DNA of 64,000 bases from Octopus sinensis (Eukaryota): the NCBI RefSeq assembly GCF_006345805.1, contig NC_042997.1:8370001-8434000 (forward strand). Reading direction: 5' to 3'. The notes under the pieces were generated by a model. It searched no databases. It saw only the letters and a program-made list of their open reading frames with translations, and had not been told where the DNA came from. How positions within the stretch are numbered: the first letter of the stretch is position 1; every line of letters starts with the position of its first letter. The position numbers and the translations under genes are program-made. Of the stretch, positions 1 through 64,000 are shown in pieces.

Positions 1-3000
1 GTCCACGTACTTCTTGAGATTTTTACTCACTGTTCCCAAGGCTCCGACAATTATTGGTACTACTGCTACCTTTTCCATCGACCACCACTGCTTAACTTCC
101 CAAGCTAACCTGTCACATCTCTCATCTTTTCTTTCTTCCTTACAGCATACCTTGTTGTCAGCTGGGCATGCTATGTCTATGATCGAGTATAGATTGTTTT
201 CCTTCTCAATTAAGACTATGTCCGACTTCCTATTCTCTATTTCATGGTCTCACTGAATCATAGAATCCCATAGAATCTTCGCATTTCTATTTTCGACGAT
301 GCCTTCAGGTTTGTGGCCGTACCAATTTTTTGCTCTGTCAAGTCCATATTTGTTGTAGAGTGTCCAGTGGACAAGCCTGGCTATATTGTCGAGGCGTCTC
401 TTATATTCATTCTGGGCTAGTGCTGTACATTGGCTGGTAATATGCCATACGTTTTCATCGTTTTGTCCACAGATTCTGCACATGACTTTCAGCTGTGTTG
501 TCTATTCTGTATTTTATGCAGTTTGTTCTTAGTGCTTGCTCTTGGGCAGCACAGATTACAGCCTCCATTTCCGGTTTTAAATCACATTTAGTCATCTAGA
601 GCTATCTTTTTCCTCTGACTGTCTTATCTTCAACATCCTTATGAAATTGATCATGCATTATTTTCTTTACGCACCAATTTTCAGTTTCATTTGTTTTCAA
701 TTTCTTGTATAGTGCTTTATCTTTGCAAGCTTTCATCCTACACAAGCCTGATCTTCCTACTTCTAATAATAGTGGCTCTGTGGTATTTTTTACATACTAT
801 GCTATGTTATCTTCTTCTGTTCTAATGCTGTGTTTGCATTCAATAAGTCCTCTTCCCCCTCTTTTTCTTGGTACATATAGTCTGTCTGTGTCACTTTTTT
901 GGTGGAGTGACCCATATCTAGTTACCAACTTACTTGTCTTTCTGTCTAAGCTGTTTAGTTTGTCTACTGCCCATGCGATTACCCCTGCTTCATATCTAAG
1001 GAGTGAAACCACCCAAGTGTTGATAGCTTCGATCTTATTCCATCCATTTAATTCCGGCTTAAAGATCAGTCTCAGTCTGCACAAGTACTCCGCCTTAAAT
1101 TTTTCTGTGATTTCTTTATCCATCAATTTATCAATTTCCAGAATCCCCAAGTACTTATAGCCCGTCTCTTTTATCTGATTCATAACCTCCCCTGACGGTA
1201 TCATTAGCCCGTCCATACATTTGATTTTGCCTCTCTTCAAGACTAACGTACCACACTTTCTCAGTCCGAACTCCATTCTGATATCAGCACTGAAGGTATA
1301 CACCGTATCAACGAGGGAACTGACTTGGGCTTCATCTCTACCATAAAGTTTAAGGTCATCCATGAATAACAAGTGGTTAATTTTTGCTGGCGGCTTTTGA
1401 ATACATACCCAGCTTTTGCTTTGCTCAGAATCAGTGTTAATGGTATCAAGCACAATACAAAAATCAGTGGGGACAAGCAGTCCCCTTGGAAGATGCCCCT
1501 CCTAATTTCTACTTTCTCTAAACATCTTCCGTATGCTGTCAGGTCCGTACTCCAATTCGCCATACTTTTTCCAAGCAATGGCTCAACATTCGATGCAATA
1601 CCAAATAGGTTCATACACTCCATAATCCATGAATGTGGGATCATATCATACGCCTTACTTCAGTCGATCCATGACATGACTAAGTTATTTTTCCTCCTCT
1701 TGCAGTCTCAAAGTACAGTTTTGTCTATCAGGAGTTGATCCTTAGTACCTCTGGACTTACGCTTGTAATCGTTCTGCTCATGTGACAGGACTCCATTTTT
1801 TCCCAGATGTCCGTACATTGACTCTGCGAGTATTCCAAGCAATAACTTCCACATAAGTGGCAAACAGGATATCAGCCTGTAATTGTCTATCGTGTTGCCT
1901 TTTTCGATGTTTTTCAGGCACAGCACTGTCCTAACCAATGTCAACGACTCTGGTGTTCCTTGGTCGGCATTTAACAAGGTGTTGAGTTGCGCAGCTATTC
2001 GTGCGTGATATTCACCAAATCTTTTGATCCAGTAACCTTGAACTCCATCTGGTGCCGGGGCCTTCCATTGCTCCTTTTTTTTTTTGCTGATTTCCTTCAA
2101 TTCCTTAACTGAAATGACTAGTTCTGCCTGTTTTCGACAGACTACTGTTTGTTTCAGTTCTTGCAACCTTTCAGGATCCTTCTTGTGCTCCTTATCTTTT
2201 CTCTAGATGTCACTCCGAAACCTTTGACTTTCAATGTTATCTGGTAACAACTTTTCATCTGTACACTCTCCATTTATTTCTTTATAGAATCTCTTCTGAT
2301 CTACTCTGAATAACCTATTCTGGTGGTAACCCTTCATCCTTTGGTCTTATTTTACCATCTTTGCTTTCTTTGCAACGAGGTGCTGTCTCAGTTCCTCCAC
2401 TGCTACTTTCAGGCCCTTTCTTTCAATATTATACTTCCTTTTCAGTGCCCTGTATTTTTGTTCGCTTTTAAGCGCCCCTTTCTCTTTTCGGTCTCATACA
2501 GATTTCGTTAGAGAGCATTCTAACCCTGCCTGGATTCTTCTTTTCCACCATAGATCTTTTCTTTTCTTACTCCCATTATGTTTCTTTTTCTTGACATCAA
2601 CACACGCGTTGTCTGCTACAACAGTACTTGCTGCCTTGATCAAATTATTTGTTTCTGTGATGTTTGTTCTGATGTATTTCAGAATTTCAATGACATTTTT
2701 CGTATCTTGGTTCAATTTCCATCGATCAACATTTTTAAGGTTGCAAATAATGTCGCTATCGTTTTCTTGTAATCTTGCCTTTATTCTGTCGTACGTTACC
2801 TTTTGTTTATCTGTCATGTCGCCATTAGTTTTATTGTCTTCTTTTAGATCATCTCCCATCAAGTAAACTACCACTGCTCCTTTCCTGTGCTATGAGATTA
2901 CTCTTATTATTAAGAACTCCATTTCATTGTTGTGTCTGCTGCTATATTCCATGACCCGTCTTTTGATAGCTTCGAGCTCTACTTCTGTGAAGCAACATTT

Positions 3001-3083
3001 TTTTCTTATTACTCTAGCTTGATCACATAGTCTCTTTTCCGTGAGTTAAAACAATCCCTTTTCTCTCCAATTATCATACATAT
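1..3083 (-). mobile_element. Decayed R4/Dong-like non-LTR retrotransposon (RT + CCHC + restriction-like endonuclease), frameshifted, 5'-truncated, runs off the window edge
   Basis: Minus-strand ORF pieces give RT motifs KAPAPDGVQGYWIK, NYRLISCLPLMWKLL, IRRGIFQGDCLSPLIF, INHLLFMDDLKLY and RLYVPRKRGGRGL. These are followed by the zinc knuckle CRICGQNDENVWHITSQC and an RLE region (KILWD...RKSDIVLIEK...IIDIACP...VPIIVGALG). Multiple stops and frameshifts. Confidence 0.92.
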
Positions 3084-3460
3084 GTTGTCGTTAACCCCTA
3101 ACTTCAGCACCATTTTCATCTACCGGGCTGCTCAGGCAGTAACACTTCATGAGAACAGCATTAATTTGCTTGCTCCATCTACGCCGTATATGGTGGACTC
3201 TTTTCTGTGTATCGACAAGCTGATAATAAAAAACAATGGATTTATACTGAAGTCGAATCTATATAACAACGAAAGTACGAAGCCGAATTCGGAATGTGAT
3301 ACACATATTAAGAGAATAGTTATGCGAATTAAGCAAATTATTACTAAATTATTTTTGACTGATTACTTGTAAACTTATAAAAATTATCATTCATAGACTT
3401 AACTATTGCGTAAAGTTGACATGAGTGTTTGTACACAATTGTTTTGTTAAAAGTGAGTAT

Positions 3461-3852
3461 ACTCTTTTACTTGTTTCAGTCATTTGACTGCGGCCATGCT
3501 GGAGCACCGCCTTTAGTCGAGCAAATCGACCCCGGGACTTATTCTTTGTAAGCCCAGTACTTATTCTATCGAACAGCTAAGTGACGGGGACGTAAACACA
3601 CCAGCATCGGTTGTCAAGCAATGCTAGGGGGACAAACACAGACACACAAACATATACACACACACTTATATATATATATACATATATACGACGGGCTTCT
3701 TTCAGTTTCCGTCTACCAAATCCACTCACAAGGCATTGGTCGGCCCGGGGCTATAGCAGAAGACACTTGCCCAAGATGCCACGCAGTGGGACTGAACTTG
3801 GAACCATGTGGTTGGTTAGCAAGCTATTTTCCACACAGCCACTCCGGCGCCT
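3461..3852 (-). mobile_element. tRNA-derived SINE, family A (CR1-like 3' tail, internal CA/TA microsatellite)
   Basis: Reverse complement begins ggcgccggagtggctgtgtgg (A-box-like) and ends ggcggtgctccagcatggccgcagtcaaatgactgaaacaagtaaaagagt. Near-identical to copies at 16.3, 54.3 and 59.4 kb. Confidence 0.88.
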
Positions 3853-4585
3853 ATGCGATAATTTAACTTAACTAATCTTTAATATAACTTAATTTCCATG
3901 AACTAAACAAATTTCTTGTGGTAAAAGAATGCCACAGAATGTACATATAGTAATTCCAACATGTTTGAGCAACAGTGCAAGTCTCATACTTTTTTTATGT
4001 TTATTATAACATTCTGTAACTCTTTTGAGCGTGCGCATTTTTTAATTCTAGTTTCGTACTTTTTAAGGCAAAGCTTGTAATATTTATATATGTACTGTAT
4101 CTATTCTAATGGTGTGGCAGCCTCTAATAACTGACATCCAAACGCCGACCAATTGAAATAGTGTGACTTTTACAATATTAACAAATGTACGATAAAATCG
4201 ATAATAATTGTCGTATTTGTTTATTATCATACGGAGAGATACTGGACAGCAGTTAATATATTATAAGCTGTACTATAAAGAAATGTATTTTAAAAAATAT
4301 TAATAATATTAATTTTTAGAAAATCATTAGCAAAATCTAAAACGACATACCATGCAAAGAACAGAAGGCGAAAATGAGTAATAAAAAATTCTTGAAGACA
4401 GTTGCATGCCAAACTATCGCTCATTGGTTGATGATGATAGAAAACTAATTAATGAAGCGCGATCACCATGCAAACGGCCACGGCCCCTTCATACTTTCAT
4501 TCGCAACGCAAGCATATATTGCCAGACTCACTGTAGACTCGACTATAATACTCTATTGTCGGTCACTGTGGACTTAAAAATATAT

Positions 4586-4901
4586 AAAACAATTGCAGCG
4601 TGGAAGGTGTTCATAAGCCATTTAAGAAATACACAAAATCCTTTAGATTCATTTCAACATTTAAATTTAATTTGTCAAAATATTTTCGCCGCTTTGAGAC
4701 CGCGACATGTTCACTGACAAATTTATCAGTGAACATGTTGCGGTCGAAAATATTTTGACAAATTAAATTTAAATATTGAAGTGAATCTAACGGTTTTTGT
4801 GGGTTTCTTAAATGGCTTATAAACACCTTCCACGCTGCAATTGTTTTCGTTCCAGCACACGATCTCAGATCAGGTCACCTACTATGCAAGTACATCTCCG
4901 T

Positions 4902-4902
<1 letters not shown>
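4586..4902. repeat. Fold-back element: ~130-bp inverted arms (4586-4720 / 4722-4847) plus a 55-nt single-copy tail; PLE-derived architecture
   Basis: aaaacaattgcagcgtggaaggtgtt...gttcactgacaaa is mirrored by tttatcagtgaac...aacaccttccacgctgcaattgtttt. The tail cgttccagcacacg...ctccgtaa abuts (TA)n. Confidence 0.85.
4669..4723 (-). ncRNA. Minimal type I hammerhead ribozyme-like motif, G3-C8 core variant
   Basis: Minus strand reads AAUUUGUCA-GUGAACA-U-GUCGC-GGUCUCAAA-GCGGC-GAAA-AUAU-U-U-UGACAAAUU. This gives a 9-bp stem I, a 5-bp stem II with one G-U pair, and palindromic stem III AAUAUU. Confidence 0.6.
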
Positions 4903-4919
<17 letters not shown>

Positions 4920-4936
<17 letters not shown>

Positions 4937-4961
4937 GGGGGGAGAGAGAAAGAACGAACGA

Positions 4962-5025
<64 letters not shown>

Positions 5026-5070
5026 AAGAATGAAAGAAAGAAAGAAGGCAAGAAAGGAGGAGAGAGAGAA
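4920..5070. repeat. (AG)n/(GAAA)n microsatellite
   Basis: Directly visible. Confidence 0.95.
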
Positions 5071-5329
5071 AGTAATCACATGCATAACACCACACTACCC
5101 CATCACATATATACCCTCATATATGCACGAATCATATACACGAAATAAAACACACAAACACAAACAAACCAAGACCACACATCCACATAGACATCCTTAC
5201 ACTTCGTAACAATATCTTCGAAAATACTAGGTTTGCAATGGACACATGAACACTCGAAGAAAAACATATACACATTAAGAGTACAAGGACGTGCACAGAT
5301 ACACACTTGCTGTATTTGTGTATGTGTAC

Positions 5330-5562
5330 CTATTTATTTACTACCCACAAGGAGTTAAACACAACGGAGACAAACAAGGACAGACAAACGGTCAAGTCGA
5401 TTACATCGACCCTCCAGTGCGTAACTGGTACTTAATTTATCAACCCCGAAAGGATGAAAGGCAAAGTCGACCTCGGTGGAATTTGAACTCAGAACGTAAC
5501 GGCAGACGAAATACGGCTACGCATTTCGCCTGGCGTGCTAACGTTTCTACCAGCTCGCCGCC
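5330..5562 (-). mobile_element. tRNA-like SINE, family B (Nin-domain-like core)
   Basis: Reverse complement begins ggcggcgagctggtagaaacgttagcacgcc...gagttcaaattcc and contains gtcgactttgcctttcatcctttcgggg. Matches copies at 11.0 and 25.6-26.0 kb. Confidence 0.85.
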
Positions 5563-5874
5563 TTATTTGTGTATTCGTGTATGTATACAGGATTATGCAC
5601 ACTCGCTCACAGTTACCTTCCTTGGGACTCTAGCACGTATGACTTGATCATTCAAATCTCATGCCACTTTCAATATGATTTATCCCGGACTAAAGCGCAC
5701 CTTCCTATTATACTCACGTGTCGTTGCGAAACTTTAATCTCTGTCTGATCTTCGGAAGAAAAGCTGAAAGTCGAAACGTTAAAGACGGTTTTAATTTTCT
5801 CCTTTTTTTTACCAAACTTCAGACTAATAATTACGTATTGTTCTCACTTTGTCTTCCGAGCTATTAATTTCAAC

Positions 5875-5935
5875 TTATACATTCACACATACACACATAT
5901 GTGCGTATACATATATAAACATGTAATCATATATA

Positions 5936-5995
<60 letters not shown>

Positions 5996-6177
5996 ATATA
6001 TATATGTATATTATATAATATGTATGTATATATATGCATGTATATATATATTATGTATGTATGAATACATATGTATAGATAAATACATTTATATATGTAG
6101 TGTGATGTATATATATATATATATATGTAAGCATATATATATATAGATATATACACATGTATATATACATACACACG

Positions 6178-6210
<33 letters not shown>

Positions 6211-6803
6211 GTGTGTGTGTGTTTGTGTGTATGTATGTATGTATGTATGTATGTATAACACTTACACGTCTGATTAAACCCTCTAGAATGTGTTATATTT
6301 AACATTTCTATATCTAATGTCCTATATACGTGTGGTACGTTCTGCCTCTGTTGCGTTATCTTTGTATTTGTTCTTTTTTTCGATTTTCTATTTGTTTATG
6401 CTTACACCTTTTTTTTTTTTAATATATTTTACGTGTATATTATATATATATATTTTTTTCCTTTTAATCTTTTTATCAATTTATTTTTTCTTTTCCTCTT
6501 TCATTACTTTTTTTATCTATTTATTCTTTACTCTTAAGTTTCTTTGTTTATTTATGGCTAGATAATTTATTTTCGATTTCAGTGAATGCCCACACTTATC
6601 ATCATGGTTATGAATGCAGTGTTTTTGGCTTTTGGTTTTTGGTTTTTTTTTTCACCTCAGAACTCGGTTGCCTTATCAATGACATTTGCGAGACTCAGAT
6701 TAGTAACATAGATTAATCTCAGCACAACAATAAAACTAACAATCTACTTCTGTGTAGAGTAATTCATGTTTTCATATATATGCACACCTATACATACTCG
6801 TAC

Positions 6804-6884
<81 letters not shown>

Positions 6885-6993
6885 CAATATACATATAAAC
6901 ATATATACATATATACATATATACATATATGTATATTAAAATATTTATATATACATATGCATACATATATATATATATACTATATATATATAA

Positions 6994-7035
<42 letters not shown>

Positions 7036-7313
7036 CATATATATATATACATATGTATATGTATATATGTATATCAATATAATATTCTGTGTTTATATAC
7101 ATATATACATATACGCATACATGTAACATAATATATACACCCACCCCATCTCCCACATATATGTATATGTATGCATACATGTAATATATTCATGTGTGTA
7201 TGTATAAGCATCTGTTTAAGGAAGCATATGTGTGTGTATATATATAGATACCTACATACATACATACATATATACGTACATACATACATATATACGGATA
7301 ATTATATATGAAC

Positions 7314-7367
<54 letters not shown>

Positions 7368-7395
7368 TACACGTATATATACATTCGTACATATA
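5875..7395. repeat. Compound (TA)n/(CA)n/(TATG)n microsatellite tracts with a T-rich spacer
   Basis: Directly visible; explains the YI/HT-rich spurious ORFs. Confidence 0.9.
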
Positions 7396-7600
7396 CGTTC
7401 GTTTGCTTTTTGTTTTATTTTTTATTTGACATTTCGATCAAAAGATCTTTTTCAAAGAAAAGAAGAGTTTATATAAAACACAACATGAAGAACACAAAAG
7501 CACAGAACTTATTTTATGACAGCAGATTTCAGAAACTTTCCATCCCATCAGGCCAGTGGACAGAGTTCTGACAAGTATCTTCAACCTACAACATGTTGCG

Positions 7601-7790
7601 TGGAGGGCGCGTAGCTTAGTGGTTTAGGTGTTGGACTCAGTATCGTAAGATTATGGTTTCGATTCCTGGACCGGGTGATGCGTTGTGCCCTTGAGCATAG
7701 CACTTCATTCCACGTTGCTCCAGTTCTCTAAGTTGGTGACTATATACGCCAATGAAACCGACTAACCAGCCCTTATGAGTCGACACTACT
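7601..7790 (+). mobile_element. tRNA-derived SINE, family D head
   Basis: ggagggcgcgtagcttagtgg...ggtttcgattcc (A/B boxes), then gttgtgcccttgagca...cacgttgctccagt, shared with 35338 and 37480. Confidence 0.75.
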
Positions 7791-8500
7791 CGAGAAAGTA
7801 ACTTTATCTTACTTTTTTGCATGTTGCGTATATGCCACAAACCTCTGCTGACATATATAATATATATATATATATATACGTTTTGATAGAAAAAAAATTC
7901 AGGAAAAAAAACTAATAAAATTATGGCTAATATTGAACGCATTTTTTAAAACTATAAATGTGTTCATATTTTACGTCACAATATATATATTTCAAACTCC
8001 TCCAAAAACATCCAGCCGGGTGATCGAGGTATGCTTATCATATGTATTTTCCCCTTAAATTGAATCTTTTAGTCACGCTGGAGATAAAGAAAGAAATGCA
8101 ATTAATATGCCTACTGATCTAGTTAGTGGAAAATTTCTTAATGCATATTGATGTTTTCAGAATTTCACAACTGCCCCAATCGTCTTCAGGAGAACAACTA
8201 AGGTCCGAATGTGTGTCATTTCTTCTGCTTCACTTTGTTATCTATATACATCCTTTGTTGAACAGGAACTATTAATAGGAAATCCGTGGAGAAAGCAATA
8301 GATTGCTGGTATTGTTAACGCATTGTTTTGGCTTCCGCTACTGTTCAAATTTTGTAACAATACTTCAAATTTCATCTCAAAACAAATATTTTTTTTGAAA
8401 TATTTGTATGTGTGTGTCTGTGTGTGTGAGCGTGTGTGCATGAGTTTTATGAGAAATCATACTAACGAAAAAACAACTAACCAGAAAATGAAATGAGTAA

Positions 8501-8760
8501 TTGAAGAAGAAAAAAAAGAAGAGGAAGAAGAAGAGAAGAGAGAAGAGAGAAGAAGAAGAAGGAGAAGAAAAGAGGAGGGTAGAAGAAGAAGAGAAGAAGA
8601 AAAAGAGAGAACAAGAACAAGAACACAAGAACAAGAAAAGAAGACAGAAAGAAGAAGAAGAGAAGAAGAAAAGAAGAAGAAGAAGAAGAGAGAAGAAAAG
8701 AAGAAGAAGAAGAGGTAGGTGGAAAAGAGCAAGGAGGAGCAGGACGAGAAGTGTATAGGA
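8501..8760. repeat. Degenerate (GAA)n purine tract
   Basis: Directly visible. Confidence 0.9.
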
Positions 8761-8901
8761 GGGAAAGAAATATAAATGCGAAGAAAAAAGGAAGCAACAA
8801 TTTTTAATAAAGGTGTACAAGTGATATACAATGTTGTGTATTTCAGTCTGCGGCACGTTATACAGGCTTGCCCGACAATCATGTTTTCACAGTACGAAAC
8901 T

Positions 8902-9612
8902 AAATAGCTGACGTACTCAGTAATTCCCGGGAAAGCGGCGCTTATCTCTTGGTTCCGTTCTCATAATTGTTTCGCTAATCCAATAACAACAATACAAACT
9001 ATGTAGCCCTTAAAACGGTTTCCGTGCATTTACAGAGAATCCCGAATTGTCTTACACAGGATCTTCTTTTTACGAATTCCCAATAAGTTATGAATACCCA
9101 GTTATGTAATAAAATGAAATTAGTTATCCGATAGTAAGAGTTCAAATAAAGTGGCCCCGAAAAGGGCTTTAATGCGTTTCCAGAGTATATAGAACTTAGG
9201 AGGAAATACTAATAAGGTATGTACACTAAAATCGTGAAGCATGTTACGTACTAACAGGCTAATCAGATATGAGATGACAAAAATTCAAAGTAAATAACTC
9301 TGAAAAGGGCTTTTCTGCGTTCCCAGACAATATTACCCTCAGAGGCGCTAGTGTTGGTATATTCCTTGGCTATATATAAGGATCTCTTCCAGGGGCAAAT
9401 GGGTAGTTTCCCTTGGGTTTTAAAATAAAATATATATGGAGCCCTTCCAGTGATCCTATTATCGATTTTTTTCAACAATCTGAGTATGCCATGAGGTTTC
9501 CAGACATCAGTTCTGCTCACGTGTCAAGTTTAATCAAAATCGATGTAGGTGAAGCTAGCTAACAACTCCACAAACGCACCCACAGACAGAAATTTCCCAT
9601 ATATGTACTAGA
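8902..9612 (-). mobile_element. Possible non-autonomous Helitron-like element
   Basis: Minus strand starts a|tctagtacatatatgggaaatttctgtctgtg (TC start followed by a tctg repeat). It ends with the imperfect hairpin cccgggaattactgagtacg and a CTAG-like cagctat. Similar layout to 30634-31030. Confidence 0.4.
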
Positions 9613-9849
9613 TAGTAGTTAGTATTTAAATCTTGTGTATATTAATTGATATTTATCTCATACTGAAGGAGGTATCTTTTTGCTCATCCCACCAATAGCA
9701 TGTACAACAATACAATATATATAGTGAGGTAAATACATATATACATACATACATACACACGTACATACATCCATACAAGCATATACATACATACATATGC
9801 ACACACGCATATATATACACATACACATGCATACATACAAACACACACA

Positions 9850-10530
9850 TTTATAGTGAGAATTTACAAAAAAAAAAGACGAAGACGGGTTTGTAAACAA
9901 CAAAAAGATGTATTAGTTTAACGCTCGGGAAAGTACGAATTTTTTTTACGTTTCGAGCCTACGATCTCAAACAGAAAGGAACACGAGAAAATAAACAGAG
10001 TGAGGATAAAAAAAAACTTTAGAGGCTAGTGGTCAACAATGGCTGCTGGCTGGACGGTCAAACAGGAGAGCTTGGAAGGAGGGGAGATAATAAAGTAGTG
10101 GTGATCCCAAACGAAGGTACGCGTGCATGTGTATGTGAGAGCGCGTATGTACGTGTGGATGGGGGATGGTGACCTTGACGTGTGCGTGTGTGCATGTGTA
10201 GGTGTGTGAATGATGGTGTGGGTACTGGGAAGTGATCAGTGTTATTGTGTGCGGTCTGGTGTGATGTGGTGTGGTGGTGTGTGGTGTACTGTGATGGTGT
10301 TGGGGTATGGGGAGGCGACAGTGGGGAAGCAAGGGTGGGGTGTAACGGATCGGGTGGGGGTGGGATGGGATGTATAGAGATGGTGGGGTTGGAATGTCTA
10401 AGGGTGGGGTAACGAGGGAAGGGGTGACGATGAAGGGAGAGGGTGGAAGGGAGAAGGTGGGTAGGAGTGAAGAGAGGAAGTAGGTGTCAGAGCAAGGCGG
10501 AGAGGTGGGTGAGAGGAAGTAGGCGTCACC
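9850..10530 (-). mobile_element. Interspersed repeat, probably PLE 3'-derived, with a degenerate hammerhead-like motif and GT/G-rich segment
   Basis: Minus strand ctttctgtttgagatcgtaggctcgaaacgtaaaa. Segment 10170-10280 recurs inverted at 11785-11905. Confidence 0.5.
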
Positions 10531-11030
10531 TTGAAAACGTTTTTAATATGTATTTTGGGTTATATTAATCTCAATGATATTTTTTTATATATAAATACGT
10601 TGACAGAACAGAAGCAATTGTCGGCTTTCTAGGATGTATTCCAGAATTAAAGATGTAATTTTCTCTATCTGTATTTTTCTAATACACACACACACACACA
10701 CATTGTGAAGGCTTGTGAAGGCTTAGTGGATAAAATGCTGCTCACGATTGAGCAATGCACTTCATTTCATGTTGCTCTGCGATCTGACAGGTGGCACATG
10801 GTGCACGTGTACAGGTAATGTCGATTTGATGGACAGAGTGAGCTTATGTGAACACAAATATTTGATCACTATAAACAAATCATTTGTGCAGTTGTTCGGC
10901 AATTTCTTGCCGAACCCTCATACGTGGTCTAACGACAGAAGAGTCCATGTTCTCTCTCTGTTTATTTTCTCGTGTTCCTTTCCATAGCTTAAGCTTTCAT
11001 TTCTGGATCATAATGATCCATATATATATA

Positions 11031-11261
11031 TATTTCTTTACTACCCACAAGGGGCTAAACACAGAGAGGACAAACAAGGACAGACAAAGGGATTAAGTCG
11101 ATTACATCGACCCCAGTGCGCAACTGGTACTTAATTTATCGACCCCGAAAGGATGAACGGCAAAGTCGACCTCGGCGGAATTTGAACTCAGAACGTAACG
11201 GCAGACGAAAAACGGCCACGCATTTCGCCCGGCGTGCTAACGTTTCTGCCAGCTCGCCGCC
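11031..11261 (-). mobile_element. SINE family B, full length
   Basis: Nearly identical to 5330-5562. Confidence 0.88.
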
Positions 11262-11904
11262 ATATTCCATATATATATATATATATATAATAGCAGAAAT
11301 ACTCGGCATTGTTCGGGATTAAACTGGCATAGTTTGTACATGTATTATTGGAGTTAAGTTGAAACGTGATACGAGAAAGTGCAGCATTGATAACAAAAGA
11401 TTCGTAAAGTAAATGAGGAGCTAATTCGACTGACATATCATGCGTCCGTTTGGAGGATTCCAGGCCCTAATCTGTCTTGGAAAATTGGGGGTGGGCTGTA
11501 TACTCTCCTTTGCAGCGGTCGGCACTGCGTCTAACACGACCCATCGTATGGCTGACAGTCGAATGAATGTGGGTGTAATGGAGATATCGTACGTAAATGG
11601 ATACATCCCAGAAAGGTTCTGCAGTGGGAGACGGCAACGGAGAAGTGAACTATTGAAATGTTCCAGAAGGCGATGGGTTGACTGTGGATTGCTGGTGTGG
11701 CTGTAGAATAAGAAACATAAACTGAGCCTATGCAGTCACATGAGAATATGTAGTAATGAATTACGTGAAAAGGTAAGGTGTAATTCACCACACCACATCA
11801 TACCACACCATATCACACCACCCCGCACACATTAGCACTGACCACTTTCCAGCACCCACACCCTCATCCACACACCTACATATGCACACATCCACACGTC
11901 AAGG

Positions 11905-12232
11905 TGGTTCGACAAAAGAGACCGATATAATAAGTAATAGGCTTGAAAAATAAGTACTGAGTTGATTTGTTCAACTAAATCTTTCAAGACGGTGCCCCAG
12001 CACAGCTGCATTCCAATGACTGAAGGAAATAAACTTTTGAAGATAAAGATGGAAAATTACTTAGCGGCTTTTCGTCCGTCTTCATGTTCTGAGCTCAGGT
12101 TACCACGAGGTCGACTTTGCCTTTTATCTTTCGGAGTTGATAAATTAAGTACCAGTTGATCAATGGGGTCGATGTAATCGACTTAGCCCTGCGCCCAAAA
12201 TTGCTGGCCTTGTGCCAACATTTGAAACCAAT
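11905..12232 (+). mobile_element. 3' fragment of SINE family A followed by a 5'-truncated family B relative
   Basis: gacggtgccccagcacagctgca...tgactgaag, then gtcgactttgccttttatctttcggagttgataaattaagtaccag. Confidence 0.7.
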
Positions 12233-12967
12233 ATCTTCGTATCTAATTTTTCCGTATGTTTGTTAGTATTATGTTACAATCGCCCATTGTTGTAAGTGCT
12301 TAAGGAATCTACGAATGTCATATATGTAACAAGCATATGGAAAGCTTCCACTTTTACAATAGTGCTTATATATCATACGAGCAAAACGCCCCCCGTCCAA
12401 TGGACGGTGCTGAGTTGTCAAACATTTAAACCAAATTTTCTTAAAACAACTTGTCCGACCGTCCCATAGGCCTCCCCTTTGAGAAACACTGATTTAACCT
12501 AAATTTGAAACACCAGCAAAAGAAGAAATACAGATAGACTGTTTTCTATTCCAAAGAAAAACGATTTTATTCACACAAATATGCATCCGAAGAGTTTAAA
12601 GTACCAGTAAGTACATCGCAACAGTTGATGTACTTGCGCGTACAAATGCACGTTCCCACGGCTTTATCGATCGCATTCTCACCTGGAATCGATTTTTGTA
12701 ATTTTTTCAAGACTTATACACGCCCTGATACCGTCGGTATCTACATATCAAATTCGAGCGCAATCGGATGGAGGCTGCCCGAGATCCTAGAAGACACACA
12801 CAAACGCACAGACAGACAGAACGGATTTTATATAATTGATTGGTCTCACTGTTTTCGGACTTAAAGTCTTGTGTTTCATTATGGAAAGCGAAGTTTGTGA
12901 TATCTTCGGACTTTTTGTTGTGCATGGTGAGTGGTAGTTTATTGTTTGGTGTGATATATTTTGAGTT

Positions 12968-13361
12968 GTGGAGGCGCAATGGTCCAGTGGTTAGGGCAGC
13001 GGACTCGCTGTCATAGGATCGCGGTTTCGATTCCCAGACCGGGCGTCGTGAGTGTTTATTGAGCGAAAACACCTAAAGCTCCACGAGGCTTCGGCAGGGG
13101 ATGGTGGTGATCCCTGCTGTACTCTTTCACCACAACTTTCTCTCACTATTTACTTCCTGTTTCTGTTGTACCTGTATTTCAAAGGACCGGCCTTGTCACT
13201 CTCTGTGTCACGCCGAATATCCCCGAGAACTACGTTAAGGGTACACGTGTCTGTGGAGTGCTCAGCCACTTACACGTTAATTTCACGAGCAGGCTGTTCT
13301 GTTGATTCGGATCAACCGGAACCCTCGTCGTCGTAACCGACGGAACGCTCCAAAAAAAAAA
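12968..13361 (+). mobile_element. tRNA-derived SINE, family C, full length with 12-bp TSD
   Basis: Head ggaggcgcaatggtccagtggttagggcagcggactcg...ggtttcgattccc and an A-tail. TSD atattttgagtt at 12956-12967 and 13362-13373. Confidence 0.92.
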
Positions 13362-13950
13362 ATATTTTGAGTTACTCTTTACGAGATAATACCAGTTCCG
13401 TTTATTTTATTGTTAGCATGCATTTGATTCACCGCATTTTTGTCTATTATTTGTATATGATTGTATACATCATATAGAATTCATTACTCAAGAAGATGAT
13501 AAACGACTAAAGCGCTATTCAAAATGTCGCACAATGCTTACATAAACGCCTGAAGAACATATACACATATATTCGTCAAATTAATATTTATCTCAGACAT
13601 ATATCACTATCTCCTCCTCTTTACTTTTAATCGTCTTTTTCTCAACTCTTTACTAAACTATACTAATACTGTTATCAGTTAAACGAATTGTCGGCCTTCT
13701 TTACCAACCCTTACTCTTGTATTTCAATAACATAATGGTCTTTTCTTGTCACGTACCAACAAACCTACCCATAGAAATGCCCTAGCTGTATAAAGAATTC
13801 AGTAAGAATACAATTCATTCAGTCAGACGAGACCAACTTCTAGCGTTACTTCGAAATCACTGACAATAAACTTATTAAAGATAGCTTGCTTGAAACCTGT
13901 GAGGCTTTTCTTCAGTTGATGGTCATAGTTCTTTACTTGTGTGTGTGTGT

Positions 13951-13992
<42 letters not shown>

Positions 13993-15556
13993 TGTGAGTG
14001 TGTGTATGTGTGTGTGTCTGTGAGTGTGTGTGTGTGTGTGTGCACATGTGTGCATTTGTGTATGTATGTGTGAGTGTGTGTGCGTTTGGGTGTATTCGCG
14101 AATGTGTGTGTGTGGATGGTTGAATGCGCATACATGTGTGTAAGTATGCAACGAAGCACATATACACACATATGAACGCTCATTCAAACGTGTCTATTAG
14201 CACACATCTGTATGTGTCGAGTGAACTATCCGCATTTGGCGAAACTATTTCCAAATGGAATCTATAATCGATTACCCATTGCTAGTGCCTGCGCTTCCAC
14301 ACACAAACACACATACACACACATACACACATACACACACACACTCACAAGTACGCCCGCGCGCACACACACGCACATACAGACGTTCACTTACTCCATT
14401 AATTACATTATAACAATTTGGCAATGTATCTCAATGCTGATAATGGTAAAGCAATCCTTTGGTTTAAAGCTCTGGATAGCGGAAGTCCAAACTCTAATCA
14501 TAGAGGGCAACTAGTCTTTTGACCTTACATATATGATCTCAAGCGATAAACAAGCGTAAGGTGTTGATTCCAAGATCAAAGTTCTTTGATTTAACTGAGC
14601 TGTGTGCACCATGTTTCCGCCACTCCAATAACACACAATACGATCGCTTTGCTTGGAGATGAGATTTATTGGGAAAATAAACAGGTTTTTACTGTTAAGA
14701 ATTATATTTGTTCTCCATTTCCACAAGGCTATAATTGCTTTGTTAGTTATTTGTCTCACTGTGTTCATCATATGCACACAGTTTTCTTTTCAACGTATTA
14801 ATAGCAATGGGAAATGCTATATTATAGTGACTATTATCATGATTGGTTCCGTCTTTCTTTGTTGTCGATAGAATCAATGGATACCGCTGATTATTGCAAG
14901 GTGAAGCAAATGATCCCTTATACGGAATATGCGGAAGATAAATACTTATCCAGATTTCTGAAGCATCACAATATTCCCTCTTTTAAACTCCTCTTGTCTT
15001 ACCTTCTTTCCTACTGTCTCCTTCATTCTCTTCACATACACATATATATATTTATGTATGTATATACACACACATACATATGCACAAATACACACATACT
15101 CCTACACATATATACACAGAGAGAAAGAGTTAGGTGTATAGATATCAATATATTTATGTACATATGTGTGTATGTGTGTATATATATACACACACATACG
15201 TACACATATGCACACATACACAGACACAAACACATACGCACACATATATATACAGAGAGAGAGAGTTAGTTATATAGATGCCAATATATTTATGTATACA
15301 TGTGTGTATATATACATGTGTATGTGTGTATACATATAAACACATATGCACACACACAGATACACACATATTAAGAGAGAGGAAAAGTGGAGAGAGAGAA
15401 AATGAAAGGAAAGACAGAGAGACAGAGAGAGTAAAATGCAGCATTACTGTAGACAATAGTTCGATAGACCGATTTGCGTATATAACGTGTTGTTGGAAGA
15501 TTGATTGATAACAAATTTACTGGGGATTGGGCAATAAGTTTAGTGAATGTGTTCTG

Positions 15557-15586
15557 ATAGATAGATAGATAGATAGATAGATAGAC

Positions 15587-15681
<95 letters not shown>

Positions 15682-15702
15682 CAGATAGATAGACAGATAG
15701 AC

Positions 15703-15767
<65 letters not shown>

Positions 15768-15786
15768 CACAGACAGATAGATAGAT
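15557..15786. repeat. (GATA)n/(GACA)n microsatellite
   Basis: Directly visible. Confidence 0.97.
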
Positions 15787-16295
15787 TTATATTTATATAT
15801 ATATATATATAATATATACATACACACGTACGTACGTACACACACACGCGTGCACATATATATATTCTGTACAACGAAGTATATCTACAGATTTGACCCA
15901 CCACAATGCGCAAGAGCTATATATAAACACTCCGTTGCTATCTACAATAGTTTTGTGGATAGAAAACAAGGATCAACCGGATTAGCTTCAATTCTCTACT
16001 GGGATTTTATCTCGTTTCTAGATTTTAGATTTTAAACATAGCTGGTGTTAGGCTTTGCTATCTAAATGCAAGAATTATAACAGCAGTCGAGGATTAATTC
16101 ATTATAATATGGATCTAAGACTTTATTGTGTTTGATTTTAACATGCACAGCATTCCACTGAAATTATTGCTTCCCGCCATATTGCTGTTACATATGTGCA
16201 TACATGTCTCTATATGTGTCTGTCTGTCTGTCTGTCTGTCTCTCCACATATCGTGTCTGTACACGTGTGTGTATGCAGGTATTATATACATCGTA

Positions 16296-16758
16296 TAGGA
16301 GTGGCTGTGTAGTAAGTAGCTTGCTTACCAACCACATGGTTCCGGGTTCAGTCCCACTGCGTGGCATCTTGGGCAAGTGTCTTCTAGTATAGCCTCGGGC
16401 CGACCAAAGCCTTGTGAGTGGATTTGGTAGACGGAAACTGAAAGAAGCCCGTCGTATATATGTATATATATATATGTGTGTGGTGTGTGTGTGTGGTGTG
16501 TGTGTGTGTGTGTGTGTGTGTGCATGTGTGTGTGTATGTTTGTGTGTCTGTGTTTGTCCCCCTAGCATTGCTTGACAACCGATGCTGGTGTGTTTACGTC
16601 GCCATCACTTAGCGGTTCGGCAAACGAGACCGATAGAATAAGTACTAGGCTTACAAAGAATAAGTTCCAGGATCGATTTGTTCGACTAAAGGCGGTGCTC
16701 CAGCATGGCCGCAGTCAAATGACTGAAACAAGTAAAAGAGTATAAGAGATTAAAGAGT
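16296..16758 (+). mobile_element. SINE family A, full length
   Basis: aggagtggctgtgtagtaagtagcttgc...gggttcagtccc head; ends gactgaaacaagtaaaagagt. Confidence 0.9.
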
Positions 16759-16889
16759 ATAATGTATTGCATAATACTTATGAATATATACACACGTGTA
16801 TGTATTTATGATTTTAAACTACATCCGATAGCAGGCCCCCTGGTTCGGAAGTTCCAGGGCTTTGAGGAGTGTGAAACCACCTTTTAGTC

Positions 16890-17290
16890 AGCTTTGTTCC
16901 CAGCCGTACTCTGACCCGGAGTAGTAGCACATGTCAGGGTCCCAGCTGTGGATTAATTAGCATGCTAGAGCTTGCCTACTTACGCATATGAAAATTGGAT
17001 CTGACGGACTCGGTGAAGAAATCTATCATGGTTCCACAGAGATTGCGAATGCAGCAAAGCATTGTGAATAGCAAGGAACAAGGTGAGGTAAGTAAAATAT
17101 CTTGGTCATGCACCGTATCTGTCTCCACCCCCAGTCGTCTTAACTTGATTTTGTCACTGGATTAGATCACGGACGAAAGAGTGAGGTTGGGGATGCATGT
17201 TTCCTATTCACTTCAAACAAAGTCACCACGCAAATCTTCAGTCATTCTTAAGATTACTAGATAGTCATCGTCGCACCAACAGGCAAACAT
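16890..17290 (+). mobile_element. Old unclassified interspersed repeat; second copy inverted at ~24390-24800
   Basis: tactctgacccggagtagtagcac...agggtccc...ttaattagcatgctagagcttg...aagtcaccacgcaa aligns to the reverse complement of 24390-24800. Confidence 0.7.
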
Positions 17291-17628
17291 ATATCTATTC
17301 ACCCATGCATATAAACATTGATATACAATAGATATACTGATATCACATGTATGTGTGTATATATACATATATATATTATATATATATATATATTATATAT
17401 ATATATATATATATAATATATATATATTATATATATATATATAAAGAAGTAAATATATGGCACAACGAAGTACCGATATTTACTGGAAATAGCGAACGTG
17501 ATAATACGACGTTAATGTATAGCTTCACTGCGTATGTACTAGCAAAAATGCGTGAGTGCAACAAACTAGAAAAAATTGTCTTACCTCCAGGGAGAACATC
17601 TGAAAGATGAAATACCTGGAAAAGGAAA

Positions 17629-17708
17629 ATGTGGGACCTGCGCAGGTTTCAGATTTTTCAAGATATGTCTGCACCCATAAACTTGATCTATCTTCATCAG
17701 CCAAACAT
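17629..17708 (-). ncRNA. Type I hammerhead ribozyme motif (canonical core, GUC triplet)
   Basis: AUGUUUGG-CUGAUGA-AGAU...AUCU-GAAA-CCUGCGCAGG-U-C-CCACAU. Confidence 0.72.
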
Positions 17709-17938
17709 ATACCACGACAACATTTCAGATGTTACCACAATAATGCCATTACACTCGACTGAAACACCGAAACGCTAACAGCACGAGAACGGTGAAGAAG
17801 TTTCAATAAATTAGTAATGCAATTCTAGAGTATTGCTTTCCAGTTGTGCCATATATTTACTTCTTTGTATATTTTTCCCTCACGGGCTATTCTTTACTGG
17901 AAAGCAATGTGGTAACATCTGAAATGTTGTCGTGGTAT

Positions 17939-18018
17939 ATGTTTGGCTGATGAAGATAGATCAAGTTTATTGGTGCAGACATATCTTGAAAAATCTGAAA
18001 CCGGCGCCGGTCCCACAT
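17939..18018 (+). ncRNA. Type I hammerhead ribozyme motif (canonical core, GUC triplet)
   Basis: CUGAUGA at 17947-17953. Stem II is AGAU/AUCU extended by UCAAG/CUUGA. GAAA at 17997-18000, palindromic stem III ACCGGCGCCGGU, predicted cleavage after C18012. Stem I is AUG(UU)UGG/CCACAU. Confidence 0.72.
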
Positions 18019-18904
18019 TATCCTTTTCCAGGTATTTCATCTTTCAGATGTTCTCCCTGGAGGTAAGACAATTTTTTCTAGTTTGTTGCACTCACGCATT
18101 TTTGCTAGTACATACGCGGTGAAGCTATACATTAGCGTCGTATTATTACGTTCGCTATTTCCAGTAAATATCGGTACTTCGTTGTGCCATATATTTACTT
18201 CTTTGTATATTTCCCCTCACGGGCTATTCTTTACTGGAAAGCAATACTCTAGTATTGCATTACTAATATATATATATATTAATGTGTCCAACTGTTTAAA
18301 GAAATTCCATTTATTTATGCAGCTGAGGATAGCACTGCATTAAAATTGATGTAATGATTGCATTGTTCAATTAAATGGAGTCGCTTCAAACGGTCGTACT
18401 GCATCACTTTTTGATGTCCTGTTGCTTATTTTGACTTTGTTCACCTTACTTGAGTTGTACGGATAATACCGCACTAACTTGGTGCTTATTTTGATTATAT
18501 ATATATACTAAGAAAAGCATATAAAATAAAGTCATATGTATAAGTGATTTGCTTGCAGGGAATAAGAGCATTTGAGGCCGCTCCCTTACTTAAAGTTTCT
18601 TACTGACATAGGTTCAGTTGGGATCTTCGGCAGACAAACGCTCAGGTAATTCTTTAAAACACCTACACACACTCCATGTAGATGTTTTTAGTTACTGGAG
18701 AGCTGTTGAAATTATCTGGGTCTGAAATCTAATCTGTTGCAGTATCTGATCCCAACTTCACACAAATATTATGCAGTGACGTATACTTTGGCCATTGACC
18801 AAGCTTTGTTTCAAAGTTTAGTACAGGCCCTTCCAGGTTCTTCCATTGAAGAATAGCCATTAATTACTAAGGTGGCTAATAATGTCTCTTGCGAGCTCTT
18901 TTGG

Positions 18905-19120
18905 CAGAGGCGAGCTGGCAGAATCGTTACCATGCAGAAAAAATTGCCAAGCAGAATCTCTTCCGACTTTACGTTCAGAGTTCTAATGGCGCCGGGGTCG
19001 AGTTTACCTTTCATTCTTTCGGAATCGATAAAATAAATATTCGTTGAACAGTGGGGTCGATGTAATTCATTTACCACATCCCCCGAAATTCCTGGCCTTG
19101 TGCCAAAATTTAAAACCAAA
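18905..19120 (+). mobile_element. Diverged SINE family B relative
   Basis: gaggcgagctggcagaatcgtta...gtcgagtttacctttcattctttcggaatcgataaa...ggggtcgatgtaat. Confidence 0.72.
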
Positions 19121-19335
19121 ATATATAGCAGAAGTGATGAAACGGATTGAATCCCTGTGGGCGGTGGGGGGGGGGTTGCAGTAGAGACAGAAAGATAGCT
19201 AAGGATAAGAAGAGTGCGATGCGACTCTACGTGTGTTTAATTTTGTGACATTAGACAAGTATACGAAATCATACACGACAAACACACACACACACACATA
19301 TACAGACATTGATATGTGTATATATATATATAATA

Positions 19336-19379
<44 letters not shown>

Positions 19380-19554
19380 ATATAATATATATATATACAT
19401 ATATGATATATATATCTGTATATGTGTATATATTATATATATATATTATATATATATATATACATATATATATACATATATGTATATATATAAATACACA
19501 GATATATATAGATATATATATGTATACGTGTATTATAAGTATATCTATTTATCC

Positions 19555-19614
<60 letters not shown>

Positions 19615-19994
19615 CTTTTGCGCTCCCTGGCTATTGTCTTGACTAGACTGGTGATTATGGCTATTTATTGAATCTTAGTAAACATATTTGTTGACTGGGA
19701 AAAATCGTATCATGTTGTCTTATTTTGAAAACAAAAGAAACGTAAGTGAACGACGTGAAAAGGAGAAATAATCGATAATCAATAAATCATTAACCAATCG
19801 AGACATCCGAATTCCATTACCTCATGTTTCAAGTCAAATTCTCATATTTTTACTGATTCACTTTTATAGTCCTTGCCTTCATCCATCAACAATATCATTA
19901 AATCGTTAATTATATTTAGTCTTTTGCTTAGTACCTCTGAATATCAGTATGTGTGTTGTGTAATACGATTTTTGTTGCGTGGTGCTATCTTGTT

Positions 19995-20275
<281 letters not shown>

Positions 20276-20511
20276 GTATATTTGTTATTGTTCTGTTCGA
20301 GTTTTTATTTCCATCATTCCCTTGTAGCCTTATACTCTTACCTTGAGGTTATCAAGTACTCTTCCCTGCTAGACAAAACCAAAAAAGTAAAAAGAAAAAC
20401 AGACTATGAAATAAAAAAGAAACTAAAATTAAAATTGCAGCAACTAAAAATACGTTGGAGATTTTAAATATAGAGATGTTTATTGTTATAGAATTTCTAG
20501 GGTACTTTTAA

Positions 20512-20615
20512 ATGATGATGCTGATGATGATGATGATGAGGAGGAGGAGGAGGAGGAGGAGGAGGAGGAGGAGGAGGAGGAGGAGGAGGAGGAGGGGGAG
20601 GTGGAGGAGGAGAGT
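20512..20615. repeat. (GAT)n-(GAG)n microsatellite
   Basis: Directly visible. Confidence 0.95.
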
Positions 20616-23595
20616 GATGGTAAAAGTTGGGATTGTGATTCTATAAGATGGATGGGAGGTGCAACAAGAAGGTACTTATATCGATGTTGAAAGGAAATCG
20701 AAGACTTCGTTTGGTATTTTGATTGTCCTATTTTAACCTAACTGGTTTTGTGTGTGTGTGTATGTGTGTGTGTGTGTGTGTGTTTGTGTGCGTGTGTGTG
20801 CTTATATACATGGATATATATATGTGTGTGTATTTTAGTATGTTTGTGGACTTGAACACTAACTCAGCTTATATGCGATTAACTTTGTAAACAAAGTTAC
20901 GTTCACATATATATGTTTATAAAATATATGTTTAATTACACAGTGAAAAATAGATCCCGTGGTTCAACTATTTCTAGAACGATCGTTTGCACTGCATCCT
21001 CTTGGCGCCCAGGGAAAAGTAATCAAAACTTGACGAAGACATTGACGAGAGCGAATATAAATCGATTGATATAAACTTGATGCCCAGAGAGTTCTTATTT
21101 TACCATTGGGTCTATCTTTGGAGCGAGTTCAAAAATATGTTTATTAAAGACATAATTGTAACAGTGTTTATAGTTCGCACTCGCGCAGGAATGCATGTGT
21201 TTCTGTGAACGTGTCTGTATAAAATCATCTTCATATATTTCATTGACCTTTTTTTTTTTTGTTACATATATCATATAAATATAACTATTGTTTCGGGATA
21301 TGACATTGAGTTGTGCTTCTTTATTTGCTCCTGAGGCAAATTAAGAAATCCTTTTTTTTTTTTTTTCAGTAGGGAGTGCTTTGTTTTGGTTTGTCTTTCA
21401 TTGTATCGCAGTATTCTATATGCAATGTGTACAAGTATTTTTTTATATAGTCCAGCAGTCTGGGCTCACGTTATATACAAGCATTTCCGAATCATCTGTT
21501 TTATAAGGGCCGATTTTATGATCAATCCCTATATGCTTGTTTCCCTATTTCCAGATCACCATTTCTCCACTTTTTCAAAGGTACTGTAGCGGTAATTCTA
21601 AACCTCAATTGTTAGATAATCGATCAAACATCACGAGTGAACCACAGCAGTTTCACCTGATCGGTCTATTAAGCAACCAATCTGCGTGAAGGTGTGGTGT
21701 GATGTTTTCTATAATGTTTTTCTTGTACCCTATAAAAGAGTGGTTTTTGCCACTTGATTAATCGCAGTGTGTTGAAGGTGACTGACTAATTTACGCACCA
21801 GCACTCTTGCAGGGGTAGACACTAAAGGGAGATTTGTGCAGTTGACTTCGTATACTTTTGGGCCGGCTGCATTTTGTCACACAGATAGCTTTCTATAATT
21901 TCAGGGCAGTTTATCTCTTTCTCATTCAGCAAACATTTATATTGTTCATTGTAATTAGCCAACACCCAATATTTTTATGTCCGGCAATAAACATTTCAGC
22001 TAACTGTTCATGAATGTACTTCAGTTATTATTCATGCGGCCAACGAAATATATCTTCATTTAGCAGCTTCACATTGCACAAACCCAGCAACCATCGCGAC
22101 AATACATTATGTTGTGAATCAACAAATACTTTCAGGGCATTTTTTTGTTTTTGTTTTTATTCTTTGTTTGTTTCTGGTATGTGACAACAATATCTGGCTT
22201 GGTAGACTTGATTTCCCTTGTACCTACGAATTGACTAAACTCAGAGTATTGTCTTTTTCTCACATTCTGAGATCTTTAATGATATTGTTTATACCTTCAC
22301 ATTGCTGTAGGTATTTCATAATACTGGTATACTTTACAGTGTATGAACACCTCATAACTGTAACGCTTTTACATATATTGTACCTTGGTTAAAACTGAAA
22401 AGCTATTAACGATGCGATAAGTTGTTACTTTCTAAAATCCACATATGATGTTGTTACCTTACAACAGTTGATTTCGACTACATGGAAATCACGAATTTAC
22501 TATGCATGCAGATCCCATTTCAGCCAATCAGAGATTTTTCTTTACATGATAGTCTGGCGAAAATCGCTAGGACTTTCTGTGAAGAAAAGGTTACACACGA
22601 AAAAGCAGAGTGAATTCGGGTCACGCTGTAATTGGTCCTTGGTGAATTCCTCTCACTAATAGCAGTTGTTACAATTCCATATTCAACCCGGTGAGATTAA
22701 TGAAAAATCAGACACAGCAAAATGAATATGCATTGATATGAAAAATCAGCCTAATTATCTAATTTCTAATGAAGATCTGCTGCACCCGAAAAACTCTTCC
22801 TATATTGCTTAAACACCTTTTTAATTACGTAGCAATAAATGATGTATATAATAAACTGACAACAGGTCTTTCGTAATAACCACACAACCCTGATGTGAGA
22901 AATGGCAGTCAGCACTACTACAACCTTTTGTATTCTGTTTCATAAAAAGATGTCGGTAGTTTCCCGTACCACAATAAAACATCGTAAGATTCAGCTTTAG
23001 GCCCTGCTCTTTTCAGCCAATGATACACAGAAAGCCTCTCCTTGTCTTCCTTTTATTTATTTTCTTTTCGTATCGTTACATTCCGATACATTCATGCTAA
23101 ATGTAATTTTTGTAAATTAGATTCTAGTGGTGTATTTTAAATGAAGTCATTGTTTTTCGCATTTTTTTTTTCAACTCTAGCTAATTTACTTATCGCTCAG
23201 TTAAAAATACAAAATACGACATACTAGAGGGAGAATTTCCGTGCAGCAGATTCTTATTATTTAATTTAAATGAAGTAATTATGTTTCCTGCATTTTTCTA
23301 AAGTATTGATAATTTACTTAGCTTTCAGTTAAGAATATTATAACATTAACGTATTACATTAACGTATTGATGCCTATTACCTCTTATTTTTGCAAATAGC
23401 TCGGTTTTTATGTATTAATTTAATGCGTATATAATATTCCATTATGAAATTTTCTTTCTTTTGTACATATTGTACACTATCTACTTCTTATCCATTCTTA
23501 ATTATTTGATATCGTTCATTGACTGACAACTTCAGATTCGTGAGTTCAGCGTATGTTACATTCCAGCGAACTTTATCTTTTTAGAGAGTCATTAT

Positions 23596-23820
23596 GATTG
23601 ATTGATTGATTCTAGTTTCAGCTCATGAGCTGTGGCCATGCTGGGGCACCGCCATTTGGTGTTGCTACATGGTTTTACTTCATGAAAGCTTTTTAGCAAC
23701 TGCCATTTGGTGCATGAGAGAGTTCGATGCAGCTGCCCTCATCTGCACCTCCTGCCGTGAAGTTGGTTCATCTGGGACACCCGACAGGAAGAGATCCAGC
23801 TTCATTTTAAAGACATCTGC
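23596..23820 (-). mobile_element. 3' end of a CR1/L2-group LINE (ORF2 C-terminus, 3' UTR, (ATCA)n tail)
   Basis: Minus strand translates DVFKMKLDLFLSGVPDEPTSRQEVQMRAAASNSLMHQMA and ends ggcggtgccccagcatggccacagctcatgagctgaaactagaatcaatcaatc. Confidence 0.75.
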
Positions 23821-23835
23821 CAATATGCCAATATT

Positions 23836-24222
23836 ATCTTTTATCTTTTACCTGTTTCTGTCATTTGACTGCGGCCATGCTGAGTACCGCCTTCATGGGT
23901 GTTAGTCGAACAAATCGACCCCAAGGTTTATGTTATCAAACCTAGTACTTATTCTATCGGTCTCTTTTACCGAACCGCTAGATTACGGGGAAATGAACAT
24001 ACCAACACCGGTTGTCAAGTGGGGGGAGGGGCAAACACAGACACAAAGACACACATACGTATATACATATATATGATGGGCTTTTTCCATTTTCTGTCTA
24101 CCAAATCCGCTCACAAAGCTTTGGTCGGTTCGAAGCTATAGTAAAGGACACCTGCCCAAGGTACCACACAGTGAAACTGAACCCGGAACCATGTGGTTGG
24201 GAAGTAGGCTTATTACCACACA
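23836..24222 (-). mobile_element. SINE family A, diverged copy
   Basis: tcatttgactgcggccatgctg...ctaccaaatccgctcacaaagctttggtcgg...ggaaccatgtggttgg. Confidence 0.85.
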
Positions 24223-24389
24223 TCCATCTTCTAGATTATTAGTTTCTTTGTTTCTTTTTACCGACCCCACTTCAGTGAAAATAAATATAATTAAGCCGGG
24301 TTATAATTAAAAGGGAGAGTGCCGAATATTTAATGTGATGTTAGGGTTGTCAAACAGTTACTGAAAACAGCTACGTTTGAGGTCTGCAT

Positions 24390-24800
24390 GTTGCATTTTC
24401 GTCCATCGGAGCGACGAGGGCCATCTAGACAACATTAAGGATGTCTGGTGACTTGCGTGGTGACTTCGTTTAAAGTGAAGAAGACTTGCACACCGACAAC
24501 CTCGCTCTCTAGTTCGCGACCATTTTCAGTCCACTGGCAAGACCAGGTCAAGACAAATGGAGATGAAGAAAGATGCCACGAAGGACCAAAATGCCTTATG
24601 TTTGCCTCACCTTACTCGCAGCACCTCACAATGCAGCTGAGCTTCCCTCTCTTCAAGCATGAAAGTTTCTTCAGCAGAATCTGCCGGATCCAGTTTTCGT
24701 ATGCGTAGATAAGCAAGCTCTAACTTGCTAATTAACCCATAGCAGGGACCCTAACGGATGTTACTACTCCGGGTCAGAGTAGACCTGGGAACAACTATGG
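24390..24800 (-). mobile_element. Second copy of the unclassified repeat at 16890-17290
   Basis: Reverse-complement similarity as described for 16890. Confidence 0.65.
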
Positions 24801-25639
24801 CTAAGAAGTACTTCCATACTCTTCAAAGCTCTGAAATTCTCGAACCAGCGCCCCACTATCGGATGCAATTTAAAATCATACCCAGGAACATAACTGCGTG
24901 TTACGTTCATAATGCCCACTAAATTATTGGCATTAGTTCTCAGTCGTTTTATTAACCTGGAACAGTTGATTTTAAACATATTCATAAAATATCAAGAGAC
25001 ATCGAGTAGAATATATACTTTTTTTACTATGTAAAAAAAAGTAATACGAAGACAGTTGACGATTATTAAGAACAAACCAAGTAGGGAAAATGAGTACCCC
25101 ATATCACAATGCTGACTGACTTAGTTTCGAGTAGCATCTCAGGTCGTTCTGTCCAGGGGCTCAAAGTTCCATCTTTTTGTAACGTCCAACGGAGTTTAGA
25201 GAATTTACAATTAGGCTATTTAGGGGAAATGATTCCAGTTCACTTGCTCTCACACCAGCTGATCTGATTAGCCGAGTTATATTGAAGAAGGTGTTATGTT
25301 ACTTTTTATTGCAACGTAAGGACTTTTTTGCTTTATTTTATTTTCTAATTCTTTCTTTAACCATGAGCTTCAATTACGAAATAGTCAAAGTGTGCCAACT
25401 AAGCACGATTTGATCCGGTATGTGATTATGTAAGGGCTTTTCCACCACATCATAAAGGATAAAACAGGAGACGAGGCACTGCTGTCAGTTAGACCGTAAG
25501 TTTGAACTGCTTTCTATCTAAGCAATAATTTCGTTCAATCGAACGTATACAGCTGCAGACATTGCGCATAATTGAACAAGTCGTAGTACGTATTGCAATC
25601 TTCAACTACCATCTGTTCAAAAAGAGTTAATGACGTACC

Positions 25640-26027
25640 TATTTCTTTACTACCTACAAGGGGCTAAATACAGAGAGGACAAACAAGGACAGACAAACGG
25701 ATTAAGTCGATTATATCGACCCCCAGTGCGTAACTGGCATTTAATTTATCGACCCCGAAAGGATGAAAGGCAAAGTCGACCTCGGCTGAATTTGAACTCA
25801 GAACGTAACGGCAGACGAAATACCTATTTCTTTATTACCCACAAGGGGCTAAACACAGAGGGGACAAACAAGGACAGACATAGATATTAAGTCGATTATA
25901 TCGACCCCAGTGAGTAACTGGTACTTAATTTATCGACCCCGAAAGGATGAAAGGCGAAGTCGACCTCGGCGGAATTTGAACTCAGAACGTAACGGCAGAC
26001 GAAATACCGCTGAGCATTTCGCCCGGC
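25640..26027 (-). mobile_element. Head-to-tail dimer of 5'-truncated SINE family B within one 16-bp TSD
   Basis: Units at ~25640-25824 and 25825-26027. TSD gagttaatgacgtacc at 25624-25639 and 26028-26043. Confidence 0.9.
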
Positions 26028-26206
26028 GAGTTAATGACGTACCGTAAAACAACTCTGCAGGAATAAAACCTAGATCCTTCTTTAAAGATGTTCTGACACT
26101 TAGTAGTACAGTAGGTAGATATTCCAACTTCTCTGTGTACCGTATGCTTTAAATGGTGTTTAATTTGGCAAAAAAAGCGTTCTGTCATTCCTTTTGTTGC
26201 ACGATA

Positions 26207-26594
26207 TGGAAGCACTCCGTCGGTTACGACGATGAGGGTTCCGGTTGATCCGAATCAACGGAACAGCCTGCTCGTGAAATTAACGTGTAAGTGGCTGAGC
26301 ACTCCACAGACACGTGCACCCTTAACGTAGTTCTCGGGGATATTCAGCGTGACACAGAGAGTGACAAGGCCGGCCCCTTGAAATACAGGTACAACAGAAA
26401 CAGGAAGTAAGAGTGAGAGAAAATTGTGGTGAAAGAGTACAGCAGGGATCCCCACCATCCCCTGCCGGAGCCTCGTGGAGCTATTTTAGGTGTTTTCGCT
26501 CAATAAACACTCACAACGCCCGGTCTGGGAATCGAAACCACGATCCTATGACCGCGAGTCCGCTGCCCTAACCACTGGGCCATTGCGCCTCCAC
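26207..26594 (-). mobile_element. SINE family C, full length with 12-bp TSD
   Basis: Reverse complement of the 12968 copy. TSD tgttgcacgata at 26195-26206 and 26595-26606. Confidence 0.92.
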
Positions 26595-27280
26595 TGTTGC
26601 ACGATAAGCCATACTATGACTCTTGTCGTGCCTAGCAAATGAGTTCAGTAAATGGAGCGTCGACGGTATGGTGAAGGTGGCAGTGATAGTGGCAAGAAAT
26701 TATTATCACTTATGTTGATGTTGTAATCATCATCATCATTGATTGAACAGATTTATGGTCAAAAGTATTTCGATAACAATCCTGTCTCTTTCTTTACTGT
26801 GCATAACACTATACCATCCAGTTTCTCTCACCATTTATTAGCACTACAGAGAGGGATATCAGCAAGACATTGCTGTTTCAGACAGTCAAGCAGCTATGTA
26901 GAGGTTTCCAAATGAGTTTTTAAACTAGGATGGGAAGGCAGTGCTCTTTACAGGACCTCAGAAACTGATAGGTTAGAGGAAAATATCATCAAACAGAAGA
27001 CTTCTCATGAAGGCTTTGAAAATAATGGACTCCACTAAAGTAACCCAAGTTACCATCTTGCACCAGATGACGGATTAAGTGTAATACCCAAGAATAAGTT
27101 CCTCGCCTAGCCAGATTAATTTTATATATGTCATATTTTTTTAAAGTTAAGCATGTTGTATTTAAAGGTTAGCTACTGTTTCTAACAGCTCGAGTGAACG
27201 TGTAGAGGCTCCGAAACTATTGCGAGTAACAAACGAAGATATTTCTGTCACCAGTGTAGTTAAGAGCAGGGTAATGTTGG

Positions 27281-27282
27281 TG

Positions 27283-27364
<82 letters not shown>

Positions 27365-27435
27365 GTAGTAGTAGTAGTAGCAGCAGCAGCAGTAGCAGTA
27401 GTAGTAGTAGTAGTAGTAGCAGCAGCAGCAGTAGC

Positions 27436-27469
<34 letters not shown>

Positions 27470-27471
27470 CT

Positions 27472-27509
<38 letters not shown>

Positions 27510-27510
27510 T

Positions 27511-27545
<35 letters not shown>

Positions 27546-27565
27546 TACTAGCAGCAGCAGTGGTA
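27281..27565. repeat. (AGT)n/(AGC)n microsatellite
   Basis: Directly visible; source of the poly-Ser ORF. Confidence 0.95.
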
Positions 27566-28108
27566 GTATGGTGATGATAGTAGTGGCAAGAAATTATTTA
27601 CATCGCTATTGTTGACACTGATGTAATCACTATCACCACCATCATCATCATCATCCTACCCATCATCATCAACATCATCATCATCTTCACCATTATCATC
27701 TTCAAAATTATTGTTACTTTATTCATCCCCACATCCACCACGACCAGCACCATAACCTGATATATAAGTGTTTCAACTTCCATTGCTTCCACACATTGTA
27801 CATGTCAATGTGTCAATGATGTCAGCTGCACATTTCTTGGAAATCCGGAGAGTGTCTTACTGTATTTGGTTTGTTATTTGTCAATGTCTGTTATGCAAGT
27901 GGCTGTTGTTATTTCGTCATGTTATGTTGTTGCTATTTTGTTGTTCTTATTTCTGTTCTTGTTGCTATTCAAATCTATCTTACATCAGCCCTGATAGAGA
28001 AGAATTTCAAACAAGTACATTCTAGTTCTGACCACCTTCTCTCACATTTTTGAACATCTAGGCCTTACATATTACATTGTACCCTTCATTTTAAGACAAT
28101 GTGATGTA

Positions 28109-28295
28109 CTGTATTTTAACATGTATAAGGAACCTTTTTTTTTTTTTTTCTCAAAAATTAGGTTAAAAAAAGATGGGAGTTTCTTATACATGGACAGTAT
28201 TATAATCCCTTACAAAACCTTCTTTCCAAACTTTAAGCCCAAAAAATTAGGGGCTTCCTTTTACAGGACAGTTCCTCATACACGTTAAAATACAG
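28109..28295. mobile_element. pogo/Tc2-like MITE
   Basis: TIRs ctgtattttaacatgtataaggaac / gttcctcatacacgttaaaatacag, flanked by TA on both sides. Confidence 0.78.
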
Positions 28296-28379
28296 TAATA
28301 AGAGTATTATTTATCTGCTATTTTAAGCAAATCAAGCAACTATGCTGTGGAGGTGTATGTGTGAGGCCAAAATTTCATC

Positions 28380-28690
28380 CTCTTTTATCTTCTAATTGGA
28401 CTGTGGCCATGCTGGGGCACCCCATTGAAGAATTTTTAGTTGAATACATCAACCCCAGTGCTTTTTTTTTTAAAACCTGGTACTTATTCAACCAGTCTCT
28501 TTTGCCAAACCGATAAGTTATGGGGATGAAAACACATCAGCACCAGTTTTTAATTTCTTCTTTCAATTTCCACCTCTCAGCTTCCATCTACCAAATCCAA
28601 TAACATGGTTTTAGTTAGCTCAGGGCTACAGTAGAAGACTCTTGCCCAAGCAGTTGAGAAGTAAGCTTCTTACCACATAGCCATGCCTAC
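28380..28690 (-). mobile_element. SINE family A, old CpG-depleted copy
   Basis: gactgtggccatgctggggcac...ctaccaaatcca...cttgcccaag...taccacatagccatgcc. Confidence 0.75.
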
Positions 28691-29763
28691 ATCTATACGT
28701 TTTTCTTTGTAAAGCATCTTTCTTCTTGCTGGTTATTTCTCATTTGTTAGCAACATAATTTCCCTTTACCGTTTATTGCAGTGTGACGGTTGCAAGGGAA
28801 ACATTCTTTCTTACTTTTTTTTAACAAAAAGTACAACAAGGAAATTAAGTAAGAGAAATTTTAGTGTTCACCTCTGCTTCCTCTTCAGTTACATATTCAG
28901 AAGAAATATTTGATCTAAAATTAAGCAAAATGTTAGCGAATGAAATCAAAAATATTTGTTTTCTGTACACAGTAGTTGCAATGCATTTTGCACTACTAAC
29001 TATTTTAACATTGATTCACCAAAATAAATATTGTTACTATGTAACTATGTATTTGAATATATTTCCATTATTGTATTTACATTTTGTGTGTGCGTATGTG
29101 TGTGAGTGTGTGTGTGCATGTGTGTGTGCATATGGATATGTGTTAATGATTTCATCTTTTGTGTAACCTGTAGTTCACCTAACAGGTATCTAGAGAGAAC
29201 AAGCTACCACAGAAAAATTTCAAAAGAAATAGAATAAAGAAAAAAAGATTCTTTAACTTGCTTAGCAATCACTGATAAAAGCAAAAATTGCAGTTCCTCA
29301 CTTCTGAAGTGTTTGAGATACTACAGATGAGCTCCCAAACAATTCAGCAAGCAAACATGATAAAATTAAACATTTTTTTTTTTTTGTTAGGTTTGTTATG
29401 TTACTTCTGTTTTTCATTGTTGCTTAACTCCAGATCAACCCAGATCCAACTCAGACCTATGATCAAAGATTTTCATCACATCCTTTCCCAGACATAGCAT
29501 AAATATATGCATACAAACACACACATATATATGTCTATACATATATGTATGTATATCTATATTTGTCTCTATCCAAATCTGTATATATATATATATATAT
29601 ATATATCTATATCTATATATATATATATATTCATAGATAGATAGAAGGATAAATAAATATTAAAATAGATATATATGTATGTATATATATATGTGTGTAT
29701 ATATATATATATTATATATATATACACACACATATATATATATACACATACACATATATATAC

Positions 29764-29836
<73 letters not shown>

Positions 29837-30282
29837 AATACATACATGTATGTGTGTGTGTGTGAGTGCATGTGTGTGTAAATGATTACATTACCTACTG
29901 TATTCTTCCGATTTTTCACATTGTAGTGTATGATTTGAAGAAACTTTGTCTCTGATTTCTACCACATGGAAAGGCCTTGGTTTGCTAGATTGCTATTGCT
30001 ACTCTTGACATTGGGGATCCCAGATCAACAACGATCAATGATAAAAGTCATTCTGGTCATAAACAGACCCTTTTCCCAAGGGCATACAACACTACAAAAT
30101 GAAATGTATCATTCTGTTATTTAACAAGATGAGGGTGATTTTAGCATCTGACTACGTCAGTTTGTGCATCTATGTATATGAGTGTAAATTAGATTACCAA
30201 ATCACTATCATTTATGATAAAAGATAACATAGCGAGTTAATACAAGGAAGAGGTCCACGAAGCTATTGTCAGACAGAAATAT

Positions 30283-30600
30283 GCTAGCATGGGTTGGACG
30301 GTTTGACTGGGGTCTGGGAAGCCAGAAGGTTGCACCAGGCTCCAGTCTGATCTGGCAGTGTTTCTACAGCTGGATGCCCTTCCTAATGCCATCCACTTCA
30401 TGAGTGTAGTGGGTGCTTTTTACATGCCACCAGCACAGGGGCCAGAGGAGGCTGGCAAACGGCAACAATTGGTCGGTGCATTTTACATGTCACCAACACG
30501 GATGCCTGTCAGGCAGCGCTGGCATCAGCCACATTCCGATGGGGCTTTTTACGTGCCACCAGCACGTATCTTAACTACAATTTCCATTTGATTTTATTTT
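30283..30600 (-). mobile_element. RTE LINE 3' UTR fragment
   Basis: gctagcatgggttggacggtttgactgg...ctacagctggatgcccttcctaa is shared with the 3' UTR of the RTE at 55573-57066. Confidence 0.82.
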
Positions 30601-30633
30601 GATGTTGGTGTTGATGTATATATATATATATAA

Positions 30634-31029
30634 CTAGCAGTATCGCCCGGCGTTGCTCAGGTTTGTAAGGGAAATAACTATATAAGCATTTTTAGAGAGT
30701 TATAGCCAAAAAATAGCAAAAAAATGCATTAAAAATGGAAAAAAATGATGGTAATTTTTTTTTTAAATCGTTGACTCATCGTAGACATTTTTAGAGAGTT
30801 ACTTCCCTTATATAATAGCGAAAAAATGCATTAAAATGGAAAAAAATGATGGTAATTTTTTTTTTAAATCGTAGACTCATTGTAGACATGCGCTAATACC
30901 CAGAAGGGCTCGATATGAATCACGACTATAAGATACCCAGTTTTGGTTAAACTGCACTGCAAAATGTGGGTGTAGTTAGGAATCTAAATCGTAGGAGACA
31001 GACACACAACTTGACTTTTATAAATAAAG

Positions 31030-31030
<1 letters not shown>
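30634..31030 (-). mobile_element. Non-autonomous Helitron
   Basis: Minus strand A|TCtttatttatataaaag...cctgagcaacgccgggcgatactgCTAG|T shows a 5'-TC, subterminal hairpin, 3'-CTAG and AT target with no TSD. Internal ~100-bp tandem duplication. Confidence 0.85.
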
Positions 31031-31065
<35 letters not shown>

Positions 31066-31769
31066 ATATGTATGTATGCATGTTGGTATGTATATATGTG
31101 TGTATGTATGTATGTATGCATAAACTTTCATGTCGTATAGTAAATTGGTCAATGCTTTTTTAAAATTTTCTTTATGTTATACTTGCTTGCATTTCTGTTG
31201 GGAAAAAATAGACGTTGTGCGAAACTGTTTTAGAAGCGAAGAAGGGAAATGTGCGAAGCATTAGTCTCAATATTTACTATTAGTACCATTAGCATCACTT
31301 TATACTTTTTACAACTTAAAAATACATATATGTGGCAGTCATTGATGCAAGCAGTCATGAAGTAAATGAATGGACAAACAAAAATACAACAAAAATAAAG
31401 GCAGAAAACAAAACACTGAACACACCAACCTGTTCATCATCATCATCATCATCATCATTATTATTGTCAGCAACAGCAGTAATAGCAGCAATAAAAACAA
31501 CAAGACCATCTGCTAAAAAAAAAATAATAATAATTTAAGAAGAAAACGGGAAAGATGATGCAAATAAAATATAAGGAGATGCTAAACTTCAAACAAGTGA
31601 AAGAAAGCTTCAAATTGATTAAATGCCAGTTTGAAAGATAAAACTGCATGTGGTTGACAGAAGATTAGAAGCATTTTGGGGAGAGAAAATAAATATTTAG
31701 TATTATACTTTATATTCTTCATTTTATTATATATACATACAAAAACGCAGACACAGATACTCACAAACA

Positions 31770-31872
31770 CTATATATATATGTGTGTGTGTATGTATATA
31801 TGTATGATATTTCTGTAGACACATATGCATATGTGTGTGTGTGTGCATATATATATGTATATATATATATAT

Positions 31873-31917
<45 letters not shown>

Positions 31918-31945
31918 TATATATACATATATATGTATATATATA

Positions 31946-32010
<65 letters not shown>

Positions 32011-32304
32011 TATTATATATATATATATACATACGGGTGTGTATGTATGATATTTCTGTATACATATATGCATATGTGTGTGTGTATATATAATATATAT
32101 ATATATTATATATATATATATATATATGAATATATGCATGTATATATATGTGCTTCCTTCTTTTTAACATTTCATTTTGATCTAAGCATGGCTTTTGTTG
32201 TTGGTGCTGATATTGTTGTATTCTGGTGTAGAAAGAGATCAAGACAGATAGTCAAAGAGGAGAGCACTAGCCATTTCAGTCTTTCTCTCTTCCATTTCTT
32301 CCTC

Positions 32305-32344
<40 letters not shown>

Positions 32345-32479
32345 TTCTCTCTTTTGACATGATATGGAAATTCGAAGCAACATAAACATATAATAAATTC
32401 AACCAATGTGTGTTTGTGCGTGTGTCAGAGAGTGTGTATATATATAACATATATATGTGTATATATATACATACATATA

Positions 32480-32526
<47 letters not shown>

Positions 32527-32631
32527 CATGTACAAGCACATATAAATACAAACATATATACATATATATAAACTATCAATTTATCCGTCTATATATGTGT
32601 ATACATGCACACACAGACACACTCACACACA

Positions 32632-32675
<44 letters not shown>

Positions 32676-33039
32676 TATATATACATATATACATATATAT
32701 ATATATGTATATATATACATATACATATATATACATATATATATATATACACACATACACATATATATAAATATATGCATGTGTATATATGTGTGTGTGA
32801 GTGTGTAGACATATGTAAATGCATTATACATTTATAAGAATAATGGTGACTGTAACTTTGAAGTCAGTGTGCTTGCCTTCCTTGATCTGTCTGAGAGACG
32901 TTTGCAGACTGTAACTTTGAAGTCGCTGTCACCACCCTTCTTATAATGCATAATAAATACCCACAACAAAAAATATTGCGTCAACCTTGAGTTTAATGTT
33001 AAATCGTTTTCTTTTATAACTTGACGTGAAAACAAACAT

Positions 33040-33086
<47 letters not shown>

Positions 33087-33202
33087 TATATAATTTTTTT
33101 TATATATATATATATTATATATATATAATATATATATATATAAATTATATATATATATTATATATATATAATATATATATATATACATATATATATATAA
33201 TT

Positions 33203-33232
<30 letters not shown>
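31770..33232. repeat. Compound (TA)n/(CA)n microsatellite tracts with short unique spacers
   Basis: Directly visible. Confidence 0.85.
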
Positions 33233-33233
<1 letters not shown>

Positions 33234-33234
33234 A

Positions 33235-33642
33235 GGCACAGCCAAAGACGTGTGGTAAGAAGCTTACTTCTCAACCACATGGTCCTGGTTTCAGTCCCAG
33301 TGTGTGGCACCTGAGGTAAGTGTCTTCTACTGTAACATGGCGCTGACCAAAGCCTTGTGAATGGATTTAGTGAATGGAAACTGAAAGAAGCCAGTCATAT
33401 GTATACATATCTAAGAGTGTGTCACTTTGTGTTTGTGTTTGTCTCCCACCACTGCTCGACCACTGGTACAAGTGTGTTTACATCCCCATAATTTAGCAGT
33501 ATGGCGAAAAAGGGACTGATACGATAAGTACAAGGCTTTAAAATATAGGTATAGAGGCCAATCCATTCAACTAAAATTCTTCAAGGCAGTGCCCCAGCAT
33601 GGCCACATCCTGATGACTGGAAAAGGTATAAGATAAAAGATA
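33235..33642 (+). mobile_element. SINE family A, diverged copy
   Basis: ggcacagcc...tgtggtaagaagcttacttctcaaccacatgg...aggcagtgccccagcatggccac. Confidence 0.82.
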
Positions 33643-33667
33643 ATACATATATATATATATATGATAC

Positions 33668-33706
<39 letters not shown>

Positions 33707-33709
<3 letters not shown>

Positions 33710-34225
33710 TCATCATCATCATCATCGTTTAACGTCCGCTTTCCATGCTAGCATGGGTTGGACAATTTTGACTGAGGTCTGGTGAACCAGATGGCTGCAC
33801 GAGGCTCCAATCTTGATCTGGCAGAGTTTCTACAGCTGGATGCCCTTCTTAACACCAACCACTCCGTGAGTGTAGTGGGTGATTTTTACATGCCACAGTA
33901 CAGGGGCCAGTCAGGCGGTACTGGCAACGACCTCACTCGAATCTTTTTATACATGCCACCAGCACAGGTGCCAGTAAGGTGACACTGGTAACGATCACAC
34001 TTGAATGATGCCCTTTTACGAGCCACCAGCACGGAAGCCAGTTGGCTGTTCTGGCAACGATCACGCTCGGATGGTGCTCTTGGCACCCTACTAGCACGGG
34101 CACAAGTGCCAGAAAGGCAACGCTGGTAACGATCACGCTCGAATGGTGCCTTTTATGTGACACCGGCATGGAAGCTGCTTAGCTGCTCTGTCAAACGATC
34201 ACACTCGTATGGTGCTCTTTGCATA
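33707..34225 (-). mobile_element. RTE LINE 3' UTR with (GAT)n tail and ~62-bp internal repeats
   Basis: (atc)n-gtttaacgtccgctttccatgctagcatgggttgg matches the 55573 end. Confidence 0.85.
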
Positions 34226-35079
34226 GATAATCAGTACCTTAGCTTAGATCATGTTTGTAAAAGATAATCCCTGCCCTTATTTATAGCATGTGTCTAAATC
34301 ATGTTAATGTCTTCTGTGTGTTTGTTTTGCCCCACTGAATATATAAATAGGTGACATACATATATAATAATAGTAGGGAATATAATTCCAAAGTTACAGG
34401 GAAAAATTCAATTTAGCAATTCTAAATCAAATTTCCCAATATATGATACATTGAATTATTTAATAGACGTTATTTCTCTTAATTATATATATATATATGT
34501 ATATATACACACAATGTCATCATCATCATTAACATTATCGTCATTGTCACCATCATCATCATTTAACAGCTGTATTCCATGAAAAAATGGAAGAAAAAAT
34601 TGAAGAGAAAAGAATAATCACAGGATATTCTGTAACTTTGATGCATACATTGAAATTAGTAACAGGATGGAAACAATTCAAAAAATCATGTTTTTATTTG
34701 AGACAGAATATAAACCCAGTATCTGAACAGTACCAACTCGTCACCTGTCCTGACACGTCTTTTGCCCCCGTCTCTTGCATTATTGCTCTCTGTATTTTAC
34801 TTTCTGATTCAGGTGCTCTCTTTAATCTTATTCTCTAAATTACCCTTCTTTCTATTCTATGTACCTACTCTACAGCAAGACACTTATCCCTGTCTATCTA
34901 TACCTTTAATCTCTCATCAACAGGCATAAAGACCCACTCCCATATAAGAATTTGATATATATATATAGAGAAATGAGGGGTTTAGTACACTGGTGATCTA
35001 AACGAATAGGTATGCTGATTAAGTGCTGTAACTGGTCATCCATTAGGTTCCAAGTCCACAGCTGAGGCTGGAGCTAGGA

Positions 35080-35330
35080 CTTCATATTAGGCTTCTGTGT
35101 TAGTAGGTATGCATTAGAGGAAAAAGACATCAAAAACCAAGGCATGATGAGTATCTCAAGTCCTGGACCATAATAGACTCTGGCATTCCATACCAAGCCC
35201 AGCATGCCACATGTGGACTCTGCCTGAAAGAAGTCCTCCAAATATTAATTCATAATTCTCAGCAATTATTCAATAAACCACACAAAGTATTTTCTATACA
35301 TAAGCATTAGTTCTTTTGCACCTTTAGATT
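35080..35330 (+). pseudogene. Penelope-like element ORF C-terminus (GIY-YIG region) relic
   Basis: 35158-35308 translates KSWTIIDSGIPYQAQHATCGLCLKEVLQILIHNSQQLFNKPHKVFSIHKH, resembling the PLE C-terminal pattern WxIL...PY...CxLCLxE...LNK...CxH. Confidence 0.6.
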
Positions 35331-35337
35331 TTCCCAT

Positions 35338-35598
35338 GTGGATGCATGTGGCTTAGTGGTTAGGGTGTCAGCATCATGATTGTAAGATTGTGGTTTCGAT
35401 TCCTGGACTGGGTGACGCATTGTGTTCTTGAGCAAAATACTTCATTTCACGTTGCTCCAGTCCACTCAGCTGGCAAAAATGAGTTATGCTGCGATGGACT
35501 GGCGTCCCATCCAGCTGGGAAATACATATGCCATTGAAACAGGAAACCGGGCCCATGAGTCTGGCTAGACTTTAAAAGGGCATGTTTATTTTATTTTT
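35338..35598 (+). mobile_element. SINE family D
   Basis: gcatgtggcttagtggttaggg...ggtttcgattcc head. TSD-like tttagattttccc / tttagattcttcc. Confidence 0.82.
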
Positions 35599-35921
35599 TT
35601 AGATTCTTCCATAGATCCAAATGCAAAATAAACACATATAAAACTTGCCTAGCTCCTTCCACGGTCATTACAATATATGTACCTTTAAACTTTCCTTTCA
35701 TTTTCCTTTCTTCCTTTCCTTTACTTCTCTATCAACATAAGTACTTTAAAAGCTAGCTAGCTTTATTCCTTAAATTTTTAACTTTAAATTCAAAATTTTA
35801 AATTTAACTTTTAACTTTTAAATTTTAATTCTTTAATTCTTTAATTTGTATACTTTACCCATTAATTGTAGCTTTATCCTACATATAACCTCTTAAGCTA
35901 GGCATCTATTTTTAGCTATTT

Positions 35922-37410
35922 TAGCCATGTACAGAGATGCCATCAGTAAGGTGAGGATTGGCAAAGAGTATAGCTAAGAATTCTGGGTAGACATAGGGGT
36001 TCACCAAGGATCAGTCCTCAGCACCCACTTGTTCACCATAGTCTTCCAGGTATTGACAGAGAAATTCAAGACAGGCTGCCCTTGGGAGCTTCTCTTTGCT
36101 GATTACCTTGCTCTAATAGCTGAGTCGCTATCAGAAGTAGAGAAGATTCAGGTGTGGAAGCAAGGTCGAGAATCGAAGGGCCTTACAGTTAACCTAGCAA
36201 AAACCAAAGTCTTAGTATGTAGGAAGGTGAACAAATCACAAATTCCTTCAGGTAGATGGCTCTGCTTGGCCTCTACAAAAATTTTAGGTAGAAACTCTAT
36301 AAGATGTACCCAGCGTAAGCTATGGACACAAAGGAAGGTTAACTGGGAAGATAGCTTTTGTGTGTGGAAGATGCACAGATACAATAAATACCAAAAATGT
36401 ACAGAAAACAGATTCCATCACATGCTAAGAGGAAGAACTAGAAGTAGCTGATAGCTTCCATTACTTGGGTGACCAAGTCAGTAGTGGGGGTGGATGCTCT
36501 GAAAGTATAGCTGCTAGAATAAGAATACGCTTGGCAAAGTTCAGAGAGCTCCTACCTCTGCAGGTAACAAAGGGCCTCTTACTCAGAGTGAAAGGTAGAC
36601 TGCATGATACCTGAGTGTGAACAGCCATGCTACATGGCAGTGAAACATGGGCTGTGACTGGTGAGGATATGTGTAGGCTTGTAAAGAAATGAAGCTAGTA
36701 TGCTCCGCTTGATGTGTAACATCAGTGAGCATACACAACAGAGTGTAAGTGCTCTGAGAGAAAAGTTGTACATAAGAAACATTAGATGTGGTGTGGAAGA
36801 AAGGCAACTGTGCTGGTATGGCCATGTGATGTGTATGGACGAGGACAGCAGTGTGAAGAGGTATCACACCCTAACAGTGGAGGGAACCTGTGGAAGAGGT
36901 AGACCCTGGAAGACAGAGGATCAGATGGTAAAGCACAACCTTCAAACATTGGGCCTCACAGAGGCAATAACAAGCAAATGAGATCTTTGGAGATATGCCA
37001 TGATTGAGAAGACCCAGTAAACCAAGTGAGATCATAGTCATGGTCGATACTTGTGTCACATTACTGGCTCATTTAAAAACATCCTTCAATCTTTGGGTGA
37101 TATGCCGTGCTTGTGAAGACTTGTTGAACTGAGTGAAATCATAGTCATGGCCGATGCCAGTGGCATGTAAAAAGCACCATTCAAGTATAGCCGATGCCAG
37201 TGCTGCTTCACCAACTCCTATGCCAGTGGCACGTAAAAAGCTCCCACTACACTCTCCAAGTGGTTGGTGTTAGGAAGGCTATCCAACTGTAGAAAGCTTG
37301 CCAAATCAGATTGGAACTTCGTTTAGCCTCTTGGCTTCCCAGTTCTCAGTCAACCATCTAACCCATGCCAGCATGCAAAGTGGACGTTAGACTATGATGA
37401 TTATGGATGA
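35922..37410 (+). mobile_element. 5'-truncated, decayed RTE-clade LINE (RT + C-terminus + 3' UTR)
   Basis: GVHQGSVLSTHLFTIVFQVLTEKFKTGCPWELLFADYLALIAES; later LCWYGHVMCM...VEGTCGRGRPWKT; tail ...ggacgttagactatgatgat. Confidence 0.9.
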
Positions 37411-37417
37411 TATATAG

Positions 37418-37468
<51 letters not shown>

Positions 37469-37479
37469 CATATGCGCGT

Positions 37480-37800
37480 GAGGGCACGTGGCTTAGTGGT
37501 TAGGGCATTCGGCTCATGATCGTAAGGTTTGAGTTCGATTCCGGCGACGCGTTGTGTCCTTGAGCAAGACACTTTATTTCATGTTGCTTCCAGTCCACTC
37601 AGCTGGCAAAAATGAGTTGTACTTGTATTTCAAAGGGTCAGCCTTGTCACTCTCTGTGTCACGCTGATTATCCCCGAGAACTACGTTAAGGGTACACGTG
37701 TCTGTGGAATGCTCAGCCACTTGCACGTTAATTTCACGAGCAAGCTGTTCCGTTGATTCGGATCAGCTGGGACCCTCGTCGTCGTAACCGGCGGAGTCTT
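37480..37800 (+). mobile_element. Mosaic SINE: family D head + family C 3' half
   Basis: The 5' half matches 35338 up to cagctggcaaaaatgagtt. The 3' half tgtatttcaaaggg...cgtcgtaaccggcggag matches the 12968 element. Confidence 0.85.
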
Positions 37801-38035
37801 TAAGTCTTTTAACATATGCGCACATATATAATATACACACATGCATACATTATATGTGCACACAAAATGCACAGCTTAATCGAATTTTTTTTTATACCTA
37901 TTTCAATAAATAATATTAAGCTTTGTTAGCTTTTTTTGTGAAAAAATGACATTAGAAATAAATGTCTCAGGTTTTGAGCTTTTCAATTCAGATGATAGCA
38001 CTTGAAACAAGTTAATAATGTAAATCATGGGGAAG

Positions 38036-38101
<66 letters not shown>

Positions 38102-38814
38102 TAGCTGTATAGTGTAGTGCAATTTAAACCTTAAATTGCATGACAAATAACCAGTATTTAGAATCCCCTGTATATTTCCATTAGTGTTGATACAGATCCT
38201 AAGTTTCTGTATGCCGCAGAGAACGTTTAGAAAGTAATATAACACATAAAAGATGGTTTATTTGTTATTAGATTACACCATCTTACGTGCATTTCATTAA
38301 CAATAAATTATTGTTAATTACATAATGTAAATTTGATATGCAAAATGCATTTTCATTCTTTCAGACGCATGTAAACTTTATCCGTAACATTACTAAACTG
38401 TTGACAGAGGAAACTATCATGGGATTAGCAACAATTTGTGTAAATTACACCAGGGAAACAGTTTATAGATGAGTTAGGTAGAGGAAAGCTGCATAATAGG
38501 GAGAGATAAGGGAGAAAGAAGATTATGCTCTCGTAAAGACACAGTAAAGGGATAGTAGACTGCTTTTCTCATCATTTAGTTTATTGGATTTTCAGCACTT
38601 GATTAATAGCAGGTAAGGTGTACATATATACAAAAGTAGAGGTATTTGCCTGTATATTCTAGAGATATACACATGATCACACACACACACATACACATAT
38701 ATACAAGGAGAGATAGGTGTGTATATATATGTGTCTTTGTGTGTGTATATATACCTATATATATTTTTTTTTTACCAGTGAGGGGTGGGGGTCATATACC
38801 AACTAGTGTGCATT

Positions 38815-38859
<45 letters not shown>

Positions 38860-38913
38860 TATTATATATATATAATATATATAATATAATATAAATAATA
38901 TATATATATGCAT

Positions 38914-39208
38914 ATTGAGTGAAAACACCTAAATCTCCACGAGGCTCCGGCAGGGGATGGTGGTGATCCCTGCTGTACTCTTTCACCACAACTTTCTCTC
39001 ACTCTTACTTCCTGTTTCTGTTGTACCTGTATTTCAAAGGGCCGGCCTTGTCACTCTCTGTGTCACGCTGAATATCCCGAGAACTACGTTAAGGGTACAC
39101 GTGTCTGTGGTGTGCTCAGCCACTTACATGTTAATTTCACGAGCAGGCTGTTCCATTGATTCGGATCAACCGGAACCCTCATCGTCGTAACCGACGGAGT
39201 GCTTCCAC
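38914..39208 (+). mobile_element. 5'-truncated SINE family C
   Basis: ttgagtgaaaacacctaaa...gtcgtaaccgacggagtgcttcca. Confidence 0.88.
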
Positions 39209-39794
39209 CATATGCATATATGGGTACAGAATATCACCAACTGTAAACAACATGAAATACGCAAACAAACAACAAGAGGAAAAATGGAAAACAGGACAAG
39301 TAAACACAGAGAATAACCCTTCATCAGTTGTCGGCTGTCTCATTTCAAGCATTCAACGACAATATGAGTCTTCAAAGACAGTTGCTCCCATAAATTCTAA
39401 AGTAAGATTTAAGATATATGGAGTGTCAAATTTGGGAACAAAAACAAGACAGTAGAGAGATACAAGGAAACCAAATGAAAACAAACATGGAGGGTCATTA
39501 GACCAGAACGAGAGGATAATTGTGAATGCTAGGTTAAATATTTTCTTTGAAAATAGAAAAGGTAGAAGAGAGAGAAAGAAAACGCCCAGTCCTTTGAACA
39601 TCTGTGCAGGAAAAGAAAGATGGATGATGGTCACGTATGACAGATAGAAAATGGTGAAAGTGGGAGGGGGAAAAACGGGAATTAAAGAAGGATGGTGGAA
39701 GGAATTAGTATAGAGTTGCATCAAAAAGGTTAATATAAACTTACTTGGAAATGGATGCAAAGTGTTCAATTAAATAAATATAATATAAATATAT

Positions 39795-40024
39795 ATCATC
39801 ATCATCATCGTTTAACGTCCGTTTTCCATGCTAGCATCGGTTGGTTCCCGGGATCTAGGAAGCCAGGAGGCTGCACCAGGCTCCAGTCTGATCTGGCAGC
39901 TGTAGAAATATTGCCAGATTAGACTGGAGCCTGGTGCAGCCTCCTGGCTTCCCAGACCCCGGTCGAACCGTCCAACTGATGCTAGCATGGAAAACAGATG
40001 CTAAACGATGATGATAATGATGAT
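39795..40024. repeat. Palindromic fusion of two RTE 3' ends (tails pointing outward)
   Basis: The left arm (atc)n...atctggcag is joined directly to ctgtagaaatattgccagat...(gat)n. Confidence 0.88.
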
Positions 40025-40254
40025 ATATATATATATATATATACAGAGAGAATGTTTATGGAGCAGTTACCTCCCCTGTCAGTATATGTATATATGCACT
40101 CTTCTTATACCATTAAGAGTATTTTAACTCTTGTTTCTAGCTATGTAGGTGCTTTGACACGGTCAGTCACACTTACAGATGATTGAATTTTTCCTTTATG
40201 GTATTACATTGCACCTAGTAGTTTACATATATATTCATATATATATATATATAT

Positions 40255-40489
40255 TGGCACATAAAAAGCACCAACCAATCGTAGCCGCTGCCAGCCTCCC
40301 CTGGCACATAAAAAGCACCCACTACACTCACGGAGTGGTTGGCATTAGGAAGGGTATCCAGCTGTAGAAACACTGCCAGATGAGACTGGAGCCTGGTGCA
40401 GCCTCCTGGCTTTCCAGACCCTTGTTGAACCATCCAACCCATGCTAGCATGGAAAACGGATATTAAACAATGATGATGATGATGATGAT
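40255..40489 (+). mobile_element. RTE LINE 3' UTR fragment
   Basis: ggaagggtatccagctgtagaaacactgccaga...catgctagcatggaaaacgga...(gat)n. Confidence 0.85.
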
Positions 40490-40545
40490 ACATATATATA
40501 TATATATATATATATATTACAAGACAGAATATAATGGTACCAGTG

Positions 40546-40910
40546 TGCTTGAAAGAAGAGTAAAACTTTCAAAACAACATACCTCTCGCTATATGTAAAC
40601 ACACACAGAGAATGTAGCAAATACATTTAGAAAAAAAGGTTGTTCCAGTTTGTAAAACTACAAAGAGTGGGGTAAATATACAAGTATCAGTTGATGAGCA
40701 TTAAGTGTCAATTCAGCAAAGAAAGTGAAATCAATTGATACTGGGATATCTACCCTCCTCTTTGTAGTTTTACAATTGGGACAACCATTTTTCTAAATGT
40801 ATTTGCTACATTCTCCATGCATGTTTACATATAGTGAGAGATGCGTAGTTTTGGAGAGTTTTAACTCTTCTTTCTAGCAAAGAGGTACATATTTTACCCT
40901 AACTTTTAAT
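40546..40910. repeat. Old fold-back element with ~150-bp arms (40546-40695 / 40730-40879) and a degenerate hammerhead-like centre
   Basis: gagaatgtagcaaatacatttagaaaaa / tttttctaaatgtatttgctacattctc and tgtaaaactacaaagag / ctctttgtagttttaca. Confidence 0.85.
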
Positions 40911-42378
40911 ATATACTTTGCATATTTGGATTATGTTTGCTGCCCACTTTATCATTATTTTTTTAAAGATAATGATAGCTCATTTGAATTTTGAATTTAT
41001 ATCTATATATACTCATATATGTATATATACATATGTATATACTCATATATATGTGCATATATGTACATATATATATATATGCACATATATATATACATGT
41101 ATGTATGTGAATGTATGTGCACGTGTGTGTGTCTGCGTTTGTGTATGTGTGTGTGTATATGAGAAAATACAGAGAATGCAGCTGAAATCTTTTAGCCAAC
41201 ATTGTTTTTGAAGGGTGTCCGCCACATACTTCACATACTTGAACATATGGCTGAGAAACTCTGAGTAAAGGTGGAGTACTTAACTGACTGATATATAAAT
41301 TCTAACACATATAGTAAGTGCTGTTCATCTTGCACATATAATCATGCATATGGGCATGTGTATAAATATTACATATATGCAACTATGCATACGTGCATAT
41401 ATACAAGCATAGATATAGAGACATGTGCATATGTGTATACATATGAGTATGTATATATGTATGTGTCTGTGTCTGTGTCTCTCTGTGTGAATATATATAT
41501 ATAAATATTCATACATACATGCATATGTAAATACACACAAATACACACGCACACACATATATATGTGTGTGTGTGTATATATGTATATTGTGCATGCATG
41601 GTAACACATATGTATAGCGGTATATGTATGTGTGTGTGTGTATATATATATATAGCCAAACGTGGCAAGCACACACAGACAGCCATATAAAAAGACAAAT
41701 AGATGTAGATAGATGATTTTGTATATGTTTGCCTTTCTGCATAGTACTTTGTATCTGCGAATATATTTACATAGGCATAAACATAAAGGAAAATAAATAT
41801 AATTAACATGCACCAATAGCTACTGCACTTATTTGTAGGAAGTATCTGCAATATAAAGAGATAAACTTCTGGCCAGGAAACAAAACTCTTCAGAAAGATA
41901 TACGTCATTCATCAAGGAGATAATGCTTGTCATTACACGTCAGCTAAGAAGCATTCACCCATTAACAGCGTTAAATGGAAGGAGGCACTTTGCTCTCTTT
42001 ATTGCTCACTTCCAGCTTCCATAAGCTTTCATTTCTTTGTGGTACTTCAACATCAATTTCCAAAAGGAAATGTCTTGTTGAATTGACACTAAGGGGAGGT
42101 GAAAGTAAAAATCAACTAGTGAAATTTCCATAAAAAATATCAGCTTCAATGCATTTTCACATATAATCAACAGTATTGAATCTGGAGACGTATTTGGGTA
42201 TATTAGTTCGTGCTGGTTTGCGTAAATACATTGGTGAGTGTTGCTAACTAATGGAATGAAGAATCAAGACAAGAAAAATTTTTTGAGCAGTGTAACATTT
42301 AAACCTACTTTTTCCATTAAATATATGCATGCGTGTACAAACACAGATACATACATACATACATATATATATATATAT

Positions 42379-42421
<43 letters not shown>

Positions 42422-43190
42422 CATATGTATACACACACATGCCACACACACACACACATCATATATGAATTGTAATGTATGTCTATATAATAGCTGATAT
42501 ACATGCTGGTTGGTTGGTTGGTTTATATGTTGAATAGAGAGAGTATTTATGTGAACAATTATGCAAATGAGAAATAAGAAGAATTTGTTCTTCTTAGACA
42601 AAATATAGCAGCAATTATCAAATTCAGATTTTAATCTTCCAGAATGTATTAAGAATGAATATGTACTTTGTTGTTTTCTTTATTCAATTTTCTTTTAGGT
42701 TAAATAATTTTATTTTGAATATTTTCAATCATTTCATAATTTTGTACAAATACTCAGAAATACAATAAAACCTGAATAATGATTGTGTGTATGCCATATT
42801 TTCCTACATTACCCAAGAAGTGAAAAGCATACATCCATTGCTACTTATCATATTGCAAGTAAAATTATATATATAAAACAAAAATACATTTTAGAGAACA
42901 ATAGAAAACTATAATCATGCTATTTCAAAATATTCATTCCTACAGCTGTTTCAGTAATGCTTACGTAACATTAATACTTCATATTCCATAAGAACTGTGT
43001 CACTGAGAATATTTTTAGATACATTTATGAGTAGTAATAACTAATGGAATGAAAAATTGTCACAGGCAAAATTGTTTCCAGAAAGAAATGGTTTTCATTA
43101 ATCATACAATACTGTTTTATTTAAAATCATTTAAACAGTAGTGTAAGAGATAATTTGAAATGACATTGATATTGTGTGTTTGTGTGTGTG

Positions 43191-43224
<34 letters not shown>

Positions 43225-43229
43225 TCTGT

Positions 43230-43283
<54 letters not shown>

Positions 43284-45389
43284 TATCTTAAAAAGAAAAA
43301 AATTCACAAACCTTGCAAATATAGTTACCCAGAGTTTCTTAGTCAAAATAATAACTTATTCCACCATATATCACTCTGGAAACAAGACTGGTTATCCATT
43401 GTCTTTTGAGCAGATAACATTTAAACAAGAGATGCTTGTAAAGAAGACAAGAAAAGCACAAGGGAGATAACCAACATTATAATAATTCAATGTGAAGGAG
43501 ACATAAACCAGATGTTAATGATTTATTAAGTGTATGGTGATATGCTTTTAAATGCTGACAAGATGTATCTCTTAGAATACAGACATGGAGAAAAAATCTC
43601 ATTCCTCGAATTTATGTATTCATTGGGGTTTATCAAGCTTTTAATCAATACAGTTTTTCAAGAGAATACATTGATCATTTTTTTTATTAAGTGGTCTAAA
43701 AAAAATGTCCCTTGTAGAAGGTTAGAAAATGTTTAATGCTATTCAAATTTCTGTCCTAATGGTTGTGATACAGTTTTAGTCATATTAAAGTATGTATGAA
43801 ATTGAAGGCATGGACATTAAACTGTACACAGGTACAAAAGAAGATGCATTTGTGATTAGACACTGGAGAGAATGAGTATAAACATCATATGTAATGATAG
43901 AGACAAAAATACTTTCCTAATGCATGAAAAAGATAGTATAGCAAAACCTCTGCTAACTTGGGCTTGTTCAAAAACTGGAGAAATGTATTCACCAAAATAA
44001 ATACTGAAAGGTAATATTTCTCCCCAATTAAACATGGATGTTTTGTTTGAACAAACTATACTGTGGTAAATACCATAAGAGAAGCTCTCGTGTTGGCTTT
44101 TGTTGCAAATTACACTCTTGTTTATGTTACCAGAGGGGAGATAAATCTCTGTCACCTCCAGCACTGAGACCACCAGATTATATGATTTTGACCTTCCGCT
44201 ATCATGTCAATTATAGATGTTTGCCAGGTAGAGACAGCATCAATCTATCTCTCCACCAGCGATATATAACCTGGGTATCACAGCATGCAGAGACATAGAT
44301 AACAGCAGCCCAAGGGAAAAACCTGTGGAAGAGAGCAATTCCCTTTTGGCAGTATGCTTTTTGTTTCTACTACGTATGTGGAAAGTCATAGTCGATATAA
44401 ACAAAGAGCTTAATAAGCTATGTTATATTAAAATGGCTATTATAAGAGATAGCTAAAGTTTATGAGAGCTAGCGTCAAAAATGCATGAAGGTTTTAATGG
44501 CAGCTTCTTCATTGATAGGGACAAAGTAGTATATATGTATTTTTTTTTACTAATGTACTTTTCTACTTGTAAAGGAAATATTTATAGTCAAGTTGATCAG
44601 ATACTTAATGTATTTTAATAGCTGTCAATAAAATGGAAAGGAGATAAGTGAATTATAGAGTTGTTTCCTTGATATGATCATAGTAACTGTTTTTTAAATG
44701 TGAAGCAAATGTACTTTTCATGCCCTAATATTTAAAGTCCTCCAGATTGTGGAAGTAGTGCTTTCCTAAAATGAGGTGGCTAAAATTTTCTGTGGATGAT
44801 GGATGATACTTATGTTTCAAAGGTTATAAAGAAATAAATAGCGGTACAATGGGCTACAGGAATTTGTGTGTGTGTGTTTGTGTTTAATAGTAACAGCAAG
44901 CATATTGTTGATGGAGTGAAGGATGTGTATTTTAGCTATAACACTCGTCAACACATATTTTCTGGCACAAAGTGTATCAATGGGCACTGAATTCAAATCT
45001 GACATCAGATTTTGCCTATCACATCAAACGTTTGAGTTATAAAATCCTTTAGTTTCGTTAGAAACAGCTATTTAATGCTCATAAAGAAAGAATTAAACAT
45101 ATGTAGATGCAATTTTTAATAGACAATATCTGTTTTTAAATCTAATAAAACAAGACACAAGGTTGTGGGAGTAAATGCACTTTAGCATGTAAGAATTAAG
45201 CTTGGTGATAACAAAACATGAATACAAAATCTCTCACTAAAAATGATAATAATAATAATGAATTTATTGTATACAATGATCAAGTGCACCACAACTTTTC
45301 AAAAGTGCGTATAAAGCATATGCAGTAATGTACAAATAAATGTCTGGAAAGTGAACAGTGTATGAGTCAGATACATGCTTGCGTGTCAT

Positions 45390-46425
45390 TCATTCTGATT
45401 GTCTTATTACTGCAAAAACTTTCTCTTTTTTAATGATCTCTTGTGCACAACCTCCAAAACGTCTCTCATCAAGCTCCAGCAGTAATCTGCTTCCATGATA
45501 GAATCCCACCAGCCTTGGTAGTGTTCTTCTATTATCTTTACATCTTGATGAAAGCATTCATCTTTCATCTTGATGAAAGCGTTCACCTTGTTTTCCATTC
45601 AGGTTCTCTGGAAACTCACCCAAGTGACTGTGTAAGTAGTGCAATTTAACATGTATTCTACATCCAAATGCTTGCAAACTCAAGAGCAACTCTTCCACAA
45701 TTTCTTGATAGCTGTCAGCTTTCCTGTTCACAAGGAAATTAGCACCACAAGGGAAAAGGTATCCCAAGCTCTAACTTCAGCCACATTCATTGGTGTAACA
45801 AAATGTGGATCCCTAAGGAGTGTTCTCATTTGAGGTCCATCAAATATTTCTGCTTTTTTCTTGTCACTGAGACTTTGAAAGATTGTACGTATATATCTGA
45901 AGCAGTCTCCACTGTGATTAAGAGCTTTGAAGAATTGCTTCATGACATCAAGTTTCAGCACAGGTTGTTTCATGGTATTCAAGTGCTACTTTAAAGTAAG
46001 CAAGATACACTTTCTTAAAGAAATTATTAATGTTGCATCTTTGAGCCTGTGGAGTGAAGTTTCTGCAGATGTAACAGAAGATATCAGGGTCATTACACAC
46101 ATCCTTCTTTCTAATGTTGTATCCATAACTAGATCACAGTGATTCAGTTCACACCTGAAAAGAAAAGAAAGGGTTTCAAAGCAAAACTCAGCTTGAACAT
46201 ATTATTCAAAATTAGGATGGCAAACTAGCCAAAATTTTCACAAATAGTGGTGTAAGGTTAACTTTTGTGATGCTCCAGGTAAATAAAGGTATATACCAAT
46301 GGCACAAAAAGGTAATGTGATAGAACAAATTTGAGGTCAGTTTTGGAATCAGCAACCAAAACTTAGTCTAAAATAGCTCTAAGATTTTATGCCAGAGAAT
46401 AAAAGTTTTATTTTGTTGACCAGTG
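45390..46425 (-). mobile_element. Internally deleted Chapaev3-like (CMC group) DNA transposon
   Basis: The N-terminus NDPDIFCYICRNFTPQAQRCNINNFFKKVYLAYF is joined directly to LKLDVMKQFFKAL...IFDGPQMRTLL...KLHYLHSHLGEFPENL...QGERFHQD...YQGWWD..MEADYCWSL. The terminus ...gttgacCAGTG is followed by TAA (TWA target). There is a splice acceptor tcttttcag just upstream of the ATG. Family assignment is from memory of the motifs. Confidence 0.75.
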
Positions 46426-47140
46426 TAATCAAACAAAGTAAATATATTGTTGGATGGAGTAAACCTGGTCAAAATACACTGCAGAATAGTGACCTGAGAG
46501 GAAAAAAAAATAGTGGCCCAAGAGTTGTTAAATCAAGGGAGCCAATAAACAGACAATTTTAGGTGAAGCATCCTATATCAGACACAGTCAACAGGTTTCT
46601 AGATGGAAAAAACATTAGTGTTTTTGATGAATTTCTGAAAGATGAAAAAGATCTTTTGATTAATTTCAGTTATTATATTAACTGTTCACATAGTCATAGT
46701 ATGCCATTTTTGGGACCAAGTACATTGTTGTATAGTTTCCTGTATTGATATACATACCAACAGAGATAGAAAGGTTTAGTGGAAGTAGAAGTCAACTTAG
46801 AAGAACAAAGTTTGATTGTAATATAAAGGAGACAGAATATTTTCCTATCATTTCTAGCATGGAGTGGAATATCATTCCTCTTATCACTGAAGGTCTAATT
46901 TTAATCAATTAAATCTATCTTAGCTTGCTGTTCCAGGGTAATTTTCTCTAGTTATCCTTTTAAATTATAACACCACTGGTTCATTCATACGTAGTTCATT
47001 ATCAAAAATCATAAATATTTCCATAAGCATACATAGATGAAGTTTAATAATGCAGCTCTGTATTTAAGAGATGTGGAAATATGCACATAATTTACCTTAT
47101 TTACATTTGACGGGTATTTGTCTTCATCTTGTTTGTTGTT

Positions 47141-47186
47141 AACACAACGTTTCAGCTGATATACCCTCCAGCCTTCATCAGTTGTT
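47141..47186 (-). ncRNA. Minimal type I hammerhead motif
   Basis: AACAA-CUGAUGA-A-GGCUG-GAGGGUAUAU-CAGCU-GAAA-CG-U-U-GUGUU. Palindromic stem III ACGU; one mismatch in stem I. Confidence 0.62.
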
Positions 47187-47247
47187 TTGGGGAAATTTCG
47201 AACCTGGGTCCTCATTTCTAAGATATATTTCAATGTCATGGTTATTG

Positions 47248-47316
<69 letters not shown>

Positions 47317-47428
47317 TCAGTGCCTGGAATCAAACTCGGAATCTTGGGGTCAGTATGCTGTGCTCTTAACCACTACACCATATACCCATGGTCTTAGGAA
47401 TGAGAACTCAGGTTCGAAATTTCACCAA

Positions 47429-47474
47429 AACACCTGATGAAGGCTGGAGGGTATATCAGCTGAAACATTGTGTT
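47429..47474 (+). ncRNA. Minimal type I hammerhead motif (inverted duplicate)
   Basis: AACAC-CUGAUGA-A-GGCUG-GAGGGUAUAU-CAGCU-GAAA-CA-U-U-GUGUU. Perfect 5-bp stem I; CG>CA change in stem III. Confidence 0.62.
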
Positions 47475-48117
47475 AACAGCAAACAAGATGAGGACAAATA
47501 TCCATCAAATGTAAATAATATAAATAATGAAACTTAATAAGACTGAAACATGTTCAGAGTTGATAGCACTCTACTCAAGAACATACACCTAATTTTATTA
47601 CGAATTTAACTATAATTAATTACAGTGTTTGAGTTGTCTCCCTTGCGTTTCTGATGAGAATTAACCATTTCTATAATGATTGTTCGTGTCAGTAACAGCG
47701 TAGTTTTAATTAATTAAAATTACTTGGCTTACTCCATCAAGTATGCCAGTGCCCAGTTTACTATCAATCAAGCATTGAGATACGAATCAAGTTCATTAAC
47801 TTTCAAATGCACTGAAGCAAACAAAGTAATGATCCTTGCTTAAGGATACAATTCAACGGTTATATAAATGTTTAAACTGATGCCAATATAATCAGAAACT
47901 TTAATAGAGTCAACCATTGAAACTTTTCAAGAAAACTTTAATAGAATTCTCACTGAAGCTCCTCATCAGTCACTTTCAACTTACTATGTTCAAGAATAGG
48001 GAACCCAGATACAGTTCACTAATATGTCAACTTCAAATATTGAAACATAATCAGAGAACAGCAGCAGCAGCAGCAGCAGCAGCAACGGAAATATGATTTC
48101 TAATATAAGCACATTCT

Positions 48118-48640
48118 TTCTTTTATTATTTTACTTGTTTCAGTTACTAGTCAATGACCATGCTGGGGCACTGCCTTCAAGGATTTATTCAATCAAATTG
48201 ACCCCCTGTACTTATGTCAAGTCTAATAGTTATTCTATAGGACCGTTTTTGCTAAATCGCTAAGTTACAGAGATATATATACAGATGAATACTAGTTGTC
48301 AATTGGTGACGAACACACTCATACACACAGTCATCATCCTCATTATCATCATCATCATTTAACGTCCGTTTTCCATACTAGCACGAGTTGGATGGTTCGA
48401 TTGGGGCCTGGGAAGACAGGAGGCTGCACCAGCCTCCAGTCTGATCAGGCAGTGTTTCTACAGCTGGATGCCCTTCCTAACGCCAACCACTCCATGAGTG
48501 TAGTGGGTGCTTTTTACGTGCCACCAGCACAGGTGCCAGGGGAGGCTGGCAGTTGCCACGATCGGTTGGTGCTTTTTATGTGCCACCAACACAGAAGCCG
48601 GTCAAGGCGGCGCTGGCATCGGCCACATTCGGATGGTGCT
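48118..48640 (-). mobile_element. 3' part of SINE family A followed by an RTE 3' UTR fragment
   Basis: ttttacttgtttcag...ccatgctggggcactgcc at 48130-48180. (atc)n-tttaacgtccgttttccat...ctacagctggatgcccttcc at 48345-48480. Confidence 0.78.
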
Positions 48641-49972
48641 ATATATAAAAATGCCCTCCCCACCAGAGTTTCTGTGTACCAATTCCTTCACATAGTATTA
48701 ATCAGCCCATGCTAAAAGATACAAGCCTAAGTACCATGCACTGCCACTAAACCTATTATCATATGACTGAAACAAATTCTTTAACTAAACTGCTACATCT
48801 ATACCATTTGTGAAAAGAATAGTGCTGATCACAACTAGCATAGCATATATATATATATATATATGTTTGTTACCTCATTTTGGTGACCCAAAATGATGAA
48901 CAGTAAACTGAACCTCAGTAAGACTGAACTCAGAAAGAACTGAATTACATATAACATAGTTTATCATTCACTTTATGAATCCTGCAAATCTACCACACCA
49001 AGAAAAATTCTGACTCTAGTAATATTTAAAACTAATAATTTATAAAATAACATCAAAAACCTCTTAAGATAAAAATAACTTATAAAACAAACAGAAAATG
49101 CAAAATCTCCAGAGATTCCTTGAGATGATCTTGTGAGATGTAAACTAAATCTGGTGTTATATTTGACAAGTAGATACAGTTTCACTCGCAGTATTAATTC
49201 TTGTCATTGGATCAACTGTTTATTCCACTACAAGTACCTTTGACAAATATTTGTCTGTTTCATTGAAAACATTAAGTCAAAAAGTTAATAATTTATGAGA
49301 TTCAAAGTGGTTTCAAATGAGTGTGAATAATATAGAATATATTTTGTAAACATATTCTAAATAAAAATAACAGGGTTATATATTTTTTTCATTAAACTTA
49401 TATAAACTTGACTGAAAAAATAATGTAATATTTAGTGTAATTTAATTTAAACAATACTTTATTTCATATTGGTCACTCTATACACAGAAGTAACACTGCA
49501 AAAATTACTCCAGCCATAGTCTTTAAAGTTTTAATGAGATCTCAGGATAAGATGGTCTTTTCTCTAGTGTGCTTAGTTCAGATTTTGAATGATCTCTCAT
49601 TAAAGCTATTTATCATTATATTACAGCCATTTATCATCTCAAGAGCTCATCATCTTATAGATGGTATTTCAATCATCTTCTGTCTGAAGATATCGATTCC
49701 AGGTATGTATACAACAGTAAAGATAAGATATAGATGTTGACGTTACTTTTCTTGACAAGTACTCATGCTACTTTATAAAACTCTATACATTCAAGAATGC
49801 ATGTGTGTATATATGTGACGGGTATATGTATGTGTTTTGTATGAGGGCCTAACATACATACATACATACATACATACATGCATGCATGCACATACATACA
49901 CAAGTATACATAAACACTTATATACATACATTTATATAAGGATGCATATATATACATGCATCCATCTATATA

Positions 49973-50004
<32 letters not shown>

Positions 50005-50325
50005 TGTGAAAGAGAAAAAGAAGAGAAAGAGGGGAGAACATGTGTATTGTTCCATTATTGATAGGGGCAACTGAAGAAATACTTCATTCAGCCAGAGATA
50101 AATATCATTTAATAAACACAGGACGTCAATGTGAACTAACGTTAGTCTCATGCTTGGAAAATACAACAATCTGAAGGGCTTGTATAATATATAGCATGTT
50201 GTGTACTATCTTGCAATCATTTACAGTGTAGAGCATAGCATTCTATACAAACTCATCCAATCACTGTATTTTCCAAGATATCTATATAATCTCACATTTA
50301 AATCTGTGTTTATTAAATGTATGTA

Positions 50326-51626
50326 TAGGTGTTGGACAAAATAATGGAAACACCTTTAAATTTCAAACAAATATATTTTAATATGGGTTAGGACCACCTT
50401 TGGCAATAATTACAGTTTGAATTCTACAAGCTATGGACTCGTACAAAGTTTGAATAGTTTCCAAAGGAATTTTTGTCCATTTTTCAGCTAAAACAGTCTC
50501 CGGTTCATATAGTAATGATGGTGGAGGATATTGACTCCTTACTTGTTTTTCTAAAATGCACTATACATGTTCAATAATACTGAGATCTGGGAACTGTGGT
50601 GGCCAGATAGGATGTTCAACTTCACATGAATGTTCCTTGTGCCATTCAGTAACAACTTTAGCTCTGTGAATTGGTGCATTATTATTCTGAAAGATTGCAT
50701 CCCACCCCCAGAAACAGTTCTGCAACCATAGAATAAATTTGATCAGAGAAAATGCTTAAATAGTCTTGATTATTAATTCTGCCATAAAGGGAAACTATTG
50801 GACCAGCAGATTTCCAAGGTATAGCCCCCCCCCCACCACCACCACCACCACCAACACCAGATCATCACAGATCTTCCTCCATGTTTAACAGTTGGAAGAA
50901 GGCAGTCTGGGTTAAATGCTTCTTTTGGCTGTCTCCACACTTATACTTGAATGGTGGTCGGAAATAAAGTAAAGAATGACTCATCCAAGAAAATAACATT
51001 CTTTCACTGCTCTAGGGACCAATTCTGTAGGTTTTTACTCCACTCTAAATGCTTTGCAATGTTTGTTTTCGAAAATAATGGTTTTCTGATTGTGGCCCTC
51101 CCATGAAATCTGGCTTTGTGCAGCTCCCGGAAAAGAGTTTTTGTGGAAACTGGATTCTCAAGGGGGTCATTGAGCTCTGCAGTAATTTTGGGAGCTGTAC
51201 TTTTGTGATCCTTTCTAATAACTCACATAAGAGTCCAACAGTCCCTATCTGAATGTTTTGGTTTTCTTCCGCAGTTTTGTTTCAACGAAGAGGTTTTTCC
51301 CTCTTTCTCAAAAGCTGTCATTACTTTCAAGATAGTACTTCCTGATACACCAAACATTTCTGCTGTTTTTGTTACACTAGCACCTGCCATACAAGCCCCA
51401 ACAATTTGACCTCATTGAAAGTCCGATAGATCTGTCATTTTAATGAATTTTAATTACCTTTTTCTGATGATATCTGAAAAGAAACAGCAATTTTAGCAAA
51501 ACATATTAAGCAACACTAATAATGATAAAAAAACATAAAAGTAAACAAGCCTTAGATGGTTTTATAAATATTCCAAAATTATGATGCTATGATGCTAGGT
51601 GTTTCCATTATTTTGTCCAACCCCTG
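50326..51626 (-). mobile_element. Full-length decayed Tc1-family transposon
   Basis: ~30-bp TIRs (c/t)agg(g/t)gttggacaaaataatggaaacacct flanked by TA. Transposase pseudogene ~50378-51438: MTDLSDFQ*GQIVGACMAGASVTKTAEMFGVS...FLDESFF...FQNNNAPIHRA...WPPQFPDLSIIEHV...GGP. Confidence 0.92.
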
Positions 51627-52236
51627 TATGTATGTATGTATGTATGTATGTATGTATGTATGTATGTATGTATGTATGTATGTACAGATAAATAAACAGG
51701 CTGACAGCATCACTCACAATCAAATATAAGTTGATAATTTGTACCTCACTTTTGCTACATTCTTTAGTGCCTCTGTAGTTGTGAGCAGATATACACAAAC
51801 TCTTGGACATTCCATCCTTGACCCAGAGATAGACTGAGCATAAGACGGCTGGAAAATGAGAGAACGTCACCAGCAGTTAAGTAGTATTCTCATTCAGCTG
51901 AGTTGGCAGGAATAAAATTAAATGATGTGCTTTGCTCAAGGATACGATGTGCTCCCTGTTTAATGAATGGGACCCATGACTTTATGACTGGGAGTCTAGA
52001 ATCATAGCCTCAAGGCTTTACACTTTCTCTCTCACACACACACTCACACATACACACAGATGCACACACACATGCATGCACATGCACACACACATGAATG
52101 TACATGCACACACATGCATGCACATTTGCATGCACATGTATGCACACACATACATACACACATACATGCATACATATATTCATACATGCATACATATATT
52201 CAAACATACATACATACATACATACACATACATACA

Positions 52237-52286
<50 letters not shown>

Positions 52287-52898
52287 CATAGCCAAAGTAG
52301 TCGAGCTGACTACTGATGATGGCAATTAGCACTCAGGATTAAATTAATGTTTCTCATGGCAAGCATCTCAACTAGTCTTTGACAATGAAACCAGACTTCT
52401 GACCTTGTTGTGTTTCTTACCCTCTAAGTCCAACAGAACAGTTAGGTGCTGAGGCTTTAAACTAGTACTTTGGGTAGAAGGTAGTCATCAGCCTGGTAGA
52501 GTTTTTCATTTAAGAGAGTACAAACTCAGTCCTCAAAATACTACTGCCTTGCAGCAATACCCATCCATGGGAAAGAAAGGCTTTGGAAATAATATCTAAG
52601 AAATAACCTGCAGCTTAATTTCTCTAACATTTTCAATGTTATTTATAACATAGTTCTTGCAGATTCGGTAACAACATTGGAGCTAAGTCATACTGGCACT
52701 TGCCTTTTCCTTAGACAATATTGGGGAGACAAACTGAATAAGCCTGTATCTCTTACACACTTATCCACACACACACATAACACAATAAAATCTCTTAATT
52801 AAAAAAATTGCAGCAATACTCTATAATTCATTCATTTGCTTTTGTTGTTATATAGGTGTGTTTACATATATATGCATACGTGTGTGTGCACGTGTGTG

Positions 52899-53367
<469 letters not shown>

Positions 53368-54257
53368 CAAAGTGCATTCTAAAAGTATGCAACTTTATTT
53401 TTCCCTTCAAAACTAATATTGGGTATGAAAACTCCTTTGGATGGGAGGTGAGTCCATCTTTCCTGCACACTACTGAATTTCTTCATGTCAGTAGGCCTTG
53501 TCAGTCCTCCCTGTTATGCCTAGAATACAAACCTATAATGCTCACTCATCGGATTTTTATTTTCATACAAGATGACCAAACAGAGACCAAAATCTCACAT
53601 CACGTCACCAGTGATGATGATCTTCATGTCTAGGTCATGGTTTGCACCATCCAGCATATTTTGAATGATCTCCATTTGGAGTTGCTTGTGCTTCTCTGCT
53701 GCCACCTTGGGGACATATTTCACCAATGTTCTCAACATGCATAAATACTCTGTTAAAATGGAATGCATTGATCCTAAGCTTATTTCTTTTCCATGAGCAA
53801 TTTCTTGGATTGTTGCACACTGGTCTACAATGAATATTCACCGACCTTTCTCAATCAGCTCCTCGTTTTTGGCTTGTAGATGGCCTACCTTGCTCTCCAC
53901 TGAGGCGTGGCCATGTTTGAATTGTCGTACCACTCCTGGACCTCAGTTTTGCCCATGGCATAATCGTCAAAGACCTGCTGAATCTCCTAGATGGTTTGAG
54001 CTTGTGCATCACCAAGCTTTGGGAAAAACATGATGCAATGTCTCTGCTCAATGCTTTTGGTGAAAACGAAAATCCAATGAGTGTGCACTACATGTCTGTA
54101 CTCTAGAAATAATAGCTAGGAACTGACACAGTATACCAGAGTGCAGAATTTTCCTGCATGCACAGGAAGGATGGTATCACCTCTCATCCAAAAGATATTG
54201 CCCGTGTGGCATTAGTTTTGATGGGAAAAAATAAAGTTACTTTTTTAATACACCTCA
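53368..54257 (-). mobile_element. Internally deleted mariner-like element with ~100-bp diverged TIRs
   Basis: The left aactttatttttcccttcaaaactaat...ttggatgggaggtga...ccatctttcctg mirrors the right caggaaggatgg..tcacctctcatccaa...attagttttgatgggaaaaaataaagtt; TA flanks. Minus strand EQRHCIMF..KLGDAQAQTI*EIQQVFDDYAMGKTEVQEWY...GRPSTS is a mariner HTH region. Confidence 0.8.
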
Positions 54258-54304
54258 TACACATACCCACATATATATATATATATATATCTATATATAT
54301 ATAT

Positions 54305-54688
54305 AGGCGCAGGAGTGGCTGTGTGGTAAGTAGCTTGCTAACCAACCACATGGTTCCGGGTTCAGTCCCACTGCATGGCACCTTGGGCAAGTGTCTTCTG
54401 TTATAGCCCCGGGCCGACCAATGCCTTGTGAGTGGATTTGGTAGACGGAAACGGAAAGAAGTCTGTTGTATATATGTATATATATATATATATATGTGTG
54501 TGTGCGTGTATGTTTGTGTGTCTGTGTTCGTCCCCCTAGCATTGATTGACAACAGAGGCCGATAGAATAAGTACTGGGCTTACAAAAGAATAAGTCCCGG
54601 GGTCGAGTTGCTCGATTAAAGGCGGTGCTCCAGCATGGCCACAGTCAAATGACTGAAACAAGTAAAAGAGTAAAAGAGTAAAAGAGTA
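54305..54688 (+). mobile_element. SINE family A, young copy
   Basis: ggcgcaggagtggctgtgtggtaag... ending (taaaagag)n. Confidence 0.9.
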
Positions 54689-54874
54689 TATATATATATA
54701 AGTACAAAGTGAGATATGGTTTATGTGTGTAACCCACTATGGGATATCAGTTATCCAATATACTGCTAGTGAAGTACCCAAAAGGCAAATACATAAATGT
54801 TTATAATTGCAATGCAATTAATTCATTTATTGTATTAGATGGGTGAAGGTAAAATATTTTACCTCAAAATCATA

Positions 54875-55098
54875 ATACAAATAAGAAAATGGAGGAACAG
54901 ATTCCTTTCAATCATCGACTTACAGATAATACCAATTCATATTATTTATTAACTACTTAAATAGGAACATCCAAATCCAACAGAATAAAACAATATACAT
55001 CAATAAATAAGTACTATTTAAGTAGTTAATAAATAATATGAATTGGTATTATCTGTAAGTCGATGATTGAAAGGAATCTGTTCCTCCATTTTCTTATT

Positions 55099-55103
<5 letters not shown>
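54875..55103. repeat. Perfect 90-bp inverted repeat with 49-bp spacer
   Basis: 54875-54964 is the exact reverse complement of 55014-55103. Confidence 0.93.
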
Positions 55104-55134
<31 letters not shown>

Positions 55135-55525
55135 GCGCCAGTGGCACATAAAAAGCACCATTTGAGTGTGATCATTACCTGTGTCGCCTTACTGGCACTT
55201 ATGTTGGTGCACATGAAAAAACATTTGAGCGAGGTCGTTCCCACTGCCGCTGGACTGGCTCCTGTGCAGGTGGCACATAAAAAGCACCATTTGAGCGTGG
55301 CCATTGCCAGTACCACCTGACTGGCTATTGTGCCGGTGGCACGTAAAAACATCCACTACACTCTCAGAGTGATTGGCATTAGGAAGGGCATCCAACTGTA
55401 GAAAAACTGCCAGATCAGATTGGAGTCTGGTGCAGCCATCTGGTTCGCCAGGCCTCTGTCAAATCGTCCAACCCATGCTAGCATGGAAAGCGGACGATAA
55501 CGATGATGATGATGATGATGATGAT
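55135..55525 (+). mobile_element. RTE LINE 3' UTR fragment with (GAT)n tail
   Basis: ...aggaagggcatccaactgtagaaa...catgctagcatggaaagcggacg-(gat)n. Confidence 0.85.
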
Positions 55526-55572
55526 GTGTGTGTGTGTGTATGTGTGTGTGAGGGGGTGCATGTATGCATATA

Positions 55573-57066
55573 TCATCATCATCATCATCGTTTAACGTCC
55601 GCTTTCCATGCTAGCATGGGTTGGACGGTTCAACTGGGGTCTGGGGAGCCCGAAGGCTGCACCAGGCCAGTCAGATCTGGCAGTGTTTCTACAGCTGGAT
55701 GCCCTTCCTAACGCCAACCACTCCGAGAGTGTAGTGGGTGATTTTATGTGCCACCGACACAGGTGCCAGACGAGGCTGGCGAACGGCCACGCTCGGATGG
55801 TGTTTTTATGTGCCACTGACACAGGTGCCAGATGAGGCTGGCGAACGGCCACGCTCGGATGGTGTTTTTATGTGCCACCGACACAGGTGCCAGACGAGGC
55901 TGGCAGACGGCCACGCTCGGATGGTGTTTTTATGTGCCACCGACACAGGTGCCAGACGAGGCTGGCAGACGGCCACGCTCGGATGGTGATTTTATGTGCC
56001 ACCGACACAGGTGCCAGACGAGGCTGGCAGACGGCCACGCTCGGACGGTGTTTGTTACGTGCCCACAGCACGGAGGCCAGTCGATGCGGTACTGGCTACG
56101 GTCCCGTTCGGATGGTTTTCTTATGTGCCACCGGCACTGGTACCACAAGGATACAAATTCCATTGATGTTCATCTATTTTGATTTGGTTTGACTTGATTC
56201 GATTTGACTTTGATTTGACTTGCCTCAACAGGTCTTCACAAGTGTCACAAGCAGGAAGGTATGCACAGGCGGACTGACTATGCCCCAGGTAGGGGCCACG
56301 GGTTATGGCTTCACTAGTCTTGCCGGGTCTTCTCACGCACAGCATACTTCCATAGGTCTCGGTCTCTGGTCATTTCCATGGTGAGACCTAATGTTCGAAG
56401 GTCGTGCTTCACCACCTCGTCCCAGGTTTTCCTGGGTCTACCTCTTCCACGGGTTCCCTCAACTGCTAGGGATTGGCACTTTCTCACACACCTATCTTCA
56501 TCCATTCTCGCCACATGACCATACCATCGCAATCGTCTCTCTTGCACGCAACAACTGATGCTTCTTAGGTACAACATTTCTCTTAGGGAGCTAACACTCT
56601 GTCGAGTAAGTACACTGACATTACTCATCCATCGGAGCATACTGGCTTCATTCCTCATGAGCTTACGCATGTCCTCAGCAGTCACGGCCCATGTTTCACT
56701 GCCATGTAGCATGGCAGTTCGAACACATGCATCATACAGTCTGCCCTTTACTCTGAGCGAGAGGCCTTTAGTCACCAGCAGAGGTAAGAGCTCCCTAAAC
56801 TTTGCCCAGGCTATTCTTATTCTAGCAGTTACACTCTCAGCGCACCCACCCCCACTACTGACTTGGTCACCTAGATAACGGAAGCTATCAACTACTTCTA
56901 ATTTTTCCCCCTGGAAAGTGACGGAAGTTGTTTTCTGCAGATTTTCGGAGGTCAATGCTCCCGAGCATCTGCCACATATAAAGACTGTCTTCCCAGTTAG
57001 CCTACCTTTGACATTGCTGCACCTCTTATGTGTCCATAGCTTACACTGGGTACATCTTATAGAGTT
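55573..57066 (-). mobile_element. Young 5'-truncated RTE-clade LINE (intact ORF2 C-terminus 56314-56955, 3' UTR, (GAT)n tail)
   Basis: [11 protein letters not shown]...RIRIAWAKFREL...VKGRLYDACVRTAMLHGSETWAVT...RRLRWYGHVARM...RGRGRPRKTW. Same family as 35922-37410. Confidence 0.93.
55741..56055. repeat. 62-bp minisatellite x5 inside the RTE 3' UTR
   Basis: Unit atgtgccaccgacacaggtgccagacgaggctggcagacggccacgctcggatggtgttttt starts at 55746, 55808, 55870, 55932 and 55994. Confidence 0.95.
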
Positions 57067-57190
57067 GTATGTATGTGTATATATGTATGTGTATATATAT
57101 GTATGTGTATATATATATATGTATGTGTATATATGTATGTGTATATATACATATATGTATGTGCATATATATATGTATATATATATATAT

Positions 57191-57346
<156 letters not shown>

Positions 57347-57364
57347 TCAAAAAGAAACTGAGTC

Positions 57365-57560
57365 AAAGGCTCATAAGGCTGGTTTCCAAGGTTTTCTGGC
57401 ATCTGTATTTCCCCACAGGACAGGATGCCAGTCTGTCACAGGATTGTTCATGAAATGAAGTGTTTTGTTTAAGAACACAACACATGACCCAATCCAGGAA
57501 TCGAACTCACAATCTTATGATCATGTGTGCAACATCCTAAACATTAAGCCACGTGCCCCC
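57365..57560 (-). mobile_element. SINE family D, diverged
   Basis: Reverse complement gggcacgtggcttaatgtttagg...gagttcgattcctgg...gttgtgttcttaaacaaaacacttcatttca. Confidence 0.7.
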
Positions 57561-57929
57561 ACATGCATACTTATGTATGTAAGTGCCTCCAGTCTCACAC
57601 ACTTGTGTGTGTGTGTGTGTGTGTGTGTGTATAAAAAGAATGGAACATGTAGTCAAGTACCACAGTAGTTTCACAAGCACATCAAGGTGTCTTACATAAC
57701 GTTAAGAATATCTGGTAGACATCCAGTCTACTAATGCATCAGGTGTATACGACAGCTTAGATGAAAATAATCCGCTTTAGTGGAGAATGCAAAAGAAAAA
57801 GAATAATGACAAAGTTGGGTGATGGTAGTAGGTTACACACTAGTCCAGAAACATGGAACAAGAAAAAGATACTAAGTATACAAAACAAATCAGTATATAC
57901 ATATAACTATAGGTGCATGAAAAAAAAAT

Positions 57930-58268
57930 GGTAAAGACCCTCTTCAGTAATGACTGGCCATGGGATTGCACCTAGACTGTTCCCTTCCAAGGCATAAGTC
58001 TGAGAAAGGTTGTTTATGGAAGACCAGCAGTCACCCATGCATACCAACCTCACCTCTCCATGCCACCGATGTTATCCAAGGAAAAAGCAAAGACTGATAC
58101 AGCTTGGCACCTGTGACATCATAACTCATTTCTATAGCTGAGTGAATTTGAGCAACATGAAATAGAGTGTCTTGCTCAAGAACACAGCACATAACCCAGT
58201 CCTGGGATCAGTACTCACTACCTCATGATTGTGAACCTGATGTTCTAATCACTGTGGCATGTGCCTTC
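57930..58268 (-). mobile_element. SINE with family D head and a different (RTE-like) 3' tail
   Basis: The head/core gtgttcttgagcaagacactctatttcatgttgctc is shared with family D. The 3' end is aatcccatggccagtcattactgaagagg. Confidence 0.62.
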
Positions 58269-58316
58269 ACATATATATAAACATATGCAAACAAATATAT
58301 ATGCATGTGCATATAT

Positions 58317-58374
<58 letters not shown>

Positions 58375-58392
58375 TATTTATATATAAATATA

Positions 58393-58640
58393 TATATGTA
58401 ATGGCATATAGAGACATATTTGTATATGTAGCCATGTGTATATTAAAGAATATATATGTGTATATAGCTATTTATATGTATATATGCATGTGTATATATA
58501 TACTTATATGTATATATGCATGTATATATATATATATATATACATGCATATATACATATAAATAGCTATATACACATATATATTCTTTAATATACACATG
58601 GTTACATATACAAATATGTCTCTACATACCATTACATACA
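58393..58640. repeat. Inverted duplication of low-complexity sequence centred on (TA)n
   Basis: agagacatatttgtatatgtagccatgtgtatattaaagaatatatatgtgtatatagctattttata is mirrored at ~58555-58625. Confidence 0.85.
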
Positions 58641-58831
58641 CATATACTACAAAACAATTAAAGACTAAAATACAGAGTATCCCAGAATTAACTGTTTCAG
58701 TGTAATCATACAACTTTTTTGAATTCGATTTTACTTATTCTGTTGTGTCTGGGGTGAGTCATTCTCTTTTAATGCCTTATTATTTAACACACACACCGGT
58801 AAAATTTCCACTTATTTTTATTTTCATTTTC

Positions 58832-58868
58832 CTAAAATTTTCGTTGCATCTTGCAACCTTTTCAATAG
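58832..58868 (-). ncRNA. Minimal type I hammerhead-like motif, U3-A8 core variant
   Basis: CUA-UUGAAAA-G-GUUGCA-AGA-UGCAAC-GAAA-AU-U-U-UAG. 6-bp stem II, palindromic stem III AAUU, but only a 3-bp stem I. Confidence 0.48.
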
Positions 58869-59435
58869 TCTTGACTCTGTCCGTTATTTACACTGCATTC
58901 CCTTTTGTTTGTTTGTGCGCATGTGTGTGGGTCAGTGTGTGCGTGAGTGCCTATACATGCATGCATGTATGTATGTATGTGTGTGTTTGCATGTGTATGT
59001 ATGTTTATTTGTGTGCGTATGTATATGTTTATATGTATGTATGTGTGTGTTTGCATGTGTATGTATGTTTATATGTGTGTGTATGTATATGTATATATGT
59101 ATGTATGTGTGTGCATCTGTATGTACGTATCCTGCTTATTTATGTGCTTGCATGTCCATGTTTGTGTATTTTCTATGTATGTGTGTGAGAGCATGTGTTT
59201 GTATATGTATGCACCTCTGTCTCCTTGTGTGTGCTTGTCTGTGTGTGAGTGTGTTATGCAACTATGTAACATGTTTGTATGTTTAGATGAGCATCTTTAT
59301 ATGTGGATCCGTGGATCCATATGTTTCTGTTCTTGTAACCGATGTACCTGTCCGTCTGTATGTTGATCTGTTTATTTTCATATCTATATGCTTACATACA
59401 AAAAATCATGTTTATCATGTTTAATATTCTCTTTT

Positions 59436-59825
59436 CTCTTTTTCTCTTTTACTTGTTTCAGTCATTTGACTGCGGCCATGCTAGAGCACCGCCTTTAGTC
59501 GAGCAAATCGATCCCGGGACTTATTCTTTGTAAGCCCAGTACTTATTCTATCGGTCTCTTTTGCCGAACCGCTAAGTGACGGGAACGTAAACACACCAGC
59601 ATCGGTTGTCAAGCAACGCTAGGGGGACAAACACAGACACACACACATATATATACATATATACGACAGGCTTCTTTCAGTTTCCGTCTACCAAATCCAC
59701 TCACAAGGCATTGGTCGGCCCGGGGCTATAGCAGAAGACACTTGCCCAAGATGCCACACAGTGGGACTGAACCCGGAACCATATGGTTGGTTAGCAAGCT
59801 ACTTACCACAGCCACTCCTGCGCCT
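59436..59825 (-). mobile_element. SINE family A, young full-length copy
   Basis: Near-identical to 3461-3852. Confidence 0.9.
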
Positions 59826-59974
59826 ATATGTGTATAAATTTTAAATTTTGTCTATTATTTTATTATTTTTATTATTTTTTTTTGTAATTTTATTTTCATT
59901 CCTGTTGGATCCCACACATCTGTCCATGACAGCTTCTTTTCAATTTGGCTGTAGTTATTTTCTCTATCTCCATC

Positions 59975-60126
59975 CCTAAAATGGAGCAATAGTTTAGTTG
60001 AACTTAAAGACTGCATTCAATTAGCAGTGAAGGCAATAACTCCTGAAATGCTTCAGCATGTTTCACAATGCTAAAGATAGATTTGAAATTTGCACGGATA
60101 CAGACAGAGCACATGTTGAAAAATAA
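59975..60126 (+). pseudogene. Tc1/mariner-superfamily transposase C-terminal relic
   Basis: SLVELKDCIQLAVKAITPEMLQHV...DRFEICTDTDRAHVEK* resembles xLxELKxRIxxAxxxITPEMLxxV...RxxxCxxxxGxHVE. Confidence 0.55.
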
Positions 60127-60374
60127 TTGGTAAAGTTTTGACATAAGAATTATAAATCTATCGGTTTTGGTATCATAATTAAGTAATAAAAATAAAATTA
60201 TGTCAGTTTTTTAAAATTTGCCTGATTTCATTGAAATAGATAGATGTAAAGCTTTACAAATAAACACTATTCTATGACATGGAAGGTAATTCAAGGAGGT
60301 TGCAGAGTTAAAATATTGTGCTACCAGAAAGCTGAAATCATACTGGTGAACAAACTTTCATATATAATTATAGA

Positions 60375-60575
60375 GGCATACAGTTCTTCCGCAAATGTAG
60401 CAAAGACTTTGCCTAGCTGGTTGTAATGTCATAGTTTCTTGTTGACGTCTTTTCTTGTCTTTCCATTTCTCCTCTCTCCCTCTGTCACTCCTCTGTGTTC
60501 CCTCTTTTACGGTATGTCACCAATCTCCACGGTTGCTGGCAACTGCTTCCCAGAGGGAGTTTTTGTCCAGGATAG
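60375..60575 (-). mobile_element. RTE/RTE-X ORF2 extreme C-terminus relic
   Basis: WEAVASNRGDW*HTVKEGTQRSDRGREEKWKDKKRRQQ...CYICGR. Confidence 0.55.
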
Positions 60576-61709
60576 GACTTCACAGCCACAGCAGGAGATG
60601 TATCAGGACATGAAATGTAAAAGCCGGACTAGATTATTTTATGCACAACTCCATTGTCTCCCAAGACAAAATGGATGCCAACAAACAGTTCTTCACACGA
60701 AAAAGTTCATACATGCACATATATGTACATTTAAGGTCATTGAGCAGATAGAAAAACAAAACCTGTAAACATGACACTTAGGGGTATTGGAAAGTAACTG
60801 AAGTAATAAGTTAGCTGTCAGGAGTAAAAAGTGTAGCAAGTGTACTAATCTCAGCCAAATCCTTGTATCACCATGTAGTAGTAAAATAGAGAAGCAATGT
60901 AGAATCCAGAATTAGGTATTACTAGTAAATATAATTAACTATCAACAACTCCAAAGTCAATGCAACCAGAGTCATTGTTAACTCATCGTTTCTTTAATAG
61001 CCAACAACTATAACAATAATATTATGAACAAGATAAACAACTCCATTTGAAATTAAAGCAATCACACATGATAATATTGTTCTATAGTGTATTTAAAAGT
61101 TGAGTAAAATATCTTTGATCATAGGAAAATGGATTATTGGAAAACTAAACAACAATGCAATTAGCAAGAACAATGTAACCACTGCCACCACCAAAACTAT
61201 GCCTAGCACCAAAACCAATACAACCAATACCAGCACTGCTATCATCACACAAATTTTTGAATAACCAAGTGGTAACAACAATAGCAGTGTCAGCATGATG
61301 GCAATTTCTGTAGCTACATGTGCTGTATATCAGCACAACTGCATATTGATGACACCGCATATTTCTAGAAGCTACTGAAAGAACTTTTATTTCTGAAGAA
61401 GAAAAATTAAAATCAAGTTAATTGTTTATCATTCTGAAAATTGTGTTTCACTCCAAAAGTTTAATTTGTGTCTGTTATAGCAGAAGCAAATTAGAAGACA
61501 TTGAAGTTTATACAAAATATTTTGGCCCTGCTTTAGAAATTTCAGTGCCAGTGTGTACAAATTTGATTTGTTAGAACTTACATCCTGGAATGTTCTCATT
61601 TTTAATTTGTCATTTTTTTGTACATATCCTTTTGAATTGTAATCTCAAAAATTAACAAGTGAAGATAAACTGAAGAAACTGAGATATAATATATTTATTT
61701 CAACTTTGG

Positions 61710-62088
61710 AAATATTTGGCAACTTTTACCCCAGCATGCAGCAGTGGATCATTGACTGGCTGTGGACAAATGTACCACCATGCATTTTGGGAGGAAAAAT
61801 CCAGCGTCTACTTACTCCCTCCAAAACTCTAATCTCAAAAAGTTTTCTTGTGAATGTGACCTGGGCATTATTGTCGACAGCGATTTGCATTGGACAAAAC
61901 ACATTGCTAAAATTGCCAAGAAAGCTGAGAGTGTCTTGGCATCACTTACCAAGTCCTTTGTGAGCCGCTCTCCGGCTATCTATCTGAGGCTTTATATAGC
62001 TATGGTGTGGCCTCACCTGGAATTTGCATCACTGGTCTGGAACCCCTATCTTGCCCAGGATATTAATCATCTGGAAACCGTTCAGTGA
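61710..62088 (+). mobile_element. CR1-group LINE RT thumb fragment
   Basis: DKCTTMHFGRKN...DLGIIVDSDLHWTKHI...LYIAMVWPHLEFASLVWNPYLAQDINHLETVQ. Confidence 0.85.
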
Positions 62089-63473
62089 CGTCCAATCCAA
62101 TCTGCAACGTAGAGTCAGAAGATCATGTGATTTCGGAAATTGTATGATTCCAGTCATAGATGGAAAGACTGTATCAATTGTCAGGATAATTATTAAATGC
62201 AGAATACAAAATTTTCTTGTCTATTTGTTCTTTAGTTTGGAAACACCTTGCACGAGTACCTAAAATATATTTAAACTATTCTTTTTTTTATATATAGCGA
62301 TCCTCTATTGAATTATAATGTACTGATATGTGATTATGTGAGTATTGTAAAGTGATGCACAACTGCTCCTAAGTCATGTTATTAAAACAGGTTTGATTTC
62401 CAAGCAATTTTATTCTAATTTCTTTGCCCTGCTTAACTGAAATTTCAAGCCACAGTGTCGCCATCATCATCACCACCACCACCATCATCACCATCAGCCG
62501 TTCAAGAATTTGGACCTTGAGATCTCCATTTCCAGCGACTTTGAGGGCCACCTCCCAGTGGTGCCGGGCGTCAACAAAGAACCCTTGACTACAACAAGAT
62601 GAACAAAGTTTTTTTTTTCCAAGGTCTGGTGTCTCCCACCCCTAAGCCCTAGACCATCACCTAATCACCCTTACCCATCTTGTTGCTTAACAACAACAAC
62701 AACAACAACAACAATCATTATCATAATCGTCATCATTATCATCATGGTTAAAATTACCACCATTATCATCATCATCATTGTTATTGTCCACATTGTCATT
62801 ATCATCATCATCATCACCATCATCATTATTATCATTTTGCCTCTCCTTTTCGATATTAACATGGGTTAGATAGGTTTTTCTGAAGCACTTTTTCCCAATT
62901 GTATGCCCCGCTCTTGCTACCAGCACCTTTTAGCTATCTCTTACAACATGCAAGGATATAATATTATAATTCTAAAACCAGATGCCACATGATAAATATG
63001 AAGCCATAGTGAATTGTCTGGAAATTCCTATCTACTGTGTTAGGATTGGCATTGTGAAATTATAGGCAGATGAAATGTTTGAGAACATAATGACAAATGT
63101 GGGGATAATGGATATTTCAAGAACGACTAACTTTTTATGTTTTCATCAATTAAACAAAATGCTGTAACTTTCTTTGTTTGCTCTAGAAGATGATGCTTCT
63201 TTACAAAAAGTAGATACAAATTTAATGTTGTTTCCTCTAATGGCTGAAACTTTGCTCTTCAGCTAATTCACTAATTAGAGTAATTAAACCATAAAATTAA
63301 AACTGAACTAGACTCATCAATATTAAATTGCAAGTTCAACCAATTTTCACAATGTCTAGACCAGCAATAGAGATGCTTTGTAATTATACAACCTGCTAGA
63401 AATAACAGCCATAGCACTTTATTGTTGTCCTAAAAAGGTAAGGATATATTGGATAATACAGCCTTAAATATAT

Positions 63474-63612
63474 CATCATCATCATCATCATTTAGTATCT
63501 GTTTTTCCATGCTGGCATGAGTTAGATGGTTTGGCTGGCACTGGTAAGTCAGAAAGCTGTAACAGGCTCCAGTCCAGTTTAGCATGGTTTCTACAGCTGG
63601 ATACTCTTCTTA
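63474..63612 (-). mobile_element. RTE 3' end fragment, diverged
   Basis: (atc)n-tttagtatctgtttttccatgctggcatgagttagatgg...tttctacagctgga. Confidence 0.72.
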
Positions 63613-63613
63613 A

Positions 63614-63832
63614 CCCTTTTGATACCAACCTGGCTGAAACCGGCTCTGGCTCTGTAGTACAAATGTCTTGTTTTCATAAATTTTGAATTAAAATCTTTCA
63701 CCAAACCTTAGTCACAATTACTTTTCCTAACACCAGCTTAATGATAACCAAGTTGTTTTACTAAATTCTTTGTCATATCTAAAATAATTGAGAGAAACAC
63801 AGAGCATCCCAAAATAAATACAGTAATGAGAG
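63614..63832. mobile_element. piggyBac-like MITE (right end degraded)
   Basis: Begins TTAA|CCCTTT, inserted at the cttcttaa of the RTE fragment. The right end cagtaatgagag only weakly mirrors it. Confidence 0.45.
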
Positions 63833-64000
63833 TGCAGTGGATGACTTCTATGTTATCTTAAATATATGTCTGAATGAAAAAAAAATGAGATATTCATGGC
63901 TACAATACTGTTGATCTTGGGCTAAACAGCAAGAATTACATGGATATACACAATGTGATTAATATTGTGAAAATAAATTTCAATCTTTAGCATACTTGTA

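Follow-up and report, generated by a model that had tools for sequence, protein, structure and literature searches.

The hammerhead ribozymes (HHRs) of Penelope-type elements (PLEs) have been described as carrying a palindromic stem III and as dual motifs located 100-700 bp apart on opposite strands, in families rich in compensatory change (Cervera & de la Pena 2014, PMC4209133). The footprint left by PLE insertion consists of a (TA)n target, an adjacent inverted and 5'-truncated copy and a tail on one side only (Craig et al. 2021, PMC8557442), and the supplement of the same paper reports Hydra-clade HHRs with a 4-bp stem III and loops of 1-3 nt, an octopus element, Hydra-1_Obim, that bears an HHR with a 4-bp stem III and targets (TA)n, and an element, Penelope-13_HM, with an HHR on each strand. 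In vitro, both strands of AT-rich DNA are cut and extended by the anole PAc element, whose reverse transcription starts internally on unprocessed RNA and whose tail is optional; PAc is predicted to act as a dimer, and its HHR cleaves only with protein (PMC11167929). Non-LTR retrozymes are units of 150-450 bp, mussel included (Cervera & de la Pena 2020, PMC7229834), and retrozymes have been linked to the pLTRs of PLEs (Li et al., bioRxiv 10.64898/2026.07.22.740005). A palindromic stem III was likewise noted in repeat-type HHRs (Perreault et al. 2011, PMC3088659), and minimal dimerising hammerheads of PLEs were described by Lunse et al. 2017 (via the reviews PMC6765202 and PMC6466107).

By the window we mean the whole 64-kb stretch analysed here, which the LINE matches described further below also make very likely to be octopus DNA. 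It contains a locus that combines features of several of these systems. We read it, with a probability of roughly 70%, as two head-to-head copies of a high-copy, ORF-less type I hammerhead repeat of ~430 nt, likely a non-autonomous retroelement of Penelope type resembling non-LTR retrozymes, the two arms of which were likely produced by reverse transcription of two RNA templates that were close relatives. The inverted arms (17437-17739 and 17908-18210) are 303 nt long and 97% complementary, and differ at 8 of 303 nt, seven of which fall inside the 297-nt core quoted in the original prediction. Self-comparison resolves more than these two arms, namely two head-to-head copies of a circularly permuted unit, and the features of the locus are the following.

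17378-17436, no strand: (TA)n microsatellite, left insertion flank (from the sequence)
17437-17844, minus: left copy, 408 of the ~430 nt of the unit, running from the tail end through a 70-nt linker, U, into the arm (self-BLAST, slices, family contigs continuous across 17805-17810)
17629-17708, minus: left type I hammerhead, with core 17700-17694, stem III ACCUGCGCAGGU at 17647-17636 and predicted cut after C17635
17740-17809, minus: linker U, 70 nt, leading from the unit tail to the start of the hammerhead-bearing arm and occurring once at the locus (self-comparison; contig pieces spanning 17805-17810)
17810-17844, minus: copy of the unit's terminal segment 18233-18267, with 1 difference in 35 nt (self-comparison)
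17843-17844, no strand: head-to-head junction, a 2-nt overlap common to both copies
17843-17908, plus: direct duplicate of 18181-18245, forming the 5' end of the right copy (self-comparison)
17908-18267, plus: main body of the right copy, arm 17908-18210 and tail (self-comparison)
17937-17985, plus: predicted competing hairpin, in which the 5' strand of stem I and CUGAUGA pair with the stem II loop region, also present in the left copy (minimum-free-energy structures, constrained folds)
17939-18018, plus: right type I hammerhead, with core 17947-17953, stem III ACCGGCGCCGGU at 18000-18011, predicted cut after C18012 and a private T17971
17954-17957/17993-17996, plus: right stem II, with an extension at 17961-17965/17985-17989
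18211-18267, plus: 57-nt tail, at the right 3' end only (self-comparison; tail as conceived for PLEs in PMC8557442 and PMC11167929)
18267-18279, no strand: (AT)n, right insertion flank (from the sequence)

In the hammerhead sense, the left copy begins at 17844, proceeds through U (17809-17740) and the arm, and ends in the (TA)n tract at 17437, the equivalent of 18210. The right copy lacks ~92 nt (tail end plus U) at 17907/17908, a joint spanned by none among the contig pieces listed from the four runs described below. The two 3' ends of the unit, 198 and 255 nt 3' of the predicted cut, both lie in simple sequence, and a target-site duplication is indiscernible within (TA)n. No full tandem array of the unit is found in the window, and a 65-nt direct repeat is present. 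The unit has a GC content of 38%, and its longest Met-started stretch is 48-51 aa. A perfect 7-bp hairpin, GCAATAC-TCTA-GTATTGC, is located directly before the right 3' end (18241-18258, plus); by its likeness to the PAc stem-loop, it is possible that this hairpin is a signal for initiation of reverse transcription. The plus strand of the unit also holds a donor-like GAG/GTAAGA (18060-18068) and, ~107 nt away, a pyrimidine-rich acceptor-like TTTCCAG (~18155-18169); no contig joint corresponding to a putative intron at ~18063-18169 is present among the joints listed, and PLEs can hold introns.

The original prediction had called attention to CUGAUGA...GAAA...GUC in both arms of a 297-bp inverted repeat, and the motif proves to be a complete type I hammerhead on opposite strands. 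CUGAUGA starts at 17947 on the plus strand and at 17700 on the minus strand, GAAA occupies 17997-18000, and C17 of the GUC is 18012 (plus) or 17635 (minus); in each arm, CUGAUGA is followed by a stem II region of 43 nt with AGAU/AUCU as its closing strands, then by GAAA, a 12-nt palindrome, GUC and the stem I partner. By the type I core definition given in the methods of PMC3088659, all the conserved positions are in place (C3 U4 G5 A6 N7 G8 A9, G12 A13 A14, A15.1-U16.1, H17), and the core-adjacent stems are present with an open stem I, of 3 bp plus a bulge plus 3 bp, a stem II of 4 bp and a stem III of 4 bp. The 10.1-11.1 pair is A-U, not G-C, in the motif of both arms. A full type I descriptor (stem I of at least 3 bp, stem II of at least 4 bp, stem III of at least 4 bp or palindromic) matches only twice in the 64 kb, both strands considered, these being the two motifs of the locus, and not once in 60 block-shuffled windows. 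At gathering score, Rfam reports no family anywhere in the window, and its 15 matches at E<=10 within 17300-18400 do not include a hammerhead model.

Two of the arm differences fall in stem III and preserve its 12-nt palindrome, as had been predicted: G18003 and C18008 in the right arm correspond to T17644 and A17639 in the left. Within a 4-bp monomer hairpin, 18003/18008 is the pair that closes the GCGC loop, and in the palindrome the two positions mirror each other. The chance of obtaining such a pair from seven independent substitutions is ~0.0006-0.001, a post hoc figure for substitutions that are not independent local events. The left motif is nearer the family majority, having G at the equivalent of 17971; the T17971 of the right arm is private to it, G making up 99.8-100% of depth in the family, and this G is predicted to support a distal stem II helix that the left arm retains.

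Of 24 public sequencing runs listed, 20 (10 studies, four organisms) contain part of the stretch, none being on record as RNA. Four of the 24 were compared as assembled contigs on 17745-18180: X1 (organism A; 729 contigs aligned), X4 (organism B; 527), X10 (organism D; 177) and X11 (organism A, presumed RNA; 31). Summed depths reach hundreds of thousands, with the reservation that contig depth is not copy number, that each allele class rests on 1-5 contigs per run and that the variants are those listed. In every DNA-type run both alleles of stem III are common, with the T..A 12-mer accounting for 0.29 (X1), 0.39 (X4), 0.37 (X10) and, in the presumed RNA, 0.62 (X11) of the depth at 18003, on 3, 4, 2 and 1 contigs. 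The depths of the stem III classes add up once a 2-nt-deleted form is included: in X1, G18003T (3343.8) and the 2-nt deletion (1270.9) equal C18008A (4614.7), in X4 the corresponding values are 2501.4, 1169.3 and 3670.7, and the sums are 494.2 + 165.8 = 660 in X10 and 16.5 + 9.84 = 26.4 in X11. Since these sums close exactly, the depths in all four runs are accounted for without any unlinked T..C or G..A class. The 2-nt-deleted form is a 10-nt palindrome, ACCUGCAGGU, read directly in X10 and X11 and in a loose end of X4, and X1, X4 and X10 also contain a form shortened by 6 nt to ACCGGU; the suggested survey of stem III variants thus yields, in contigs of four public runs, two common alleles of 12 nt and forms of 10 and 6 nt. 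A second compensatory pair, T17961A + A17989T, lies in the stem II extension, its two changes having identical depths in X4 (1169.3), X10 (165.8) and X11 (9.84), and is carried by the 10-nt subfamily together with T17966A, which is able to add a pair. Covariation of the stem III pair and of the stem II extension pair is therefore seen across the family contigs, in line with the hammerhead fold, albeit on few contigs and the rows listed. CUGAUGA, GAAA and U16.1 are untouched by any variant among those listed. In a loose end of X4 (2 contigs) stem II carries T17994C, with no partner change among the visible letters, and one X11 contig (depth 28.7) joins 17955 to 18024, skipping the 68 nt that hold stems II and III.

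The family is of very high copy, and both stem III alleles are common and linked in runs from three organisms. As the alleles are family-wide, the double change was neither born at this locus nor produced by an assembly error, which answers the worry about an assembly artefact. The proposal that the difference was created here, by a point mutation that strand-templated correction then copied to the other half of the palindrome, or else by a faulty assembly, has in its favor that template-switch mutation in quasi-palindromes is a known process. Both alleles are, however, abundant and linked in the runs of organisms A, B and D, and a local event would need to arrive at the very sequence of the second family allele; we regard this proposal as very improbable. 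Strand-templated correction, one of two causes originally put forward, is hence not needed at the locus and may be the distant origin of the allele. The other cause, selection on dimer pairing with two different template RNAs, is supported in its second half, given that both alleles are common and linked in the family, while its first half is only a possibility, given that the covarying pair also closes the 4-bp monomer hairpin.

The presence of different alleles in the two arms is most simply, and in our judgment probably, explained by two RNA molecules. T18092, found in both arms, is a minority letter, A making up 90-97% of depth in all four runs, and both tail copies read CTAG where the consensus of an 11-contig loose end reads CTCG; because these minority letters are common to both arms, the templates were close kin or the arms have been partly homogenised, as opposed to being two random members of the family. 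Close-kin templates may reflect one source array, or a lineage particular to the species of the window. The same shared letters, together with the 97% identity of the arms, would also be expected if a single template had served both arms, or if the insertion had occurred beside an older copy, with the stem III difference acquired afterwards, either in a short gene-conversion tract donated by another family copy or through template switching between source copies. PLEs do tend to insert into or beside existing copies (review PMC6765202), and a template jump is visible at 17907/17908. Nevertheless, the arms differ as well at 18118, another family polymorphism (A at 17-40% of depth), although as a CpG site it can recur; differences also separate the duplicated segment 17843-17908 from 18181-18245; and a single event would account for the clean joining of the two 5' ends and for the location of both 3' ends in one (TA)n tract. 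We therefore consider an origin from one template unlikely and retain two related RNA templates as the preferred reading.

From PLE biology, we infer how such a structure could arise. The unit would be transcribed as a multimeric or circular RNA, and a PLE protein with RT and GIY-YIG domains, supplied in trans, would nick both strands of the (TA)n target. Each nick would then prime cDNA synthesis inside the unit, 198 or 255 nt 3' of the predicted cut, which would leave the 57-nt tail on one side only. Both cDNAs would pass the uncleaved hammerhead, continue round the unit and be joined 5'-to-5' through the 2-nt overlap.

A closed unit is supported by contigs that span its joints. The tail-to-U junction is crossed in X10 (record 9, covering 17753-17834 at a depth of 435 with 2 differences), in X1 (record 2) and in X4 (record 24), and the U-to-arm joint 17745/17906 is present in four of four runs; as only 0-3% of the aligned contig sequence continues into unlike sequence, the closed unit is a property of the family. 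Depth climbs ~10-fold towards 18090-18180, suggestive of many 5'-truncated copies, with the reservation that contig depth is not copy number. These data bear on the possibility that the unit is only the pLTR, or 3' end, of an autonomous PLE, for instance Hydra- or Neptune-like, the tail-to-U junction being a frequent partial-tandem by-product. The pLTRs of PLEs do carry such HHRs 100-210 nt from the 3' end (PMC8557442 supplement), and the Logan contigs, being short, could hide an ORF-bearing minority. However, the loose ends upstream of U are all tail-like among those listed, the run-on into unlike sequence is as low as stated, and the HHR is followed by no ORF, so that we judge this account improbable. 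Likewise, no PLE RT or GIY-YIG motif is found in six frames of the window, and Pfam applied to 20 chosen ORFs of the window returns only an RVT_1 fragment and a weak PHD match, both in the LINE remnants described below. Six short strings of the element have no match (0/6) in the PLE supplement of PMC8557442, in the text of which line breaks could hide one.

The RT and GIY-YIG ORF of an autonomous PLE is thus absent, while the inverted 5'-truncated copy, the one-sided tail and the microsatellite target are those of a PLE-type insertion as set out in PMC8557442, and the unit itself, ORF-less, within 150-450 bp, below 50% GC and with a type I HHR, has the makeup of a non-LTR retrozyme. Judging from its sequence, it is best filed as behaving like a non-LTR retrozyme mobilised by PLEs, not as an autonomous PLE. 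The likeness to non-LTR retrozymes (PMC7229834) extends to their low GC content and lack of ORFs, their high copy number, the occurrence of dispersed monomers and a proposed descent from PLE pLTRs, the mussel example measuring 350-390 bp. In contrast, the octopus locus is head-to-head and not a tandem array, its stem III has 4 bp and a palindromic tetraloop where 1-2 bp are usual, and a self-cleaving circular RNA is, for this locus, a prediction from DNA sequence. With Hydra-clade PLEs (PMC8557442) it shares the (TA)n target, an HHR close to the 3' end whose 4-bp stem III shows compensatory changes from family to family, HHRs on both strands through an inverted 5'-truncated copy, and a one-sided tail; it differs from them in having no RT/GIY-YIG ORF, no extra nucleotide after A9, a much longer stem II (the 43-nt region) and a tail of 57 nt versus 30-40. 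As in the schistosome SINEs of SM-alpha type (PMC6765202), a short repeated element bears a type I HHR, but the ~430-nt unit has no B-box and no tRNA gene or tRNA-like head (ARAGORN was used for tRNA genes), and a tRNA-derived HHR SINE, which would have Pol III A/B boxes and a tRNA head, was rejected. No cephalopod family is named in the portions of the retrozyme papers that were searched, the word octopus having no occurrence in the main text of PMC7229834.

As to why the compensatory pair is maintained, the most likely cause is selection for stem III to pair in the source RNAs of the family, whether as monomer hairpin or as dimer, two modes that are not separable here. A more specific proposal, compatible with the preferred reading of the locus, is that the ribozyme cleaves as a homodimer and that the alleles are self-compatible pairing types. 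In accordance with it, the 12-, 10- and 6-nt forms of the family are all palindromic, metazoan type I and PLE HHRs are known both to have a palindromic stem III and to cleave as dimers (PMC4209133; PMC3088659, legend of Fig. S8; axolotl dimers in PMC7229834), and secondary-structure models put the monomer fold at a disadvantage of 2-11 kcal/mol, according to the construct. Stem III duplexes of the same allele are predicted to gain ~20 kcal/mol over two hairpins and mixed duplexes ~9, values that are compatible with dimer use. Set against this, the covarying pair has a place in the monomer too, as the closing pair of its hairpin; the 10- and 6-nt forms are those expected from slippage in GCGC or CCGG..CCGG, which leaves them palindromic automatically; G18006T, at 9%, 21%, 9% and 0% of depth in the four runs, breaks the palindrome centre, barring a partner change outside the listed rows; and in the Hydra PLE HHRs covariation is found in a 4-bp stem III whose loops are 1-3 nt long, many of them odd-length and hence non-palindromic (PMC8557442 supplement). 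Unlike the minimal dimerising PLE hammerheads, the octopus stem III is able to form a hairpin as a monomer, which makes dimerisation optional. We thus treat homodimer cleavage as a possibility, though a doubtful one. An intramolecular dimer between the two arms is ruled out by the location of the motifs on opposite strands.

The fold of the genomic copies was assessed with a secondary-structure model that has no tertiary contacts. The competing hairpin at 17937-17985 is predicted to be complete before stem III is transcribed and to bury the core, and the hammerhead fold would cost 8.3 kcal/mol for 17930-18030 and 6.5 for the left equivalent, falling to 1.8-5 kcal/mol for constructs that start at 17941-17944 (overall range 1.8-11 by construct). 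The 17930-18030 construct originally suggested for a cleavage assay has a predicted misfold of ~8 kcal/mol and contains the private G-to-T at 17971. Natural pieces are 63-64% paired in the computed folds, with z-scores of -2.2 to -4.0 against 40 shuffles, and the antisense is similar (z -2.5, -3.1). A read-through transcript of the locus is predicted to form one hairpin of ~-580 kcal/mol in which the whole motif is paired. Since such RNA would be one long hairpin and a local hairpin would bury the core besides, ribozyme activity in situ is doubtful, and the genomic copy is probably a dead-end insertion and not a working ribozyme in place. The locus had been singled out as the best candidate for an active ribozyme in the window; its motif is indeed the best formed there, but activity in place is not what its opposite strands and read-through hairpin lead one to expect.

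The locus itself is ordinary, in that PLEs are already known to have twin opposite-strand hammerheads, a palindromic stem III and compensatory changes. The abundant ~430-nt octopus HHR family has no description in the paper listings searched on octopus or cephalopod hammerheads, retrozymes and Penelope; TE libraries and the supplements of the retrozyme preprint, of PMC7229834 and of PMC4209133 may list cephalopod families. Its two frequent stem III alleles provide a free genetic marker for whether tandem and inverted PLE insertions derive from one RNA or two, a question named by Craig et al. 2021 (PMC8557442), and its stem III forms of 12, 12, 10 and 6 nt are a natural allele series for monomer versus dimer cleavage. 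A bolder hypothesis, which we hold to be rather unlikely, is that an uncatalogued circular-RNA retroelement of octopus cleaves as homodimers and so keeps self-compatible stem III pairing types across species, and that a Penelope RT dimer loading two RNAs makes the head-to-head insertions; if true, the stem III alleles would be built-in barcodes for how PLE inversions form.

A pattern scan of metagenomes returned 86 loci. None of them resembles the element by BLAST at E<1e-3, only 3 have a stem I-like CC behind the motif, and all were taken as chance matches in unrelated DNA. Elsewhere in the window, a second, unrelated inverted pair (47086-47223 and 47392-47529; 138 nt, 91%) bears a minimal PLE-type hammerhead with an extra A after CUGAUGA and a stem III of ACGU, intact on the minus strand at 47181 and with a G-to-A change on the plus strand at ~47467; it is this pair, and not the locus at 17437-18267, that represents the typical minimal dimerising type. 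Relics with twin HHRs are evidently common in this genome. At 39327 (minus), CUGAUGAAGG is followed by a long pyrimidine-rich stretch that fits neither hammerhead descriptor and possibly belongs to another HHR-related element. A repeat at 16560-16745 (plus), in which ARAGORN finds no tRNA gene, is presumably an octopus tRNA-derived SINE. Finally, LINE remnants that we take to be RTE-like are located at 35978-36448 (plus) and 56317-57189 (minus), with an RVT_1 match at E 9e-6 and an RT C-terminal region with the weak PHD match, respectively, and the fragment 56446-57063 has 10 species-labelled matches, five from Octopus (70-89% identity) and five from Hydractinia (50-53%).
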